Source of the DNA: Candidatus Eiseniibacteriota bacterium
GTDB taxonomy: Bacteria; Eisenbacteria; RBG-16-71-46; CAIMUX01; VGJL01
NCBI GenBank assembly: GCA_963792585.1
Contig: CAWBWI010000005.1
Location: forward strand, 128,001-192,000
DNA: 64,000 nucleotides
Direction of reading: 5' to 3'
Shown: piece after piece, positions 1 to 64,000 of the stretch
How the letters are laid out: each line of letters starts with the position of its first letter
Numbering within the stretch: the stretch's first letter is position 1
The notes under the pieces: generated by a model
Database searches by the model: none
What the model saw: only the letters and a program-made list of their open reading frames with translations
Told to the model about the DNA's origin: nothing
Program-made: the position numbers and the translations under genes

Positions 1-2765
1 AGGGCGATTCCCTCGAGCGCAAGACGCGTGCCGGCGACGATGGGGCTCTCCGTCTCGAAGTTCTGCAGGCGGTAGAACTGCCCCGGCTCGAACTTCCGCG
101 CCGCCAGCGGCGAACGAACGACGACATCGATGATCGTCGGCGTCAGGCGCTCGACCCGCTCGACGCGGCCGATCAGGCCGTCGTCGAGCCGCGCCAGTTC
201 CTCGAGATAGGAGCGCAGGCGCGCCGCCTCGCCTGTCGGGTCGGCCTGGGCGATCTCCTCGGCGAACAGGTCGACGACGCAGTGATGCCCGTCGCGCGCG
301 GAGGCCATCGCCTTCACGACGTTGCCCGCGTAGATCGGGTGGTTGTCTCCGTAATAGCTCACGAAGCGGCCGTCCTTCGCATACGAGGTGAAGAAACCGG
401 TCTCGCCGCGCGATGCGGGGCGCAGCGCCCGACTCCCGTCCTCGGAGCGCTCCACGACATGCGGCGCGAAGTAGCGCATCCGATCGTCGAGACGGAAGGT
501 GCCGGGGTGCTCGCGCTCGTAGATGACGTTTGGGCTCGTTCCCGCGGCGACACAGACGGAGCGGGCGGGCATGCGGACGCTGTCTCCGGTCGGCTTGAGC
601 TTCCCGTCCACGACTGCCATGCGGGCGAACTCGATCCCTGCGACGGCGCCGTGGCTGTCCAGGAGCGCCTCGACGGGGTTCAGTCTCTCCGCGAAACGGA
701 CCCCTTCTTCGAGCGCCTTCACCACCTCTTCGTGGTTGAGGCGATAGGCGGGCGATTCCTGCAGCGTGCGCCGGTAGGCGATCGTCACCCCACCCCACTC
801 GCGGACCAGTCCGAGGAAGTTCGGGTCCTCCCCCGCCGCGCGCGCGCGGGCGCGCTCGGCGCGGACGGCACGCCCATGCTCGAGGAACTCGTCCAGGATC
901 TCCCGCTCCTCCGCGTCGAGCCGCACACGGACCGCAGCTTCCCCCATACGCGCCGCGAGCTTCTCGAACCGATCGAGGGCTTTCTCGACCTGGATCGGGT
1001 AGTAGGCCAGGATCTCGGTCCCGGTGTCGATCGCGGTCAGTCCGCCACCGATGACGATGGCCGGAAGGCGGACCTGGAGGTTCGCGAGGCTCTCGCGCTT
1101 GAAGGCGCCGGTGAGTTGGAGGGTCATCAGGAAGTCGGAAGCCTGACGGATGCCGCGTGAAAGCCCCCCACGCATCTCGGCGATGGTCGGCTTTCCCGCG
1201 CCCGCCGCGATCGCGACATGATCGAACCCCATGGCCCAGCAATCCTCGATGGTCAACGTCCCGCCGAAACGAACGCCGCTGTAGGCGCGGAACGTCTCCC
1301 GGCGCGCGAGGGCGAGGTGGATCAACGTCAGAAAGTTCTTGTCCCAGCGAACCGTGATCCCGTACTCGGACACGCCGCCGAAGCCCGCCAGCGGGCGCTT
1401 GTCCAGTTCCTGATAGAGCGACGAGAAATCGCGGATCGGGCGGGGCGGACGCCCCGGCCCGCCGGTCAGGTCCGCGGGCGGCGGCTCGATCTTGAGCCCG
1501 TCGATGCCGACCACGCCGAATCCCTCGTTGAGCAGGTAGTGCGCCAGCGTATAGCCGGCGGGGCCCAGGCCGACGATCAGCACCCTCTTGCCGGAAAACG
1601 GGGCGGGAACGGGACGGCGAAGGTTCAGGGGATTCCAGCGCGTCAACAGCAGGTAGATCTCCGCGCCGAAGGGCAGCGAGAGGACATCCGTCAGGATTCC
1701 CGTTTCCGCCTGCGGAATGTTCACCGGCTCCTGCTTCTGATAGATGCAGGCCTTCATGCAATCGTTGCAGATCCGGTGCCCCGTGCCTGGGCACATCGGG
1801 TTGTCGATCATGATCAGCGCCAGCGCCGCGATCGACTCGCCGCGACGGCGCACCGTGTGCGCCTCCGAGATCTTCTCCTGGAGCGGACAACCGGCGAGCG
1901 GGATCCCCAGAGGGTTCTCCTTCGGCCTTCCGTCCTTCTCGCGCAGGCCGCGCGAGCACGAGTCCTTCTCGCGCGCGTGGCAGAGGATGCAATACTCGAC
2001 TTCCGCCGCGACGCCGCGGGGCTTCATGCGCCGATCCGTCAGCCGGAAGCCGTCGCGCTTGCGAAGCGTTTCCTCGGGACCCACGCACAGTTCCGGCAGC
2101 GCCGGGTCGGGATGCTCGCGGGGCACGAGTTCCTGGTAGTCCAGCGATTCCGGCGCCCCGAGCAGAACCCAGGTGCGACGCTCGGGACCGAAACGGTGCA
2201 TCCAGGCGGCACGACGCGCGAGGAGATCGAGGGCCTCGCGCTCCGCATCGTCCTTCGGCTCGGCGAGCGCGAGCAGGGCTCGAGCGAAGGCGCGTTCCGG
2301 ATCGGAAGCGTCGGCGAGGGATCGCCCACCGATGATCGAGGCGGCGCGGCGCGCATCCTCGGCCGGATCGAACGCGGCCAGCGTCTCCGCGGTCCACTTC
2401 GGATAGCTGATCCTCTGGAGAAGCCGTCTGGCTCGAACGACCGGTTCGTCCGCGGAGAGCCTCTCGACCAGGGCCGCGTATTCCCCCCCGACGCGGAAGA
2501 GGCGCGCCAGGAAGGAGGCGACGTGGGGCGCGAGAGCGATCAGGACGTCCGAGAGCTTCGGGGCGGCCAATCCTTCCCCGCGCGTCCGGAGCAGCTCGCG
2601 GTAGTTCGCGGCCAGATCGACGTCACGCTCCTCCAGATCGCGCACGAAGACAGCCAGGAGGTCCTCCAGGCGATCCCTGCGATAGAGGTCGGCGTACGTG
2701 AATCCTTCGAATCCGAGAGGGAGCTCCGTGGGAGGGGCTTCCGTTTGGGTGGGTTGATGTTCCAT
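1..2765 (-). CDS. Large FAD/Fe-S oxidoreductase: GltD/NfnB(SudA)-like region followed by a PyrK/NfnA(SudB)-like FAD domain; 3' end runs off the window
   Basis: Absent from the ORF track because it has no stop in the window. Manual minus-strand translation from ATG 2765 (MEHQPTQTEAPPTELPLGFEGFTYADLY) gives YCILCHAREKDSCSRG, GCPLQEKISEAH, CPGTGHRICNDCMKAC, the Rossmann motif VLIVGLGPAGY, IGGGLTAID, and near the edge ERLTPTIIDVVVRSPLAARKFEPGQFYRLQ. Confidence 0.85.
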   Translation of the reverse strand, partial: MEHQPTQTEAPPTELPLGFEGFTYADLYRRDRLEDLLAVFVRDLEERDVDLAANYRELLRTRGEGLAAPKLSDVLIALAPHVASFLARLFRVGGEYAALVERLSADEPVVRARRLLQRISYPKWTAETLAAFDPAEDARRAASIIGGRSLADASDPERAFARALLALAEPKDDAEREALDLLARRAAWMHRFGPERRTWVLLGAPESLDYQELVPREHPDPALPELCVGPEETLRKRDGFRLTDRRMKPRGVAAEVEYCILCHAREKDSCSRGLREKDGRPKENPLGIPLAGCPLQEKISEAHTVRRRGESIAALALIMIDNPMCPGTGHRICNDCMKACIYQKQEPVNIPQAETGILTDVLSLPFGAEIYLLLTRWNPLNLRRPVPAPFSGKRVLIVGLGPAGYTLAHYLLNEGFGVVGIDGLKIEPPPADLTGGPGRPPRPIRDFSSLYQELDKRPLAGFGGVSEYGITVRWDKNFLTLIHLALARRETFRAYSGVRFGGTLTIEDCWAMGFDHVAIAAGAGKPTIAEMRGGLSRGIRQASDFLMTLQLTGAFKRESLANLQVRLPAIVIGGGLTAIDTGTEILAYYPIQVEKALDRFEKLAARMGEAAVRVRLDAEEREILDEFLEHGRAVRAERARARAAGEDPNFLGLVREWGGVTIAYRRTLQESPAYRLNHEEVVKALEEGVRFAERLNPVEALLDSHGAVAGIEFARMAVVDGKLKPTGDSVRMPARSVCVAAGTSPNVIYEREHPGTFRLDDRMRYFAPHVVERSEDGSRALRPASRGETGFFTSYAKDGRFVSYYGDNHPIYAGNVVKAMASARDGHHCVVDLFAEEIAQADPTGEAARLRSYLEELARLDDGLIGRVERVERLTPTIIDVVVRSPLAARKFEPGQFYRLQNFETESPIVAGTRLALEGIA

Positions 2766-2894
2766 AGATCGTTCAATTTAGCACGAGCCGCACGGTGCCT
2801 TGGGACAAAGGTCCTCGCTCACCCCGTGGATGCGCTGAGGAATCCGCGGAAAGCCGGCGCTCCGCCTGCGAAGGTCCGGCTGCGACCGCAGGAT

Positions 2895-2912
2895 ACGTGA
2901 ATTCATTCACGT
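2895..2912. promoter_or_regulatory. Palindromic operator, Rex/CRP-like
   Basis: ACGTGAAT-TC-ATTCACGT is a perfect 8-bp inverted repeat. Its core GTGAA-N4-TTCAC lies in an AT-rich patch of the divergent intergenic region. Confidence 0.5.
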
Positions 2913-3083
2913 TTTGATCGAGCCGGCGAAGGGGTTCCCGGGAGGCTCATTCTGCGACATTCCGCCCGCGACACCGGACGAGGATGCTCCGGATCGGATA
3001 AGAAATCCTGAAACCGAGCCGTTGCCGACGGCGTCTCCCATCGTTTCCCTTTCGACGAATTCCCCCGTAGGCTAGGCAACCAT

Positions 3084-4355
3084 ATGAGCTGGATCGCCTC
3101 CATCTTCATCGCCGTCCTGACCGCGACCCTCGGGCTCCTTGCCGCCGGCGTCATCGCGAATGCCGCCGTCGGCTGGTACCGCATCTCCAGCTTTGAGGGA
3201 GGCTCGGGCTACTTCGTCGTGGGAATCGCGCTTCTGGGCGGTTTCGTGGGGCTGATCATCGGCATCATCGTGGCCCGTGTGGCCGGTGCGGGCGCTGGCC
3301 TTGGCTTCCTCAGGAGCCTGGGACTGTCTCTGGGAAGCGTCGCCCTCCTTGCCGGGCTGGCGGCACTTCCGACACGGTTTCTAGCTGACGTCCCCCCCGA
3401 GATCGACGGCGAGCCTCTGGATCTCCTCGTGGAGGTGCGCCTCCCCGCAGGCGATACGACGCCGCCGGCGTCGAGGATAGGGGAACCGCAGATCACCCTG
3501 GGATCGCTCGTGAACCACAAGCAGCGCAGATCGGCGACGGGAGAGGTTCGGGTCGCGGAGTCGCGTCTGGAAGACGGCCGCTGGATTGTCCCAGGCGTAG
3601 TGCCGGTGTTCACGTCCCGTGGGTTGCGGACCGTAGGGATGGAGTTGGGCGGCAAGGACGTGGCCGGTTTCCTGATCCCCCTCCCCGCACGGCCGGGCAG
3701 ACGTTTCGAGGAGTGGAGCGGCTGGCTTCCGCGGCCGCCCGCCGGAAGCCCTGCATGGCCGGACAGCAAACCTTCGTACCGATTCCGGGTGCAACGCCAG
3801 ATCCCGCCACCGCCTCCTCCCGATCCGGGCGTCGTGGAGGCCGCGGAATTCGCGGCGCTGGATCCGGATGGTCCGCTCGACGCATGGCTCCGATTCCTCC
3901 AGGCATCAGGCCCGGCGGACCGTCTGCAGGCGGTCATGGAGGTCGTCGAGAGACGGCAGCCGGATCTGGCGGATGCGATACGCTCGAACGTGGACACGAC
4001 GCGCGAAGCGGCGCTCTACGCTGTGACGATGCTCACGCTCGTCACCCCGGATGTCTCCAAGGCCGTGCTCGATGACCAGCGAGAGATCCTCGCTGAGATC
4101 CGGAAATTCAACGTCTTGACCGAGCAGGATGAGGGGTACTACGAGCTCGGCAACGAGCTTCGCACCCGCTTCAACTACTGGCATCGCGCGTGGTGGACCG
4201 TGCACCAGCGGACCGGAGTGGACGGGCGTCCCCCCGTTCAGGAAGTTCTCGATCTCGCCCGCGTCCATCCCGGGGACGGCTTCATGCAGGAGATCGAGGT
4301 CAACGGAAGGGCCCACCTCGACGGAATCGATTCGCCCGAAGGCGACACTCCCTGA
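3084..4355 (+). CDS. Hypothetical membrane protein (3 N-terminal TM helices, Pro-rich linker, helical C-terminus)
   Basis: 423-aa ORF with hydrophobic N-terminal segments; no family recognised. Confidence 0.75.
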   Translation: MSWIASIFIAVLTATLGLLAAGVIANAAVGWYRISSFEGGSGYFVVGIALLGGFVGLIIGIIVARVAGAGAGLGFLRSLGLSLGSVALLAGLAALPTRFLADVPPEIDGEPLDLLVEVRLPAGDTTPPASRIGEPQITLGSLVNHKQRRSATGEVRVAESRLEDGRWIVPGVVPVFTSRGLRTVGMELGGKDVAGFLIPLPARPGRRFEEWSGWLPRPPAGSPAWPDSKPSYRFRVQRQIPPPPPPDPGVVEAAEFAALDPDGPLDAWLRFLQASGPADRLQAVMEVVERRQPDLADAIRSNVDTTREAALYAVTMLTLVTPDVSKAVLDDQREILAEIRKFNVLTEQDEGYYELGNELRTRFNYWHRAWWTVHQRTGVDGRPPVQEVLDLARVHPGDGFMQEIEVNGRAHLDGIDSPEGDTP

Positions 4356-4365
4356 TCGCCGCACC

Positions 4366-5049
4366 GTGATCCCCCCACCGGAACGCGACCCTTCAGGAAC
4401 GGAGCCCCTGCAGCCGCCGGGGAATCGCCCGGAAACGCCCCTCCAAAGATTCGAACGGAGCATGATGATCGGCTACGAGCAGTGGCACGACGGCGTCGGC
4501 TACGATCTCGACGCCATGCGAGCGGCCACCCCCGAAGCGCGCGTTTCGATCGAAGCGCTCCTACTCGGGCGGGGCGCCCGTGATTGGCGTGACGTGGAGG
4601 CGCTCGCTCTGATCGACACGCCCCGCGCTCGAACGGCCCTCGCAGAAGCGTTCGAGCATGGGGATCACGCGTTGCGCGACGCCGTGATTCGCTTCGCGCC
4701 CGATCTCGTGTCGCCGGCGGAGCGGACATCATCCCTCGTTCGCGCACTGCGGAGCGCCGTCATCTACGAGGGACTGACACAAGCGCTCGATAGGACGGCG
4801 GAGTTCCACCATCCCGAGGTGATCGCCGAGCTGTTCCGAGGCGTCCTTCGACGGGAGGGCGAGGTGGCGGTTCACTTCGCGGCGATGCTCCTGTTCCTCC
4901 ACGGCAAGGCGGCCGAACCGTTCGATTGGGAGTTGCGCCCCTTCTTCCTCCGTTTCAACACGGAAGACCGGCGGGAACGCGAGGCCGCGTTCCGCGAGCT
5001 CTGCGGCATGATCGAGGTCGATCCCGCCCCGTTCCTGTCCGCGCGCTGA
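4366..5049 (+). CDS. Hypothetical alpha-helical (HEAT-like) protein
   Basis: Protein-like part of ORF 4129..5049; start probably GTG 4366 or the ATG near 4462. Confidence 0.65.
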   Translation: MIPPPERDPSGTEPLQPPGNRPETPLQRFERSMMIGYEQWHDGVGYDLDAMRAATPEARVSIEALLLGRGARDWRDVEALALIDTPRARTALAEAFEHGDHALRDAVIRFAPDLVSPAERTSSLVRALRSAVIYEGLTQALDRTAEFHHPEVIAELFRGVLRREGEVAVHFAAMLLFLHGKAAEPFDWELRPFFLRFNTEDRREREAAFRELCGMIEVDPAPFLSAR

Positions 5050-5219
5050 CGCGCCGATCCGCCGTCGCGGCCGTTCTCCCTCGATACCCCGCAGTCCGCC
5101 GGTGACACGGTATCGCGGAGCACCTATACTTACCCGCGGGCAACGAACGGCGGCATCCAAACTCGACCGTCAATGCAATCGCTTCCCTGAGCAAGCCGCC
5201 GTCACAATGGGGGAATCTC

Positions 5220-7280
5220 ATGGACGGTTCGGCCGACCCCGGCGGAACGCGCGCCGTCATCGGGGCGGCGGCTCTCATCACCCTTCTGCTTGTCATCCCT
5301 TCCGCTTCCGGCGCCTGGCATGAATTCAAGGAATGGCGACCGCTCGGCGAGGTGGAGTGGGGGGCGGCGGAGAATCCCGCGATCGGGATCAACCACGCGG
5401 TGATTCTCTTCGACGGCCACATCGTCGATGACAGTGATCGCGCGTGGAGATTGGCGTACTCGCGCTACCACCGCGTCCGCGTATTCGACGCCAAGGGCGC
5501 CGACGACTTCCGCACGGTTGAATTGCCATACGGGAAGCCCTGGAAGTTTTCGCGCATCATGGCGCGGACCGTCAAACCTTCGGGCGAGGTCATCGAAGTG
5601 CGCGACGAGGATATCCACGAGAAGACGCTCGTCTCGATCGGCAAGTCCAAGATCCGCGCGAAGGTGTTCGCCTTCAAGGGCGTCGAACCGGGAGACATCG
5701 TCGAGTTCATCTACACGGTGCGGGGAGACGACATCTCCCCTCCCCTGGTGCAGATCCAGAACCCCGCGTACACGATCGAGGCCCGTCTTCGCTGGTACTA
5801 CTACCCCCAGCCCTACGCGGAGGATTTCATCAACGCCACGTCCGAGCTGCTCGACATCTTGGACTACCGGTCCGTCTACGTCATTCCGAACGGCCGATCT
5901 CATGGAGGCAAAGTAACGCCATTCGGGAGGGAGTCCGCCCCGGATGGGATCGATGTCCTCTTCCAGAACCTGCCGGGCCTGCCGGACGAACCCTATAAGC
6001 CGTCGGATCGAGCCGTTGCCGTACTCTTCGCCGCGCACTACGAGTGGCCACGACAGGAAGCAAAACAGCCCTTCTGGGAGAACATCGCCGAGACCTGGGG
6101 TTCTCGGACGCGCGAGTTCATGGAGAATCAGGAGACCCTGGAGCCGTGGATGAGGGAGATCATCGCCCGCCCACGTTCCTTGGATGAGGATCTGGTGGCC
6201 TGCGTAGAACTCGCCCATCGAGAGATCCGGAATGCCGACCTCCTCGACGATGACGAGCTGCCCGAGAAGGTGCCGGATTCGATCAGTATCGACGAACTGA
6301 TCGAGCACCGCATCGGCAGGGGAGAGCAGATCGACTATCTGGTCGCGGCCATGCTCAAGAGGCTGGGCTACCAGGCCACGGTCTTCTGGGCGCGCGACCA
6401 CGAGGAGAGCCCGTTCATTCCCGAATGGAAGTCGTCGGGCCAGTTTACGATCTCCGGTGTCGCCATCCGGCGGGATGCGAATCGCATCCAGTTCTGCGTT
6501 CCCCATCTCACTGCGGTCAGCCCGATGGCCGTCCCCTGGGAGATCTGCGGATCGAAGGCGATGATGGAAGATCTCTCGGACGACCGCAGTTTCAGCGATT
6601 TCCCCCCTCTTTGCGACATACCCATGGCGATCGAGGCTGGAAATCGGACCGACTTGGAGGTCGTGTTGCGCGAGGGGGAGGGGGGAAGACTGAACGGCCG
6701 TCTGAAGGCGCGCTGGGAATGTCTCAACGAACCGCTCTTGTTCCAGTCACTCTCGAATGATCTGCGCAAGAGCAGGAAGGACGCGCTCGCGCGACTGAAG
6801 GGATGGGCGCTTCGTCCGGGCATCGAGTGGACCGCTTTCGAGGAGTCGCTCGCCGTAGGCGATGAGACTATGGCCTACAGCTGCAGTTTGCAGGTCGACG
6901 GTCTCGTGGAGGAAGCCGGCGGCATGAGCTTGGTGGACCTCGGAGCGCTTCGGATCGACGATTACTCCCTTCCCGAGGAGCCCCGGCGGACCAACCTGGA
7001 TTTCCACCATCCACGGCACTACACCAGCAACGTCGAGCTGATCCTCGCCCCCGACCAGGAAGTTTCGGACCTGGTCCCACCCGAGCATTTCACGGATCGC
7101 CTCGCCGACTTCCGTTCGGCATGCACGCAGGAGGGTGGACGAGTCCGGCTCCAGCGTGAGTTGAAGATTCACTATGGGCTTTTCCTACCGGCTGCCGCCG
7201 AGCCGTTTCGGGAATTCTTCAGGACGATCTACAAGGCCAACGAACAGCCAACCGTGATCCGTGCGGCGGGTGCCGAGTGA
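5220..7280 (+). CDS. DUF3857-containing transglutaminase-like protein, apparently non-catalytic
   Basis: Signal peptide, ARTVKPSG and FKGVEPGDIVEFIY (DUF3857-type); no GDCKD motif; GTGA overlap with the next gene. Confidence 0.75.
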   Translation: MDGSADPGGTRAVIGAAALITLLLVIPSASGAWHEFKEWRPLGEVEWGAAENPAIGINHAVILFDGHIVDDSDRAWRLAYSRYHRVRVFDAKGADDFRTVELPYGKPWKFSRIMARTVKPSGEVIEVRDEDIHEKTLVSIGKSKIRAKVFAFKGVEPGDIVEFIYTVRGDDISPPLVQIQNPAYTIEARLRWYYYPQPYAEDFINATSELLDILDYRSVYVIPNGRSHGGKVTPFGRESAPDGIDVLFQNLPGLPDEPYKPSDRAVAVLFAAHYEWPRQEAKQPFWENIAETWGSRTREFMENQETLEPWMREIIARPRSLDEDLVACVELAHREIRNADLLDDDELPEKVPDSISIDELIEHRIGRGEQIDYLVAAMLKRLGYQATVFWARDHEESPFIPEWKSSGQFTISGVAIRRDANRIQFCVPHLTAVSPMAVPWEICGSKAMMEDLSDDRSFSDFPPLCDIPMAIEAGNRTDLEVVLREGEGGRLNGRLKARWECLNEPLLFQSLSNDLRKSRKDALARLKGWALRPGIEWTAFEESLAVGDETMAYSCSLQVDGLVEEAGGMSLVDLGALRIDDYSLPEEPRRTNLDFHHPRHYTSNVELILAPDQEVSDLVPPEHFTDRLADFRSACTQEGGRVRLQRELKIHYGLFLPAAAEPFREFFRTIYKANEQPTVIRAAGAE

Positions 7281-9190
7281 GCCGCTGGGGTTGGACGTGG
7301 CTCCTGCTCGTAGCAGGCGCGGCGCATGGGGTCGAACTCCCCGAATGGGCGCGTTCGGAAGATGTCACCGTCGCCAAGGCGGCGTTTCCCGAAGGAGAGA
7401 CAATTCAGGTGCTCGACTGTCAGGAACTCGAGGTCGGCGCTTCGGGAAGTCGGGAATTCCGGATTCGCCGGATCTTTTACGTCCGTGAGGGGAAGGCGGA
7501 CACACACGACCATGTCGGCTTCGTGACGTCCTCGAATCGGAAACTCCACGAGATCCGAGCGTGGCGACGCGATGCGAACGGCCGGGTCGAGGTCTTCGAT
7601 CGACCCATATTCTCGCAAAGGCTCGGGGGGAAGCTCTATTCGGAGGACAGGGAGAACATCGTCCCGATTCCAGGCATCGGTCCGGGGGCGGTGATCGCAA
7701 TCGAGTTGGCCTTCCACGACGACTCCCCGGACTTCAGGACCGACTACACCCCCGCGCGGTCCGATGTCCCCGTCCTGAGGTGGGAGTATCGACTGAAACT
7801 CCCGGACGGCTGGAGCGCCCAGGGGGCCTGGTTCGATCCGACGACCGATACGCTCGTCACCGCCGAGCCGGCAGGCGTTGCGGGAGGGTGGATCCTCTGG
7901 ACGCGCGAACGAATTCCCACGTTCGGCAAGAAGGAACCCTACGCGCCGCGTGAGACTGCAATCTCCCCGCAATTCCTCGTTCGCTACGGCCGCCCGGGCG
8001 ATCCGTCGATGGGCACGTGGAAATCGGTCGCGGAGTGGTTCAGCGTCTATAGCGCATCAGCGCTGAAGGAAAGCGAGAGCCTGCGTCCCGCCGGAGAGAA
8101 GATCTTCGGTGGAGCAAGGGACTTCGACGCGAGAGTCTCCCTCATCGCCGACTGGGTCCGTTCATCGATCGGCTATGTGCAGATCCACCTCGAGGACGGC
8201 GGCTTCCGTCCCCATCCGGCCCCGGAGGTCTATGCCAACCGGTTCGGCGACTGCAAGGACATGGCTCATCTCGCGATTGCCCTGCTGGACCTCGCCGGGA
8301 TTCGCTCCCATCCCGTGCTCACGGAGACGGGAGATCGCAGCCACATCCGGCCCGGCTTTCCAACGCCGAGTTTCAACCACTGCATTGTCGCGATCGAGCG
8401 TCCCGGAGACGACGCGGGCTTGCTCTACTTCGATCCCACCGCAAGGTCGATTCCCCTGGGACGGCTTTCCCAGTTCCTCGAGGGAGCGCCGGCCCTGGTC
8501 GTCGGTTCGCCGTTCGATTCGGCGCTAACGCGCCTCCCCGAGAGTAGCGCTTCCCAGAATGGCCTCAGGGTCCGGGGCGTGATCGCGATCGCGCCGGGCC
8601 TGCGCGCCATCGCCTCCATCGAGGAACTCCGACTCGGGCAGCAAGCCTACGCAGCGCGCGACCTGCTGCTTGACATGAGTCCGCAGGACCGATCCCGTTG
8701 GGTCCAGGACCGGGTGGCTCGTCGTTACGTCGGAGCGCATGTCGACTCGGTCGCATTCCCCGACCTATCCCGCGTGAGCGACACGCTCACGATCCGCTAT
8801 GCGGCGAGAATCCCCGAGATCGGCCGCATGGTGGGCGACCTGGCCCTGATCCAGCCCGATTTCATCACCGCTTGGGACGCGCGGTTCTTTGCAAGCGACG
8901 AGCGACTCCGGCCGATCCAGTTCAGCTATCCATATCGGAACGAGACGCGGCTCGAAGTGCACTATCCCGAGGAGTGGACCGCCCGCGAAGTCCCCGCCGA
9001 GGCCGCTGCGGAGAGCCCTTTCGCCTACTATCGGCGACGCTATGAAGGTGAGACCGGGGTGGTACGCGTCGAGCGGATCGAGGAGGTGCGGCTCAAGAAT
9101 CTCCCGGCGAAGGACTATCGGCTCGCGAAGGAATGGGATCGGACTGCGACGGAAGCGGACCGCCAGCGGCTCGTGCTGAGCCGGCCATAG
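7277..9190 (+). CDS. DUF3857 + transglutaminase-like (cysteine protease fold) protein
   Basis: Signal peptide; catalytic triad motifs FGDCKD, FNHCI and YFDPT. Confidence 0.85.
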   Translation: MSRWGWTWLLLVAGAAHGVELPEWARSEDVTVAKAAFPEGETIQVLDCQELEVGASGSREFRIRRIFYVREGKADTHDHVGFVTSSNRKLHEIRAWRRDANGRVEVFDRPIFSQRLGGKLYSEDRENIVPIPGIGPGAVIAIELAFHDDSPDFRTDYTPARSDVPVLRWEYRLKLPDGWSAQGAWFDPTTDTLVTAEPAGVAGGWILWTRERIPTFGKKEPYAPRETAISPQFLVRYGRPGDPSMGTWKSVAEWFSVYSASALKESESLRPAGEKIFGGARDFDARVSLIADWVRSSIGYVQIHLEDGGFRPHPAPEVYANRFGDCKDMAHLAIALLDLAGIRSHPVLTETGDRSHIRPGFPTPSFNHCIVAIERPGDDAGLLYFDPTARSIPLGRLSQFLEGAPALVVGSPFDSALTRLPESSASQNGLRVRGVIAIAPGLRAIASIEELRLGQQAYAARDLLLDMSPQDRSRWVQDRVARRYVGAHVDSVAFPDLSRVSDTLTIRYAARIPEIGRMVGDLALIQPDFITAWDARFFASDERLRPIQFSYPYRNETRLEVHYPEEWTAREVPAEAAAESPFAYYRRRYEGETGVVRVERIEEVRLKNLPAKDYRLAKEWDRTATEADRQRLVLSRP

Positions 9191-9240
9191 GGGTCGTCCC
9201 GCGGAGCCGAAGTTCGCGCGGCGCCGCGACCGGACGGGTC

Positions 9241-10356
9241 CTACGCCGAGGTCTTGTGGAACCGCTTCGCCGACAGGACCAGCACGCCGACCCCCATGGC
9301 GAGCAGCGCGGCGTAGTGCGGCCAGAGCGGGGCGAGGCCAGCCCCCTTCAGGAAGATCGCCCTCACGATCTGGAGATAGTGGCGCACCGGGTTCAACAAC
9401 GTGAGCCATTGGAAGAGGATCGGCATGCTGCTGATCGGGAACATGAACCCGGAGAGGAGGATCGTCGGCATCATGATCAGGAAGTTGACCATGAAAGCCT
9501 CCTGCTGCGTGTTCGCGACCGTCGAGATCAGGAGACCCAGCCCGAGCGCCGGCAAGAGATAGAGGACGCTCGCCAAGAGCAACAACAGCAGGTTTCCCCG
9601 GAACGGGACGTGGAACCAGAGGAGCGCGACCGTCGTCACGATGATCAGCTCCAGCAGACCGGTCAGGGCGAAGGGGATCGTCTTGCCGGCGATCAGCTCC
9701 CCCGGCGACAGGGGGCTCACGCGCAACTGCTCGAGGGTGCCGATCTCCTTCTCCCGAACGACCGCCAGCGCCGTCAGCAACATGCTCGTCAACAGGATGA
9801 TCATCCCGACGACCGCCGGCACGTTGTAGTCGCGGCTCGCGAGGTCGGGATTGAACCACGCTCGCTCGCGCAGATCGACGGGGACGGTGAGGGGCGACGT
9901 GGAGGTTCGCATCCCATACGCCCGCACGATCCTCTCCGCGTAGCCCAGCGCCACCGTCGCGACGTTCGAATTCGTGCCGTCGACTAGGATCTGGATCTTC
10001 GCGCCGCCGCGCGACAGATCCCGCGCGAAGCCGGCCGGAATCTCGATTCCCACCACCGCCCGGCCATGGTCGAGCGCGTCGATGAGGTCCCCGGGTCGAT
10101 CCGACCCTCCGACGACCTTGAAGTAACCCGACGAGGTGAAGGCCTCGATCACCTCACGAGAGGCTTGGCTCCGATCGTGATCGACGACGAACGTCCGCGT
10201 GTCGCGGACATCGGTAGAGACGGCATATCCGAAGACCATGAGCTGGACCACGGGCGCGATGAAGATCAATCCGCGGAGCCGCACGTCCCGAAACGCCTGC
10301 AGGAGTTCCTTGCGGACGATCTGACGGATACGCTCGATCCGGTCCCGCGGGATCAT
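9241..10356 (-). CDS. ABC-2 type transporter permease (YbhR-like)
   Basis: IVRKELLQAFRD, VVREKEIGTLEQLRVSP, LLSGFMFPISSMP; ATG 10356 overlaps the upstream stop. Confidence 0.9.
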   Translation of the reverse strand: MIPRDRIERIRQIVRKELLQAFRDVRLRGLIFIAPVVQLMVFGYAVSTDVRDTRTFVVDHDRSQASREVIEAFTSSGYFKVVGGSDRPGDLIDALDHGRAVVGIEIPAGFARDLSRGGAKIQILVDGTNSNVATVALGYAERIVRAYGMRTSTSPLTVPVDLRERAWFNPDLASRDYNVPAVVGMIILLTSMLLTALAVVREKEIGTLEQLRVSPLSPGELIAGKTIPFALTGLLELIIVTTVALLWFHVPFRGNLLLLLLASVLYLLPALGLGLLISTVANTQQEAFMVNFLIMMPTILLSGFMFPISSMPILFQWLTLLNPVRHYLQIVRAIFLKGAGLAPLWPHYAALLAMGVGVLVLSAKRFHKTSA

Positions 10357-11492
10357 GCCAGTTCCTTCCGGAAACCACGGACCGACAGAATGAGCCCGAT
10401 CGCGGAGAAGGCGATCATCGAAAGACCTTGCACGAACAGGACGTCGGCGCCGACGCCCTTCAGGAAGATCCCCCGCGTCACGACGAGGAAGTAACGCGCC
10501 GGAACGCCGATGGTGAGGATCTGGAGCGCTCGAGGCATCGCGCTGATCGCGAACATGAACCCCGAGAGCAGGTAGGCCGGCAGGAAGGTGAGCACCATCG
10601 CAAGCTGCGTGGCCAGCATCTGCGAGCGCGTGACCGCAGAGATGAAGATTCCGAGCCCCAGCGCGCCGGTCAGGAAGAAGAAGCTCAAGATCATCAAGAG
10701 GATGGGGCTTCCCCGCAACGGCACGCCGAAGAGGAAGACCCCCAGAAGGGTCGTCACGACCACGTCGGCAAGACCGATCACCAGATAGGGGAGGAGCTTG
10801 CCCAAAACGACCTCGACGCGCGAGACCGGGGTCGCGGCGAGCTGCTCCATCGTTCCCCGTTCCCACTCGCGCGCGATCGTGAGCGAGGTGAGGATCGCCG
10901 CGATGATCATCATGATCACGGCGATCAGCCCGGGCACGATCATGTTCCGGCTCTTGAGATCCTCGTTGTACCAGACGCGTGATTCCGCCTGCAACGGCGG
11001 CTTCCACGATGTCCCCTGCACCATGACGGAGGAGCTGAAGTTCAGGACGACACCCTGTACGTAGGCGAGGATGATCGTGGCGGTGTTCGCGTCGCTTCCG
11101 TCCACGATCGCCTGCAGCTCGGCGGGGCGTCCCCCGTCGAGCGCCTCGGCGAATCCCGGCGGGATGACCAGAACGACCCGCACGTCTCCCTTCTCCAGGA
11201 GCGGGGCGATCGCATCGGTCCGGTCGATCTCCTCCGTGAAGGTGAAGTAGCCGGCGGAGCGGAAGGTGTCGATCAATCCCCGGCTGCGGGCGGTGTGATC
11301 CTGGTCGCAGACCGCCGTGTGGACGTCGTCGATATCCCAGTTGATCGCATAGCCGAAGAGGATGAGCAGGAGGACCGGCAGCGCAAACGCCAGGATCAGG
11401 CTCCGCGTGTCGCGTCGAAGCTGGATCGCCTCCTTCCGGGAGATCGCCAGGAGCCGCATGGCGCTCAGGCGGACCGGGCGGAGATCAGCCAT
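10353..11492 (-). CDS. ABC-2 type transporter permease (YbhS-like)
   Basis: ISRKEAIQLRRD, VDGSDANTA, IAREWERGTMEQL. Confidence 0.9.
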   Translation of the reverse strand: MADLRPVRLSAMRLLAISRKEAIQLRRDTRSLILAFALPVLLLILFGYAINWDIDDVHTAVCDQDHTARSRGLIDTFRSAGYFTFTEEIDRTDAIAPLLEKGDVRVVLVIPPGFAEALDGGRPAELQAIVDGSDANTATIILAYVQGVVLNFSSSVMVQGTSWKPPLQAESRVWYNEDLKSRNMIVPGLIAVIMMIIAAILTSLTIAREWERGTMEQLAATPVSRVEVVLGKLLPYLVIGLADVVVTTLLGVFLFGVPLRGSPILLMILSFFFLTGALGLGIFISAVTRSQMLATQLAMVLTFLPAYLLSGFMFAISAMPRALQILTIGVPARYFLVVTRGIFLKGVGADVLFVQGLSMIAFSAIGLILSVRGFRKELA

Positions 11493-12429
11493 CGACCGCT
11501 CCCCCCTCGAGGTGCACCAGCGAGACGAAGACGTCTTCGAGGCTCGGCGTGATCTCGTCGATCCCTGCCAGCGGGACCCCGCGCGAGGCGAGAATGGGCG
11601 GGATGGCGGCGCGCGCCTCCGCCGCGTCCCGCACGACCGCATGGACCGCGCGGCCGAACATGCCTACGTCGACGATCCACGGTTCGTTCTTGAGCGCCTC
11701 GACGGCCGTCGCGCAGTCGCCGACGCGGACCTCGAGCAGCGGCGAGGTCATGCTCGTCCGCAGGCCTCCGGGCGTGTCCAGCGCGATCCGTTTCCCTCGG
11801 TTCATCAGGGCGAGACGGTCGCAGTATTCCGCCTCCTCCATGTAGTGGGTCGTGACGAACACCGTCGTCCCCTTTGCCGTGAAGCTGTAGATCAGGTCCC
11901 AGAAGCTCCGGCGCGAGATCGGGTCGACGCCGGAGGTCGGCTCGTCGAGGAAGAGGATCGGCGGTTCGTGGATAAACGCGCATCCCAGCGCGAGGCGCTG
12001 CTTCCAGCCCAGGGACAGCTCGCCGGTCATGCGCCGGCGCATCCCCTCGAGTCCCGCCATCTCGAGGACCCAGTCGCGGCGCTGGACGCGGCGGGTCCGA
12101 TCGACGCCGTAGAGCCCGGAGAAGAGGGCGATGTTCTCCTCGACCGTCAGATCCGCGTAGAGCGAGAAGAGCTGGGACATGTAGCCGATGTGTCGCTTGA
12201 TCGACTCGCTCTGGGTCATGACGTCGAAACCGGCGACCGTGCCGCTGCCGGACGTCGGCAGGATCAGGCCGGTCAGCATCTTGATCGTCGTCGTCTTGCC
12301 CGCACCGTTGGGACCGAGGAAGCCGAAGACCTCGCCCGCGCGCACCTCGAAGGTGACGTCGTCGACGGCCACGAAGGAGCCGAACGTCTTGCGCAGGTGA
12401 TCGACACGAACCGCGATCGAGTCCGTCAT
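11485..12429 (-). CDS. ABC transporter ATP-binding protein
   Basis: Walker A GPNGAGKT, signature LSLGWKQR, Walker B LFLDEPTSGVDP. Confidence 0.95.
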   Translation of the reverse strand: MTDSIAVRVDHLRKTFGSFVAVDDVTFEVRAGEVFGFLGPNGAGKTTTIKMLTGLILPTSGSGTVAGFDVMTQSESIKRHIGYMSQLFSLYADLTVEENIALFSGLYGVDRTRRVQRRDWVLEMAGLEGMRRRMTGELSLGWKQRLALGCAFIHEPPILFLDEPTSGVDPISRRSFWDLIYSFTAKGTTVFVTTHYMEEAEYCDRLALMNRGKRIALDTPGGLRTSMTSPLLEVRVGDCATAVEALKNEPWIVDVGMFGRAVHAVVRDAAEARAAIPPILASRGVPLAGIDEITPSLEDVFVSLVHLEGGAVDG

Positions 12430-13364
12430 GCGCCGGTCCCCTGTTCGATCCGCTCGATGAACACGTCTTCCATCGACCGCTCGATCTCCTGCGCGTCGAG
12501 GACCGTGAAGCCGGAGGCTCGAAGGTGGTCGACGATGTCGCCGGTATCCCGCGAAGCCGAGCCCACGGTGAGGTGGATCCGGTCGCCGAAAACTGCGGCG
12601 CGCCGGACCGCCGGGTGCTGGAGGGCCACGGCCCGGGCCTCGCGCGCCCGATCCAGGCGCACGGCGACGATCTCTCCGGGGAGGCCCTGCGGAAGGTCAG
12701 CAGGAGAGCCGACGGCGAGGATCCGTCCCTTGTTCAGCAGAACGAGCTGGTCGAACCGCTCGGCCTCGTCCATGTAGGCCGTGCTTACGAGGACCGTCGT
12801 CCCCCGATGAACCATCTCGTGGACGATGAGCCAGAGGTCCCGTCGCGAGATCGGGTCGACCCCGAATGTCGGTTCGTCGAGCAGGAGGATTTCCGGCTGG
12901 TGGATGAGCGCGCACGAGAGGGCAAGCTTCTGTTTCATCCCGCCGGAGAGGCGACCGGCGAGGCGATCCGCGAATGCGGCGAGGTTCGAGAAATGAAAGA
13001 GGCGTTCGATGCGCGCCGACCGCTCGCCCCGCGGAACGCGATAGAGATCGGCGAAGAAGAGGATGTTCTCCATCACGGTCAGATCCGCATAGAGGCCGAA
13101 ACGCTGGGGCATGTAGGCAATCCGGTTCTTGACGGCCTCCGGGTCGCGGACGACCGACACGCCGCCGATCCGGGCATCCCCCGAAGAGGGCCGGAGGACG
13201 CCCGCGAGCATCCGGAGTGTCGTGGTCTTGCCGGCGCCGTCGGGTCCGACCAGACCAAAGAGCTCACCCGGGGCGACGGAGAGATCGATCGCGTCGACCG
13301 CGATGAGATCGCGGAATCGCCGGGTCAGCCCCTCGACGACGATCGCGGGCCCGGAGTCGGTCAT
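12426..13364 (-). CDS. ABC transporter ATP-binding protein
   Basis: GPDGAGKT, LSGGMKQK, LLLDEPTFGVDP; ATG at 13364. Confidence 0.95.
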   Translation of the reverse strand: MTDSGPAIVVEGLTRRFRDLIAVDAIDLSVAPGELFGLVGPDGAGKTTTLRMLAGVLRPSSGDARIGGVSVVRDPEAVKNRIAYMPQRFGLYADLTVMENILFFADLYRVPRGERSARIERLFHFSNLAAFADRLAGRLSGGMKQKLALSCALIHQPEILLLDEPTFGVDPISRRDLWLIVHEMVHRGTTVLVSTAYMDEAERFDQLVLLNKGRILAVGSPADLPQGLPGEIVAVRLDRAREARAVALQHPAVRRAAVFGDRIHLTVGSASRDTGDIVDHLRASGFTVLDAQEIERSMEDVFIERIEQGTGA

Positions 13365-14360
13365 GGCCGCCGCATATCGATCGTCACGTCGACGGGCATG
13401 CCGGGCTTCAGATCCAGCGATGGATCGCCGGTGATCCGGACCTTGACTGCGTAGACGAGCTTCACCCGCTCCTCGGCCGTCTGCACCGTCTTCGGCGTGA
13501 ACTCCGCCCGGCTCGCGATGAAAGAGACCTCCCCCGGATACGTCTTGCCGCGAAACGTGTCGCAGGTCAGGACCGCGGCGAGACCGAGCCGGATCCCGCC
13601 GATCCGCGTCTCCGGCACGTAGATCCGCACCCAACGGTCATCGGGATTCATCACCGTCAGGACGGCGGCGCCGGCCGGCACGATCTCCCCGGGCTCCCGG
13701 TGGCGGACGGTGACGATGCCGTCGAACGCGGAGCGGATCGTCATGTTGGCGAGCATGGCCTCGATCTGGCGGACCGCGGCCTCCGCCTGCGCGACCTGCG
13801 CCCGCTGCGCATCGATTCGCTCCCGTCGCGGGCCCGCCCGGACCAGCGCGAACTGCTCCTGCGCAGCCCTCGGCCTGGTTCTTTGCAACGTCGTACGCAA
13901 GCCGCGCCTTGTCGTATGCCTCCGGACTTGCGGCTCCGCCGTCGCGAAGGGCGAGCGCTCGATCGAGATCGCGTTTCGCGTCATCCATCCGCTGCGCGGC
14001 CGCGTCGCGGTTCGCCCGCGCCTGAGCGATTTCCTCATCGCGGGAACCCCGCTCCATCTCCGAGAGGAGCGCGCGGGCCGCATCGAGCTGCGCTTGGGTC
14101 TGATCGAGCCTCGCCTGCTGCTCCGAACGATCCAGAGTCGCCAGGACCGCGTCGGCCTTCATCCGGTCTCCTTCCCGGACGGCGATATCGGCGATCCGGC
14201 CGGTCAACTGGAAGCCGAGCTGCGCCTCTGTCGCCTCCGCCGTGCCCGAGGCAAGGAGCTGGTCGCTGGCGCGTCGATTGCGCGCCTGATGGGTGATGAC
14301 GACGATGGCGCCGATCGCGAGGATCCCGACGACGGGAATGAGCCTTCGATTGGGTTTCAT
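13361..14360 (-). CDS. HlyD-family membrane fusion protein (YbhG-like), one apparent frameshift near 13868
   Basis: N-terminal half (MKPNRRLIPVV...AKNQAE) and C-terminal half (AAQEQFALVRAGPR...AEFTPKTVQT...LKPGMP) lie in different frames, joined at a short G-run. Confidence 0.85.
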
Positions 14361-15705
14361 GGCCTGGACTCCAAGTTCTGGGCGAGCCACTCGAGGGAGA
14401 GCTGGCCGGTGATGCGGGCAAGATCGACCCGGGTCACGATCTCGCGGTAGCGGGCGTTCACGAGGTTCGCTCGCGCGGCGAGGAGGTCGGCTTCCGCGCT
14501 CAGGTAATCGGTCTGCGTGCCCGAGCCGACATCCAGGGAGAGCTTCTCGATGCGCGCGACCTCCGTCATGCTGGCGACCGCGCTCTTGAGGCTGCGCACG
14601 CGGGCGTGGGCTTCCGCGACCATGGTGGACGCGCGCTCGACATCCTGCCGCAGCTGGAGTTCGGACAGGCGCAGTTGCTCGAACGCGCCGCGGCGCACGG
14701 CGTCGGAACGCGCGATCCCGCTCTCGATCGCGCCGCCCGTGAAGAGGGGCAGAGCGAGGTGCGCGCCCGCATTCCACTCGATCTGATCGTTTCCCTTCGC
14801 AGTCGGACCAGCCGTTGTAGCCGCCGGCGAGCGCAATCGAGGGAAGGCGAGTGCCACGGGCCACGCGGCGCCCGGCCTCCGCCGCCGCGGCCTGCGCCCG
14901 GGCCAGCGCGAGAGCCGGGCTCTTCGCGATCGCCTCGACGATCGTCCGCTCCGGATCCGGCGGGAGAGTGTCGGCGAGCTCGACCGCCTCGGAGTTCCGG
15001 TGCCCGTGTCTGCGCGACCTCCGCTCCGATCAGGCGGGCGAGGTCTCCCTCGGCGAGCGCCAGGGCGGAGGCATAGCTCACCCGTTCCGCGTCGGCGTTG
15101 GCGATCGCCGCGTCGACCCTCAGACGCTCGACGGGCGCGGCCCGCCCCACGGCGAGGAGCTGGGCGACGCGTTCCGTCTCGGCAGCGAGGGCCGCGAGCC
15201 GGCTGTCGTGGGCTTCCAGGATCTCGCGGCGGCTCAGAACATCGACGTAGGAAACGATGACGCGCCCCGCGATCGATTGGCCCGCCGCGTCGAGGGCCGC
15301 ATCGGCGGAGGCGGCGCGTTCCCGCGCCTGTCGCACCCGCGCGCCCCGCGCCCCGCCGTCGAAGAGGGCGTAGTTCAGGTTCAGCCCTCCCTGATAGATC
15401 GTCCGCTCGAACGGAGGAAGCGCCCCGGGCCTGAATCCGTGGATGGGATAGACGGCCATCGGCTCCTCGTACCGATTCGCGGCGGCCGTGAGGCGGAGGC
15501 TCGGGAACCATGCGGCGCGCGCCTCTCCAATCGCGGCGCGCGCCTCCTCGCCGGCCGCAGCCGCGACGGCCACGGCGGGATAGCCTTCGAGGGCGCGTCG
15601 GACCGCTTCGTCGACTCTCAGCGACTCCGCGCGGGCGCCTGCGTTCGTCCCCGATAGGACGAGCAGCGCGGCCGCGCTCCGGAGTCCGAAGTCCGCAAGC
15701 TTCAC
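14357..15705 (-). CDS. TolC-family outer membrane efflux protein, two apparent frameshifts (~14990 and ~14800)
   Basis: Signal peptide, ARAAWFPSLRL, LFDGG, LPLFTGG and DYLSAEADL are spread over three frames; GTG 15705 overlaps the TetR stop. Confidence 0.8.
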
Positions 15706-16370
15706 GATCTCTCCTTCCTCACGGGCGGGCGGGAGCGGCGGGCCCCGACGCTGCGCGGGGCGGACTCCCGGACGGGAGCAGCGATCGCCCTGCGCAGGAT
15801 CTCCCAGGCCAGTCGCGCCTGCCGGGTGGCGTCGAACCGCCCATCGCTCAGGAACCATAGGACGCCGACCGGCTGGAAGATGCCCAGGAACATGACCGAG
15901 ACGGCCCCCGGATCGACATCCTCGCGGATGCTCCCCTCGGCCTGCCCCTTGCGCACGATCTCCTCGAGACGCCGAAGATATTCCACGAGGGTGCCGTGGA
16001 TCAGAGCCTTCCGTTCGGGGTGTCCAACGTGGAGCTCCTCGGCGAAGAGGATCCGCGGGATCGCCTGGTTTTCCCGGATCATCTCGATCTGGCGCATCAG
16101 CGTCCTGCGAATGACCTCGAGCGGCTCGGCGGATTCGGCACAGGCGGCCTCGACGTTGCTCAGAATCCGCGTACGCAGGTGACCCAGAATGGCGTCGATC
16201 AGCTCATCCTTGTTGCGAAGATGACGGTAGATCGCCGACGGCGAGATTCCGACCCGACGCGCGACGACGACCATGCTCAGGCTGCGGACGCCGCCGGCCA
16301 TCACCAAGCTCAGGCCGGCCCGAGTGATCTGTTCCCGCCGCACTGCGGTCTCGAGTTTCTCCGCCGCCAC
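15702..16370 (-). CDS. TetR/AcrR family transcriptional regulator
   Basis: HTH VARRVGISPSAIYRHLRNKDEL; first gene of the efflux operon. Confidence 0.92.
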   Translation of the reverse strand: MAAEKLETAVRREQITRAGLSLVMAGGVRSLSMVVVARRVGISPSAIYRHLRNKDELIDAILGHLRTRILSNVEAACAESAEPLEVIRRTLMRQIEMIRENQAIPRILFAEELHVGHPERKALIHGTLVEYLRRLEEIVRKGQAEGSIREDVDPGAVSVMFLGIFQPVGVLWFLSDGRFDATRQARLAWEILRRAIAAPVRESAPRSVGARRSRPPVRKERS

Positions 16371-16381
16371 CTACCCTCCCG

Positions 16382-16429
16382 ATGTGAATGCAGATTCACA
16401 TTATGAAACAATCTTCCCGGACGTGTCAA
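16382..16429 (-). promoter_or_regulatory. Sigma70-type promoter with overlapping palindromic operator for the TetR efflux operon
   Basis: Minus strand TTGACA (16429-16424), 18-nt spacer, CATAAT (16405-16400). The perfect inverted repeat ATGTGAAT-GCAG-ATTCACAT at 16382-16401 overlaps the -10/TSS region. Confidence 0.75.
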
Positions 16430-16654
16430 CCATGTAAGCGGTCCGTGGCAGTCAGCAGAATGATTGCTATCAATCTGTTATGGACTCTCCGTTCCGGCCA
16501 CCCTGGCACTCACCTTCCCACCTGACGGGTACTGATGTGAATGACTCATCGCATAAGGCCTTCGCCAATCCTCCGACCGAGCCTGCCGGGACGTGTTACC
16601 GTGTCTGGGTCATCACGCTGCGGGGGCGGCGCTCCACGAAGACAAGGAGGATCC

Positions 16655-16861
16655 ATGACAGGCGGAGTCTACAAGTACATCGATGTGGTCGGAACGAGCG
16701 GGAAGTCGATCGAGGATGCCATTGCGACGGCAGTCACCCAGGCGTCCAAGAGCGTTCGCAACATCTACTGGTTCGAGGTGGCCGAGACGCGCGGCAAGAT
16801 CGAGGACGGCAAGGTGGTGGAATACCAGGTGCGGCTGCGGCTGGGTTTCAAGCTCGACTAG
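16655..16861 (+). CDS. Dodecin (flavin-binding protein)
   Basis: VYKYIDVVGTS...SIEDAI...WFEVAETRG...EYQVRLRLGFKL; RBS AAGGAGG. Confidence 0.92.
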   Translation: MTGGVYKYIDVVGTSGKSIEDAIATAVTQASKSVRNIYWFEVAETRGKIEDGKVVEYQVRLRLGFKLD

Positions 16862-16879
16862 CGCGTTCCGCTCTTCCTC

Positions 16880-18854
16880 GTGAGAATCCGCGGGGCGCTC
16901 GTCCTGATCGGGATCGTCTTTGCGCTCCGCGTGATTGCGACCCTGCATCCCACACCCTGGTTGTGGGGGCTCGACGCTTTGGCCGATCGATCGGCCCTCC
17001 TCAAGATCGCCGGCCTAACGCTCTTCGCCCTGGCGCTCGTCCCCGCCGTGGGCGATCGGGTGATGCGGATCCTCGACGGGATCGGCGCCGGCATCCCGCG
17101 CCGGATCACGCTGGCGGCCGCCTGCGCCGCCGGGGTCCTGACTCCTCCTGCTGTTGCGTTCGAACAGCTTGCTCCTCGGGGATACGCAGACCTACGTATC
17201 GGCGATCGAGAAGGGGATTCGATCGGCGGGGGGAGCCCATCGGGAACCGCTTCCCCAGGCAATCCTGATCGGCGTCTACAAGCTCCTGGGTGCGCCGCTC
17301 GGCTGGGGGGCGGCCGGCACATTCACCGCCACGGGTCTGCTGCTGGGCGCCGCGAACTTCGCTCTGTCGGCGGCAATCGCCTCGCGGATCGCGGACAGAT
17401 CGCAGGATAGGATCTTCGCCTTCGCGCTCATCGCCGTCGGCGGAGGCATGCAGCTCTTCAGCGGCTACCCGGAGTACTACGGCTTCGTCGTCGTGGCCGC
17501 ATTGCTCTTCGCCCTTGCCGGCATCCATCGTTGCGACCGCGGTGGGAGTTTGATCCCGGCAACCCTCGCCTTCGTCCTGGCGGGGCTCTGCCATGCGCAA
17601 ATGATCTTCGCCCTTCCCGCCGTCGCGTTCCTGCTCGTGTCCGCCTGGCGGCGCGGGGAGCGCAAGAGCGCCGTCGGAATGCTGGTGCTCCTGCCGCTGA
17701 CAACGATCCTGGCCCTATGGGTATTGCGTTACCCCTTCGATGAAATCGCCCGCGAGGCGTCCCGCGCCGGCTCGCTGTTGCCGCCGTTCGCTAGGGCCAC
17801 CCCGCGCACGGCGTATGGCGTGTTCGCGCCTGCGCACATCATCGAGTTGCTGAACGTGGGAATCCTCATCTCGCCCGCCCTGCCCGCGGCCGTCGTGCTC
17901 GGCCTCCGCAACCCGGATCCACGGAGGGAGCGCGGGCCCTTCCTGGCACTGCTCGCTGCCGGACCGATCCTCTTCGCCATCCTGGCCAACCCGCAGCTCG
18001 GAATGGTCCGGGACTGGGACATCTTCGTCCTTCCGGTGACGCTTGCCGCCCTTTGGGTGGCCCCCCACGCGATCCACACCCTGCGCGGAGAGGGCGGCCG
18101 CGCGCTGGTCGGGACGATTCTCCTGAGCGGGCTCCTCCATGGCGCCTTCTGGCTGGGGGTGAACCACGCGTCCGCACCGTCGAGGGAGAGGATCCGACGG
18201 GTCGCCGGAACCGCCGCCCTGTTCGGACCTCAGAGCCGCGGCGAGGTCTGGCGCTACATCGGGTCGGCCGAGTTGATCGACGGATCGCGGGTCCGCGCGG
18301 CCGACAGCTACCGAAACGCGATCACCGCGGATCCCGACGAGAGGATGTGCTACCGGCTGCTTGCGGGGCTCGCAATCGACACGGCCGTGCGGGCAGGAGA
18401 AGGGCCGGCGGCCGGCATCGACGCATACCGGGCCAGGCTCGATGGAATCCCGCATCGGCCGGCCTACGCCCATTGGGGCGCCGCGATCGCGGCCTTCGCG
18501 GTCGGGAGCTACGACCTCGTGTTGCGGGAAGCGCGAGCCATGCTCTCCGCGGAACCGGAGCACCCTGAACTCCTCGCCACGATGGGAGACATCCTGCGCA
18601 CAGGCGGTCGCGACGCCGAGGCGCGCAGCCTCTACGAACGCGCCCTCGCGAAGGATCCGGACCTGCCGCGCGCGCGCATCGGGCTTGCCTGCCTCGCGGC
18701 CCTTCGCGGAGACTCCGAGGAATACGAGTCGGAGGTGCGGGAGGCGCTCCTGCGAACGCCGTGGGCGCCCCAGGCGCAACAGTTTGCGCAGACTGCCGGA
18801 CGTTCCCCGACGGCCAGCCCCGAGTCGTACCGCCGCTACTTCTACGTTCGCTGA
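16880..18854 (+). CDS. Multi-pass membrane protein with C-terminal TPR repeats (possibly GT-C-like), apparent frameshift near 17140
   Basis: ORF 16880 supplies the N-terminal TMs. ORF 17154 continues (LLGD, YPEYY, RDWDIF, TPR-like EARSLYERALAKDPD). Confidence 0.65.
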
Positions 18855-18902
18855 CCCCCCACAGCGGCGTAGGATCGAGGAGCGGAAGGAGGGAATCCCT
18901 CG

Positions 18903-19325
18903 ATGCAAACTCATACCCCGCTCCTGAGCATCGCCCTCATGCTCGCGTTCCTGGCGGGCTGCCATGCCGGCGGCGGCTCCAAAGGGCCGGGCTCTGGAGA
19001 CTCGCCCGACATCATCGGCACCTGGACGTGGACCGAATCCACCGGCGGGATTGCCGGGGCCACCAAGAACCCCGAGACCTCCGGCGAGAGCTGGTCGATC
19101 GAGTTCCGGAAGGACGGCACGTACAGCGAGGTGCGCAATGGAGAGGAACGCACCGGCCGCTACTCGATCGAGGAGCGTCCGAGCATATTCGATCACGAGC
19201 AGCGTCCGGCGCTGGTGATCGAGGGAAGTCTCGAGAGAATCATCTCGCGACCCGAATCGGACAAGCTGGTCCTGAACGACAACGTCTACGACGGATTCAA
19301 CAGCGTCTTCACCAAAGCGCGATAG
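18903..19325 (+). CDS. Lipoprotein (lipocalin-like beta fold)
   Basis: Lipobox LAGC; IIGTWTWTESTGGIAG. Confidence 0.75.
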   Translation: MQTHTPLLSIALMLAFLAGCHAGGGSKGPGSGDSPDIIGTWTWTESTGGIAGATKNPETSGESWSIEFRKDGTYSEVRNGEERTGRYSIEERPSIFDHEQRPALVIEGSLERIISRPESDKLVLNDNVYDGFNSVFTKAR

Positions 19326-19364
19326 CGCGCCGGCGGCCCCCGCGCCGCGAGAGGAAGGATCCCG

Positions 19365-20381
19365 ATGCAGATCCTCATCCTGGGAGGCACCCGTTTCATC
19401 GGACCCACCGCCGTTCACCGTCTCGTGGAGGACGGCCACAAGGTGACGGTCTTCCACCGCGGTCAGAGCCGCGCTCCGCTCCCCGCGAGCGTCCACCACA
19501 TGCTCGGCAACCGACGGAGTCTGTCCGATTTCGTTGAAGCCTTCCGGCGGCTCTCTCCCGATGTCGTCCTGGACATGCTCCCCGTCACGGAGCTCGACGC
19601 GAAATCGGTCATGAGGACCTTCAAGGGCATCACGCGCCGGCTCGTCGCGATCTCCAGCGCCGACGTCTACCGCGCCTACGGGCGGCTCGTCGGGACCGAG
19701 CCCGGAGAGCCCGATCCCGTTCCCATCACGGAAGACTCCCCCCTTCGCGAGAAGCTCTATCCCTTCCGCGGCAAGGGAGGGGTGATGGACGACTACGACA
19801 AGATCCTGGTGGAGCGCGTCGTGCTCGGGGACCCGGAGTTGCCTGGGACCATCCTCCGCCTGCCGATGGTCCACGGGCCGCGGGACACGCAGCACCGCCT
19901 TTTCCCGTTCCTCAAGCGGATGGACGACCGTCGCCCCGCGATCATCCTCGAGGAGGGACTGGCCCGCTGGCGCTGCGCGCGGTCGTACGTGGAAGACGTC
20001 GGTGCCGCGATCGCTCTCGCGGTGACCGACGACCGCGCGGCGGGGCGCGTCTACAACGTGGCCGAGCGGGGGGACGAGACCACATACGACTGGGTCAAGC
20101 GCATCGCCCGCGTCGTCGGTTGGCGCGGGGAGATCTTCGTCCTGACGAAGGAGGATGCGCCGGAGCACCTCTCCTGGGGAATCGAGACGACCCAGGACTT
20201 GCTCCTCGACTCGAACCGGATCCGCGAGGAGTTGGGATTCCAGGAGCCGACGGATCCGATCGATGCCATCGCGCGGACGATTGCGTGGGAGCGCGAGCAT
20301 CCCCCCGAGAAGATCGATCCGGCGCAATTCGACTACGCCAAGGAGACGGCCGCCGTCGCGCGGGCGCGACGGGCGGAGTAG
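19365..20381 (+). CDS. NAD-dependent epimerase/dehydratase family protein
   Basis: ILILGGTRFIG, ISSADVY, YDKILVE, LRLPMVHGP. Confidence 0.9.
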   Translation: MQILILGGTRFIGPTAVHRLVEDGHKVTVFHRGQSRAPLPASVHHMLGNRRSLSDFVEAFRRLSPDVVLDMLPVTELDAKSVMRTFKGITRRLVAISSADVYRAYGRLVGTEPGEPDPVPITEDSPLREKLYPFRGKGGVMDDYDKILVERVVLGDPELPGTILRLPMVHGPRDTQHRLFPFLKRMDDRRPAIILEEGLARWRCARSYVEDVGAAIALAVTDDRAAGRVYNVAERGDETTYDWVKRIARVVGWRGEIFVLTKEDAPEHLSWGIETTQDLLLDSNRIREELGFQEPTDPIDAIARTIAWEREHPPEKIDPAQFDYAKETAAVARARRAE

Positions 20382-20422
20382 GGCTCCCCTCCACTCGGCC
20401 GCCGCGCCCGCGCGCCCGGCGA

Positions 20423-21466
20423 CTATTGAATCTGCACGGAACCGGCCGTGAAGCCGGTCGCCTGCATCGGCCGGAACAGCCCGTCGCTCACCTCGCCGGC
20501 AACCGGCGTGACCGCGGCGGTGCCGGTCGCCCCGTCCTTGATCCGGAAACGAACATTCGCGATCGAGCCGCTGGTCATCGTGAACGCCCCGGTCGCTGTC
20601 GCCGCGAATACGACCCGCCCGCTCGACGGCTCCGCGAACTGGAACATCGGCAACCCGAGCCGCTCCTGGCGAACATCGATCATCTCCAGCTTCGTCGTGT
20701 TGTAGTCGACTGAAACGCTGTAGCCGGTCAGCGACGTGAGGGTCGTGGTCATCGCGATCGCGACGGAGACCGTCATGCCCGGCACTCCCGAAGCGGTTCC
20801 CGCGGCGATCGTGATCGTTCCCTCGTTCAGGGTGCGGTCGGTCGCCGTGTTCGAGGGGCTGGAGCTACCGTTCCCGTTGAACGCATAGACCCGGTAGGTG
20901 TACGACGTATTCGGCGCAAGTCCGGTGTGTAGGTAGCTCGTCGCATTGGCGGCCACTTCCCCGGCCTGAAGCCAGGATCCGTCCCCCTGCACCTCGATCC
21001 GGAAGCCCGTCTCGTCGCTCGAGGCGTCGGTCCAGCTCAACAGGATGGAGGTTGAAGACTGCGCGGCGGCGGCGAGGTCCGTCGGGGTTGCAGGACCCGC
21101 CTCCTCCGGCGGGGTCGTGACGCTCGCGATGTTGGAGTAGTCGGAGTTCCCATCCCCGTTGAACGCACGCACCCGGAACGAGTAGGGAGTATTCGGCGTC
21201 AGGCTGGAAACGCTGAAGACCGTGGCGTTCTCCCCGATCTGACCGATCTGGATCCAGCCGCTATTGGTCTGCCGTTCGATCCGGAAGCCGTCCTCGTCCG
21301 TCGACTCATCGATCCATTGGAGGCCGACGCTCACCGGTGAGGTCGCCGTCGCGATCAGGTTCGACGGCGCAGCGGGAGCCTTCCCGGGCTCCGTGCCACC
21401 CCCTCCCCCTCCGCATCCGACCGTCAGAAAACAGAGGATCGCCGCGAGCCCCAGAAGGCGGTTCAT
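20423..21466 (-). CDS. Lipoprotein with two fibronectin type III domains and a C-terminal cohesin-like domain
   Basis: Lipobox LTVGC and two FN3 repeats (LTPNTPYSFRVRAFN, LAPNTSYTYRVYAFN). C-terminus GVPGMTVSVAI...GYSVSVDYNTTKLE...GSIANVRFRIK...GSVQIQ has a cohesin pattern. Confidence 0.8.
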   Translation of the reverse strand: MNRLLGLAAILCFLTVGCGGGGGGTEPGKAPAAPSNLIATATSPVSVGLQWIDESTDEDGFRIERQTNSGWIQIGQIGENATVFSVSSLTPNTPYSFRVRAFNGDGNSDYSNIASVTTPPEEAGPATPTDLAAAAQSSTSILLSWTDASSDETGFRIEVQGDGSWLQAGEVAANATSYLHTGLAPNTSYTYRVYAFNGNGSSSPSNTATDRTLNEGTITIAAGTASGVPGMTVSVAIAMTTTLTSLTGYSVSVDYNTTKLEMIDVRQERLGLPMFQFAEPSSGRVVFAATATGAFTMTSGSIANVRFRIKDGATGTAAVTPVAGEVSDGLFRPMQATGFTAGSVQIQ

Positions 21467-24400
21467 CGCACACCTCCCCGGGCTTCTGCCTGTTGAAGCA
21501 GGACAATCTTCATCCGATCCCGGTCGGGACCCGCGCGAAGAACCGCGAAGTAGATCCCGGTCGGCACGCGCGCTCCCGCGTCGTTCCTGCCGTCCCAGGC
21601 GATGTCGTGCCCGCCCGAAATCCAATGCCCTCCGGCGAGCGTTCGGACGCAGCGCCCGGACACGTCCCAGACCCGCAGGTCGATCTCCCCCTCACGGGGC
21701 AGGATGAACGAGAGGACCGTCCGCCCTACCGCGGGGTTCGGCCGCGGCGCGATCAATCCGAACGCGAGCGCGGGCTCGCTCGCGCCGCGGCGCGTTTGCA
21801 TCGGCCTCAGGCGTCCGTCGAGATCGACCCCGCGCGCCTTGAGCAGGCGCACGGCGTCCTCCCGGACGCCGGCGATCCGAATCCCTTGCGGATCGATGGC
21901 GAGCGCCGGGTAGGAAGCAGCGACGACCCTCCAGATGCCGGCGACAGCCGTCGCAAAGCAGTCCAACGGCCGGCCGTCGCTCCATGAAGCCGAGGGGGTC
22001 GCCCCGATGGGTGCGGCGAACTCGAAGGAGAGGCCGCGCAGGTCCCGTACTCCTCCGAGATCGATGTGCGCGACGTCGCCGACGGCCGATGCCGTCAGCA
22101 TCCCGGGGAGCGGCGCGCCATCGCCATTCAGGAAGCCGGTCGTTCGCGGACCGCCCAACTGCTTCCCGGGCGGGCCGCACTCGAGGGGGTCGCCGGTTCC
22201 GTAGGCGCGAGTGACCAGCGCGGCGTCGGAGACGTCGATTCTGCCGTTGCGGTTGATATCGATCAGGTCGGCGGAGAAACCGCTCTGGTTCCCGTCCACG
22301 AGCGCCTGCAGCATCACGGCCACGTCCGACAGATCGATCGCCCCCGAGTTGTTCAGGTCGCCGCATGCGACCAGTGTTCCGCTTCCCGACGCCGCCGCGG
22401 CCACCTCGTTCGACGCCACGCTCTCCCCCTGGTCGTAGACCGCGGTCACGATGTAGTGGTACGTCTGTCCCGGCTGCGCCTGCGCATCGAGGGCCGTGCG
22501 CGTCGCGGCGGAGACGTTTGCGATCCTGTTCGTGGGAGTGGTCTGCACGTTCGCCGAGGTCGAGCGGTAGATGTTGTAACCGACGAGCGCCGCCCCGCCC
22601 GTGAGCTTCTTCCCGGCCGCTGCGATTCCTTCGTTCGACCCAAGGAGTTGCGCTCGCCGCGTCGCGGCCCGCGCCGCATGCGCCACCTGCGCGTGACGCA
22701 CGCGCAGAGGCTCCAGGACGACCGGCCGCGCGATCCCATTCGACGCGAGAACATAGAGCGTGTAGGGGCCTGTCGTGAATTCCACATCGGAGTAGGCAAG
22801 GATCCGGACGTAGTAGGTGCCCTCCGCCGGCAGGATCGCGGCGAGGTACGGGTCCACGTTCGTCGGGTAGTCCTCGTCATCGGACCAGGCCAGCGGATCT
22901 TCTCCCAAAGTGAAGTTGTACAATTCCATGTAGGCATCGAGCAGTACGGGATCGGACGGCGCATCGACATCGAGAATGACCGATGTCCCGGCCGCCGCGT
23001 GGAAAGCAAACCAGTCCTGGTCACCGCTGGGACTGATATCGGCGAAGGTGGCGCTGTAGGACGACACCACGTCGGCGAGATCGGGTTCGTCGTTGAACTC
23101 GACCTCGCTGAAGAAGTCGACCGGGATCTCAATCATCTCCATGTCGATCCCGTTCACGTTTTGCCCCGGACCCACCATCACGGGATCTTCACGCCATCCG
23201 AACCAATCGCCCCGGTTGAACATCCCGTTCTCGTCGAGATCGAGGACGGCATAGGCGTCGTACGTTCCAGGGTCGACAGGGAGATGGTAGGCGCCGTTCG
23301 CCCCGGTGGGGGCGTCCGAGCCGGAGCCGGCGGCGTCTCCGTCGGCGTCCGAGGGAACGAAGATCGCGTAGGTCCCCGTCGTGCTGCCCGCATCCTCGCG
23401 CGTGATCGTGCCCGCGATCGAGGAGGTCGGGTGCTCGCCGTAGGGGGACAGGAGGATGTCGAGACCCTGCAGGCGAGCGTTCGCGGCGACGGTGATCGTG
23501 TCCTCCAGGCCGTCCCGGTTCGCATCGTAGACGCCGTACATGTCCCCGGTCGTGATCCGACCGTCTCCATCGAGATCGAGCAGGGCCGCGATTTCGTAGG
23601 TCCCTGCGGCGACATTGGCGAAAGCGTAGGACGATCCCCCCTCGGGAATCGCCGCGATCGCCTGAACCTGGGAGGAGCCGGACGGGAAGAGCCCGACCAT
23701 CGTCCCGTCGGGCGCGCCGCCGTCGGATCGTGAGATCGATCCGGAGAGGATCGCCGAGGAACCGCCGCCTGGGGCGTCATCGCCCGTTCCGGTTCCGGTT
23801 GGAGCATCCCAGCTGAGCGGCACCCCACCGCGCGCGCCGTTCTCGGCCGCCAGTCCGGCCGGTGCCGGCAGCCCCGCGGTGCCGGTGGATTCGTCGATCG
23901 TGACATCGATGTCGACGACGGAGAAGTTGTTGATCGTCACCGCATCGCCCGCGTCCGATTGCTGATTCCCGTTGCGGTCGTGATAGCCGTATGGCTCTCC
24001 CGCCTCATGATCCCCGTTCTTGTTCGCGTCTCCGAAGGCGAAGATGCGGTAGGAGCCGTTGGCGACCTCCGTCACGTAAGCGCCGGTCGTCGGATCGGGG
24101 ACCGTCGTCCCGAGGATCTGCGTGTTGGCGCCGTTCGTGACCACGACGCGGACGTCGGCCATCGGACCGCCCGAACGCGTGATCCGGCCGCTGATCTCTC
24201 CGCGGCCGGTCGGGTTCGAGTCCGCCGGCTGGCCGATGCCGACGGCGGCCCATGCGTTGCGGGCGTTCGCCTCGACGGACGGCGCGTCCGGGTAGAGTTG
24301 GCGCGCCGCCTGAATCGTCGCCTCGCGCGTGTCGGCAAACGAGGAACCGTTGGCCATGATCGCAGTCAACGCGTGGAACCAGACTCGCTCCAGGCGATCC

Positions 24401-25998
24401 CTTCCCTGCCCCACGACCGTGACGCCGTGGAAACTCCCCCCCTCGGCGAAGAGATAGGCGGCTTTGTTGGGGATTCCGCTGTTGGAATGCACTCCGCCGT
24501 TGTCGCGATCCTGGCTGTATGCGCGGTAGTCGTTCATGTGGGCGGGCTGGTCTCCCAGCGTCGGGTTCTCCATGCTTCGGAGGAACGGCCGGCCGAGGCC
24601 GGGACCGGCGATCGACTCTCCGATCGTCCAGTCGTCGCGGTCCACCAGAGCGCCGAACACGTCCGAGAACGACTCGTTGAGCGCCCCCGATTGATCTCGG
24701 TAGATCAGGCCGGCGGTTGCATCCGTGACGGCGTGGGTCAGTTCGTGGGCGGTCACATCGAGCGAGCCGGCGAGGGGGACGAAGATGTTGCCGTCACCCT
24801 GACCGAAGGCGATGAAGACGCCGTTCCAGAAGGCGTTGTTCACGAACCGCCCGTAGTTGACCACGACGTAGATGGAAGATCCCTTGTTGTCCCAGGAGTT
24901 CCAGTTGAAGGTGCTCCGATAGTAGTCGTAGGTCTGCGCCACGTGGAAGTGGCCGTCGACGGCATTGCGCAGGACGCTTCCTTGCGATCCCCGGAGGTTG
25001 CGGGTCGAGGAGACGATCACACGCGCGTTCTGGATCACCTGCTGCGGATCCTCGAGGGAAAGGCCGTCGTAGGTCTCGATCGCGGCGTCCGCCGCCATTT
25101 GCCCGCCGTTGGAGCCGCCCGCCCTTCGGGTGATGTCGACCATTGCGTACCCTTGCTGGGTCTGGAGTAGCTCGAGGGGAGACTTCAGATCCCCCAGCAC
25201 GCCGACACCGTCTCCGCTGACCGGGGTGTCGCTCTTCAGGTCGTCGTAGCGCAGGAGGATGCGGCCGTCGAGGGCGTCGATGAAGTACTCCCAGTTCGCT
25301 GTGCCGTCCGCCTCCGAGGCAACGTGGACGGGGACCCGCCAGACCAGCCGGGCGCCGTCGTCGAGCGGGAGGATCATCTTCTCCGGCTCCGCCGGCACCA
25401 GCGGATGCGCCGGTTCACGGCCGAAGTCCGCGAACGCGACCGCGCGGGCCTGGGCGGCGCTCAGCGTCGGCTCGGTCCCGATCGCACCCACGGGGGGAAG
25501 CACGCCGTTGACCCCGCTCACCCACCCCTCGTCTCCAATCCTCACGACGACCTGCCCGCCGAAGACACGCGCGCCGTTGACGGTCTGATCGCATCGGATG
25601 TGCGCAACGCCTTGACCGTCGATCAGGACCGAACGCGGCGAGAATCCGCGATTCTCTGCCGCAGCAAGACGCGCCAGGGGCTCGCCCGCTTCCTCGAGGA
25701 AGGAGACCGCTTGCGCGGCGAGGGGGTCGAGATCGAGCGCTGCGGTGCGAAACGCGAGGATGCCCTCGAGCCCACGCTTCGCCGGGACCGTCGTCTCGAC
25801 GATACGATCGGTGAAGAAGTGGGTCCTGGTTGCGTCCGCCCGGATCGTCCAGTCGGATACGCCGGAAAGCTGCAGGGGCTGGAGTTCGCTCGATTCCCCC
25901 ACTGCCCGGGCGTCATCCCCGAGTCCGGCGATCAGGATGGTGAACAGGACGGCGACAAGGGCACAGCGGGCGACGCTGGCGTGGACGTGGGTTGACAT
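21463..25998 (-). CDS. Secreted multidomain M4 (thermolysin-family) metalloprotease with Ig-like repeats, PPC, FN3, dockerin and FlgD-like C-terminal domain
   Basis: Signal and propeptide; NNAFWNG, HELTH, ALNESFSD, DNGGVHSNSG; dockerin GDLNNSGAIDLSD...DINRNGRIDVSD; tail PNP...WDVSGRCVRTL...WDGRNDAG...GIYF; RBS GGAGG before ATG 25998. Confidence 0.9.
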   Translation of the reverse strand: MSTHVHASVARCALVAVLFTILIAGLGDDARAVGESSELQPLQLSGVSDWTIRADATRTHFFTDRIVETTVPAKRGLEGILAFRTAALDLDPLAAQAVSFLEEAGEPLARLAAAENRGFSPRSVLIDGQGVAHIRCDQTVNGARVFGGQVVVRIGDEGWVSGVNGVLPPVGAIGTEPTLSAAQARAVAFADFGREPAHPLVPAEPEKMILPLDDGARLVWRVPVHVASEADGTANWEYFIDALDGRILLRYDDLKSDTPVSGDGVGVLGDLKSPLELLQTQQGYAMVDITRRAGGSNGGQMAADAAIETYDGLSLEDPQQVIQNARVIVSSTRNLRGSQGSVLRNAVDGHFHVAQTYDYYRSTFNWNSWDNKGSSIYVVVNYGRFVNNAFWNGVFIAFGQGDGNIFVPLAGSLDVTAHELTHAVTDATAGLIYRDQSGALNESFSDVFGALVDRDDWTIGESIAGPGLGRPFLRSMENPTLGDQPAHMNDYRAYSQDRDNGGVHSNSGIPNKAAYLFAEGGSFHGVTVVGQGRDRLERVWFHALTAIMANGSSFADTREATIQAARQLYPDAPSVEANARNAWAAVGIGQPADSNPTGRGEISGRITRSGGPMADVRVVVTNGANTQILGTTVPDPTTGAYVTEVANGSYRIFAFGDANKNGDHEAGEPYGYHDRNGNQQSDAGDAVTINNFSVVDIDVTIDESTGTAGLPAPAGLAAENGARGGVPLSWDAPTGTGTGDDAPGGGSSAILSGSISRSDGGAPDGTMVGLFPSGSSQVQAIAAIPEGGSSYAFANVAAGTYEIAALLDLDGDGRITTGDMYGVYDANRDGLEDTITVAANARLQGLDILLSPYGEHPTSSIAGTITREDAGSTTGTYAIFVPSDADGDAAGSGSDAPTGANGAYHLPVDPGTYDAYAVLDLDENGMFNRGDWFGWREDPVMVGPGQNVNGIDMEMIEIPVDFFSEVEFNDEPDLADVVSSYSATFADISPSGDQDWFAFHAAAGTSVILDVDAPSDPVLLDAYMELYNFTLGEDPLAWSDDEDYPTNVDPYLAAILPAEGTYYVRILAYSDVEFTTGPYTLYVLASNGIARPVVLEPLRVRHAQVAHAARAATRRAQLLGSNEGIAAAGKKLTGGAALVGYNIYRSTSANVQTTPTNRIANVSAATRTALDAQAQPGQTYHYIVTAVYDQGESVASNEVAAAASGSGTLVACGDLNNSGAIDLSDVAVMLQALVDGNQSGFSADLIDINRNGRIDVSDAALVTRAYGTGDPLECGPPGKQLGGPRTTGFLNGDGAPLPGMLTASAVGDVAHIDLGGVRDLRGLSFEFAAPIGATPSASWSDGRPLDCFATAVAGIWRVVAASYPALAIDPQGIRIAGVREDAVRLLKARGVDLDGRLRPMQTRRGASEPALAFGLIAPRPNPAVGRTVLSFILPREGEIDLRVWDVSGRCVRTLAGGHWISGGHDIAWDGRNDAGARVPTGIYFAVLRAGPDRDRMKIVLLQQAEARGGVR

Positions 25999-26191
25999 GA
26001 ATGGCCTCCTCCCCCCGTGAGATCGATCTCCGGAGAAACCATGCGGCGCGCAAACTCTATACCGCACAGCGCGCTCCGATCCAGGGGCAGAATCCACGGT
26101 CGCTCGATCGACGGCCTTGCCGCGCTCGGGCGGGACGGCCTAGGCTGACGGCTGGTTCCTGCGTCGCCGGTCGGCCGCGGAAGGGGGGACG

Positions 26192-27646
26192 ATGTTCCGT
26201 TCGACCCGCACCCGACACTGCGTTTGGACGAAAGGCTGCGCGGCCTTCCTGCTCGCGTTCGTCGTGGCGTTTGCGTCCGGCTGCGGGGGGGGCGGCGACT
26301 CTACCAAACCGACCTCGCCCCCGCCCGGAACCATCTCCGACCTCGTCGCCACCACGGTCGGGGCGACGTCGATCCGCCTGGCGTGGACCGCTCCCGGAGA
26401 GGACGGAAGCAGCGGAACCGCTTCCTCGTACGATGTCCGCTACGCGATCTCCCCCATTTCGGAAGCGAATTGGGCGGACGCCCAAACCGCCGAGGGGGCG
26501 CCCGATCCGGGCCCCGCGGGACACGCGGAGAGCTTCACGGTGACGGGACTGACCCCGGGCATCGAGATCTACTTCTCGATTCGCACGATCGACAAGGATG
26601 ACAACATGTCTCCCCCGTCCAACGAAGCGCGGGCTTGGACGCTTGCGAGCGCCGACGATGTGCACTGGGACCTCCGATTCGCCCCCCACCCGGACGGCAA
26701 AGGGATGAACGGCGCCGTCCGCGCGCTGGTGGAGTTCAACGGCGACCTGATTGCGGCCGGCGACTTCACCCAGGCGGGCGGACTCAATGTCGGGTCGATC
26801 GCACGCTGGGACGGTGCGGCGTGGCAGGAACTCGGGACCGGCTTGAACGGATCGGTGCGCGCGCTCGCCGTCTACCAAGGAAAGTTGATCGCGGGGGGCA
26901 CGTTCAGCCGGGCGGGGGGACGGACCTGCCTCTTCATCGCCGCCTGGGACGGCGTTTCCTGGGAAAATCTTCGGGGGGGCGTCAACGCCCCCGTCTCCGC
27001 GCTCGCCGTCGTCGGCTCGAGTCTCTACGCCGGGGGCGAGTTCACGGAGGTGGACGGGCAGGCATGCGGAAGGATCGCCCGGTGGAGCGCGGCGACATGG
27101 AGCCCCATCTCCCCCGGACTCGAGGGCCCGGTCCGCGCCTTTGCCGTCGACGGCGCCGATCTCTACGTCGGCGCGGACTTCTACGCAACGGGCGGGGCCC
27201 CCATGGGCCACGTCCTGCGCTGGAGCCAGGAAGCATGGCACGCAATCGGAGACGACATGGACGGTGAGGTGGACGCGCTCGCGGTGCACGCCGGAGCACT
27301 TGTCGCGGGCGGTGACTTCCTGCATGCGGGCGCCATCTCCGTCGCCCGGATCGCCCGTTGGACGGGCTCCTCTTGGAGTCCGTTCGGGGCGGGCGCCGAC
27401 GGCCGCGTCTCCGTATTGTCGAGCGCAGGAAACATCCTCGTTGCGGGTGGAGCGTTCGAGCGCATCGGCGAGATCGAATCCTCCTGCATCGCGCGCTGGG
27501 AAGACTCCGGATTCGGGCCGTTCGGTTCCGGATTCGATGGGAGCGTCTATGCCGTGGCGCCGGTCTCGGGAGGGATCGCGATCGGCGGGCTCTTTACGAT
27601 GGCGGGCGGCCGTCCATCGGCATTCATCGCCCGCTGGAACGATTGA
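26192..27646 (+). CDS. Lipoprotein with FN3 domain and beta-propeller repeats
   Basis: Lipobox ASGC; LAWTAPGEDG FN3; about 6-7 repeats of V.ALA...L.AGG.F..AGG...IARW.G..W. Confidence 0.85.
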   Translation: MFRSTRTRHCVWTKGCAAFLLAFVVAFASGCGGGGDSTKPTSPPPGTISDLVATTVGATSIRLAWTAPGEDGSSGTASSYDVRYAISPISEANWADAQTAEGAPDPGPAGHAESFTVTGLTPGIEIYFSIRTIDKDDNMSPPSNEARAWTLASADDVHWDLRFAPHPDGKGMNGAVRALVEFNGDLIAAGDFTQAGGLNVGSIARWDGAAWQELGTGLNGSVRALAVYQGKLIAGGTFSRAGGRTCLFIAAWDGVSWENLRGGVNAPVSALAVVGSSLYAGGEFTEVDGQACGRIARWSAATWSPISPGLEGPVRAFAVDGADLYVGADFYATGGAPMGHVLRWSQEAWHAIGDDMDGEVDALAVHAGALVAGGDFLHAGAISVARIARWTGSSWSPFGAGADGRVSVLSSAGNILVAGGAFERIGEIESSCIARWEDSGFGPFGSGFDGSVYAVAPVSGGIAIGGLFTMAGGRPSAFIARWND

Positions 27647-27780
27647 TCGAGGCCCCTTCGCGTAGCGGCTCCGGCCCCCTCGCCTCGATCCCCCGATTCC
27701 GTGTACGATAGGTGCGCGCGAGGTAGGGGCGTTCTCTCGGGAACCACGGTTCGCGAGCCACGTGATGGAGCGAAGGAGAT

Positions 27781-28905
27781 TTGGGAGCCGCGTTCGTACA
27801 AGGAGACCGCGATCGTTGCGCCGCAGGCTGTATCCGGGTCCTTCTGGAGCGGCCCGACCCTGCGTGCCGTGAGTTGCTCGCGGCATATGCGGGCGACTAC
27901 ATCCGCGCCTTCCTGACTGCCTGCCGCTCCCGGTGGCGCTTCGGTTTCTCCGGCACCTTCGACGACATGATCGAGGAGGTCGGCGACACGGAGACGGCCA
28001 CCCTCCTGCGCGTGGCGGCCGACGAGGATGGCCGCGACGCTCTCCCGGGGCTTCGTCTCGCCCTACGGAAACTCGATGTCGCCCGCGCGGACGACATGAC
28101 AATCGTGCTCGCCTTCCGCGGATCGCTGCGGACCCGTGCGCACCAGGGCGCGATCGCGCGGTGGAAGAGAGAGCACCCCGACGAGGCGCTCTTCCTTCGA
28201 AGCGTCAAGCTCAGGCTCCGGGACGCTCGCGGCATCTGGATTCACAAGGATGCGCGGGGGCAGTTCCTCGTCACCGCCCGGTCGAACCTCCGGCTTCCGT
28301 GCATGGAGCCCGCCGAACTCGTCGACGTGCTCCGCGCATGCGGGCCGCGCTATCGGCCCGTTGTCGTCCTGGCCGTGTTGCGCAAGTCCCTGGCGCCGAC
28401 GCCTCGACACGGCGGCGTGTGCTATCTCATGGACGTCTCCCGAACCGTGCACGCGCTTCGCGCGGAGATCGTCGAAACGGATCCTGGGGGGACCGGCGCG
28501 ATTCCCCACACGGAAGGTTCCCCGCTGAGCCGCGATCGAACGCCACGGACCATCTGGCGCGCTCGAACGCGGGCGGTCTTCGAGGAAGCGGCCCGGGCGA
28601 TACTCTGCGAAGACGGGGGCGATCCGGGCGCGCGCACGCGCGAAGCTTGGATTCGCATCAGCGTCGAGTTGACCCTGCGGCCATTCGGATTGGGCGACGA
28701 CACCCTCGACGGCCTCTCGCAGCTACGCATGATCGAACGCCTCCTCCCGGGATCGGCACAGGCCGGGGAAGTCCGCGCACATGTGAATGGCACGAACTAT
28801 CTCACCCGCCGACTCCGCGTCTGGGCCAGACGGAATCGCGCGCTTCTCGCGCGGCCGCTCTGGCGCCGTTGGATCGAGCGAGCGGAGGGGGGCGTGACCG
28901 GATGA
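27781..28905 (+). CDS. Hypothetical cytoplasmic protein (possibly a divergent sigma-like regulator)
   Basis: 374-aa basic, helical ORF with an ATGA overlap to the next gene; the function is inferred from context only. Confidence 0.55.
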   Translation: MGAAFVQGDRDRCAAGCIRVLLERPDPACRELLAAYAGDYIRAFLTACRSRWRFGFSGTFDDMIEEVGDTETATLLRVAADEDGRDALPGLRLALRKLDVARADDMTIVLAFRGSLRTRAHQGAIARWKREHPDEALFLRSVKLRLRDARGIWIHKDARGQFLVTARSNLRLPCMEPAELVDVLRACGPRYRPVVVLAVLRKSLAPTPRHGGVCYLMDVSRTVHALRAEIVETDPGGTGAIPHTEGSPLSRDRTPRTIWRARTRAVFEEAARAILCEDGGDPGARTREAWIRISVELTLRPFGLGDDTLDGLSQLRMIERLLPGSAQAGEVRAHVNGTNYLTRRLRVWARRNRALLARPLWRRWIERAEGGVTG

Positions 28906-31034
28906 CCCGTCCCCAGCCGGCCGAACTGATCGGACTACAGGACGAGTTGCAGCGGTTGCTCACGCTCGGCCAACCGCCGGCCGTCGCCGTGGAGATGCGT
29001 CGGCGGTTCGTCGAGGCGACCCTTCCGTTGGGCCCCGCGATCTGGGCCGGATTCACCTTCCAGGTCGCGATCGCGCTCGTGCGGCAGATCCCGTCGTTGA
29101 CGTTGCTGGGCCTTTCTCCGCAGGCGATCGACGCGCTCCGCGATCTGATCCGGCGCATCCGGACGCAGCCGGTTCCGGCCTGGTCGGGCGCGGTCGATTG
29201 GCCGGATCTCTGCGAGCGTGCTCGTGCGGAACTGGATCGGACCGAACCGGCGATGGCCGCGGGAGAGATCGGCGTCCCCGTCGTCGCGAAGGCCTGCGGC
29301 AATGGCGCGACGCACCCTCTTTTCGAGGACGTGTCGGTCGGGTGCATCCTCCGACTCCGCGTGGAAGCGGACGTTGCGGATCGTCGCCGGCGGATCCCCC
29401 AACTCGTCGTCGATGGTGAAGCCGCGCCCGACACCCGCTCCGCGTTCGAGGCCACGCTCGGCGCCGTGGGCGCCGCGCGCGCCTGGGGCGCGCCGCACCC
29501 GAGCCGATGCGTCTTCCGCGCCTCGTGGGACATGCCGGGCGCGCGGCTGGTAGGCCGCTCCGGCGGACTCGCGTTCTTCCTCGCCGCGGCGACCGCGCGG
29601 GCCAGGCTCTCCCCTTCCCTGTGGGACCGGATTCTCCCGGAGGGCCTCGCCGCGACGGGCGACGTCGAAGCGAAGACCGTCCTCCCCGTCGATCCGGACG
29701 GGCTTCTCACGAAGGTGCGCGCGTCCCACCATGCGCGGGTGAAGATCCTGCTGGTTCCGAGAGCGCAGGAGGAAGCCGCCGCAGAGGAGGCGCGGTCGAT
29801 GGAATCGATCGCGCCGGGCCACCTCGTTGAGGTCGTCGGCGTGGACGACGTTCTGCAGATTTGGGCCGGCGGCTCCGTGGTGCGCCGTCGCGCGCGCGGA
29901 TTGCCCCTCTTCGTCCACGGGCTGCTTTCGTGGCTCACCCGCAGCCCCATCCGAATCGCGCTCCTGCTCGCGGTGTTCGCGGCGATCGCGGGCGCGCTGA
30001 TCTTCACGGCCGTGCGCTGGGAGAGGGACCCCGTCGCTGCCGAGTGGAAGGGCGAGCGCCTGGTGATGCGAAATCGCTACGGACATGCGTGGTCGATGCC
30101 AATGCTGTATCCGCCGGCTCCCCGCGTCTTCTTCCAGCCAGACTGGGGCGCCCCGCTCGTGGTCATGAAGCCCCCCGGATCGGAGCGCTCCATCGTGATC
30201 GCGATCCTCGGAGCGGGTCCTCAGGGATCGGAGCGCCTGGTCGCGCTGACTCCGGACGGCGACATTCTCTGGGAGACGGATTCCAGGCGAATCGGCGAAC
30301 GCCACCACACGCCGGTCGCGGACGTCTGCTGGTTGGGCATTTACCTCTGCGGCCCGGCGGCGGACGGCTCCGCGCAAGTCTACGCGCTTCGGCGTTCGAT
30401 CCAGTCGAATCTGTGCCTGATCGACCGGGTCGACGCGGGATCCGGCGCTTCCCGCGGCTGCCTTCGTAACCAGGGACACCTCGAGTTCAGCAGGGAGATT
30501 GACCTCGACAACGACGGACTGCGCGAGGTCGTGTTCATGGGCACGCACAATCCCGATTCCTGCGCGATCGCGATCGTCCTTGATCCGGGCCGGATGCGGC
30601 CCATCTCCTCGGCGGATTCGCTCGATTCAATCCCCAACGTCTCGAATCCGTCGAGCCTGGGATCCGGTGTGGCCGCCTGCTGGCGCTTCGCCAACGATCG
30701 TTTCTCGACGCAGTTGCGCTCCACCTGCAACGGCCTGTACGAGGACAGCGTCGGGATCGTCCGGATCGCCACCAGCGGCTCAACGTCGGAGGGAAGCTTC
30801 CTCTACCGCCTGCGGACGGCGGATCTTCGTCGGCCGATGGTGCTCGACGTGCAGATCACGGACGCCTACCGGGCGTACCACAACGAACACATGGGTCGAG
30901 CGGTCCCTGCGGCGGAGATTGCCGCCGAAGAATCGCGCCTCGCCGGAAAGGCGGCGGTGCTGACGGAGGGGGGATGGGTCCCCATGCGTCGCTCGATCGC
31001 AACGTTTTCTGAAAGCGGCGCCGGGGTGAACTAA
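28902..31034 (+). CDS. Membrane-anchored protein: cytoplasmic Lon/S16-like protease domain, one TM helix, extracytoplasmic beta-rich domain
   Basis: GRSGGLAFFLA (Ser codon 29559), AATGDV, VLPVD...LLTKV (Lys codon 29712), ILLVP; TM IALLLAVFAAIAGALIFTAV; DLDNDGLREVV (FG-GAP-like). The true start is ATG 28902. Confidence 0.7.
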   Translation: MTRPQPAELIGLQDELQRLLTLGQPPAVAVEMRRRFVEATLPLGPAIWAGFTFQVAIALVRQIPSLTLLGLSPQAIDALRDLIRRIRTQPVPAWSGAVDWPDLCERARAELDRTEPAMAAGEIGVPVVAKACGNGATHPLFEDVSVGCILRLRVEADVADRRRRIPQLVVDGEAAPDTRSAFEATLGAVGAARAWGAPHPSRCVFRASWDMPGARLVGRSGGLAFFLAAATARARLSPSLWDRILPEGLAATGDVEAKTVLPVDPDGLLTKVRASHHARVKILLVPRAQEEAAAEEARSMESIAPGHLVEVVGVDDVLQIWAGGSVVRRRARGLPLFVHGLLSWLTRSPIRIALLLAVFAAIAGALIFTAVRWERDPVAAEWKGERLVMRNRYGHAWSMPMLYPPAPRVFFQPDWGAPLVVMKPPGSERSIVIAILGAGPQGSERLVALTPDGDILWETDSRRIGERHHTPVADVCWLGIYLCGPAADGSAQVYALRRSIQSNLCLIDRVDAGSGASRGCLRNQGHLEFSREIDLDNDGLREVVFMGTHNPDSCAIAIVLDPGRMRPISSADSLDSIPNVSNPSSLGSGVAACWRFANDRFSTQLRSTCNGLYEDSVGIVRIATSGSTSEGSFLYRLRTADLRRPMVLDVQITDAYRAYHNEHMGRAVPAAEIAAEESRLAGKAAVLTEGGWVPMRRSIATFSESGAGVN

Positions 31035-31084
31035 GATAGGTCTGGAACAGGGGGAGCGGCGTGGCCCCCGGACGGGAACGAACC

Positions 31085-31645
31085 ATGGAGTGTTGGTCTC
31101 AGGGATCGTTGGAACGGGCGGCGATCCGTATGGCGGACGCGGGGATTGCGCCCGGCTGCGCGCCCAGCGCCGCAGTCGCCGCGGATCTCGTCTCTCTGCT
31201 CGCCCACGCGCAGACCTGCACTCGCTGCCGGGGCGTTCTCCACATTCTCTTCGACGCGGAAGTGCTCATGAGGGCGAGGGGACATCGTCCGATTGTCCTG
31301 CCGCTGCGGCTCCTGGATCCCACCGGCGCGTCGCGCGGGATGGACGCGGAGACTCCGCCCGGGTGGCGTGAGTCGTACCCGGTGGCGGCGCAAACCCCCG
31401 AAATCGGCCGACGGATCGAGGATGGAACGACTCCGAGCCGCGTCCTTACGCTGACCACGAGCGACGATCGCTTCCTTGTGCGCATCCTGCCGAACAACCC
31501 CGGCCCCGGCGCAACCGCCATCCTGTATCCCGCGCGGGGTGGCGTGACGATCGAGATCGACGGGAAGAGCTTTGCATTCGACGAGACCGGAACCGCCACC
31601 CTACCCGGCTTCCCCGGCGCAGACATCTCACTCGTCCTCCGCTGA
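31085..31645 (+). CDS. zf-HC2 (zinc anti-sigma-like) domain protein
   Basis: HAQTCTRC matches HxxxCxxC, with an N-terminal Cys; no TM segment. Confidence 0.65.
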   Translation: MECWSQGSLERAAIRMADAGIAPGCAPSAAVAADLVSLLAHAQTCTRCRGVLHILFDAEVLMRARGHRPIVLPLRLLDPTGASRGMDAETPPGWRESYPVAAQTPEIGRRIEDGTTPSRVLTLTTSDDRFLVRILPNNPGPGATAILYPARGGVTIEIDGKSFAFDETGTATLPGFPGADISLVLR

Positions 31646-31788
31646 CCGAAGGAAAACTTCTGAACGCGGACGCGCCTGCCCCTATGTCTCTAGGGCGGCG
31701 TCGGGGGTGGGCCGGCCGCGCATCCCAGACCGTGTCTCCGCGACCGTCCTGACCCGGCAGCCCGCCCCCGACGCGGCTGCTCGGGGAT

Positions 31789-33318
31789 CTACCAGATCGA
31801 ACGCCGACGGCGCCGTGGCGGCGAACCCAACAGGGCCCCGAGAAGCCCTCGCGTCACCTCGCGCGTCACGGTCCGCGTCACGGGCGAGCGCAGCACCTCT
31901 TCGAGTTTGCTGGGCGGCTCCTTCGCCGCCCGGCGCGCCGGCGGCGGCGCCTCCGGCGCCTGGGGGGCGGGCGCCATCCTGGCTGCGAGCATCTCGCGCG
32001 CGCTGTCCCGGTCGACCGCCGTCGCATACGCGCGCACCTGCTCCGATGCTCCGAGTCTGGCGGCGAAGTCAGCGTCGTCGAGGGGACCCATCCGGGACGC
32101 CGGAGGCCCCAGGCGCGTGGCGAACGGCATCGTGGGCACGCCGGCCGGGGTGAGGACGGAAACGAGCGCATCGCCGATGCCGAGCGAGGTGAGGGTCGAC
32201 TCGATCTCATAGAAGGGCGTCTTGGGAAGCGAGCGCGCGGCGGCGCGCAGGGCCTTGTCATCGTCGGGTGTGAAGGCCCGCAGCGCGTGCTGCACCTTGT
32301 TCCCCAGCTGGCCCAGTATATCACCCGGCACATCTTTGGGATTCTGCGTGACGAAGAAGATGCCCACCCCCTTCGACCGGATCAGCCGCACGATCTGTTC
32401 AACCTGATCGAGGAACGCCTTGCTCGCGTCGTCGAAGAGCAGGTGGGCTTCGTCGAAGAAGAAGACGAGCTTCGGCTTGTCGATGTCCCCCACCTCGGGA
32501 AGCTCGTGGTAGAGACGCGCGAGAAGTCCCATCATGAAGGTCGAGAAGAGAAGCGGCTTGTCGTTGACGTCGGAAAGCTCGAGCACGGTCACGCGGCCGT
32601 CCTCCGCGCCGTTCGTGACGAGCAGATCGTCCAGGTCGAACTCGGGCTCGCCGAAGAACCGTTCCGCCCCCTGCTGCTCCATCTCGACCATCTTGCGGAG
32701 GATCACGCCGACCGTCGCCTTCGTGATGCCGCCGTAGTCCCTCAACTCCGCAGCGCCATCCTCGGTCAGGTATTGAAGCACAGACCGAAGATCCGCGAGA
32801 TCGAGCAACGGGAGTCGCCGGTCGTCGCAGAACTTGAAGACCAGGGCGAGGACGCTCGTCTGGGTATCGTTGAGCGAGAGGATCTTGGAGAGGAGCAACG
32901 GTCCGAAGGAGGATACCGTCGCGCGCAGCTGCGCTCCCCGCGCGCCCGTGAGGCTGAGGAATTCGACCGGATAGGCGGCCGGGCGCCAGTCCCAGCCGGT
33001 CTCCTTCGCGCGCTGTGTGATTCGATCGTTTGACGTCCCCTCCGTACCGAGTCCGGAGAGATCCCCCTTGATGTCGGCGAGGAACACCGGCACCCCTGCG
33101 CTCGAGAGTTGCTCGGCGATCAGTTGCAGCGTTCGGGTCTTGCCGGTTCCCGTCGCGCCCGCGATCAGACCGTGACGGTTGGCCATCGCGAGGGGAAGTC
33201 GGACCAGCGGTTCACCGATGCACTCCGACCCGAGAATCGGGGCGCCCAGCAGGATCGAGGGGGCGTCCGCCGCGAAGGATCTCCTCGCGGCGTCGGTGAA
33301 TTTCGGGTCCAACGTCAT
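31789..33318 (-). CDS. DUF853 / YjgR-like HerA-family ATPase
   Basis: NRHGLIAGATGTGKT, ADIKGDLSG, KLVFFFDEAHLLF, RLIRSKGVG, QHALRAFTP. Confidence 0.92.
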   Translation of the reverse strand: MTLDPKFTDAARRSFAADAPSILLGAPILGSECIGEPLVRLPLAMANRHGLIAGATGTGKTRTLQLIAEQLSSAGVPVFLADIKGDLSGLGTEGTSNDRITQRAKETGWDWRPAAYPVEFLSLTGARGAQLRATVSSFGPLLLSKILSLNDTQTSVLALVFKFCDDRRLPLLDLADLRSVLQYLTEDGAAELRDYGGITKATVGVILRKMVEMEQQGAERFFGEPEFDLDDLLVTNGAEDGRVTVLELSDVNDKPLLFSTFMMGLLARLYHELPEVGDIDKPKLVFFFDEAHLLFDDASKAFLDQVEQIVRLIRSKGVGIFFVTQNPKDVPGDILGQLGNKVQHALRAFTPDDDKALRAAARSLPKTPFYEIESTLTSLGIGDALVSVLTPAGVPTMPFATRLGPPASRMGPLDDADFAARLGASEQVRAYATAVDRDSAREMLAARMAPAPQAPEAPPPARRAAKEPPSKLEEVLRSPVTRTVTREVTRGLLGALLGSPPRRRRRSIW

Positions 33319-33638
33319 CTCTTTTGCCTCCATCCGGGCTTGCAGGGGTTGGGCCGTCGTCGTCGGGCCGCCGCGATCGCACCCGATTTCGTCTGGATGT
33401 GAGGATCGCGACTCCCGGGAATCCATCATAGTCGACCCGCTCGCGCCCCGCAGCGCGATTCCCTGCCTTCCGGCCGCAGCATGCCAACGTGTAGAGTGGC
33501 CGAATCCGGAGCGGCCCGGGACGCGGGCGATCCGGCGAAACGGATGGTGGAGAACTGAGCACCGCGACGATCACCCAGAGGACAGGAGCCGATTACCCAC
33601 GCGCTACGATACGCGGCGCCCGCACGGCCCTGTTCCTC

Positions 33639-34490
33639 TTGCGCATCATCCTCCCCCTTTCCTTCGCGGTCAGCCTGCTCGACTGGACCGGGCTTCTCGC
33701 AAAGATCGGTCGGTTGCTCGCGCCCGCCATGAGCACCTTCGGCTTGCCGGGCGAGGCCGCACTCGCCCTGGTCTCGGGATGGTTGGTGGGAATCTATGGC
33801 GGCGTCGCCGCGATGGCGATCCTTCCCCTGGGCCCCGCACAGGTGACGATTCTCTCCCTGATGCTGCTGACGGCGCACAATCTGCCAGTCGAATGCACCG
33901 TGCAGCACAAGACCGGAACCCCATGGTGGTTGAGCCTTCCGGTTCGCATCGCGACGGCGGCGGTGCTCGGATGGATCTGCGCCGCATTCCTCATCCCGCA
34001 CGGCGCGCGCGGGGAGATCGCGATCCCGCCGTCCCTCCCCGCGGCGCATGCCTCCTTCGGGACTTTCTTGGAGCACTGGGCGGTGAGTGCCGGCAAGCTG
34101 GCCGTCAAGATCCTCGTGATCCTGCTTGGCCTGATGCTCGTGACCGAGTGGATGCGGGCGCACGACATCTACCATCGCATCGCGCGGCCGCTGAAGCCCG
34201 TCCTCTCCGCGATGGGACTCGCCCCGTCCGTCGCCTTCCTCTGGATTACAGCGATGGTCCTGGGGCTGGCCTACGGATCGGGTCTCTTGATGGAGGAGGC
34301 CCGCGAACCGGGACGCTATCGCGCGGCGGATCTGCGGGACCTGAACGTTTCGATCGGAATCTGCCACTCGGTCCTCGAAGACACGGCCCTTCTCTTCGCG
34401 CTCGGCGCTGGGCTATTGTGGATCACCGTGCCGCGCTTCATCGCGGCGGCGATCGTGGTTCGGCTCACGCGGATCGTCGCGCGGGCCTGA
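33639..34490 (+). CDS. Nucleoside recognition (Gate) domain membrane protein
   Basis: FGLPGEAAL, AHNLPVE, GLAYGSG, CHSVLEDT; the true start may lie further upstream because the frame stays open. Confidence 0.8.
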   Translation: MRIILPLSFAVSLLDWTGLLAKIGRLLAPAMSTFGLPGEAALALVSGWLVGIYGGVAAMAILPLGPAQVTILSLMLLTAHNLPVECTVQHKTGTPWWLSLPVRIATAAVLGWICAAFLIPHGARGEIAIPPSLPAAHASFGTFLEHWAVSAGKLAVKILVILLGLMLVTEWMRAHDIYHRIARPLKPVLSAMGLAPSVAFLWITAMVLGLAYGSGLLMEEAREPGRYRAADLRDLNVSIGICHSVLEDTALLFALGAGLLWITVPRFIAAAIVVRLTRIVARA

Positions 34491-34510
34491 GGGGGAAGTC
34501 CGAGGTGGGG

Positions 34511-35305
34511 ATGCGAGTCGATTGGGCGCTGGCGACCGACACTGGACGGGTGCGGACCCAGAACGAGGATTCCGCGATCGTCCGGGAAGCCGACGGCTTC
34601 GCCGTTCTGTGCGACGGGATGGGTGGGCACCTCGCGGGCGAGGTCGCGAGTCGAATCGGCGTGACGACGTTCGTCGAGTCGCTGGGTCGGCGGGCCGGGG
34701 CCGAAGGCAACCACGGCGCTGTCACGCCCATGATCGGCGCGGTGCGCGCCGCCAACAACGCGATCTACCAGGCCGCGCGTTCCGCCACGGAGCACACGGG
34801 GATGGGCTGCACGCTCGTCGCCCTGCGCATGATCGAGGGGCGCGCCTTCTACGTCAGCGTGGGTGACAGTCGCCTGTACCGGATGCGCGCGGGCGCCGTC
34901 GCGCAGGTCACCGAAGATCACACGCGTCTGCGCATGTTCGCCCGCCTCGGAATTCCGCTCGATCCGGGCGAGGCGCGCATGCTTCGCGGCGTTCTGACCC
35001 GCGCCCTCGGAACCTCCCCGGGAATCGACGTGGATTATGGCGAGATTGGCACCATGGCCGGTGACATTTGGCTCCTCTGCAGCGACGGCCTGACCGACGA
35101 ACTGGATGACGGTGCGATCGGGGCGATTCTCGCGGAATCCCCGGTTGCACGCGAGGCCGCCAACCGCTGCGTCCGGGAGGCGATCCGGGCGGGAGGACGC
35201 GACAATGTCACCGTTGTCGTCGCCCGCGTGATCGACGGCGGAACGTCGGGGACGCCCGGCGAGAAGCTCCCCGAACCGACGACCGATCCGGCCCCGCCGG
35301 CCTGA
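34511..35305 (+). CDS. PP2C-family Ser/Thr phosphatase (Stp1/PrpC-like)
   Basis: TDTGRVRTQNED, CDGMGGH, VGDSRLY, LLCSDGL, GGRDNVT. Confidence 0.92.
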   Translation: MRVDWALATDTGRVRTQNEDSAIVREADGFAVLCDGMGGHLAGEVASRIGVTTFVESLGRRAGAEGNHGAVTPMIGAVRAANNAIYQAARSATEHTGMGCTLVALRMIEGRAFYVSVGDSRLYRMRAGAVAQVTEDHTRLRMFARLGIPLDPGEARMLRGVLTRALGTSPGIDVDYGEIGTMAGDIWLLCSDGLTDELDDGAIGAILAESPVAREAANRCVREAIRAGGRDNVTVVVARVIDGGTSGTPGEKLPEPTTDPAPPA

Positions 35306-35399
35306 TTCGGGAGGATCCGGCGCCGCCGACCACGTACAGGAGGCGTCGGGGCGGCGCGTCCGCCTCCCGATCCGTCATCCCCGATCCTGGATCCACGGA

Positions 35400-36539
35400 C
35401 TACTTGAGAACTTGCGTGGCGATCACGACCCTCTGGATCTCGGAGGTGCCCTCGTAGATCTCGGTGATCCGGGCGTCCCGGTAGAGCCGCTCGACGATGA
35501 ACTCCTTCGTGTAACCGTACCCGCCGTGGATCTGGATCGCCCGGTGGGCGGCGCGGGTCGCCATCTCGCTGGCAAACAACTTTGCCTGGGCCGCTTCCCG
35601 CGTGATGCTTGCGCCGGTGTCCTTCAGCGACGCCGCGCGCCAGGTCAAGAGCCTCGCCGCTTCGAGCTCGGTCGCGGTGTCGGCGATCATCCACTGAAGC
35701 GCCTGGAAGCTCGAGATCGGCTTGCCGAACTGCTTGCGTTCCTTGGAGTACTTGAGCGACTCGTCGAGAGCGGACTGCCCGATGCCGACCGCCTGCGCCG
35801 CGATCCCGATGCGCCCCGCGTCGAGCGTGGTCATGGCGACGCGAAACCCCTTGTTCGGCTCTCCGAGCATGTTCGACTTTGGAAGCCGGACATTGTCGAA
35901 GTGGAGGGTGCACGCGCCCGAGCCGCGGATGCCGAGCGTCTCCTCCTTGCGTCCGACGGTGAAGCCGGGCATATCCCGCTCCAGGATAAACGCGCTGATC
36001 CCGCGAACGCCGGAGGGCGGGTCGGTGAGGCAGAATACGAGGAACGTCTTGGCGATCATCGCGTTCGTGATGAAGATCTTCGAGCCGTTGAGGATGTAGT
36101 CCTCACCGTCCACAACCGCCACGGTTCGCTGGCTCGCTGCGTCGGAGCCGGCCTCGGGCTCCGTCAATGCGAAGGCTCCGACCGCCTCCCCTTTCGCGAG
36201 GGGAACGAGGTACTTTTGCTTCTGCTCTTCCGTCCCGAACTCCAGCAGGGGAAAGCAGACGAGGCTGTTGTGCGCCGAGACGATCACACCGGTCGCGGCG
36301 CACGCGCGCGAGATCTCCTCGATGATCAGGGCATAGGAGAAGGTGTCGAGTCCCGATCCGCCGTACTCGGGCGGGATGAATACCCCCAGAAAGCCGAGTT
36401 CCGCGAGCTTCGCGATCGATTCTCGGGGAAAGCGTCCTTCGGCGTCGACGGCCGCCGCGCGAGGCCGGACCTCCCGCTCCGCGAAGTCGCGTGCGGAGTC
36501 CAGGACCATCTTCTGCTCGTCACTGAGGTTGAAATCCAT
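35400..36539 (-). CDS. Acyl-CoA dehydrogenase (short-chain/butyryl-CoA type)
   Basis: FALTEPEAGSD, NGSKIFITN, GRIGIAAQAVG, QIHGGYGY, IYEGTSEIQR. Confidence 0.95.
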   Translation of the reverse strand: MDFNLSDEQKMVLDSARDFAEREVRPRAAAVDAEGRFPRESIAKLAELGFLGVFIPPEYGGSGLDTFSYALIIEEISRACAATGVIVSAHNSLVCFPLLEFGTEEQKQKYLVPLAKGEAVGAFALTEPEAGSDAASQRTVAVVDGEDYILNGSKIFITNAMIAKTFLVFCLTDPPSGVRGISAFILERDMPGFTVGRKEETLGIRGSGACTLHFDNVRLPKSNMLGEPNKGFRVAMTTLDAGRIGIAAQAVGIGQSALDESLKYSKERKQFGKPISSFQALQWMIADTATELEAARLLTWRAASLKDTGASITREAAQAKLFASEMATRAAHRAIQIHGGYGYTKEFIVERLYRDARITEIYEGTSEIQRVVIATQVLK

Positions 36540-36602
36540 CAGTTTCCTCCGGAGTTCGGGTTCTTCAGGGACTCGCGGCCGCTCGTCCGAGCGTTGTTCA
36601 TC

Positions 36603-37469
36603 CTAACCGATCGCGGCGTTCGATCCAGTTCTTCCGAGCAGGTGGCGTAGCGCATCGTCCAGGTCCGGATACCGCCAGACGTACCCGGATGCCCGCAGGC
36701 GCGCGGGGTCCACCCGCTGACTCGCCAGCAGCATCGCGTCCGCCGCCTCGCCGAAGACGGCTCTCAGGGCGAAACCCGGGACCGGGATCACCGCGAGACG
36801 TCCGAGGACGCGCGCCAGAGCACGGGTGAACACGGCGTTCGTCACGGCCCGGGGCGCGACCCCGTTGACGGGCCCTTCCAGGGACTCGGTGACCAGGGCA
36901 TGCAGAATGATGCCGATCAGGTCATCGAGAGCGACCCAACTGAACCACTGCCTGCCGTCGCCGATGCGACCGCCGAGTCCCAGCCGGAACAGCGGGAGCA
37001 TCTTGCCAAGGGCACCGCCGGCGCCGCTGAGAACGACGCCGATCCGCGGGTGGACGACCCGAATTCCCCGCTCCCGGGCGGACGCGCAACCGGCCTCCCA
37101 GGCGCGACAGACGTCGGGAAGAAACCCGGCTCCGCCCCGGCTTTCCTCGGTCAAGACTTCTTCCCCGCGATCCCCGTAGAAACCCACGGCGGACGCGCTG
37201 ACCAGAACCCGCGGCGGCGTCTCCATCCGCGCCAACGCCTCGCAGAGGCGTCGAGTTCCCTCGTCCCTGCTCTCGAGGATCCGCCGCTTCTTCGCCTGGT
37301 TCCAGCGTCCCACGATCGGCTCTCCGGCGAGATGAACGACCCCATCGATGCCCGTCGGAATCTCGGCCCACCCGCGCGCCAGACGCGTCACCCGATGCCC
37401 GCCCGAGGTGAGGAACGGGACGAGCGATCGTCCGATCATTCCCGTCGACCCGGTGATCAGAATGTTCAT
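36603..37469 (-). CDS. TIGR01777 family epimerase (YfcH-like)
   Basis: ILITGSTGMIG, HLAGEPI, SASAVGFYG, GLGGRIGDGRQWFSWV. Confidence 0.9.
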   Translation of the reverse strand: MNILITGSTGMIGRSLVPFLTSGGHRVTRLARGWAEIPTGIDGVVHLAGEPIVGRWNQAKKRRILESRDEGTRRLCEALARMETPPRVLVSASAVGFYGDRGEEVLTEESRGGAGFLPDVCRAWEAGCASARERGIRVVHPRIGVVLSGAGGALGKMLPLFRLGLGGRIGDGRQWFSWVALDDLIGIILHALVTESLEGPVNGVAPRAVTNAVFTRALARVLGRLAVIPVPGFALRAVFGEAADAMLLASQRVDPARLRASGYVWRYPDLDDALRHLLGRTGSNAAIG

Positions 37470-37738
37470 GGGATGATCCCCTTCCTCGCGCGCATGCGCC
37501 GCCGGATCCCCCTGCGTGATCCAGTGTCGATCGTTGCACATCCGATCCGGTTTCTCTCGGAAAGGGCTCCCACGAGGAAGAGTTTGCGCCCGCGGGGCGT
37601 GCCGACCCGACTCCCGACCTCGACCGGTTCCCAGTGCGGGGTTGGCCGCTCCAGGGAGGCGGGGCGCCCATGCCACGCGAACAGATCCTCTGCAGGCGCC
37701 TCCACGCGGGAGCGACGCACGTAGAGGCGCGGGGTCAT
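37470..37738 (-). pseudogene. Degenerate SRPBCC (polyketide cyclase-like) domain remnant in front of TIGR01777
   Basis: YVRRSRVEAPAEDLFAWHGRPASLERPTPHW resembles an SRPBCC N-terminus. DRMCNDRHWITQGDPAAH, in the TIGR01777 frame, resembles its C-terminus. The middle is missing. Confidence 0.55.
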
Positions 37739-39171
37739 CGCCTCTCCGCGGCCCGCGCGATGCCGCGCAGCATTCCCGCGAATACCCGCCGGTGGATCGG
37801 GTAGAGGATGTACCAGTAGGCAAGACCGGGAAGGCCGAGAGGATCGAAGATCGCCGTCTGCCGGACGATCGCTCCGTCCCCGTCCGGCTCGACCGTGAAC
37901 TCGAGCCACGCTCGTCCCGGGACCTTCATCTCGGCAACGAGCCGGAGTTCCCGATCCGGGACGATCCGCTCGACACGCCACCAGTCGACAGGATCGCCCA
38001 CGTTCAGCCGATCCGGATGGGGGCGGCCGCGCCGAACGCCGACACCACCCGCGAGCAGATCGAGGAATCCCCGCAGCCGCCAGATCCAATTCCAGGAGTA
38101 GTAACCGGTGTTCCCCCCGATCCTTCGGATCGGAGCGAAGGCGCGCGGACAGTCCGCCGCGACGCGGATCGCTCGCGAATCCACGATCCGGCTGCCAAAT
38201 CTCACGCCGCCCCGAGGGCTTCGCAGTCCCGAAGCCGAGAGGGCATCGGACCAGCGCGTCTCGGCGGCCTCCCGGTCCTCGTTGCGGAGCGCCGTCGCAA
38301 TCGCTTCCCGAACGCCGAGCGGGCGAAGGGAAAAGAGCCGACGGGCAATGTCATCATCGACGATCGTCGGATGGCGAAGACTGTCGATCAACTTCCGTCC
38401 GACGCGGGCATAGAGCGGTGTGACGAGGCCGAGCCACAAGCTCGAGAGGCGCGGGGTCAGGACCGGCACCGGGATCATCGTCCGCTTGAGGCCGCGTTGC
38501 CGGGCGTATTCCCGCATGATCTGACCGTAGGAGACGCGATCGGCTCCGCCGATCGGGATGATCCGGTTTCCTTCAACGGCAAGATCGATCGCGGATTCCA
38601 GGTAGTCGACTAGATCCGTAACGGCGATCGGTTGCGCCGGCACCGCAACCCAGCGGGGCGTGACCATCACCGGCAGACGTTCGACGAGCGCACGGATCAT
38701 CTCGAAGGAAAGGCTGCCGGAACCGATGACGATCGATGCACGGAACTCGATCAGAGGAACACCCGAAGCCCGCAGGATCTCGCCGACCTCCTGCCGGCTC
38801 CGCAGATGGGCGGACAGGCCGGTTTCCGATCTTCCAAGTCCACCCAGGTAGATGATGCGGCGAACCCCGGAGTCGCGCGCGGCCAGGCCGAAAGCATGCG
38901 CGCCAACGCGATCCTCCTCCTCGAACGATCCCGTGGAGCCCATCGAGTGGATGAGATAGTAGGCGGTCTCGACATCCCGCATTGCGGGAGCGAGGGAACT
39001 CGGCTCGAGGACATCGCCCGCCGCCAGTTCGGTGGCCGCCCCCACGCGGCCCCGCAATCGCTCGGGCCGTCGCACGAGGCAGCGGACCCGGCGCCCCCCT
39101 GCCTCGAGCCGGCGGAGGAGCCGCCCCCCGATATAGCCGGTTGCGCCGGTCAGAAGGATCAGGCCGCCCAT
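37735..39171 (-). CDS. YbjT-like atypical SDR with C-terminal DUF2867
   Basis: LTGATGYIGGRL, AYYLIHSM, SAHLRSRQEVG, AEMKVPGRAWLEF. Confidence 0.9.
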   Translation of the reverse strand: MGGLILLTGATGYIGGRLLRRLEAGGRRVRCLVRRPERLRGRVGAATELAAGDVLEPSSLAPAMRDVETAYYLIHSMGSTGSFEEEDRVGAHAFGLAARDSGVRRIIYLGGLGRSETGLSAHLRSRQEVGEILRASGVPLIEFRASIVIGSGSLSFEMIRALVERLPVMVTPRWVAVPAQPIAVTDLVDYLESAIDLAVEGNRIIPIGGADRVSYGQIMREYARQRGLKRTMIPVPVLTPRLSSLWLGLVTPLYARVGRKLIDSLRHPTIVDDDIARRLFSLRPLGVREAIATALRNEDREAAETRWSDALSASGLRSPRGGVRFGSRIVDSRAIRVAADCPRAFAPIRRIGGNTGYYSWNWIWRLRGFLDLLAGGVGVRRGRPHPDRLNVGDPVDWWRVERIVPDRELRLVAEMKVPGRAWLEFTVEPDGDGAIVRQTAIFDPLGLPGLAYWYILYPIHRRVFAGMLRGIARAAERR

Positions 39172-39178
39172 CGGGATC

Positions 39179-40543
39179 TCAGACCTCCCGCTTTACGCGT
39201 GCCAGCGCAGCCAGCGCGCGCAGGCGCGCCTCCGCATGGTCGATGATCGGATCCGGACGCGGTGCCGTCGTCCACCGTCGAACGTACGCCCCGTCGGGGT
39301 CGAACTTGGCCTCCTGCGCCGCCGGGTTGAAGATCCGGAAATAGGGCGCCGCGTCGGCGCCGCATCCTGCCACCCATTGCCAGCCGAGGGTGTTGTTGGC
39401 GAGATCGGCGTCCACGAGTGTGTCCCAGAACCATCGCGCCCCTTCCCGCCAAGGCAGGAGCAGGTCCTTGACCAGGAACGAGGCGACGATCATGCGGACC
39501 CGATTGTGCATCCAACCGGTGGTCCAGAGTTCCGCCATCCCGGCATCGACGATCCCATAGCCGGTGCGAGCGCGCTGCCATGCGTGCAGGCGCCGCGGAT
39601 CCCGTCTCCATGGAAACGCGCGGAACTCCGGACGCAGCGGTTGCGTGGGGGTCTGCGGGAAGTGGTAGAGAAGATGGTGGGCAAACTCGCGCCACCCGAT
39701 TTGCCGGACGTACCCCTCGGCGGCGGCGATGATCCCGGGCTCGGGGTGGGTCGCGGCACGGGTGGTGATCGCGCGCAGCACTTGACGCGGCCCGATCTCG
39801 CCGAAATGGAGATGGGGGGACAGCCGGGAAACGCCGTCGCGATCGGGCCGATCGCGACCGGCCAGGTATCCGCTCAAACCGCTTCTGATAAACTTCCGCA
39901 GCCGCTTTTGCGCACCGACCTCGCCCGGGGTCCAAACCTCACGGATGCCCGAAGCCCAGTCGACTCGCGACTCGAGTCTCAGGCTGTCGAGCGATCCACG
40001 CGCCGGCCATCGGGTCGGGGCATGCATCCGGCGCGGCGCAGGCAGTGGATCGGGCAGGCTCTCCGGCGCCCCGAGGCACGCATTCCAGAAGGGCGTGAAG
40101 ACCCGGAACGGTCCTCCCGCCCGATTGCGGATCGTCCAGGGCTCGTGGAGGAGTGTGGAATTGAAGCTCCGCGCCTCGATCCCGGCGGCCCGCAGTTCCT
40201 GCTTCAACTGCGTCTCCCGAGCGATCGCGGCGGGTTCGTATCGGCGGTTCCAGAAGACGGCATCCGCCCCTGACTCGCCCGCCAGGGCCCGCAAGACGTC
40301 GAGGCTGGCACCCGCGCGAATGACCAGCCGCGAGCCCAGGCGCGCAAGCGCCGCATCGAGAGCCGCCAGCGATTGGTGAAGCCACCAGCGCGAGGCGGCC
40401 CCCGGCGCCCAGTCCCCCTCTTCGGTCGGTGACCAGATGTAGACTGGGATGACTCCGCCGCCGCGCGCCATCGCTCCGGCGAGCGCAGGGTTGTCCTCCA
40501 GCCGCAGATCCTGCCGAAACCAGAGAATCGTGTTCTTCACCAC
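39179..40543 (-). CDS. phrB: Deoxyribodipyrimidine photolyase (class I CPD)
   Basis: LWFRQDLRLEDNPAL, SRLSPHLHFGEI, WREF, GWMHNRVRM, DADLANNTLGWQW, PYFRIFNP. Confidence 0.93.
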   Translation of the reverse strand: MVKNTILWFRQDLRLEDNPALAGAMARGGGVIPVYIWSPTEEGDWAPGAASRWWLHQSLAALDAALARLGSRLVIRAGASLDVLRALAGESGADAVFWNRRYEPAAIARETQLKQELRAAGIEARSFNSTLLHEPWTIRNRAGGPFRVFTPFWNACLGAPESLPDPLPAPRRMHAPTRWPARGSLDSLRLESRVDWASGIREVWTPGEVGAQKRLRKFIRSGLSGYLAGRDRPDRDGVSRLSPHLHFGEIGPRQVLRAITTRAATHPEPGIIAAAEGYVRQIGWREFAHHLLYHFPQTPTQPLRPEFRAFPWRRDPRRLHAWQRARTGYGIVDAGMAELWTTGWMHNRVRMIVASFLVKDLLLPWREGARWFWDTLVDADLANNTLGWQWVAGCGADAAPYFRIFNPAAQEAKFDPDGAYVRRWTTAPRPDPIIDHAEARLRALAALARVKREV

Positions 40544-40568
40544 ACCGTATGATAGATCATCCCCGCGC

Positions 40569-40597
40569 TTGACCCCCAGGGCGGCGCCGCGTATAAG
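40569..40597 (+). promoter_or_regulatory. Sigma70-type promoter for the riboswitch-kimA transcript
   Basis: TTGACC-17 nt-TATAAG immediately upstream of the riboswitch. Confidence 0.65.
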
Positions 40598-40605
40598 GGA
40601 CTGCT

Positions 40606-40728
40606 GTTGTCGCCGAGTCCTGCCGCCGCAGGAACGGGGGACCCAAGATGTTGGGGCGTATCGCCGCAAGGCGAAGGGCAAGCTCTTCGGCCCGAGCCCG
40701 TCAGCTAACCCCGTAGGCGTCGGAGAGG
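40606..40728 (+). ncRNA. c-di-AMP riboswitch (ydaO/yuaA leader)
   Basis: CGCCGAGTCC...GGAACGGGGGACCCA...TTGGGGCGTATC...AGGG...CCCGAGCCCGTCAGCTAACCCCGTAGGCG follows the ydaO consensus order and precedes a YdaO/KimA homolog. Confidence 0.9.
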
Positions 40729-40791
40729 TGTGCCTTCCGGACCGATCCGGGAGACCCTCCTCGAATCGTCACAGCATCAGGAGGCTCCCAA

Positions 40792-42807
40792 TTGCCGACA
40801 GACGGTCCGCTAGGCGCATCGCCTAAAGGACGCACGCCCCCGGTCGAGAAACCGCCGATTCGGACCCGGGTTCGCCGCTTCCTCATCGGCAATCCTCGCG
40901 ATCTCGCGGACCGTTCGATGTTTCATCGGCTGGCCCTCGTCCCCTTCCTGGCGTGGGTCGGACTTGGGGCGGACGGACTGTCGTCATCTTCGTACGGACC
41001 GGAAGAAGCATTCCGGACCCTCGGACAGCACACCTACCTGGCCGTCATCCTCGTGGGCGCGATCGCGGCGACGATCTTCATCATCTCGATGGCCTACAGC
41101 CGGATCATCGAGGCCTTCCCCCACGGTGGTGGCGGGTATGTCGTGGCCACGAAGCTACTGGGAGAGCGGGTCGGCGTCGTCTCCGGGTCCGCGTTGCTGG
41201 TCGACTACATCCTGACGATCACCGTCTCGATCGCAGCGTCCGGAGATGCGCTCTTCAGCTTCCTCCCCTTCGCATGGCAGGCTTGGAAGTTCCCCGCGGA
41301 GATCTTTCTCATCATCGGTCTCACGACCCTCAACATCCGCGGCGTCCGAGAGTCGGTCATCTCCATGCTGCCAGTCTTCATCCTCTTCCTGATCACACAC
41401 CTCGTGCTCATCGTGGGCGGCGTCATCCTGCACGCGCCCCAGGTCGCCGCGACGGCGACCACCATCGGGAGCGGGTTCCACTCGGGCCTATCGACCCTGG
41501 GAATCGGCGGAATGCTCTTCCTGCTGATCCACGCCTATTCGCTCGGAGGAGGTACTTACACCGGTTTGGAGGCGGTCTCCAACGGCCTGCCCATCATGCG
41601 CGAGCCTCGAGTCCACACGGGAAAGCGAACGATGACCTACATGGCGACATCGCTCGCCTTCACGGCCGCCGGCCTCTTGCTCCTCTACCTGCTCTGGGAC
41701 ATCCGCCACGTGGACGGCAAGACGTTCAATGCGGTCCTTGTGGAACGCTTCGCCGCGGGCATGCCGTTCGGATCGACATTCATCATCCTGACCCTGGTCT
41801 CGGAAGGAGCTCTCCTGATCGTCGGAGCGCAGGCCGGTTTCATCGACGGCCCGCGGGTGCTCGGGAACATGGCGGTCGACTCCTGGATGCCGCATCGATT
41901 CGCGGCGCTGTCCGAACGGCTGACCACTCAGAACGGGATCATGATGATGGGTGGGGCGTCGCTCGCCGCCCTCCTCTACACGAGGGGAGACGTACGCCAT
42001 CTCGTGGTCATGTACAGCATCAACGTCTTCCTGACCTTTTCGATCTCGATGTTCGGAATGGCCCGGCACATCCTTCAGACGAGGAAGGAACGCCCCCACT
42101 GGAGAAAGCGGCTCCTCTTGTTCGTGACGGGGTTCGCGCTCTGCGCGATGATCCTCTGCATGACGATCTTCATGAAGTTCCGCGAAGGTGGCTGGCTGAC
42201 CCTGTTCGTCACGACCTTCTTCGTTGTGTTCTGCTTCCGGATCCGCCGCCATTACCGCCGCGTCGGCGAGAAGCTGCAGCAGCTGTATGCGGAACTTGGA
42301 GAACTGCCCTCCACCCACGATGATACCAAGGAACTCAAGCCCGACCCGACGAAGCCGACGGCCGTCGTCCTGGTCGGCAGCTACGGCGGACTCGGAATTC
42401 ACACTGTGCTCAACATCTTCCGCTCCTTCCCTGGACACTTCCGCAACCTCGTCTTCGTCTCCGTCGGCGTCGTCGATTCGGGTGAGTTCAAGGGGGAGGA
42501 CGCGATCGAAGGTTTGGAGAAGCGGACGGAGGAGATGCTTCGCAAGTACGTCGACCTGGCGCGCGCCCTGCAGATCCCAGCCACCTCCCGCTATTCGATC
42601 GGAACCGACGCCGTAGACCAGGCCGAGAAGCTTTGCCTGGGTGTGTTGAAGGAGTTCCCCCACTCGACCTACTTCGCCGGAAAGATCATCTTCCGCAGGG
42701 AGAGTTGGTACCAGCCGATCCTCCACAACGAGACCGCCTATGCCGTCGCCAAGAGGCTGCAGTGGGCCGGGAGAACGATGGTCATCCTCCCCGCGCGCGT
42801 CCGCTAG
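40792..42807 (+). CDS. kimA: APC-superfamily potassium transporter, KimA/YdaO-like
   Basis: ADGLSSSSYGPEEAF, FPHGGGGYVVA, LLVDYILT, TGLEAVSNG; many TM helices plus a cytoplasmic tail; RBS AGGAGG before a TTG start. Confidence 0.8.
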   Translation: MPTDGPLGASPKGRTPPVEKPPIRTRVRRFLIGNPRDLADRSMFHRLALVPFLAWVGLGADGLSSSSYGPEEAFRTLGQHTYLAVILVGAIAATIFIISMAYSRIIEAFPHGGGGYVVATKLLGERVGVVSGSALLVDYILTITVSIAASGDALFSFLPFAWQAWKFPAEIFLIIGLTTLNIRGVRESVISMLPVFILFLITHLVLIVGGVILHAPQVAATATTIGSGFHSGLSTLGIGGMLFLLIHAYSLGGGTYTGLEAVSNGLPIMREPRVHTGKRTMTYMATSLAFTAAGLLLLYLLWDIRHVDGKTFNAVLVERFAAGMPFGSTFIILTLVSEGALLIVGAQAGFIDGPRVLGNMAVDSWMPHRFAALSERLTTQNGIMMMGGASLAALLYTRGDVRHLVVMYSINVFLTFSISMFGMARHILQTRKERPHWRKRLLLFVTGFALCAMILCMTIFMKFREGGWLTLFVTTFFVVFCFRIRRHYRRVGEKLQQLYAELGELPSTHDDTKELKPDPTKPTAVVLVGSYGGLGIHTVLNIFRSFPGHFRNLVFVSVGVVDSGEFKGEDAIEGLEKRTEEMLRKYVDLARALQIPATSRYSIGTDAVDQAEKLCLGVLKEFPHSTYFAGKIIFRRESWYQPILHNETAYAVAKRLQWAGRTMVILPARVR

Positions 42808-42889
42808 GTAGCGGGAACGGTGTCTCATCCAGACCTCCGCTAGGTACCCGGGAAACATCCAACCAAACCCCTGATTCGGAGGATCCGCG

Positions 42890-44700
42890 TGAGAATCCTG
42901 AGCGCACTGGTCGCGGTACTCTCCTGGGTTCGTCCCCGCCAGTCGCATCCGACGCGCTCGCCCGCGGTCCGGCGCGACCCGCGGACAAGAGCCTCGTGAT
43001 GATTGATGCGAATCAGCTGACGATGTGTGTCACCAATCGCGGTGGGTTTCAGCACAGGGATGTGGAAGGCCACGAAGGTCACCGCGGGGCTCTTCTTCCC
43101 ACACGGGTAGGACCAGACGGTCGTCTATGCGGCGGGCCTCTGGATGGGCGCGAAGGTTGCCGGTGACACCCGCGTGGCCGTCGCTGACTACTCCATGGAA
43201 TACGGCCCCGGCCGAATCTACCCGGACGGGCACTGGGACTCCCCTCGGATCACGCGTATACGGGTGCTGCAAGATCGTTCCATTGCAACGGAGGACCAGG
43301 ACTACATCCAGTGGCCCGTGAACGACGGCGCGCCGGCCGGTCTTGACGGGAAGCCCCTCTGCGTCGGCGACCAGACGCTCTGGTCCGTCTACGACGACGC
43401 CGGACGCGGCGAATCGCACGAGCGACTCAGGGGGCTCTGCGCCCCTCATGGTCGAAGTCCGGCAGACGACCTTCGCGTTCGATCGCACCTGGCCTCTGGG
43501 AAACGTCGTCTTCCTGAAGTACCGGATCTACAACCGCGGAGCGGTATCGCTGGACAGCGCGTATGTCGCTCGCTGGCGCGACCCGGACGTGGGTGGCCCG
43601 GACGATGATCTGGTCGCCTGTGATTCGACCTGCGGATGGGTTACGGATACAACGCCACGAACAACGACGCATCGTACGGTACGCGTCCGCCGGCCGTGGC
43701 GATCGCCCTGCTCCAAGGTCCCCTCGTTCCCTCGCCCGGCGGCGCCGGCCACGCGTTCGGGCGGGAATGGCCTGGTTGGGTGAACAGATCGATGACCTCC
43801 TTCTCCCGCTTCCGAAAGGACGAGGACCCGGTCGGCCGATCGGCCACCTACAACTGTCTGCAAGGACTCGCGTTCGACGGAAGCCCTGTCGTGAACCCGG
43901 TGACGGGGAAGGCCACCCGCTTCGCGGTCCCTGGAAGTCCGGTAGAGGGAACCGGCTGGCGCGATGCGGATCCGGGAGATCGGCGCATGCTCGTGAGTGC
44001 GGGCCCGTTCACGAAGGTCAGGGCGACTGCAGGAGGTGATCCTCGCGGTCATCGTGGCGCAAGGAAGCAACCGGCTCAACAGCCTGTCCCTGGCACGCGA
44101 GGCGCGGGATCCGGCGGAAGCCGTGGTGCCGATCGCACTGGCATCGCTCTCGGCCGAGCGCACGGATGAAGGCGTCGTGATCCGGTGGGAAGTACCCCTG
44201 GATGCCCGCGCCGCGGCGTTCGACGTCTACCGGGGAGATCCCACGGAGCCGAGCCAACGGGTTCGGCTGACCGCGGATCCGCTGCGCGACTGCACCCCTT
44301 GTTCCTGTATCGATCCGCGGCCGCCATTGGAAGAGACCCTCTACTGGCTATGGAACCTCGACGCCGGCCCGGGCGATGCCTGGCTCGGACCCGCCGTGCT
44401 CCCGCCCGCGGAGTCAGGGTCGGAGCGGCTGACGCTTGCGATCGACGGAGCCATGCCGCTTCCGGGGGCGATCCGCCTCCGGTACGAGTTACGCCGAGAT
44501 GAGCAGGCAAAGCTGAGCGTGCATGATGTGCAGGGCCGGATGGTGCGAACTCTGCTGGATCGGGTCGAGCAGGGGGGCCGGCATACGATTGCATGGGACG
44601 GTCTCGACGAGGCCGGCAGGACAGCGCCTGCGGGATTCTACATCGCCCGGCTCACTGCAGGGACTTCGGTCCGGGCCTGCAAGCTTCTTCGCGCGCTCTC
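42890..44700 (+). pseudogene. Disrupted secreted protein with FlgD-like C-terminal domain
   Basis: Fragments IDANQLTMCVTN / VVYAAGLWMGAKV / GDQTLWSVY / VEVRQTTFAF...DPDVGGPDDDLVACD / DRRMLVSAGPF / HDVQGRMVRTL...WDG occupy several frames. There is an in-frame TAG at 43108-43110 and no stop right after the CTD. Boundaries are approximate. Confidence 0.65.
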
Positions 44701-45475
44701 AGTACTTCAGCTGCGACCCGAACATGCTGTGCGGGATCGCGAAGACGATCAAGGTGATCACCGCCGCCGCGATCACCACCCCGCGACTGCCGCGCATGCG
44801 GGTGACGAAGAGCAATGCGATCAACCAGGCGATGAAGGCGATCAACGTCTTGTTGTCGGTCAGATCCCAACCAAACGGCACCCCGGTCCAGAAGGCCCCG
44901 AAGGCGTACTTCTGGACGATCGGCCCGAGGACCATTCCACCCAGTCCGAGGAGGATCAGGGTCGTTCTCGTGTATCCGACCAGACGCCGCTTCTTTCTCA
45001 ATGCCTCGAGGCCGGACCGGTTGGCATAGAGCATCCCGAAGAACATGAGGAAGATGTGGGGCCCCAGAATCCAGGCGGGCACGGCCCCCTTGAAGCGCGT
45101 GATGATGTTTCCTCGGCGGGGAATGTTCACTTCCTGATCGGAATCGGTCAGCCGGATCTTGTACTCGACCTTCCCCGCGGGTGGCTGGTGCGGGAGCGCC
45201 CCTACGAGATTCTCCCCATCGCGCTGCATTTCTTCGGTGACGAATGGATCCGAGGTCGGGTAACGCCTCCACGAGATGCTACCGGTCACGGCAGGATCGG
45301 GCACACGGATGACGACCCGCTGGTCGCCCTTTCCGCCGTGAGAGCGATCCAGCCGGTACTTGATCCTCTCCCCTCCGATTTCGACCCGACCGCGGACGGG
45401 ATATGTCGGACCGGTCGTTCGCTGGTAATAGGCGGCCGCCAGCGTGATCAGAACGGCGAGGACCCACAGACGCAT
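44699..45475 (-). CDS. Conserved hypothetical membrane protein
   Basis: YQRTTGPTYP, LPHQPPAGK, QKYAFGAFWTGVPFGWDLTDNKTL, IPHSMFGS; several TM helices. Confidence 0.8.
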   Translation of the reverse strand: MRLWVLAVLITLAAAYYQRTTGPTYPVRGRVEIGGERIKYRLDRSHGGKGDQRVVIRVPDPAVTGSISWRRYPTSDPFVTEEMQRDGENLVGALPHQPPAGKVEYKIRLTDSDQEVNIPRRGNIITRFKGAVPAWILGPHIFLMFFGMLYANRSGLEALRKKRRLVGYTRTTLILLGLGGMVLGPIVQKYAFGAFWTGVPFGWDLTDNKTLIAFIAWLIALLFVTRMRGSRGVVIAAAVITLIVFAIPHSMFGSQLKY

Positions 45476-45881
45476 CGCATACCTCTCGGATGGTTCCGGC
45501 GGGTGCGGCCGCCGTTCGCTCAACCTGCGCAAGACCAAACCGGGCGGATCATCGCACGGCGCGGGCGGCCCGCGCCACAACGGACACGACCCCGGAAACG
45601 CCGCTCCGGAACGCGCGATGATCGGTGGCAGGAAGAAGACGGAAAGGAGGCGGCCGGCCCCTTCCAGCGACCGCAAGATCCACCCACCCCGAGACGGCCG
45701 CCCGGCCGGCCCCGGCCGGCCCTGGCCGGCATCGCGTCGAAATCAAACACCCGGCCGGCCGGGTCGGCTCAATGGAGTTCTTGGGGGGCGGCACGGTGCG
45801 CGGTCGGCTGCATGCGCCGGCAGCCGCTGCCGCTCGAGACGAGTACCGACTCCCCTTGTCGCGGCTCGTTCATCTGCTCTG

Positions 45882-46409
45882 CTACGCCCCGACCACATCA
45901 TCGTGAAGAATGGCATAGATCTCTACGTCGTGATGCTTCCCCTTGTTGTACCACGCGCCTCGCGCCGTGCCCTCGTGCCGAAAGCGGCACTTCTCTGCCA
46001 GACGACGCGATGCCGCATTATCAGGGTGAATGACTAGCCGAATCCGATTGAACGTCTTCGTCTCGAACAGATAGCGCACCATCAGATTGACCGCCTCCGT
46101 CATCGCCCCCTGACCACGATGCCCCGGTCCGTAGAGAATGTAGGAGAGTTCGTATTCGTCCAGGTAGTTGACCGTCTTGAAGAATTCGATGTGCCCGATG
46201 ATCTCATCGGAGCTGTTGACGATGACGAGCAAGCCATCCTCTTTGCCCCAGAAGCCTGTATCATGAAACTGCTTCTTGAAGGAGGGCTGCGAGAGAACGC
46301 CGCGCGGGAAGAACTCGCCTCGATTGGCAATGTCGAGATGAAATGCGTAGAGCGGCTCCAGGTCGGCTTCGCGCACCGGGCGCAGGGTGATGGATGTGCC
46401 TTTGAGCAT
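45882..46409 (-). CDS. GNAT acetyltransferase, RimJ/RimL family
   Basis: ELSYILY, RGQGAMTEAV, NAASRRLAEKCRFRHEG. Confidence 0.9.
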   Translation of the reverse strand: MLKGTSITLRPVREADLEPLYAFHLDIANRGEFFPRGVLSQPSFKKQFHDTGFWGKEDGLLVIVNSSDEIIGHIEFFKTVNYLDEYELSYILYGPGHRGQGAMTEAVNLMVRYLFETKTFNRIRLVIHPDNAASRRLAEKCRFRHEGTARGAWYNKGKHHDVEIYAILHDDVVGA

Positions 46410-46448
46410 GCTTTCTCCCTTTGGTTCATCATCGGCCGGCCGCGCTAC

Positions 46449-47252
46449 CTACCGGAAGATCTCCGCGAAGAAGTCGGTCATCGCCGTCCAGGATCGACGA
46501 TCGGCCGATTCGTTGTACGCCGCGCCCTTGGACGGGTCGTTCCCCGAGTCGGGACGCGAGAAGCTATGGACGGCACCCCCGTATGCGATGAACTGCCAGT
46601 CGACGCCCGCCTCGCGCATCTCCTTCATGAAGGCCGCGACCTGCTCGGCCGGGACGTAGGGATCGTCGCCGCCGTGGCAGACGAGGACCTTTCCCCGGAT
46701 CTGCTTGGCGTCCGCAGGGTTCGGCGTGTCGAGATTCCCGTGGAAGGAAACGACCCCCGCGAGGGGCGCACCACTGCGGGCCAGCTCGAGCGCGGAGCCC
46801 CCCCCAAAGCAGTATCCGATGACGGCGATCTTGCTCGTGTCGACACGATCCATCCCGCGCAGCACTTCGAGACCCGCGTTCGCGCGGGCGCGCATCAGCT
46901 TACGATCGGCCCGGTAGATCCCCGCCTGCTTTCCGCACTCCTCCGGCGTCGTCGGCCGGACGCCCTTGCCGTAGATGTCCGCAGCGAAGGCCACGTACCC
47001 CATCTCCGCGAGCGTCTCCGCGCGCATCTTCACGTAGGGCCCGACCCCGGTCCAATCGTGAACGACCAGAACCGCCGGACGCTTCGCCGACCCGGCATCA
47101 ACCGGGTAGGCCAGGTAACCCTCGAGAACCGCATCCCCCTGCGTGTACTCGATCGTCTCGGTCTTGATCATCGCGTGCGCCCCTCCCGCGGCGAACGAAC
47201 AGAGGGCAACGACCATCATCGAAGCAATCCAGATCGTCTTCATCGATTCCAC
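46449..47252 (-). CDS. Dienelactone hydrolase family protein (secreted)
   Basis: Signal peptide; GYCFGG nucleophile, CHGGDD, AVHSF. Confidence 0.92.
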   Translation of the reverse strand: MESMKTIWIASMMVVALCSFAAGGAHAMIKTETIEYTQGDAVLEGYLAYPVDAGSAKRPAVLVVHDWTGVGPYVKMRAETLAEMGYVAFAADIYGKGVRPTTPEECGKQAGIYRADRKLMRARANAGLEVLRGMDRVDTSKIAVIGYCFGGGSALELARSGAPLAGVVSFHGNLDTPNPADAKQIRGKVLVCHGGDDPYVPAEQVAAFMKEMREAGVDWQFIAYGGAVHSFSRPDSGNDPSKGAAYNESADRRSWTAMTDFFAEIFR

Positions 47253-47380
47253 TCCTCAAACGCCGAGGACGGCGCTCAGCCCGGACCATTGGCGAAACAG
47301 GAGAGAATAGCACGCCGCGGCAGCCTCGGCCTCGCGTGCGGCGCCGGAGATTCGGACACGAGCCGCCGGTCGGGCGCGCC

Positions 47381-49678
47381 TCAGACGAGCCAGGCGTAGC
47401 CGAGCTTCATGAAGATCGTGCGATCCTCCGGCCGTAGCCCCCTCACGCGGGATCCAGCGTGATTCCCGGAGTAGCCGAGGTAGACGACGGTTTGAGGATT
47501 GACCTTGTACGAAAGCAGGAGTTGCCCGAAGAGGGCGCGGGACCTCGGCTGCAGGTCCATGGCGGGGTCGTAGAGCCTCGTGTTCAGCATCAAGTCCTCG
47601 TACTGAACGATCGCGCGCGCGTAGGTGCGGACGTTGAACTGATAGACGAATCGCGAGTCGATCAGATTGATTTCGTAGAGCGTCTCGTCCGCTTCGGTGA
47701 GTCGCTGGTAGGTGTGATCGATGGTCATGCTCAGATGGTGCCCCAGGTTCCACTGGAAGCCGGGGCCGCCGCTCAGGTCCCGAGCCGGTCGGGCGTTCGC
47801 GTAGTCGATCGCCTTCCCCGTCCAGACGGTGAACCATCCCTTGAACGCGCCGACCGGTTGTCCCTCTATGTGGAAGCGGCCCGTCGTCACATCGTAGAGA
47901 CGGCCGAGGTATCGCTCCCGCGCGATGGTGAACTGCGCGTCCGATTCCGATTGCATCGGCCCTTGATAGCTGCCGCTGATCTCGATGCCGGAGTCGGTGA
48001 GTACCCCTCCCATGTCGGTGGTCCTCTGAGCTTCAACGCCGTAGTTGAGGCGGGTGAACCACGATTCCTTCGCGCCATAGATGTGGCGCTGCGCGCCCAC
48101 CTCGTAGTGCCGGACGTCGACCCGCGGGACGAAGCCCGCGTCGGCCCGGAAGTTCTGATCCAGGTTCTCGCCGTAAAACCAGCCGCTCCAGCCGCGCCTG
48201 TCGTGAGAATAGAGCAGGCTGCCTCCGAATCCGCCGAACGCGCGCGCCGGCTGGCCATATGCGGCAGCCGTCTCTTTCGGATAATGGGTCGCGGAGCCCA
48301 CGGCCTGGTAACGGATGAGATCTCCCTTTCCGATTCGGATGTGGCCGTCGAAGCCATACACGCGGTTGGAGTAGGAATCGCCTTCCCGGTCGGTGGCCAG
48401 CACCCCGATCGCCGATGCGCTCCCCACGTCCCGGCGGTAGCGGAGGACCCCGCTCGTCACCTTCCGGTCGAGGGCCGTCCCGTCGGATGAGAGATTCGAT
48501 GGGAAGATCAGGTTGGGGTGATCGTCGCGCGTCACGAAGAGACCCACTGCAGACCCCGCGAGCTTGCCGGTCACCTTGCCGCCCCACGAGGGATCGACGA
48601 CCGTTCGGGTGTAGACCGTTTGCAGCGGGGTTGCGAAGAAGTCCGAGCCCTCGAGGAAGAGGGGACGCTTTTCCGCATACTGCAGGGCGAAACGATTGTT
48701 GACCTCGAGCTGCACGGCGTCCGCTTCGACCTGGGAGAAGTCGGGATTGACGGCCGCGTTGAGGCTCAGGTTCGGCGTGACGCCCCAGCGGGCCGAGAGT
48801 CCCGCATCAGCCTTCTGATCTTCCTTCCGGAGGTGGCCGGACGATCCGACCGCGTCGGTTCGGTGGCCCGTCACCGTTGGATCGAATTCGAGGTTCCTCC
48901 CGGGCGTGATCCCCTCGAAACCGACGATCTTGCCCGCCTGCCGGAAGAAACCGCTCACGTCCCGATCGAAGATCACGGAGCTGAGCTGGTAGCGGACGCT
49001 CCGGGGGCGGGCGCGAAAAGCGACCAAGCCCCAAACCTGGGGACCGTCGGTGCGCGGGAAACGGAGCGCCGTGAAGGGAATCGCGATCTCGACCTCGTAG
49101 CCGTCGGCGGTGATCCGCCCCGCCGTGTTCCAGATCGCGTCCCAGGTGGAATCCTCGGGATCGTCCTCCGCCATATCGTTGCGGGCGAGGTCCATCTGCA
49201 CACCGAATGGATTGACGAAGAACTCGAAACCGCGGCGCTCATCGTTGAACGGGTCGATCATCAGGCCGACGAAGTCGTCCCGGAACGCGGCATCGCGATC
49301 GCTCAGGTGGGCGCGGATCTCGTCGGGCCTGGGGTCGCGAGCCCGGAATGCCGCATAGAAGTTCTGTTCATCGAAGGTGAGGAGGCACTCGGTCGCGACG
49401 GGCGCCGGGACGTTGTCTCCCGGCTCGATTTCATACGGCAGGTCGATGACGAGGGCCCGACTCCATGCGGCATCGTCGAGCAGGCCGTCTACGTGGACGG
49501 ACGACGTTGCGCGCGGCACCGGCCGCGGCGTTCTCTCCGAGGCAATCCGGCCGGCCGAGACGGCTCGAGGCTCATCGGCCCCGGCGCGCGCCGTCGGCAG
49601 CCCCCCCGCGAGCGCGAAGAAGCACGCAAGACACCAGAGGACTCGAAGAGCTGAGAGTGAACGATTCCCGCGGCGCAT
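47381..49678 (-). CDS. CBM9-like + DUF5916 outer membrane protein
   Basis: VDGLLDDAAW, FFVNPFGVQMD, VEIAIPFTALRF, NPDFSQVEAD, EKRPLFLEG; C-terminal KLGYAW. Confidence 0.85.
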   Translation of the reverse strand: MRRGNRSLSALRVLWCLACFFALAGGLPTARAGADEPRAVSAGRIASERTPRPVPRATSSVHVDGLLDDAAWSRALVIDLPYEIEPGDNVPAPVATECLLTFDEQNFYAAFRARDPRPDEIRAHLSDRDAAFRDDFVGLMIDPFNDERRGFEFFVNPFGVQMDLARNDMAEDDPEDSTWDAIWNTAGRITADGYEVEIAIPFTALRFPRTDGPQVWGLVAFRARPRSVRYQLSSVIFDRDVSGFFRQAGKIVGFEGITPGRNLEFDPTVTGHRTDAVGSSGHLRKEDQKADAGLSARWGVTPNLSLNAAVNPDFSQVEADAVQLEVNNRFALQYAEKRPLFLEGSDFFATPLQTVYTRTVVDPSWGGKVTGKLAGSAVGLFVTRDDHPNLIFPSNLSSDGTALDRKVTSGVLRYRRDVGSASAIGVLATDREGDSYSNRVYGFDGHIRIGKGDLIRYQAVGSATHYPKETAAAYGQPARAFGGFGGSLLYSHDRRGWSGWFYGENLDQNFRADAGFVPRVDVRHYEVGAQRHIYGAKESWFTRLNYGVEAQRTTDMGGVLTDSGIEISGSYQGPMQSESDAQFTIARERYLGRLYDVTTGRFHIEGQPVGAFKGWFTVWTGKAIDYANARPARDLSGGPGFQWNLGHHLSMTIDHTYQRLTEADETLYEINLIDSRFVYQFNVRTYARAIVQYEDLMLNTRLYDPAMDLQPRSRALFGQLLLSYKVNPQTVVYLGYSGNHAGSRVRGLRPEDRTIFMKLGYAWLV

Positions 49679-49786
49679 CCCCCCACCTTCCAGACCGATC
49701 GACCGGGCGTCATACGAGTTTCCCGGCTCGAAGGTTTCCACATTCGCGTCGTCACTCACGTCTGTAATCATTTATGCTGCGGCGTA

Positions 49787-51037
49787 TTACAGCTTCTGCA
49801 CCACCACCGCGGTGATGTCGTCCGTCTGCGGCGCGCTTCCGGCGTGCCGGTCGACCGCACCAAAGAGTGCGTCGAGGACATCGGCCACCGGAAGTCCTCG
49901 CGTCGCCCGCAAGACGTCCCGAAACCGGCGCAGGCCGAACGGTCTCCCCAACCGATCCTCACGCTCGATCAATCCGTCGGTGTACATCACGACCCTGTCG
50001 TCCGGCCGGAGGCGGACATGCCCCCGCTCGTAGCGCGCCGCGGGATTCGGACCGAGCACGAGCCCCCCCCGATCGAGCGCCAGAAAGCGGTCTCCCCGCT
50101 GCAGAAACGGCGGGTTGTGGCCGGCATTGCAGTAGATCAAAGTGCCGCTGCGCTCGAACTCTCCATAGAAGAGGGATATGAACTTGCTCGAGAGGGCGGC
50201 GCGGTGGATCACCTCGTTGAGTCGCTCGATCACCCGCACGACCTTCAGCTCCGGACGGATCCCCATCCGCAGTCCGGTGATCACGTCGCGCGCGAGCAGG
50301 GCCGCCGGGAGTCCGTGCCCCGAGGCGTCGGCGATGGTCACGCCGAACATCGAATCCGTGAGGCGAAGGTAGTCGAAGACATCCCCTCCGACGATTTCCG
50401 TGGGGCGCGATCGACCGTCGATCTGGTATCCGTCGAACTGAGGCGGCGCCGCCGGGAGGAGGCTCTCCTGGATCACGCGGGATTCCTCGAGGATCCCGGA
50501 GAACTTCTGCTGTTCGAGTCGGAGATTGACAACGTGCCGGACCGCGCTCAGGGAATAGAGGATGTTCTCCTCACGGACCTCTCCGTTGATCGAGAAGGCG
50601 ATTACGTGGGTGTTCCCCTTACCCACCGCGATGGCGGCGAATGTGGATCCGACCCCGAGGGTCTCCTCGATCGTGTCATCGAAGCCGGGGTCCCCGTGCT
50701 TCATGATCACGAGCCCTTCGTCGAGGGTCCGCTGGTGCGGGGGGTAGCTCCGCGGGACGCGATAGCCGATCGGCGCGCCGCGATTCGACCCGATCCGGAC
50801 GAAAAGGGAAAAGTCCTCCCCGTCCCGCCGGTAGAGACGGCCGTGCTCGAATCCAAGTTCCTCCTGGAACCCCGAGATCAGGCTCTCGAGGATCCCCGAG
50901 AGCATCGTGGACGGATCCTCGGCATGCTCGATCCTGCCGAGGACGGTCTCGAGCTTCCGGTAGAGCGCCTTGAAGTCCGCTCTCTTGGTCTCCAAGGTGG
51001 ACACCGCCTTCGCCTGGGTCATCAGGACACCTTCCAT
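49787..51037 (-). CDS. PP2C/SpoIIE (RsbU-like) phosphatase with N-terminal GAF-like region
   Basis: VGGDVFDY, IADASGHGLPAAL, NAGHNPP, YTDGLIE, DDITAVVV. Confidence 0.9.
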   Translation of the reverse strand: MEGVLMTQAKAVSTLETKRADFKALYRKLETVLGRIEHAEDPSTMLSGILESLISGFQEELGFEHGRLYRRDGEDFSLFVRIGSNRGAPIGYRVPRSYPPHQRTLDEGLVIMKHGDPGFDDTIEETLGVGSTFAAIAVGKGNTHVIAFSINGEVREENILYSLSAVRHVVNLRLEQQKFSGILEESRVIQESLLPAAPPQFDGYQIDGRSRPTEIVGGDVFDYLRLTDSMFGVTIADASGHGLPAALLARDVITGLRMGIRPELKVVRVIERLNEVIHRAALSSKFISLFYGEFERSGTLIYCNAGHNPPFLQRGDRFLALDRGGLVLGPNPAARYERGHVRLRPDDRVVMYTDGLIEREDRLGRPFGLRRFRDVLRATRGLPVADVLDALFGAVDRHAGSAPQTDDITAVVVQKL

Positions 51038-51135
51038 GTCTCCTCCGCGCGGTCGCTCTTTCCAAGACGCAGGGAGACGGCCATCCGTTCAGTGGGAAGA
51101 TACCGGTTCGGGAGGGGGGAAGAAAACCGGGTCCG

Positions 51136-52287
51136 TCAGCCGTGCCGTTCCCGCAGGATGTGGGCTGCCTCGACGATGCGACGCATCTTTCCCGTCGCCG
51201 TGGCTTCGTCGTTCACGCAGCGGTCGGCGAAACACCCGAATCCGCAGTCGGGATTCAGGAAGATCGCCTCGGGGGGGTAGAACGCCAAGGCGCGCTCGAC
51301 CCGCGCGACGATTTCGTCGACGGTCTCGATCTCCGCGGTCCTCGGGTTGACGACCCCGAGACCGATCTCCCGATCGCCGAGGGCCGTGCCCACGACCTCG
51401 ACATCCCCGGCGCGCGGGGTCGCGTACTCGAGGACGAACTGGCGCACGCGCATCCGATCGAAGGCGGGCAGCAGGCGCGTGTAGTCGCCCGACAACAGGA
51501 CATCCTCCCGCCGGCTCCAGTTCCCGCGGCAGACATGGATGCCGATCCGCATCGCGCCGAGCCCCTCGACCACTTTGTTCAGGAGGTCGGCAGCGTAGTC
51601 GAGTTCCGAACCCGCGTCCCGGCGGGTTGCCAGTGTCGCTCACATGAATGTTCGTCGATCGCATTCCTCCGACATGACGATCTCCGTCAGGACCGGCTCG
51701 TCGAACTGGACGAAGTCGCACCCAGCCGCCGCGAGATCGGACAGCTCCTCGCGAAGCAGCCGGACGACATCTTCACCCATCTCGGTCTTGTCGGAGTAGA
51801 CCTTCCCGGAGAAGGCGCCGACCCACATCGCGCGCGTCAGCAGGTACGGACCCGGCAGGGTCACCTTCACGGGCTTGTCCGTCAGTCCGCGGACGAAACG
51901 GAACTCCTCGAGCGCCAGCGGCTCGCGCCGGGAGAGTCGACCGACGCATGTCGGGTTGCTGATCGCGGAAGCGGGCACGTCGAGGGTCGAGAGCATCTCC
52001 TCGAATCCCGACTTGTCCTCGACCGTGTCGAGCATCTCGGCCAGCGTCATCAACCTGGCGCCGTTCAGCTTCTCGGAGACGAATGAATAGAAGTTGTCCC
52101 TGCGGTGCTCGCCGTCGACGACGATGTCGACGCCGGCGTCGAGCTGGATCTGAACGGTTCGCCGGACTTCTTCGTCGGCGATCCGCTCGAAGGCCTCGCT
52201 CGCGATGCGGCCCTTGCGCCGGTCCCTCAGTGCGCGCAGGAGTTCCTGCGAGCGCGGCCAGCTTCCTACCTGGGTCACCGTGAACAT
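51136..52287 (-). CDS. Cobalamin-independent methionine synthase II (MetE C-terminal barrel) family protein with in-frame TGA at 51640-51642 (candidate selenocysteine)
   Basis: ORFs 51640..52305 and 51136..51573 are in the same frame and joined by RTFM*ATLATRRDAGSELDYAADLLNKV. Motifs VGSWPR, DGEHRR, QFDEP, HVCRGN, LEYATPR and NPDCGF are present; the read-through product is ~383 aa. GTG 52305 is an alternative start. Confidence 0.85.
51609..51628 (-). promoter_or_regulatory. Putative bacterial SECIS hairpin
   Basis: mRNA UGA-GCGACACUGGC(11 nt)-AACCCGC-CGGGAC-GCGGGUU: a perfect 7-bp stem with G at loop position 2. Confidence 0.7.
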
Positions 52288-52301
52288 GGTCGGATGTCCT
52301 C

Positions 52302-53045
52302 TCACACGATCGCCAGCTTGAGGTCGAGGTCGACCGCCCGCCTCAGGGTCGAGGCGATCGGCGAGCGGAGAACGGTGCGCTCCCAGGCCTCCCGCACGCG
52401 GCCTTCATCCTCCATGGTCGAAGCGAAGCACTTCACCTCGATCCTCTGGAATGAGGGGTCGCCCTCCTGCAGGCCCAGGTGCGCCAGGACGTTTCCCAGC
52501 CGCCCCTTGATCGTGATCTCCACGTCATCGATCCCGATGCCGGACCGGGAGCACTCGGTGGCGAAACCGACGGTGAGGTCCCCCGCCAACGCGCCGAGCA
52601 TCACCTCGACCGCCGACGGATGCCGGTCCTTCTCCTCGAAGCTCGCCGGCTGCCCGACGTCGAACGAGAAGTTCCTGCAGTAGACGGTGCTCTTCAACGG
52701 ACCGGTCGCGCGGACGCGCAGGCGCCACTCGTACTCGCGGGCGCGTTCCTTGTCCTTCTCCAGGGCCCTCTGCTCGTCCGCGGTATTCCCCCCGCGCCGA
52801 ACGAAGTAGCGGGCCAGGGGCCCTTCCTTCACCGCGCCGAGGAACTCGTGGCCGACCATCCGGCACCAAGGGGGAAGGTCATCGCCGACGGTCGGCTCAT
52901 GGCTGCGCATCTCGAGGACTCCCCCGTCCGGGACCTTGAGCATGTGCTCCCGAATCAGGAGGATCAGCCCGGAGCCGCAGTCGAGCTCTCCGCCGTCGAA
53001 GACGTGGTCGGGTCGGATCGCAGCCGGATCGATGGGTTCGGTCAT
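52302..53045 (-). CDS. TusA/SirA-like + OsmC-like fusion protein
   Basis: FDGGELDCGSGL...DLPPWCRMVGHEF (TusA-like), then SFDVGQPASF...PSAVEVMLGALAGDL...IDDVEITIKG...RSPIASTL (OsmC-like). Confidence 0.8.
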   Translation of the reverse strand: MTEPIDPAAIRPDHVFDGGELDCGSGLILLIREHMLKVPDGGVLEMRSHEPTVGDDLPPWCRMVGHEFLGAVKEGPLARYFVRRGGNTADEQRALEKDKERAREYEWRLRVRATGPLKSTVYCRNFSFDVGQPASFEEKDRHPSAVEVMLGALAGDLTVGFATECSRSGIGIDDVEITIKGRLGNVLAHLGLQEGDPSFQRIEVKCFASTMEDEGRVREAWERTVLRSPIASTLRRAVDLDLKLAIV

Positions 53046-53048
53046 TTC

Positions 53049-53414
53049 CTAGTACGACACACTCGGCGTGCCGCCGGAGAGGAACTCGACGAGCGCCGCC
53101 CCACCCGCGAGGGTCGCGCCGGGGATCAGCTGATCCTCCGTGATCGCCCGCTTCTTCGTGCAGGGCGTGCAGACGAGGATCTTGCCGCCGCCGGCAATGT
53201 ACTTGTCGACGAGCTCCTTGAGGGGCGCGAATGGCGCGCCGATCGAGATCTTCTCCGCCTCTCCCTTCACCGCGGCCCAGACGCCGTCGGTGCTGAGAAA
53301 GATCATCGTATCCTTCTCGCTACCCAGAGCCGCGTTGGCGACGACGAAACCGACCGTCGCCTTGTCGCCGTCCTCGCGGCAGTGGTTGAGCAAGACACAG
53401 AACTTCTCCGCCAT
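53049..53414 (-). CDS. DsrE/DsrF-family protein
   Basis: ATVGFVVANAA, IFLSTDGV, ILVCTPCTKKR, GATLAGGA. Confidence 0.88.
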   Translation of the reverse strand: MAEKFCVLLNHCREDGDKATVGFVVANAALGSEKDTMIFLSTDGVWAAVKGEAEKISIGAPFAPLKELVDKYIAGGGKILVCTPCTKKRAITEDQLIPGATLAGGAALVEFLSGGTPSVSY

Positions 53415-53415
53415 A

Positions 53416-53664
53416 CTAATCGCTCCTCTCTTTCACCTTCACGAGGTAGTAGGGGTGCTTTGCTTCGATCAGCCGGTGCCCCGTCATGCGGCACCATGCC
53501 GGCATCTCCACAGGCGCCCCCTCGTCGTGCGCTGTCACGAGGACGAACGTTCCGCCCTCCTGTTTCCGAAAATGCATGCGCAGATCGATCAGGATCTCAC
53601 CGCAGCCGGTGCCTTTCCCATCGAACTCCGAGTCATGCTTCCAGCCCGCGGGCGGACCGTCCAT
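53416..53664 (-). CDS. TusA/SirA-family sulfur carrier
   Basis: FDGKGTGCGEILIDLR...AHDEGAPVEMPAWCRMTGHRL; RBS GGAGG before ATG 53664. Confidence 0.82.
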   Translation of the reverse strand: MDGPPAGWKHDSEFDGKGTGCGEILIDLRMHFRKQEGGTFVLVTAHDEGAPVEMPAWCRMTGHRLIEAKHPYYLVKVKERSD

Positions 53665-53742
53665 CGTGCCAGCCTCCCAGCCCGCCTGGGATTCGAGCCC
53701 CCGGCGGACATGGGCTCGATCGTAGCACCTGCCTTCTCCATT

Positions 53743-53774
53743 CTGTGTCGCATCTTGCCTGTGCCGCATCTTGC
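53743..53774. repeat. 16-bp tandem direct repeat in the divergent promoter region
   Basis: CTGTGTCGCATCTTGC followed directly by CTGTGCCGCATCTTGC (1 mismatch). Confidence 0.6.
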
Positions 53775-53862
53775 TGCCTCGAGGCTCGCCCGCGTGATAG
53801 AATTGGTCGGATTGTTGTGGTCTGACCTCGTGCGCGGCCGCGCACGGCGCACGGAGGTGTGC

Positions 53863-56001
53863 TTGAGACGAATGCTCCTCGTCTGCCTTCTGCTCCTCCC
53901 CGCGAGGACGAACGCCATCACCCTCCGGGAAGCCTTCGAGCGGGCGGGCCCGGCGGATGGCTACGACAAGTACGTCGTCCTCGAACCGGGAGTGACCTAC
54001 ACGGGCGGACTCCTGATCGGCCCGATCTTCAGCCCGATCGCCTATGGGCTCGAAGGAGAAGAGGGGAAGGACGTACGGATCGTCGGGAACGGAGCAGTCC
54101 TCGATCTGCGGGGTGGACAGATCTGCATCTCCTATTGCATGAACCGCCTCGACATCGACGACTGCGTCGTGCTTCGTGGCAACATCCGTTTCCGTGGGAT
54201 CAATACCGCGGACGATGTCGCGCTCCCGACGGGATCGGTCCGGCACGTCACCTTCTACAAGCCGCACGACTACGGAATCCGACTCCAGGGCTCCGGAGAC
54301 GGGATCACGCTCGAACGCAATCTGGTCGTCGATGCGGTCGACACCGGCTGGGATTACGTCTACATGACCGGAATCTCAAATAGCTGGTTGCCCACGGGGA
54401 CCAACATCTCGTTCAGCGGGCAGTACGGATGGTACGGCACACCCGTGGTGCGCGAGAACTGGTCCTACCAGAGCGACCCGGTTCGCAATGCCGATCCTCT
54501 GACCCACTTCTCGCGGCTCTGCGAATACGGCTGATTCGCGCCGATGCCGTGGCCGGGCGCCACCATGCCTCCGAACAACAACCGTTTCGGGGTGGATCCT
54601 CTCCTGCGGAATCCGGAGGAAGGCGATTACCGGCCGGAGCCCGGATCACCGGCTGAAGGATACGGCTGTCGGACATTCCCACCCGGCGGGCCGCGGGCCG
54701 GCGCGCAAGAGGCACCCCGACCCACAGCCCTTCCCGCCGCGGGGACGCGGGAAACGGTTCAGGTTTCCGGTCCGATCCATGGCGACACCTCATGGGATGC
54801 CGATACGATCGCGGTCGTCGGCGACGTCACGATCGAAGACGGCGTGACCTTGTGGATTCGGCCGGGCGCATGCGTCGCCTTCCAGGGCGCCTACTCCTTG
54901 ACCGTGATGGGTCGGCTCCTTGCGATTGGCACGCCGGAGCAGCGCATTGTCTTTACCGGTGGGGCGGCCATGGCTCGCACGGCGGGATCACGCGAAGGAA
55001 GCTGGACGGGGATCCGCTTCCCGCGCACCGCGGCGACGAATGACTCGACGCGCCTCGAGTACTGCGTCATCGAGTACGCGCGGGCCCCCGCAGGGGGATC
55101 CTTCGGCGGCGCCCTTTTCTTCGACGGTTTCTCGAAGGCCGCCATCGTGAACTCGATCCTGCGCAGCAACGTGGCGCAGTTCGGCGGCGCCGTCTTCTGC
55201 ATCCGCCAGGCATCTCCGCGTTTCGCCGGCACGCTCATCACCGGCAACTCTGCGGAGGTCACCGCCTCGGCCGTCTACAGCATCGACTCCTATCCCACCT
55301 TCGCGAACTGCACGATCGTGAACAACCACGACCGGAACGCCGAGCCGAGCTGGCCGACCGCCGCGTTCGTCAACTTCATCGCGAAGGCGCGCACGACCGG
55401 CTGCGTGGTTTGGGACAACCCCTCCTCCTACTTCCTCCCAACCCAGATGATCGAACCGAAGGCACCCTACACCACCTACGACGACATCCAGGGAGGGATC
55501 CCGGGCGAGGGAAACATCGACCTCGATCCGGCCTTCGCCGGAGATGCGGGACATCCCTATCGCCTGAGGGCCGACTCCCCGTGTCGGGACGCGACGGGAA
55601 ACGCGACCGTTGGCCTGCCGGACCTCGATCTGGCCGGGTCGCTGCGGGTCGTCGGGGCGGCCGCTGACATCGGAGCCTACGAGTGGATCGACCCGAGCAG
55701 CGCGACCGAAACCAGCGCGACGCCCCGCTTCGACTTCTCCCCGTGTCCGAATCCGACGGGCGGCGAGTCGGTCCTGCGTTTCACACTGCCCGCGCCGGCG
55801 CGTGTCGAAATCGGGATCTATGATCTTGAGGGCCGACTCGTGCGCACCCTGCCCGGCGCCGACCTCGCATCGGGATCGCACGTGATGATCTGGGATGGAA
55901 CGGACGCATCGGGTCGATCGGCGGCGGCGGGCGTCTACTATGCCCGGCTTTCGGCGGGGGACGCCGCCTCCGCCGTCGCGAAGATCACGATCGCAAGATA
56001 G
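53863..56001 (+). CDS. Secreted right-handed beta-helix protein with FlgD-like CTD; in-frame TGA at 54532-54534 (candidate selenocysteine, ...LCEYG-U-FAP...)
   Basis: The upstream ORF (RBS GGAGG, TTG 53863, signal peptide) ends CEYG-TGA. ORF 54544..56001 is in the same frame 9 nt later and has no signal peptide or obvious RBS. Alternatively these are two separate genes. Confidence 0.65.
54544..54566 (+). promoter_or_regulatory. Putative bacterial SECIS hairpin
   Basis: After the UGA: AUG-CC-GUGGC-CGGGC-GCCAC-CAU, a 5-bp upper stem plus 3 bp after a bulge. The loop starts 20 nt after the UGA and has G at position 2. Confidence 0.5.
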
Positions 56002-56074
56002 GCCTGCAAGCGCGATCGTTGCGTCGTCTTCCGGGGCGGGCGGCACGCGCGATGCGATCCCGTCCGTGAAGGCC

Positions 56075-58319
56075 TCAGTCTGTGGCGCCGCCCACCACGA
56101 CCTTGCCGGTCGCCGCAAATCCGGGCCCGCGCAAGCGGAGGAAGTAGGTCCCGGGCGCGGGCCGGGAACCATCCTTGCGCCTCCCGTCCCACGCAACGTC
56201 CCACTCCCCGGCATCGAACATGCGATCCGCGAGGATCGCGACCCGGCGCCCCGCCGCATCGAAGAGCTCGAGCCGCGCGGCACCCGCGTTCGGCGTACGG
56301 ATCCGAATTCGGGTCGAGGGACCGACCGGATTCGGCGCGATCGATCCGATCTCGGCGAGGCTCCGCGCCCCGGCGGCCTCCGCCACCCCGCTGACCCCGC
56401 GCTCGATCTCGGCAAGGAACCAGGTCGCGTTCTCGGCGGTGATGTCGACGTGCCCCTGATTGTCGGCCGGGAAGTAGACCGCGTCGAAGGGGGTATGGGT
56501 GAGGACGTCGGGATCGCCGGCGATGTCGTAGAACAGATCGGTCGTATCGAGCGCGAGCGCGCTCACGGTCGGGATGAAGCAGTGGTTGGGATACGGAGCG
56601 ATGATGTCCCCGTAGCCGGGATCACTCGCGCCGAGCTGTGCCATCGTGTCCCGCCATCCTCCCGGCGCATTGTCGTAGGGCCGGGTCCCCGCGATCGTGA
56701 TGGTGACCTCGTCGGCCGGCAGGAAGATGTAGTCGATCATTCCGTGGAAGATGTCGTGGCTCGACATGTTCGGCACGGCCCAGCAGTTCCCCGTGATGTC
56801 GACGAGGAAGCTCGTGTACTCCCAGCGGATGATCTGGGCGCCGGCGGCGAAGCCCTGGCTCCACCTGGATCCGCTCCCGTTCGCGATCGCGACCTTGCGC
56901 GGCGCCGGTCGGCTAGTCCCCCACGGCGGCGATTTCGGACATCAGGGCCGTCCGCAGCGGATCGGCCTGCCCCCCGCCGCCGGGCGGATCGGTGTGGTGG
57001 TAGACGAGCAGCTGCCGCGCGGCCGGCGTGTCGAGCGACGCGAGGTTCGCCGCCGCCTCGGTCGACTGGTCGGAGAAGAACCAGAGCCAGTACTGGATCC
57101 CGAGCGGAATGTCCGCGCCCGAGTTGCGGCGAGTCGAACGAGATGAAGGTGCGCACCGAGTGGGGAAGGCCGTGCGTCTCCATGTAGGCGAGCGCATAGC
57201 GACCGACCAGGCCCCCCATGCTCGCGCCGACCAGCGCCATGGTGTTCGCTGGACCGACGGCCGCGCGAATCTTGCCCGATCAGCTCGACGGCGACGAAGG
57301 CGTTGCGCTGGATGTAGTCGCCGCCGTTCGCGAAGTTAAGGACGACCGCGTCGAAGCCGCGACTCCGAAGCTCCTCTACGAGCTGCTCCCGGTTGAGGAG
57401 CGCGTAGAGTTCGTCCCAGTTCATCGTGTTGTCCGGATCGAATCCCTCGATCAGGAGCGACGGGCTTGGTCAGCGTCGGCATGCTGGCCGGAGAGGTAGA
57501 CGTACGCGTCACCCGCGCCGTAGCCGCCGAGATACGGAATCGTCGCCGTGACATGGAGCGTGTCGTTGGGCGCGGGGGCCAATAGCTCGCGAACCTCGAA
57601 CGGGAAGCCGGCCTCGAGGGTCGCTCCGTCGTCGAAGAGGGAACGCAGCCGGATCTGTTCCAGTCCCGTCTCCGGATACCGCACGTCCATCCCGCTTCCC
57701 ATGGAAACGACGACGAAGCCGCGCCCATCGTCGAAGTCGATCATCGTCGAGAGCCGCGCGGCCGGGTCGTTGCCGAAGGAAGCGTCGGCATCCACGCGAA
57801 ACCGCACCTTGGAGCCGCGGTAGGTGTGGTCCCGCAGGGGCGCCGCGGCGAAGACGCGCCCGGCGACGAAGGGGTTGCCGCTACCCATCTCCAACCGTGA
57901 CCCCCGGACGACGAGGGATCCGTCCTCGAGCGCATCGGGCCGGATCCGGTCGTAGCGGAAGTCCATGACCACGATCGGGATGTTCGCGGGCCCCGACATC
58001 TCCTCGCCGCGCGCGATGATCGAGGGGAGATCCGGCCAGGACGGGGTCGCGATCGACGCCCGTCGGATTCGTCGTAGAGCTGGCGCCACTGTTGAAGGTC
58101 CGTCGGCTTCGAATCCTCCCCGCCGTCGTGTTCCTCGATCCGCGATAGGGGAACCACCCGATCATAGAGGATGCCCGTCGGGACGCTCTCGGCGGGCAGC
58201 GCTCCCAGGATCTCCCCCAACCGCTCTGTTACGTTCCGTGCAGGCGCCGATCTCACGCCCGACGGAGCAAGAACGACCAGACAGGCGACGACCAGTGTGG
58301 CGCGGCCGGCGTGAGACAT
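56075..58319 (-). pseudogene. Secreted alpha/beta hydrolase (PGAP1/DUF676-like, GxSxG) with FlgD-like CTD, broken by about five frameshifts and a TAG (pseudogene or sequence error)
   Basis: Pieces in different frames: signal + VPTGILYDRV; IDFDDGRGF; GGDYIQRNA; LVGASMGGLVGRYAL; ADIPLGIQYW; HCFIPTVSAL; PNPVG...WDGRRKDG. Confidence 0.7.
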
Positions 58320-58463
58320 GCGGACACCTCCTGCGAATCGGACCGTCTCGGCGCGAACAGAGCGGGACTGAGTATTCTATCAGAAGCCGCGTTCGCGCCG
58401 GGCCCTGGAGTATGATGGATCGAAGCCGGCCGCCGCCATCGCAACCCACCTGGAGGATCACCC

Positions 58464-59397
58464 GTGGACCCGGCACGCGCCCTCGACCGACGTCGATTCC
58501 TGAGCGCCGCCATCGGCATCGCGGCTGCCGTACCGCTCATCGGTCAGTTCCGGCACGCTGCGGCATCGACGGAAACCACCCAAGGAGCCCCCGCCATGAG
58601 CCCCGAAAAGCCCTTCCCGGGCCGCATGCCGGTCCTCTTCATCGGCCATGGATCCCCAATGAACGCGATCGAGGACAACGAGTGGAGCCGCCAGTTCCGG
58701 GCTCTCGCGACGTCGCTCCCCCGCCCCCGAACGGTTCTGTCGATCTCCGCACACTGGTTCGTGCCGGGGACCTTTCTCACGGGCAACGAACGCCCCGAGA
58801 CGATTCACGACTTCGGCGGGTTTCCCCAGGCGCTCTTCGACATGCAGTATCCCGCCCCCGGGAGACATCGAACTGGCCAAGCACGTCGTCGAACTCCTTG
58901 GCCCCGAACGCGCATCGATCCGGACGGACTGGGGGCTGGATCACGGGACGTGGACGGTCCTGCATTACCTCTTGCCAAGGGCCGACTGCCCCGTCGTGCA
59001 GCTCAGCATCGATGAGCGGATGCCGCCCGCCGGCCATCTGGCCCTGGGCCGCGTCCTGGCCCCGCTCCGGGATGCCGGCATCCTCGTCCTTGGCAGCGGC
59101 AACATCGTTCACAACCTTCGCTATGCGTTGACGAGCGCCGCGAGGGGTGACCTCTCGACCCCCGAGTGGGCCGCCGCGTTCGATGCCGATATCGCCCGCG
59201 CGATCGAACAGCACGACGGGGCCTACCTCGCTTCGGCGGTCGAGAACGCGAACGGGAAGATGGCCCATCCGACCCTCGACCACTATCTCCCGCTCCTCTA
59301 CGCCGCGGGGGCTGCCGATCCTTCGGATCCGGTTCGTTTTCCGATACAAGGCTTCGACTACGGATCGCTCTCGATGCGGGCCGTCCAATTCGGGTGA
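58464..59397 (+). CDS. 4,5-DOPA extradiol dioxygenase family (YgiD/LigB-like) with twin-arginine leader; frameshift near 58861
   Basis: MPVLFIGHGSPMNAI, ISAHW, TIHDFGGFP, YPAPG, then shifted WGLDHGTW, GSGNIVHNL, AHPTLDHYLPL. Confidence 0.85.
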
Positions 59398-59498
59398 TCC
59401 GTCGGTTGGAATACGCCGCTTTGACGAGATTCCCGGCGATTGGCTACCATGTCCCGTTCTAAATGGATGGCATCCGAAGACAAAGGAGTTGAGAAGGA

Positions 59499-60404
59499 AT
59501 GGCACTCGATCGAACGATTCTCGTGACCGGCGCCACCGGCGCCCAGGGCGGCAGCGTCGCCCGCAACCTACTCGCGGGCGGCCGGTTCGCCGTCCGCGCA
59601 CTCACACGCAAACCGGACAGCGACGCGGCGAAGGGGCTGACGAAGGCCGGCGCCCAGGTGGTCCAGGGCGATCTCGCCGAACCGGCGAGCATCCGCAAGG
59701 CGCTCGAGGGCTGTTACGGCGTCTTCGGCGTGACGAGCTTCTGGGAGCACTTCACAAAGGAGTACGACCACGGAAAGAACCTCGTCGACGCGGTCGCTGC
59801 GGCGGGAGTGAAGCACTTCGTCTTCAGCACTCTCCAGTCGATCAAGAAGACGGCTCCGGAGCTCGATGTCCCGCACTTCGAGCTGAAGTCGCAACTCGAG
59901 GACCTGACGCGTAGCGCGGGCATCCCGGCGACGTTTGTCCACGTCGCCTTCTACTTCGACAACTTCATCGCCTTCGTCCCGCCACGCAAGCAGGAGGATG
60001 GCTCCTACGCGATCGGGTTCCCTCAGGGCGACACGCCGTTGGCAGGGGTTGCCGTAGGCGATGTGGGGGGCGTGATCTCCTCGATCTTCGAGCAGCGGGA
60101 CGCTTTCCTCGGGAAGATCATTCCGATTGCCGGCGACGAGATGCCACCCGCGATCTATGCGGAGATCATGTCTCGGGAGACCGGCCGCAAGGTCGTCTAC
60201 AACTACATCCCCCGCGAGGTCTTCGCCAAGTTCGGCTTTCCCGGCGCGGCGGAGGTCGCGGACATGTTCGAGTACTACCGCATCCACATCCCGAGCCGGA
60301 AGCCGGACATCGAGCGGGCCCGCGCCCTCTACCCGAAGCTGCAGAACTTCGAGCAGTGGGCGCATGCGAACCGCGAGGCGTTGATCGCCGCTCTGGGGGA
60401 CTGA
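59499..60404 (+). CDS. NmrA/HSCARG family NAD(P)-binding protein
   Basis: ILVTGATGAQGGSVA, VKHFVFST, VPHFELK. Confidence 0.92.
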   Translation: MALDRTILVTGATGAQGGSVARNLLAGGRFAVRALTRKPDSDAAKGLTKAGAQVVQGDLAEPASIRKALEGCYGVFGVTSFWEHFTKEYDHGKNLVDAVAAAGVKHFVFSTLQSIKKTAPELDVPHFELKSQLEDLTRSAGIPATFVHVAFYFDNFIAFVPPRKQEDGSYAIGFPQGDTPLAGVAVGDVGGVISSIFEQRDAFLGKIIPIAGDEMPPAIYAEIMSRETGRKVVYNYIPREVFAKFGFPGAAEVADMFEYYRIHIPSRKPDIERARALYPKLQNFEQWAHANREALIAALGD

Positions 60405-60451
60405 TCGGGTTTCCCGGACCGTCGCGGGCGAAGAAATGGGCGGAATGCAAG

Positions 60452-60485
60452 GCGGCGCATCGTGCGCAAACGCACGCTGCGCCGC
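60452..60485. terminator. Hairpin between convergent genes (possible terminator)
   Basis: GCGGCGCA-TC-GTGCG-CAAA-CGCAC-GC-TGCGCCGC; only a weak U tract. Confidence 0.4.
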
Positions 60486-60502
60486 TCGTTTGGGCCGGTC
60501 GT

Positions 60503-62098
60503 CTACTCGGTGACCGGCTGTGCCGGGGCGGAAAGCAGGCGGCTCCTGAGCCGACCCATCATGTTGTGAATGATCCCCGACTTCTTCTCTGCGGTGCGGG
60601 GCGGGCTCACGCTTCGCTCGTGCGCGACCCTTGCCGCGACGGGCTCGGGCTGACGCCTCTCCCGGTGACCTGCGGAGCGCGTGGGCGGAACCGGATCCTG
60701 TCGCCGATGGGCCCCATCGCGCCGAGCGCCGGATCCCTGATCGTTCCTCCGGGGACGTGAGGGACCTGCGCCCTCCTCGCGGCCGCGCGTCGGAGACGGG
60801 GTCTCCTCTCGCCTGCGTGCGACTGCAGGCATTGCGGCCTGCCCGCGGCCTTGAGTCCGCGGCGCGGCGTCGGCGGGTTCGCTCCGATGCGCGCGACCGT
60901 TCGAACGAGACCCGGTGGCGCTTCCCGTGCGCCGGCGGCGCTGCCCCGACCGGCCGGAGCCTGCTGAAGACTCCTCGACGCTTCTCTGCATCGGCTCCCC
61001 CACCCATTCGATCTTGCGTGAGATCAACCGCTCGATCGCGTCGAGACCCGACGCGTCCTCGGAGGTTACCAGCGAGATCGCGACTCCCTTGCGACCGGCC
61101 CGCGCCGTCCGGCCGATCCGGTGCACGTAGTCGCCCGCCGAGTAGGGCAAGTCGTAGTTGATGACGTGGGAGACGTCGTCGATGTCGATCCCGCGCGCGG
61201 CGATGTCGGTCGCGACCAGGAGGTGGACGCGTCCCGCCCGGAAGTCCTCCAGCGTGCGAACCCGCTCGCTTTGACTCCGGTCGCCATGCATGGCCGAGGC
61301 CCGCAGCCCCCGCTCCCGCAGTTGCCGCGAAAGAGTGGTCGCGCCCGACTTCGTCCGCACGAAGACGATCGCTCGCTTCATCTGGTGGTCCCGAATGAGC
61401 CCCTCGAGCGTCGAACGCTTGCGGCCCCGCTCCACGGCGACCAGCAGCTGCTGGACCTCATCGAGCGTCTTGGCCGCCGGGGCGACCTCGATCCGGAGTG
61501 GATTGGTCAGCATATCCCTCGAAAGGAGCTGGATCTCCTTCTCGAGCGTCGCGGAGAAGAGCATCGACTGGCGCTCCTCGCGGACCATCCCGACGATTTC
61601 GCGGACGTCCTTGATGAAGCCCATGTCGAGCATCCGGTCGGCCTCGTCGAGGACGAGGAACTCCGTGTTGCGGTAGTCGATGTTGCCCCGCCAGGTGTGG
61701 TCGATCAGCCGGCCCGGCGTGGCGACGAGGACGTCGACGCCGTGGCGCAGCATCTTCTCCTGCGGCTCGATCGGGACCCCGCCGAAGACGGTGGTCGTGA
61801 TCAGGTCGAGGTAGCGCCCGTAATCACGGAAACTCTGTCCAACCTGGATTGCCAGTTCCCGGGTCGGGACGAGGACGAGGGCGCGCAACGGCGCCTTGGG
61901 CCGCTCCGACAGCCTCTGGAGGATCGGCAGGGCGAAGGCCGCCGTCTTGCCGGTTCCCGTCTGGGCGCAGCACATCAGGTCCCGGCCTTCGAGGACCTGG
62001 GGAATCGCCTGCGTCTGGATCGGTGTGGGTTCGGTGTAGTTGATCTCTTCGATGGCGCGGAGGATCTCCTCGCGGAGACCCATTTCCTGGAATGTCAT
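60503..62098 (-). CDS. DEAD-box RNA helicase (RhlE-like)
   Basis: Q motif PTPIQ, AQTGTGKT, PTRELA, DEADRMLDMGF, SAT, HRIGRTARAG; basic disordered C-terminal tail. Confidence 0.95.
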   Translation of the reverse strand: MTFQEMGLREEILRAIEEINYTEPTPIQTQAIPQVLEGRDLMCCAQTGTGKTAAFALPILQRLSERPKAPLRALVLVPTRELAIQVGQSFRDYGRYLDLITTTVFGGVPIEPQEKMLRHGVDVLVATPGRLIDHTWRGNIDYRNTEFLVLDEADRMLDMGFIKDVREIVGMVREERQSMLFSATLEKEIQLLSRDMLTNPLRIEVAPAAKTLDEVQQLLVAVERGRKRSTLEGLIRDHQMKRAIVFVRTKSGATTLSRQLRERGLRASAMHGDRSQSERVRTLEDFRAGRVHLLVATDIAARGIDIDDVSHVINYDLPYSAGDYVHRIGRTARAGRKGVAISLVTSEDASGLDAIERLISRKIEWVGEPMQRSVEESSAGSGRSGQRRRRTGSATGSRSNGRAHRSEPADAAPRTQGRGQAAMPAVARRREETPSPTRGREEGAGPSRPRRNDQGSGARRDGAHRRQDPVPPTRSAGHRERRQPEPVAARVAHERSVSPPRTAEKKSGIIHNMMGRLRSRLLSAPAQPVTE

Positions 62099-62628
62099 GC
62101 TCTCTCTTTCTTCTTTTCCCGCATGAGGATCGGCATCCTAGCCGGAATCCGCAGCGGACTCCCCGTTGTGTGAAAGGTAACTCCCGGCTCCGGGTTCTCG
62201 AGTTCGGGGAAGAACTGCGGAAGGAGGGGATTTTTCGCAGAGGGTTCGGCGGTCCGCGCGTCGCGGTCGCCGGTCGTCTGTTTCAATCGTTGGCTACCTA
62301 GGTCCCATGGTTGCAGTCAGTATCGGCGGAATCGATACAGAATACCAGAGGTATTCATGATCCGGACCGGGTCGGGATGCCCACGACGGCTCCGGGCGTC
62401 CCTCCAGCCGCCAGGCTGCATCAGGCCGGCGGGATCCCACGGCGGCCCCCAGCGCGTCGAGAATCGCCGTAACCCCATGGCCGCACGGGATCAAACCCAT
62501 GAGGAGAACATACCCTTCGAAGTGCCCGTCGCATTGCGCAACCCGTGCCATGGCGACGATTCCGTTCAGACCTCCTCCCACGGCGGCGGCGGAAACGGCG
62601 AGTATCACCGCCTCAGAACGAGGAGGGT

Positions 62629-63801
62629 CTATGGTCTCGCCTTCTCCTCTTCCCAGGGCGGCAAGATCTTGACCAGCACCCAGAGGATGACGAACGGCAG
62701 AATCATCAGAAGGATCGAGGGCAGGAGCCCCTCCCGCGTCGCGAAGCCCAGCTTGTAGGTCGTGTAGCCGAGGAAGCTCTTCGAGAAGAGCTGCCCGCCG
62801 ATGACCACATTCCACCGCATCGCGAAGATCCCGATCAGCGTCAGAAGCCCCGCGAAGAAGTAGATGGTCTTGCGCCCCGCCGCGGTGATCTTCGTCACCT
62901 GGGTGAGGCCCAGAAGGAAGAGCGGCACCAGCGTCCCCAGGAAGATCTGGATGATGATCTGGGACCCGTAGAGCTTGGTGTGCACCATGAAGTCCAGACT
63001 CTTGAACGACTCGTCCGCCTCGTAGATCCGGTGGATCAGGTCGAGCATTTCGAGCGAGAAGTCGATCAGGAACGCATAGAGCAGGTATCGCGCGATCGTG
63101 TCGACGCAGTCCATCCGGATCTCGGTCCTCTTGAACCAGCTCACGACCATGTAGATCATCATCACCGCCGCGATCCCGGACACGATGGCGGAGAAGATGA
63201 AGACGACGGGCATCAGGGGAGTCGACCACCAAGGATTCGCCTTGATCGAACCGAAGATGAACCCGACGTATCCGTGCAGCAGAAAGGCGGACGGGATCCC
63301 GACGATCGTGAGGAACCGGCCCACCTTGGCGTCGATCTCGAGCGACTGCGGGCTGATGTTCGAAGAACCGAGGCTCAGAACGCGGTAGAAGAACCCCTTC
63401 AGACCGCCGGCCTCCCGCCCCGTCTCGACGATCTGCTTCCGGTAGTCGATCCAGATCTCGAGCAGGAGCACCACGAGCAGGTACCAGAGGTAGACAAAAC
63501 CGAACATGGCCATCGCGGAACTCTGGTGCGGCGTCAGGTACATTTCCAGCGAGCGCTCGGGATGCCCCAGGTGGAGTTGCAGCGGAAGCGGGGCCACGAG
63601 AAGGAACGACAACGCGGTCAGGAGCGCCAGGCGATAGGTCGGACGGACCGCCGCAACGTTGAAGACCCGCTCGAGCGAGGCGAGGATGAAGGCGCCCGCG
63701 ACCAAACCCGTGATGAACGGGTAGAGGACGATCAGGAGACTCCACTGGAGTTCGGCTTCGTTGGGATAGATGAACCCGCGGACCGCATGGACGACGTCCA
63801 T
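62629..63801 (-). CDS. NrfD/PsrC-family membrane subunit
   Basis: WSLLIVLYPFITGLVAG, LHLGHPER, HGYVGFIF, MRWNVVIGGQ; many TM helices. Confidence 0.9.
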   Translation of the reverse strand: MDVVHAVRGFIYPNEAELQWSLLIVLYPFITGLVAGAFILASLERVFNVAAVRPTYRLALLTALSFLLVAPLPLQLHLGHPERSLEMYLTPHQSSAMAMFGFVYLWYLLVVLLLEIWIDYRKQIVETGREAGGLKGFFYRVLSLGSSNISPQSLEIDAKVGRFLTIVGIPSAFLLHGYVGFIFGSIKANPWWSTPLMPVVFIFSAIVSGIAAVMMIYMVVSWFKRTEIRMDCVDTIARYLLYAFLIDFSLEMLDLIHRIYEADESFKSLDFMVHTKLYGSQIIIQIFLGTLVPLFLLGLTQVTKITAAGRKTIYFFAGLLTLIGIFAMRWNVVIGGQLFSKSFLGYTTYKLGFATREGLLPSILLMILPFVILWVLVKILPPWEEEKARP

Positions 63802-63809
63802 CTTCCCCC

Positions 63810-64000
63810 CTACCGAACCGACGCATCCAGACCGTTGTAATAGGTCTTGGATCCGGTGGCCATCTGCGGCTTGAGGACCTGGACCTTGTGCGTGGCCAGG
63901 AACTCGTGAATTGGATCTTTCGGGTCCTTCAGGTCACCGAGGACCCTCGCCCCCGTGGGACAGGTCTCGCAGCATGCAGTGGTGAGCCCCTTGGAGATGC
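63810..64000 (-). CDS. 4Fe-4S dicluster protein (NrfC/PsrB/TtrB-like), C-terminal fragment
   Basis: Manual translation ISKGLTTACCETCPTGARVLGDLKDP...TYYNGLDASVR*, directly upstream of NrfD. Confidence 0.85.
   Translation of the reverse strand, partial: ISKGLTTACCETCPTGARVLGDLKDPKDPIHEFLATHKVQVLKPQMATGSKTYYNGLDASVR

Follow-up and report, generated by a model that had tools for sequence, protein, structure and literature searches.

A TGA codon at positions 54532-54534 of the 64,000-nucleotide stretch of DNA analysed here (the window) separates two open reading frames that lie in the same frame. The question is whether this codon ends the first of two genes or is read as selenocysteine (Sec) inside a single gene. 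Comparison of the sequence with its homologs indicates that the in-frame UGA of the gene at 53863-56001 is very probably read as Sec.

One reading frame with a single internal TGA

Translation of 53863-56001 (+ strand, like all parts of the gene described here) yielded 223 amino acids, the TGA and then 488 amino acids in the same frame up to the TAG at 55999-56001. The TGA, which follows ...HFSRLCEYG, is the sole internal stop of this 712-codon frame. The re-translation agreed with the original prediction, in which the codon joined a signal-peptide ORF to the next ORF. The beginning of the downstream ORF had been placed incorrectly at NNNRF; the called ORF starts with the ATG at 54544 (MPWPG...). 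In the database annotation the two halves are listed as separate adjacent genes. A Shine-Dalgarno-like GGAGG (53853-53857) is located 5 nt ahead of the TTG start codon, and residues 1-18 (53863-53916) form a likely signal peptide, recognized by eye from its basic start and hydrophobic core; the N-termini of the homologs are similar. With the UGA read as Sec, as frame and conservation suggest, the product would be a 712-residue protein containing a CxxxU motif composed of Cys220 (TGC, 54520-54522) and Sec224.

The same TGA was seen in 77 other distinct junctions and is thus not an assembly error, despite the broken genes found elsewhere in the assembly. Five overlapping ORFs with shifting frames and a FlgD-type tail at the end (56075-58319, - strand) look like a single gene for an exported hydrolase-like protein, interrupted by several frameshifts that are probably assembly errors. 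A translation-GTPase gene, likely EF-Tu (G000 C3:1187450-1188582), was matched in three pieces and a SprA-like gene (G000 C4:17198-21309) in several, suggesting an indel-prone assembly. Twenty sequencing runs were checked, and none held half of the query words. Contigs of relatives spanned the junction in a DNA run (X4, 53807-54745) and in an RNA-library run (X17, 54278-54599); these bridging contigs are evidence of neither transcription nor translation.

Junction codons in homologous genes

Homologous loci were collected from a GTDB scan (11 loci), a metagenome scan (13 loci), the phylum of the host (matches in 16/206 genomes, with only five candidates scored per genome) and the phylum of locus L006, a Cloacimonadota record (matches in 56/232 genomes, 50 of the 57 matches being used). 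By their records, the hosts include Cloacimonadota and Phycisphaerales besides the own phylum. The 89 loci scored gave 80 distinct junctions, the window's own included. The census left out L007, whose contig ends within the motif, and the partial loci L011 and L021. L023 and L024 were rejected as chance matches. L077, missed by the search pattern, also stands outside the census; direct reading showed it to be TGA/TGA.

The two motif positions were Cys/TGA in 66 junctions, TGA/TGA in 12 and Cys/TGC in one (L006), whereas the last junction (L022) was frameshifted, this locus containing many frameshifts. Position 1 is therefore Cys in 68/80 and TGA in 12/80 junctions, the latter (plus L077) representing UxxxU forms, and position 2 is TGA in 78/80. 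Sec is kept in 78 of the 79 intact junctions of this long, two-domain form. TAA, TAG or TGG was found in none of the 80 junctions read on DNA. Upstream genes ending in TAA or TAG, which the original prediction had named as contrary evidence, were thus absent, and a junction-spanning homolog with Cys at the TGA does exist (L006, TGC). Since Cys occurs in just 1/80 long-form junctions, a single sequence provides the Sec/Cys pair of the long form, which is backed by the interchange at position 1 and by the short forms described below. The double-Sec forms and the wider subfamily had no place in the original prediction and were found on comparison of the DNA.

At their far ends these genes use different stop codons (TAG 30, TAA 19, TGA 9; nine genes reach the locus end), the nine TGAs identifying this codon as an ordinary stop in these genomes. 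Downstream of the junction TGA, 74/78 cases show no further stop over at least 380 codons or up to the end of the locus. Within 12 codons past the TGA, an ATG is present in 4/78 and any of ATG, GTG or TTG in 18/78; the window genome has ATGs 4 and 11 codons past the TGA. On a quick tree of 77 rows, with both motif columns neutralized, the UxxxU distribution needs eight changes, at least four of them forced by strong branches. Being quick and unrooted, the tree gives no order of gains and losses.

A protein search with the upstream half returned 394 proteins among 748 candidates. In all 120 matches listed the upstream half is a separate protein; 108 of these end in C-x-x-x (88 in CEYG, the recurrent end that had been anticipated), and the other 12 stop one residue short of this Cys, which suggested a TGA at position 1 too. 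The search for longer homologs gave one match among 1643 candidates (P0121), with Trp at both sites. Trp occurs at the site in five database proteins and their cluster members (P0121, P0128/P0264, P0144, P0155 and P0156). These look, from their sequences, like table-4 gene calls, because P0121 and P0264 read on through W past the Lys that usually forms the C-terminus, and because P0149, which shares 69% identity with P0155, ends exactly ahead of the first W. Full-length homologs with Trp or another non-Cys residue had also been named as contrary evidence; on DNA, TGG is found in none of the 80 junctions.

A hairpin follows the UGA

The sequence GTGGC-CGGGC-GCCAC (54549-54563) can form a 5-bp stem with the loop CGGGC, which starts 19 nt past the UGA and places its G at +21. 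Homolog hairpins and the published model suggest that it is a bacterial SECIS core. The hairpin named in the original prediction is present, but by itself it is not significant in DNA of 65% GC (z -0.60 for 69 nt, +1.32 for 46 nt). As it is unremarkable when folded alone, the case rests on comparison of homologs. The bSECIS model of PMC13188914 has a stem of 4-16 bp and a loop of 3-9 nt, 16-37 nt from the UGA, with a G at one of its first two positions. Our test was laxer than the published one (spacing 14-37 nt; core energy <= -2 versus MFE <= -7.5 kcal/mol, the window core having -6.4). By this test the hairpin passes in 76/79 long-form junctions, compared with 34.8 +/- 3.9 (max 47) in 200 synonymous recodings, a difference inflated by the relatedness of the sequences, which are not independent.

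The hairpin occurs in two registers that differ by one base and encode different peptides, WxxA in 33 loci and VSWA-like in 31, the remaining 15 loci being mostly at +27/28. Its occurrence in two reading registers is a clear sign of RNA-level selection within the coding sequence. Covariation across the homologs was also found: 24 of the 33 first-register loci have A-U, C-G or U-A at the +20/+24 pair, against a mean of 11.9 and a maximum of 21 in 5000 shuffles, and here too kinship inflates the statistic. In the short subfamily the hairpin passes in 28/30 cases versus 8.5 +/- 2.3 in the controls. The genome's own selD has an in-frame TGA followed by a hairpin whose loop G, at +21, is as far from the TGA as it is in the beta-helix gene.

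Selenocysteine machinery of the hosts

Absence of Sec machinery would have spoken against the reading, and the host genome (5.4 Mb in 7 contigs, 84% complete) was found to carry selA, selB and selD, all above their cut-offs, and a tRNA-Sec gene (C1:683832-683927). Among the long-form host genomes 24/25 have selA; the exception, G213, lacks a selA match, yet has selB and tRNA-Sec. With a selA background of 181/206 in the own phylum, this co-occurrence is weak evidence. The genome with the Cys form (L006) also carries Sec machinery. For the short-form CxxU hosts the figures are 26/26 genomes versus 185/251 in the sample of the phylum of G442. Because selA is so common in both groups, the selenoproteomes of the own phylum and of the phylum of G442 are probably under-annotated.

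Predicted structure and export

The full AF2 model, built from an alignment of 30 sequences with Sec modelled as Cys, had pLDDT 87.8 and pTM 0.82; in it, model residues 259-275 form a floppy linker (54691-54741; variable, pLDDT < 50). Domain 1 (53917-54681), a predicted right-handed beta-helix with the Sec loop, reached pLDDT 96.4 and pTM 0.93 when modelled alone. It spans the UGA and is closed by the segment GxDPxLxDP...GDY...SPA, located past the UGA. The assignment of this closing segment to the upstream half, already made in the original prediction, is supported by the model: the UGA falls inside one predicted domain. In the model the motif lies after the last strand of domain 1 and before the closing segment, in a loop absent from domain 2. 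No thioredoxin fold was seen around the motif, as the domain 1 model aligns to beta-helices. Residues His215 (54505-54507; 30/30 and 43/43), Cys220, Sec224 and Cys269 (54667-54669, GYGC) are invariant in the long form (43/43). Other conserved long-form residues are R111, D136, R140, K508 and K533.

The predicted model has the right-handed beta-helix fold of PL6/pectate-lyase-like proteins. The best fold match of the whole protein was 7dmk (Foldseek E 5e-6; VIA Z 21.8, rmsd 7.8, 461 residues aligned); domain 1 aligned to the same structure with VIA-align Z 14.2 and rmsd 3.2 over 190 residues, while Foldseek with domain 1 gave no match at E <= 0.001. Domain 2 (54730-55692), a second predicted beta-helix, aligned to 9cdu (VIA-align Z 20.9, rmsd 3.4, 278 residues). 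NosD matched both domains (Z 17.0 and 11.0). Domain 2 ends in a choice-of-anchor Q segment (55558-55683; NF041518, 29.5 bits versus a cut-off of 25). NCBIfam 20.0 and Pfam have no family model for the Sec domain; generic domain or repeat models were the only ones to pass, and the upstream half matched zero families.

The last part of the protein (55765-55998) is a FlgD-Ig/T9SS-like C-terminal sorting domain. The exported-type CTD proposed for the downstream half was borne out by FlgD_ig PF13860 (about 46 bits, 45.6-46.5, versus a cut-off of 27); with TIGR04183 the tail scored 21.3 bits, under the cut-off of 23, whereas the Cys homolog P0124 scored 38.9. About 200 tblastn matches to the downstream half were found in the host genome, mostly to the tail. 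Of the T9SS machinery, the genome has eight PorV-family matches over the cut-off, and the SprA-like gene is represented by sub-cut-off pieces only. A single exported CxxxU protein of about 712 residues, as originally proposed, remains the best reading, given the lack of TAA and TAG in 80 junctions, the Cys homolog and the full Sec machinery.

A short one-domain subfamily

Among 1.84 billion representatives, a profile search found 141 matches, of which 71 have 165-300 amino acids; 45 of these 71 have a Cys one to three residues ahead of their annotated end. In an HHalign comparison the short subfamily proved homologous to domain 1 (99.95%, E 2.5e-38), with the first Cys in alignment; at the same place it carries CxU, CxxU or CxC. 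On DNA, four short-form genes of the own phylum read DCG-TGA and six have Cys (WCGC in four, HCAC, CTSC), so that Cys CGC is aligned against CG-TGA. In the phylum of G442, C-x-x-TGA was found in 26/28 matches; the Sec short forms amount to 26 CxxU and 4 CxU. The short form keeps the Sec motif without domain 2 and without R140. His215 is not conserved in it, and alignment A4 has a Tyr in this region. Of the functional-looking residues, both subfamilies have only the chalcogen pair in common, with a spacing of 1, 2 or 3. The tails vary between T9SS-type, dockerin-like (by eye) and a short W-G-x-x-K end.

Some distant homologs have a single Cys (L127) or lack the motif (L162, P0205, P0206, P0217, P0220, P0232). 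Three tandem short-form paralogs are located at G058:C77:69887-73423 (L103 and L127); one reads CG-TGA, and the other two have just one Cys. A divergent protein from a Candidatus Delongbacteria record (P0202) contains CCESC, an all-Cys variant with an extra cysteine. In the lipoprotein-like P0139/P0267, two rhodanese domains are fused to the Sec beta-helix domain and the protein ends just before the first motif site.

Neighbouring genes

Neighbourhood clustering, in which many flanks were only 1.5 kb long, revealed neither conserved neighbours nor a reductant. The largest clusters consisted of generic CTD proteins (15 loci) or reflected lineage synteny, and no partner was family-wide.

The window also contains a gene similar to cobalamin-independent methionine synthase (metE-like, PF01717; 51136-52305, - strand) that has an in-frame TGA of its own at 51640-51642 (RRTFM-U-ATL) and a hairpin with a CGGG loop. 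Across 12 loci this codon is TGA in six genomes and TGC or TGT in six. The gene is missing from the 119-family table of PMC13188914, and its sequence suggests that it is likely a second new selenoprotein family. Upstream of it, a tusA-osmC fusion, dsrE and tusA (52302-53700, - strand) may form a sulfur-relay operon. The sulfur-relay genes diverge from the beta-helix gene and are not conserved beside its homologs.

Possible function

Five things are directly established: the frame, the conserved TGA, the exchange of Cys and TGA at the two positions of the motif, the hairpin and the genes of the Sec machinery. From these a course of events can be proposed. By established Sec biology, SelB with Sec-tRNA would bind the hairpin 20 nt downstream and Sec224 would be inserted; failing read-through, a fragment of about 205 residues would be made, without the closing segment and the tail. 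To judge from the sequence, the signal peptide would export the protein and the C-terminal domain would deliver it to the surface. There, Cys220 and Sec224 may cycle between selenolate/thiolate and selenenylsulfide (diselenide in the UxxxU forms), which is the least certain step. The pair would reduce an extracellular disulfide, polysulfide or peroxide, and the beta-helix would serve as scaffold or substrate-binding stalk. We therefore favour, with moderate confidence, the view that the exported Cys-x3-Sec pair works as an extracellular redox couple of thiol and selenol, because the subfamilies have no functional-looking residues in common other than the two chalcogens, whose spacing is free. 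In the selenoprotein catalogue (PMC13188914, Table 1), CxU and CxxU belong to the redox-type motifs.

The main rival keeps the selenoprotein and makes His215, Cys220, Sec224 and possibly Cys269 a soft-metal site for Cu(I), Hg(II) or Zn, engaged in NosD-like capture or delivery at the surface. Sco proteins bind Cu(I) by CxxxC plus His, and all four residues are invariant in 43/43 long forms. The NosD fold matches both domains (Z 17.0 and 11.0), and two short forms score over the Pfam NosD cut-off; NosD itself is described in PMC13685413 as an elongated periplasmic beta-helix which takes Cu from NosL and passes on Cu(I). We consider the metal site rather unlikely, however: the His is missing in the short subfamily, the motif spacing varies from 1 to 3, NosD is one of many beta-helix matches and ranks below lyases, and neither nos genes nor metal transporters occur among conserved neighbours. 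A glycan-binding or polysaccharide-lyase-like surface protein, in which a structural or regulatory Cys-Sec bond gates folding or activity by redox, seems improbable. The two-domain PL6 alginate lyase 7dmk is the best whole-protein match and the long form conserves basic and acidic residues (R111, D136, R140, K508, K533), but identity is 11-17%, a common fold is no proof of function, and the short forms keep the Sec motif without domain 2 and R140. A near-obligate and doubled Sec would, moreover, fit a reactive role better than a static bond.

Still less probable is a role of the Cys/Sec loop as a persulfide carrier of sulfane sulfur or selenium that works with extracellular rhodanese-type partners. 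Such a carrier would suit P0139, with its two rhodanese domains (PF00581, 79.7 bits) fused to the Sec domain, and the divergent tusA, dsrE and tusA-osmC genes of the window; the fusion, however, is one cluster of two proteins, and the sulfur-relay neighbours are unconserved and without evident signal peptides. It is very improbable that the UGA truly ends the first of two coupled genes or that it is read as Trp. Although an ATG lies 4 codons past the TGA in this genome, five representatives have Trp at the site and the upstream half is annotated separately in all 120 matches listed, 0/80 junctions have TAA or TAG, there is no conserved restart, and a single predicted domain extends across the break. 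At each of the two positions Cys is found aligned with TGA, and at neither does the DNA show TGG; TGA is a normal stop in these genomes (nine terminal stops).

Relation to known systems

The selenoprotein reading with an extracellular redox couple can be compared with the catalogued families. The gene shares with the CxU, CxxU and UxxU selenoproteins the in-frame UGA, the Sec/Cys interchange, the paired motif and the hairpin with its loop G 16-37 nt away. It differs from the 119 families of PMC13188914 Table 1 in its beta-helix, T9SS-type tail, CxxxU/UxxxU spacing and almost obligatory Sec in the long form. Neither a beta-helix nor a CxxxU or UxxxU motif is listed in that table, and the terms 'helix', 'T9SS' and 'FlgD' occur in it 0 times. 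A literature search gave no report of a beta-helix selenoprotein family, most subscription journals and the primary Tso/Trs paper lying outside its range, and the parts of deep-Sep and BSepDB that were compared (family table S2 of BSepDB lying outside them) do not contain 'helix'.

The original prediction overstated how unusual an extracytoplasmic, non-thioredoxin selenoprotein is. SaoB, SaoX and SaoC are such proteins according to bioRxiv 10.1101/2022.07.06.499078, and BtuF and an FCYXU TonB receptor are extracytoplasmic entries in PMC13188914 Table 1. Like the beta-helix protein as predicted here, they have Sec outside the cytoplasm in a non-thioredoxin context and are annotated as truncated at the UGA; unlike it, they are transporter-type, with Sao in a conserved neighbourhood, whereas the beta-helix gene is stand-alone with a sorting tail. 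Exported selenoproteins outside the thioredoxin group are therefore a known kind, and what is new is the family and its beta-helix scaffold, together with the CxxxU/UxxxU spacing.

The right-handed beta-helix, two in tandem, is shared with the PL6 alginate lyase BcAlyPL6 (PDB 7dmk) and other pectate-lyase-like proteins, but identity is 11-17% and no Sec motif is known in them. Rhombotarget A (PDB 9cdu) is the closest match to domain 2 (profile E 1.8e-5, structure Z 20.9) and is confined to that domain. NosD (PDB 7o0y) is likewise an exported beta-helix, which handles a soft metal; unlike the present protein it is part of the NosDFY transporter, while here there is no nos context and the long form has no PF05048 hit.

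The retention of Sec in 78/79 junctions and its repeated doubling point to chemistry that is done poorly by cysteine. The natural CxxxC, CxxxU and UxxxU orthologs are a ready series for the Sec-over-Cys question outside the cell. A systematic annotation error is also corrected, 120/120 of the near-length database matches listed ending at one or the other motif position, and a large selenoprotein family is added on a scaffold missing from the 2026 catalogue. We tentatively propose that the proteins may belong to a superfamily of surface-displayed beta-helix selenoenzymes, present in at least four uncultured phyla and hidden by stop-codon mis-annotation, that use a mono- or di-Sec loop for extracellular redox or metal chemistry. 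If this is true, Sec chemistry would be seen on a pectate-lyase fold for the first time, and a type IX-like secretion route would gain its first selenoprotein cargo.
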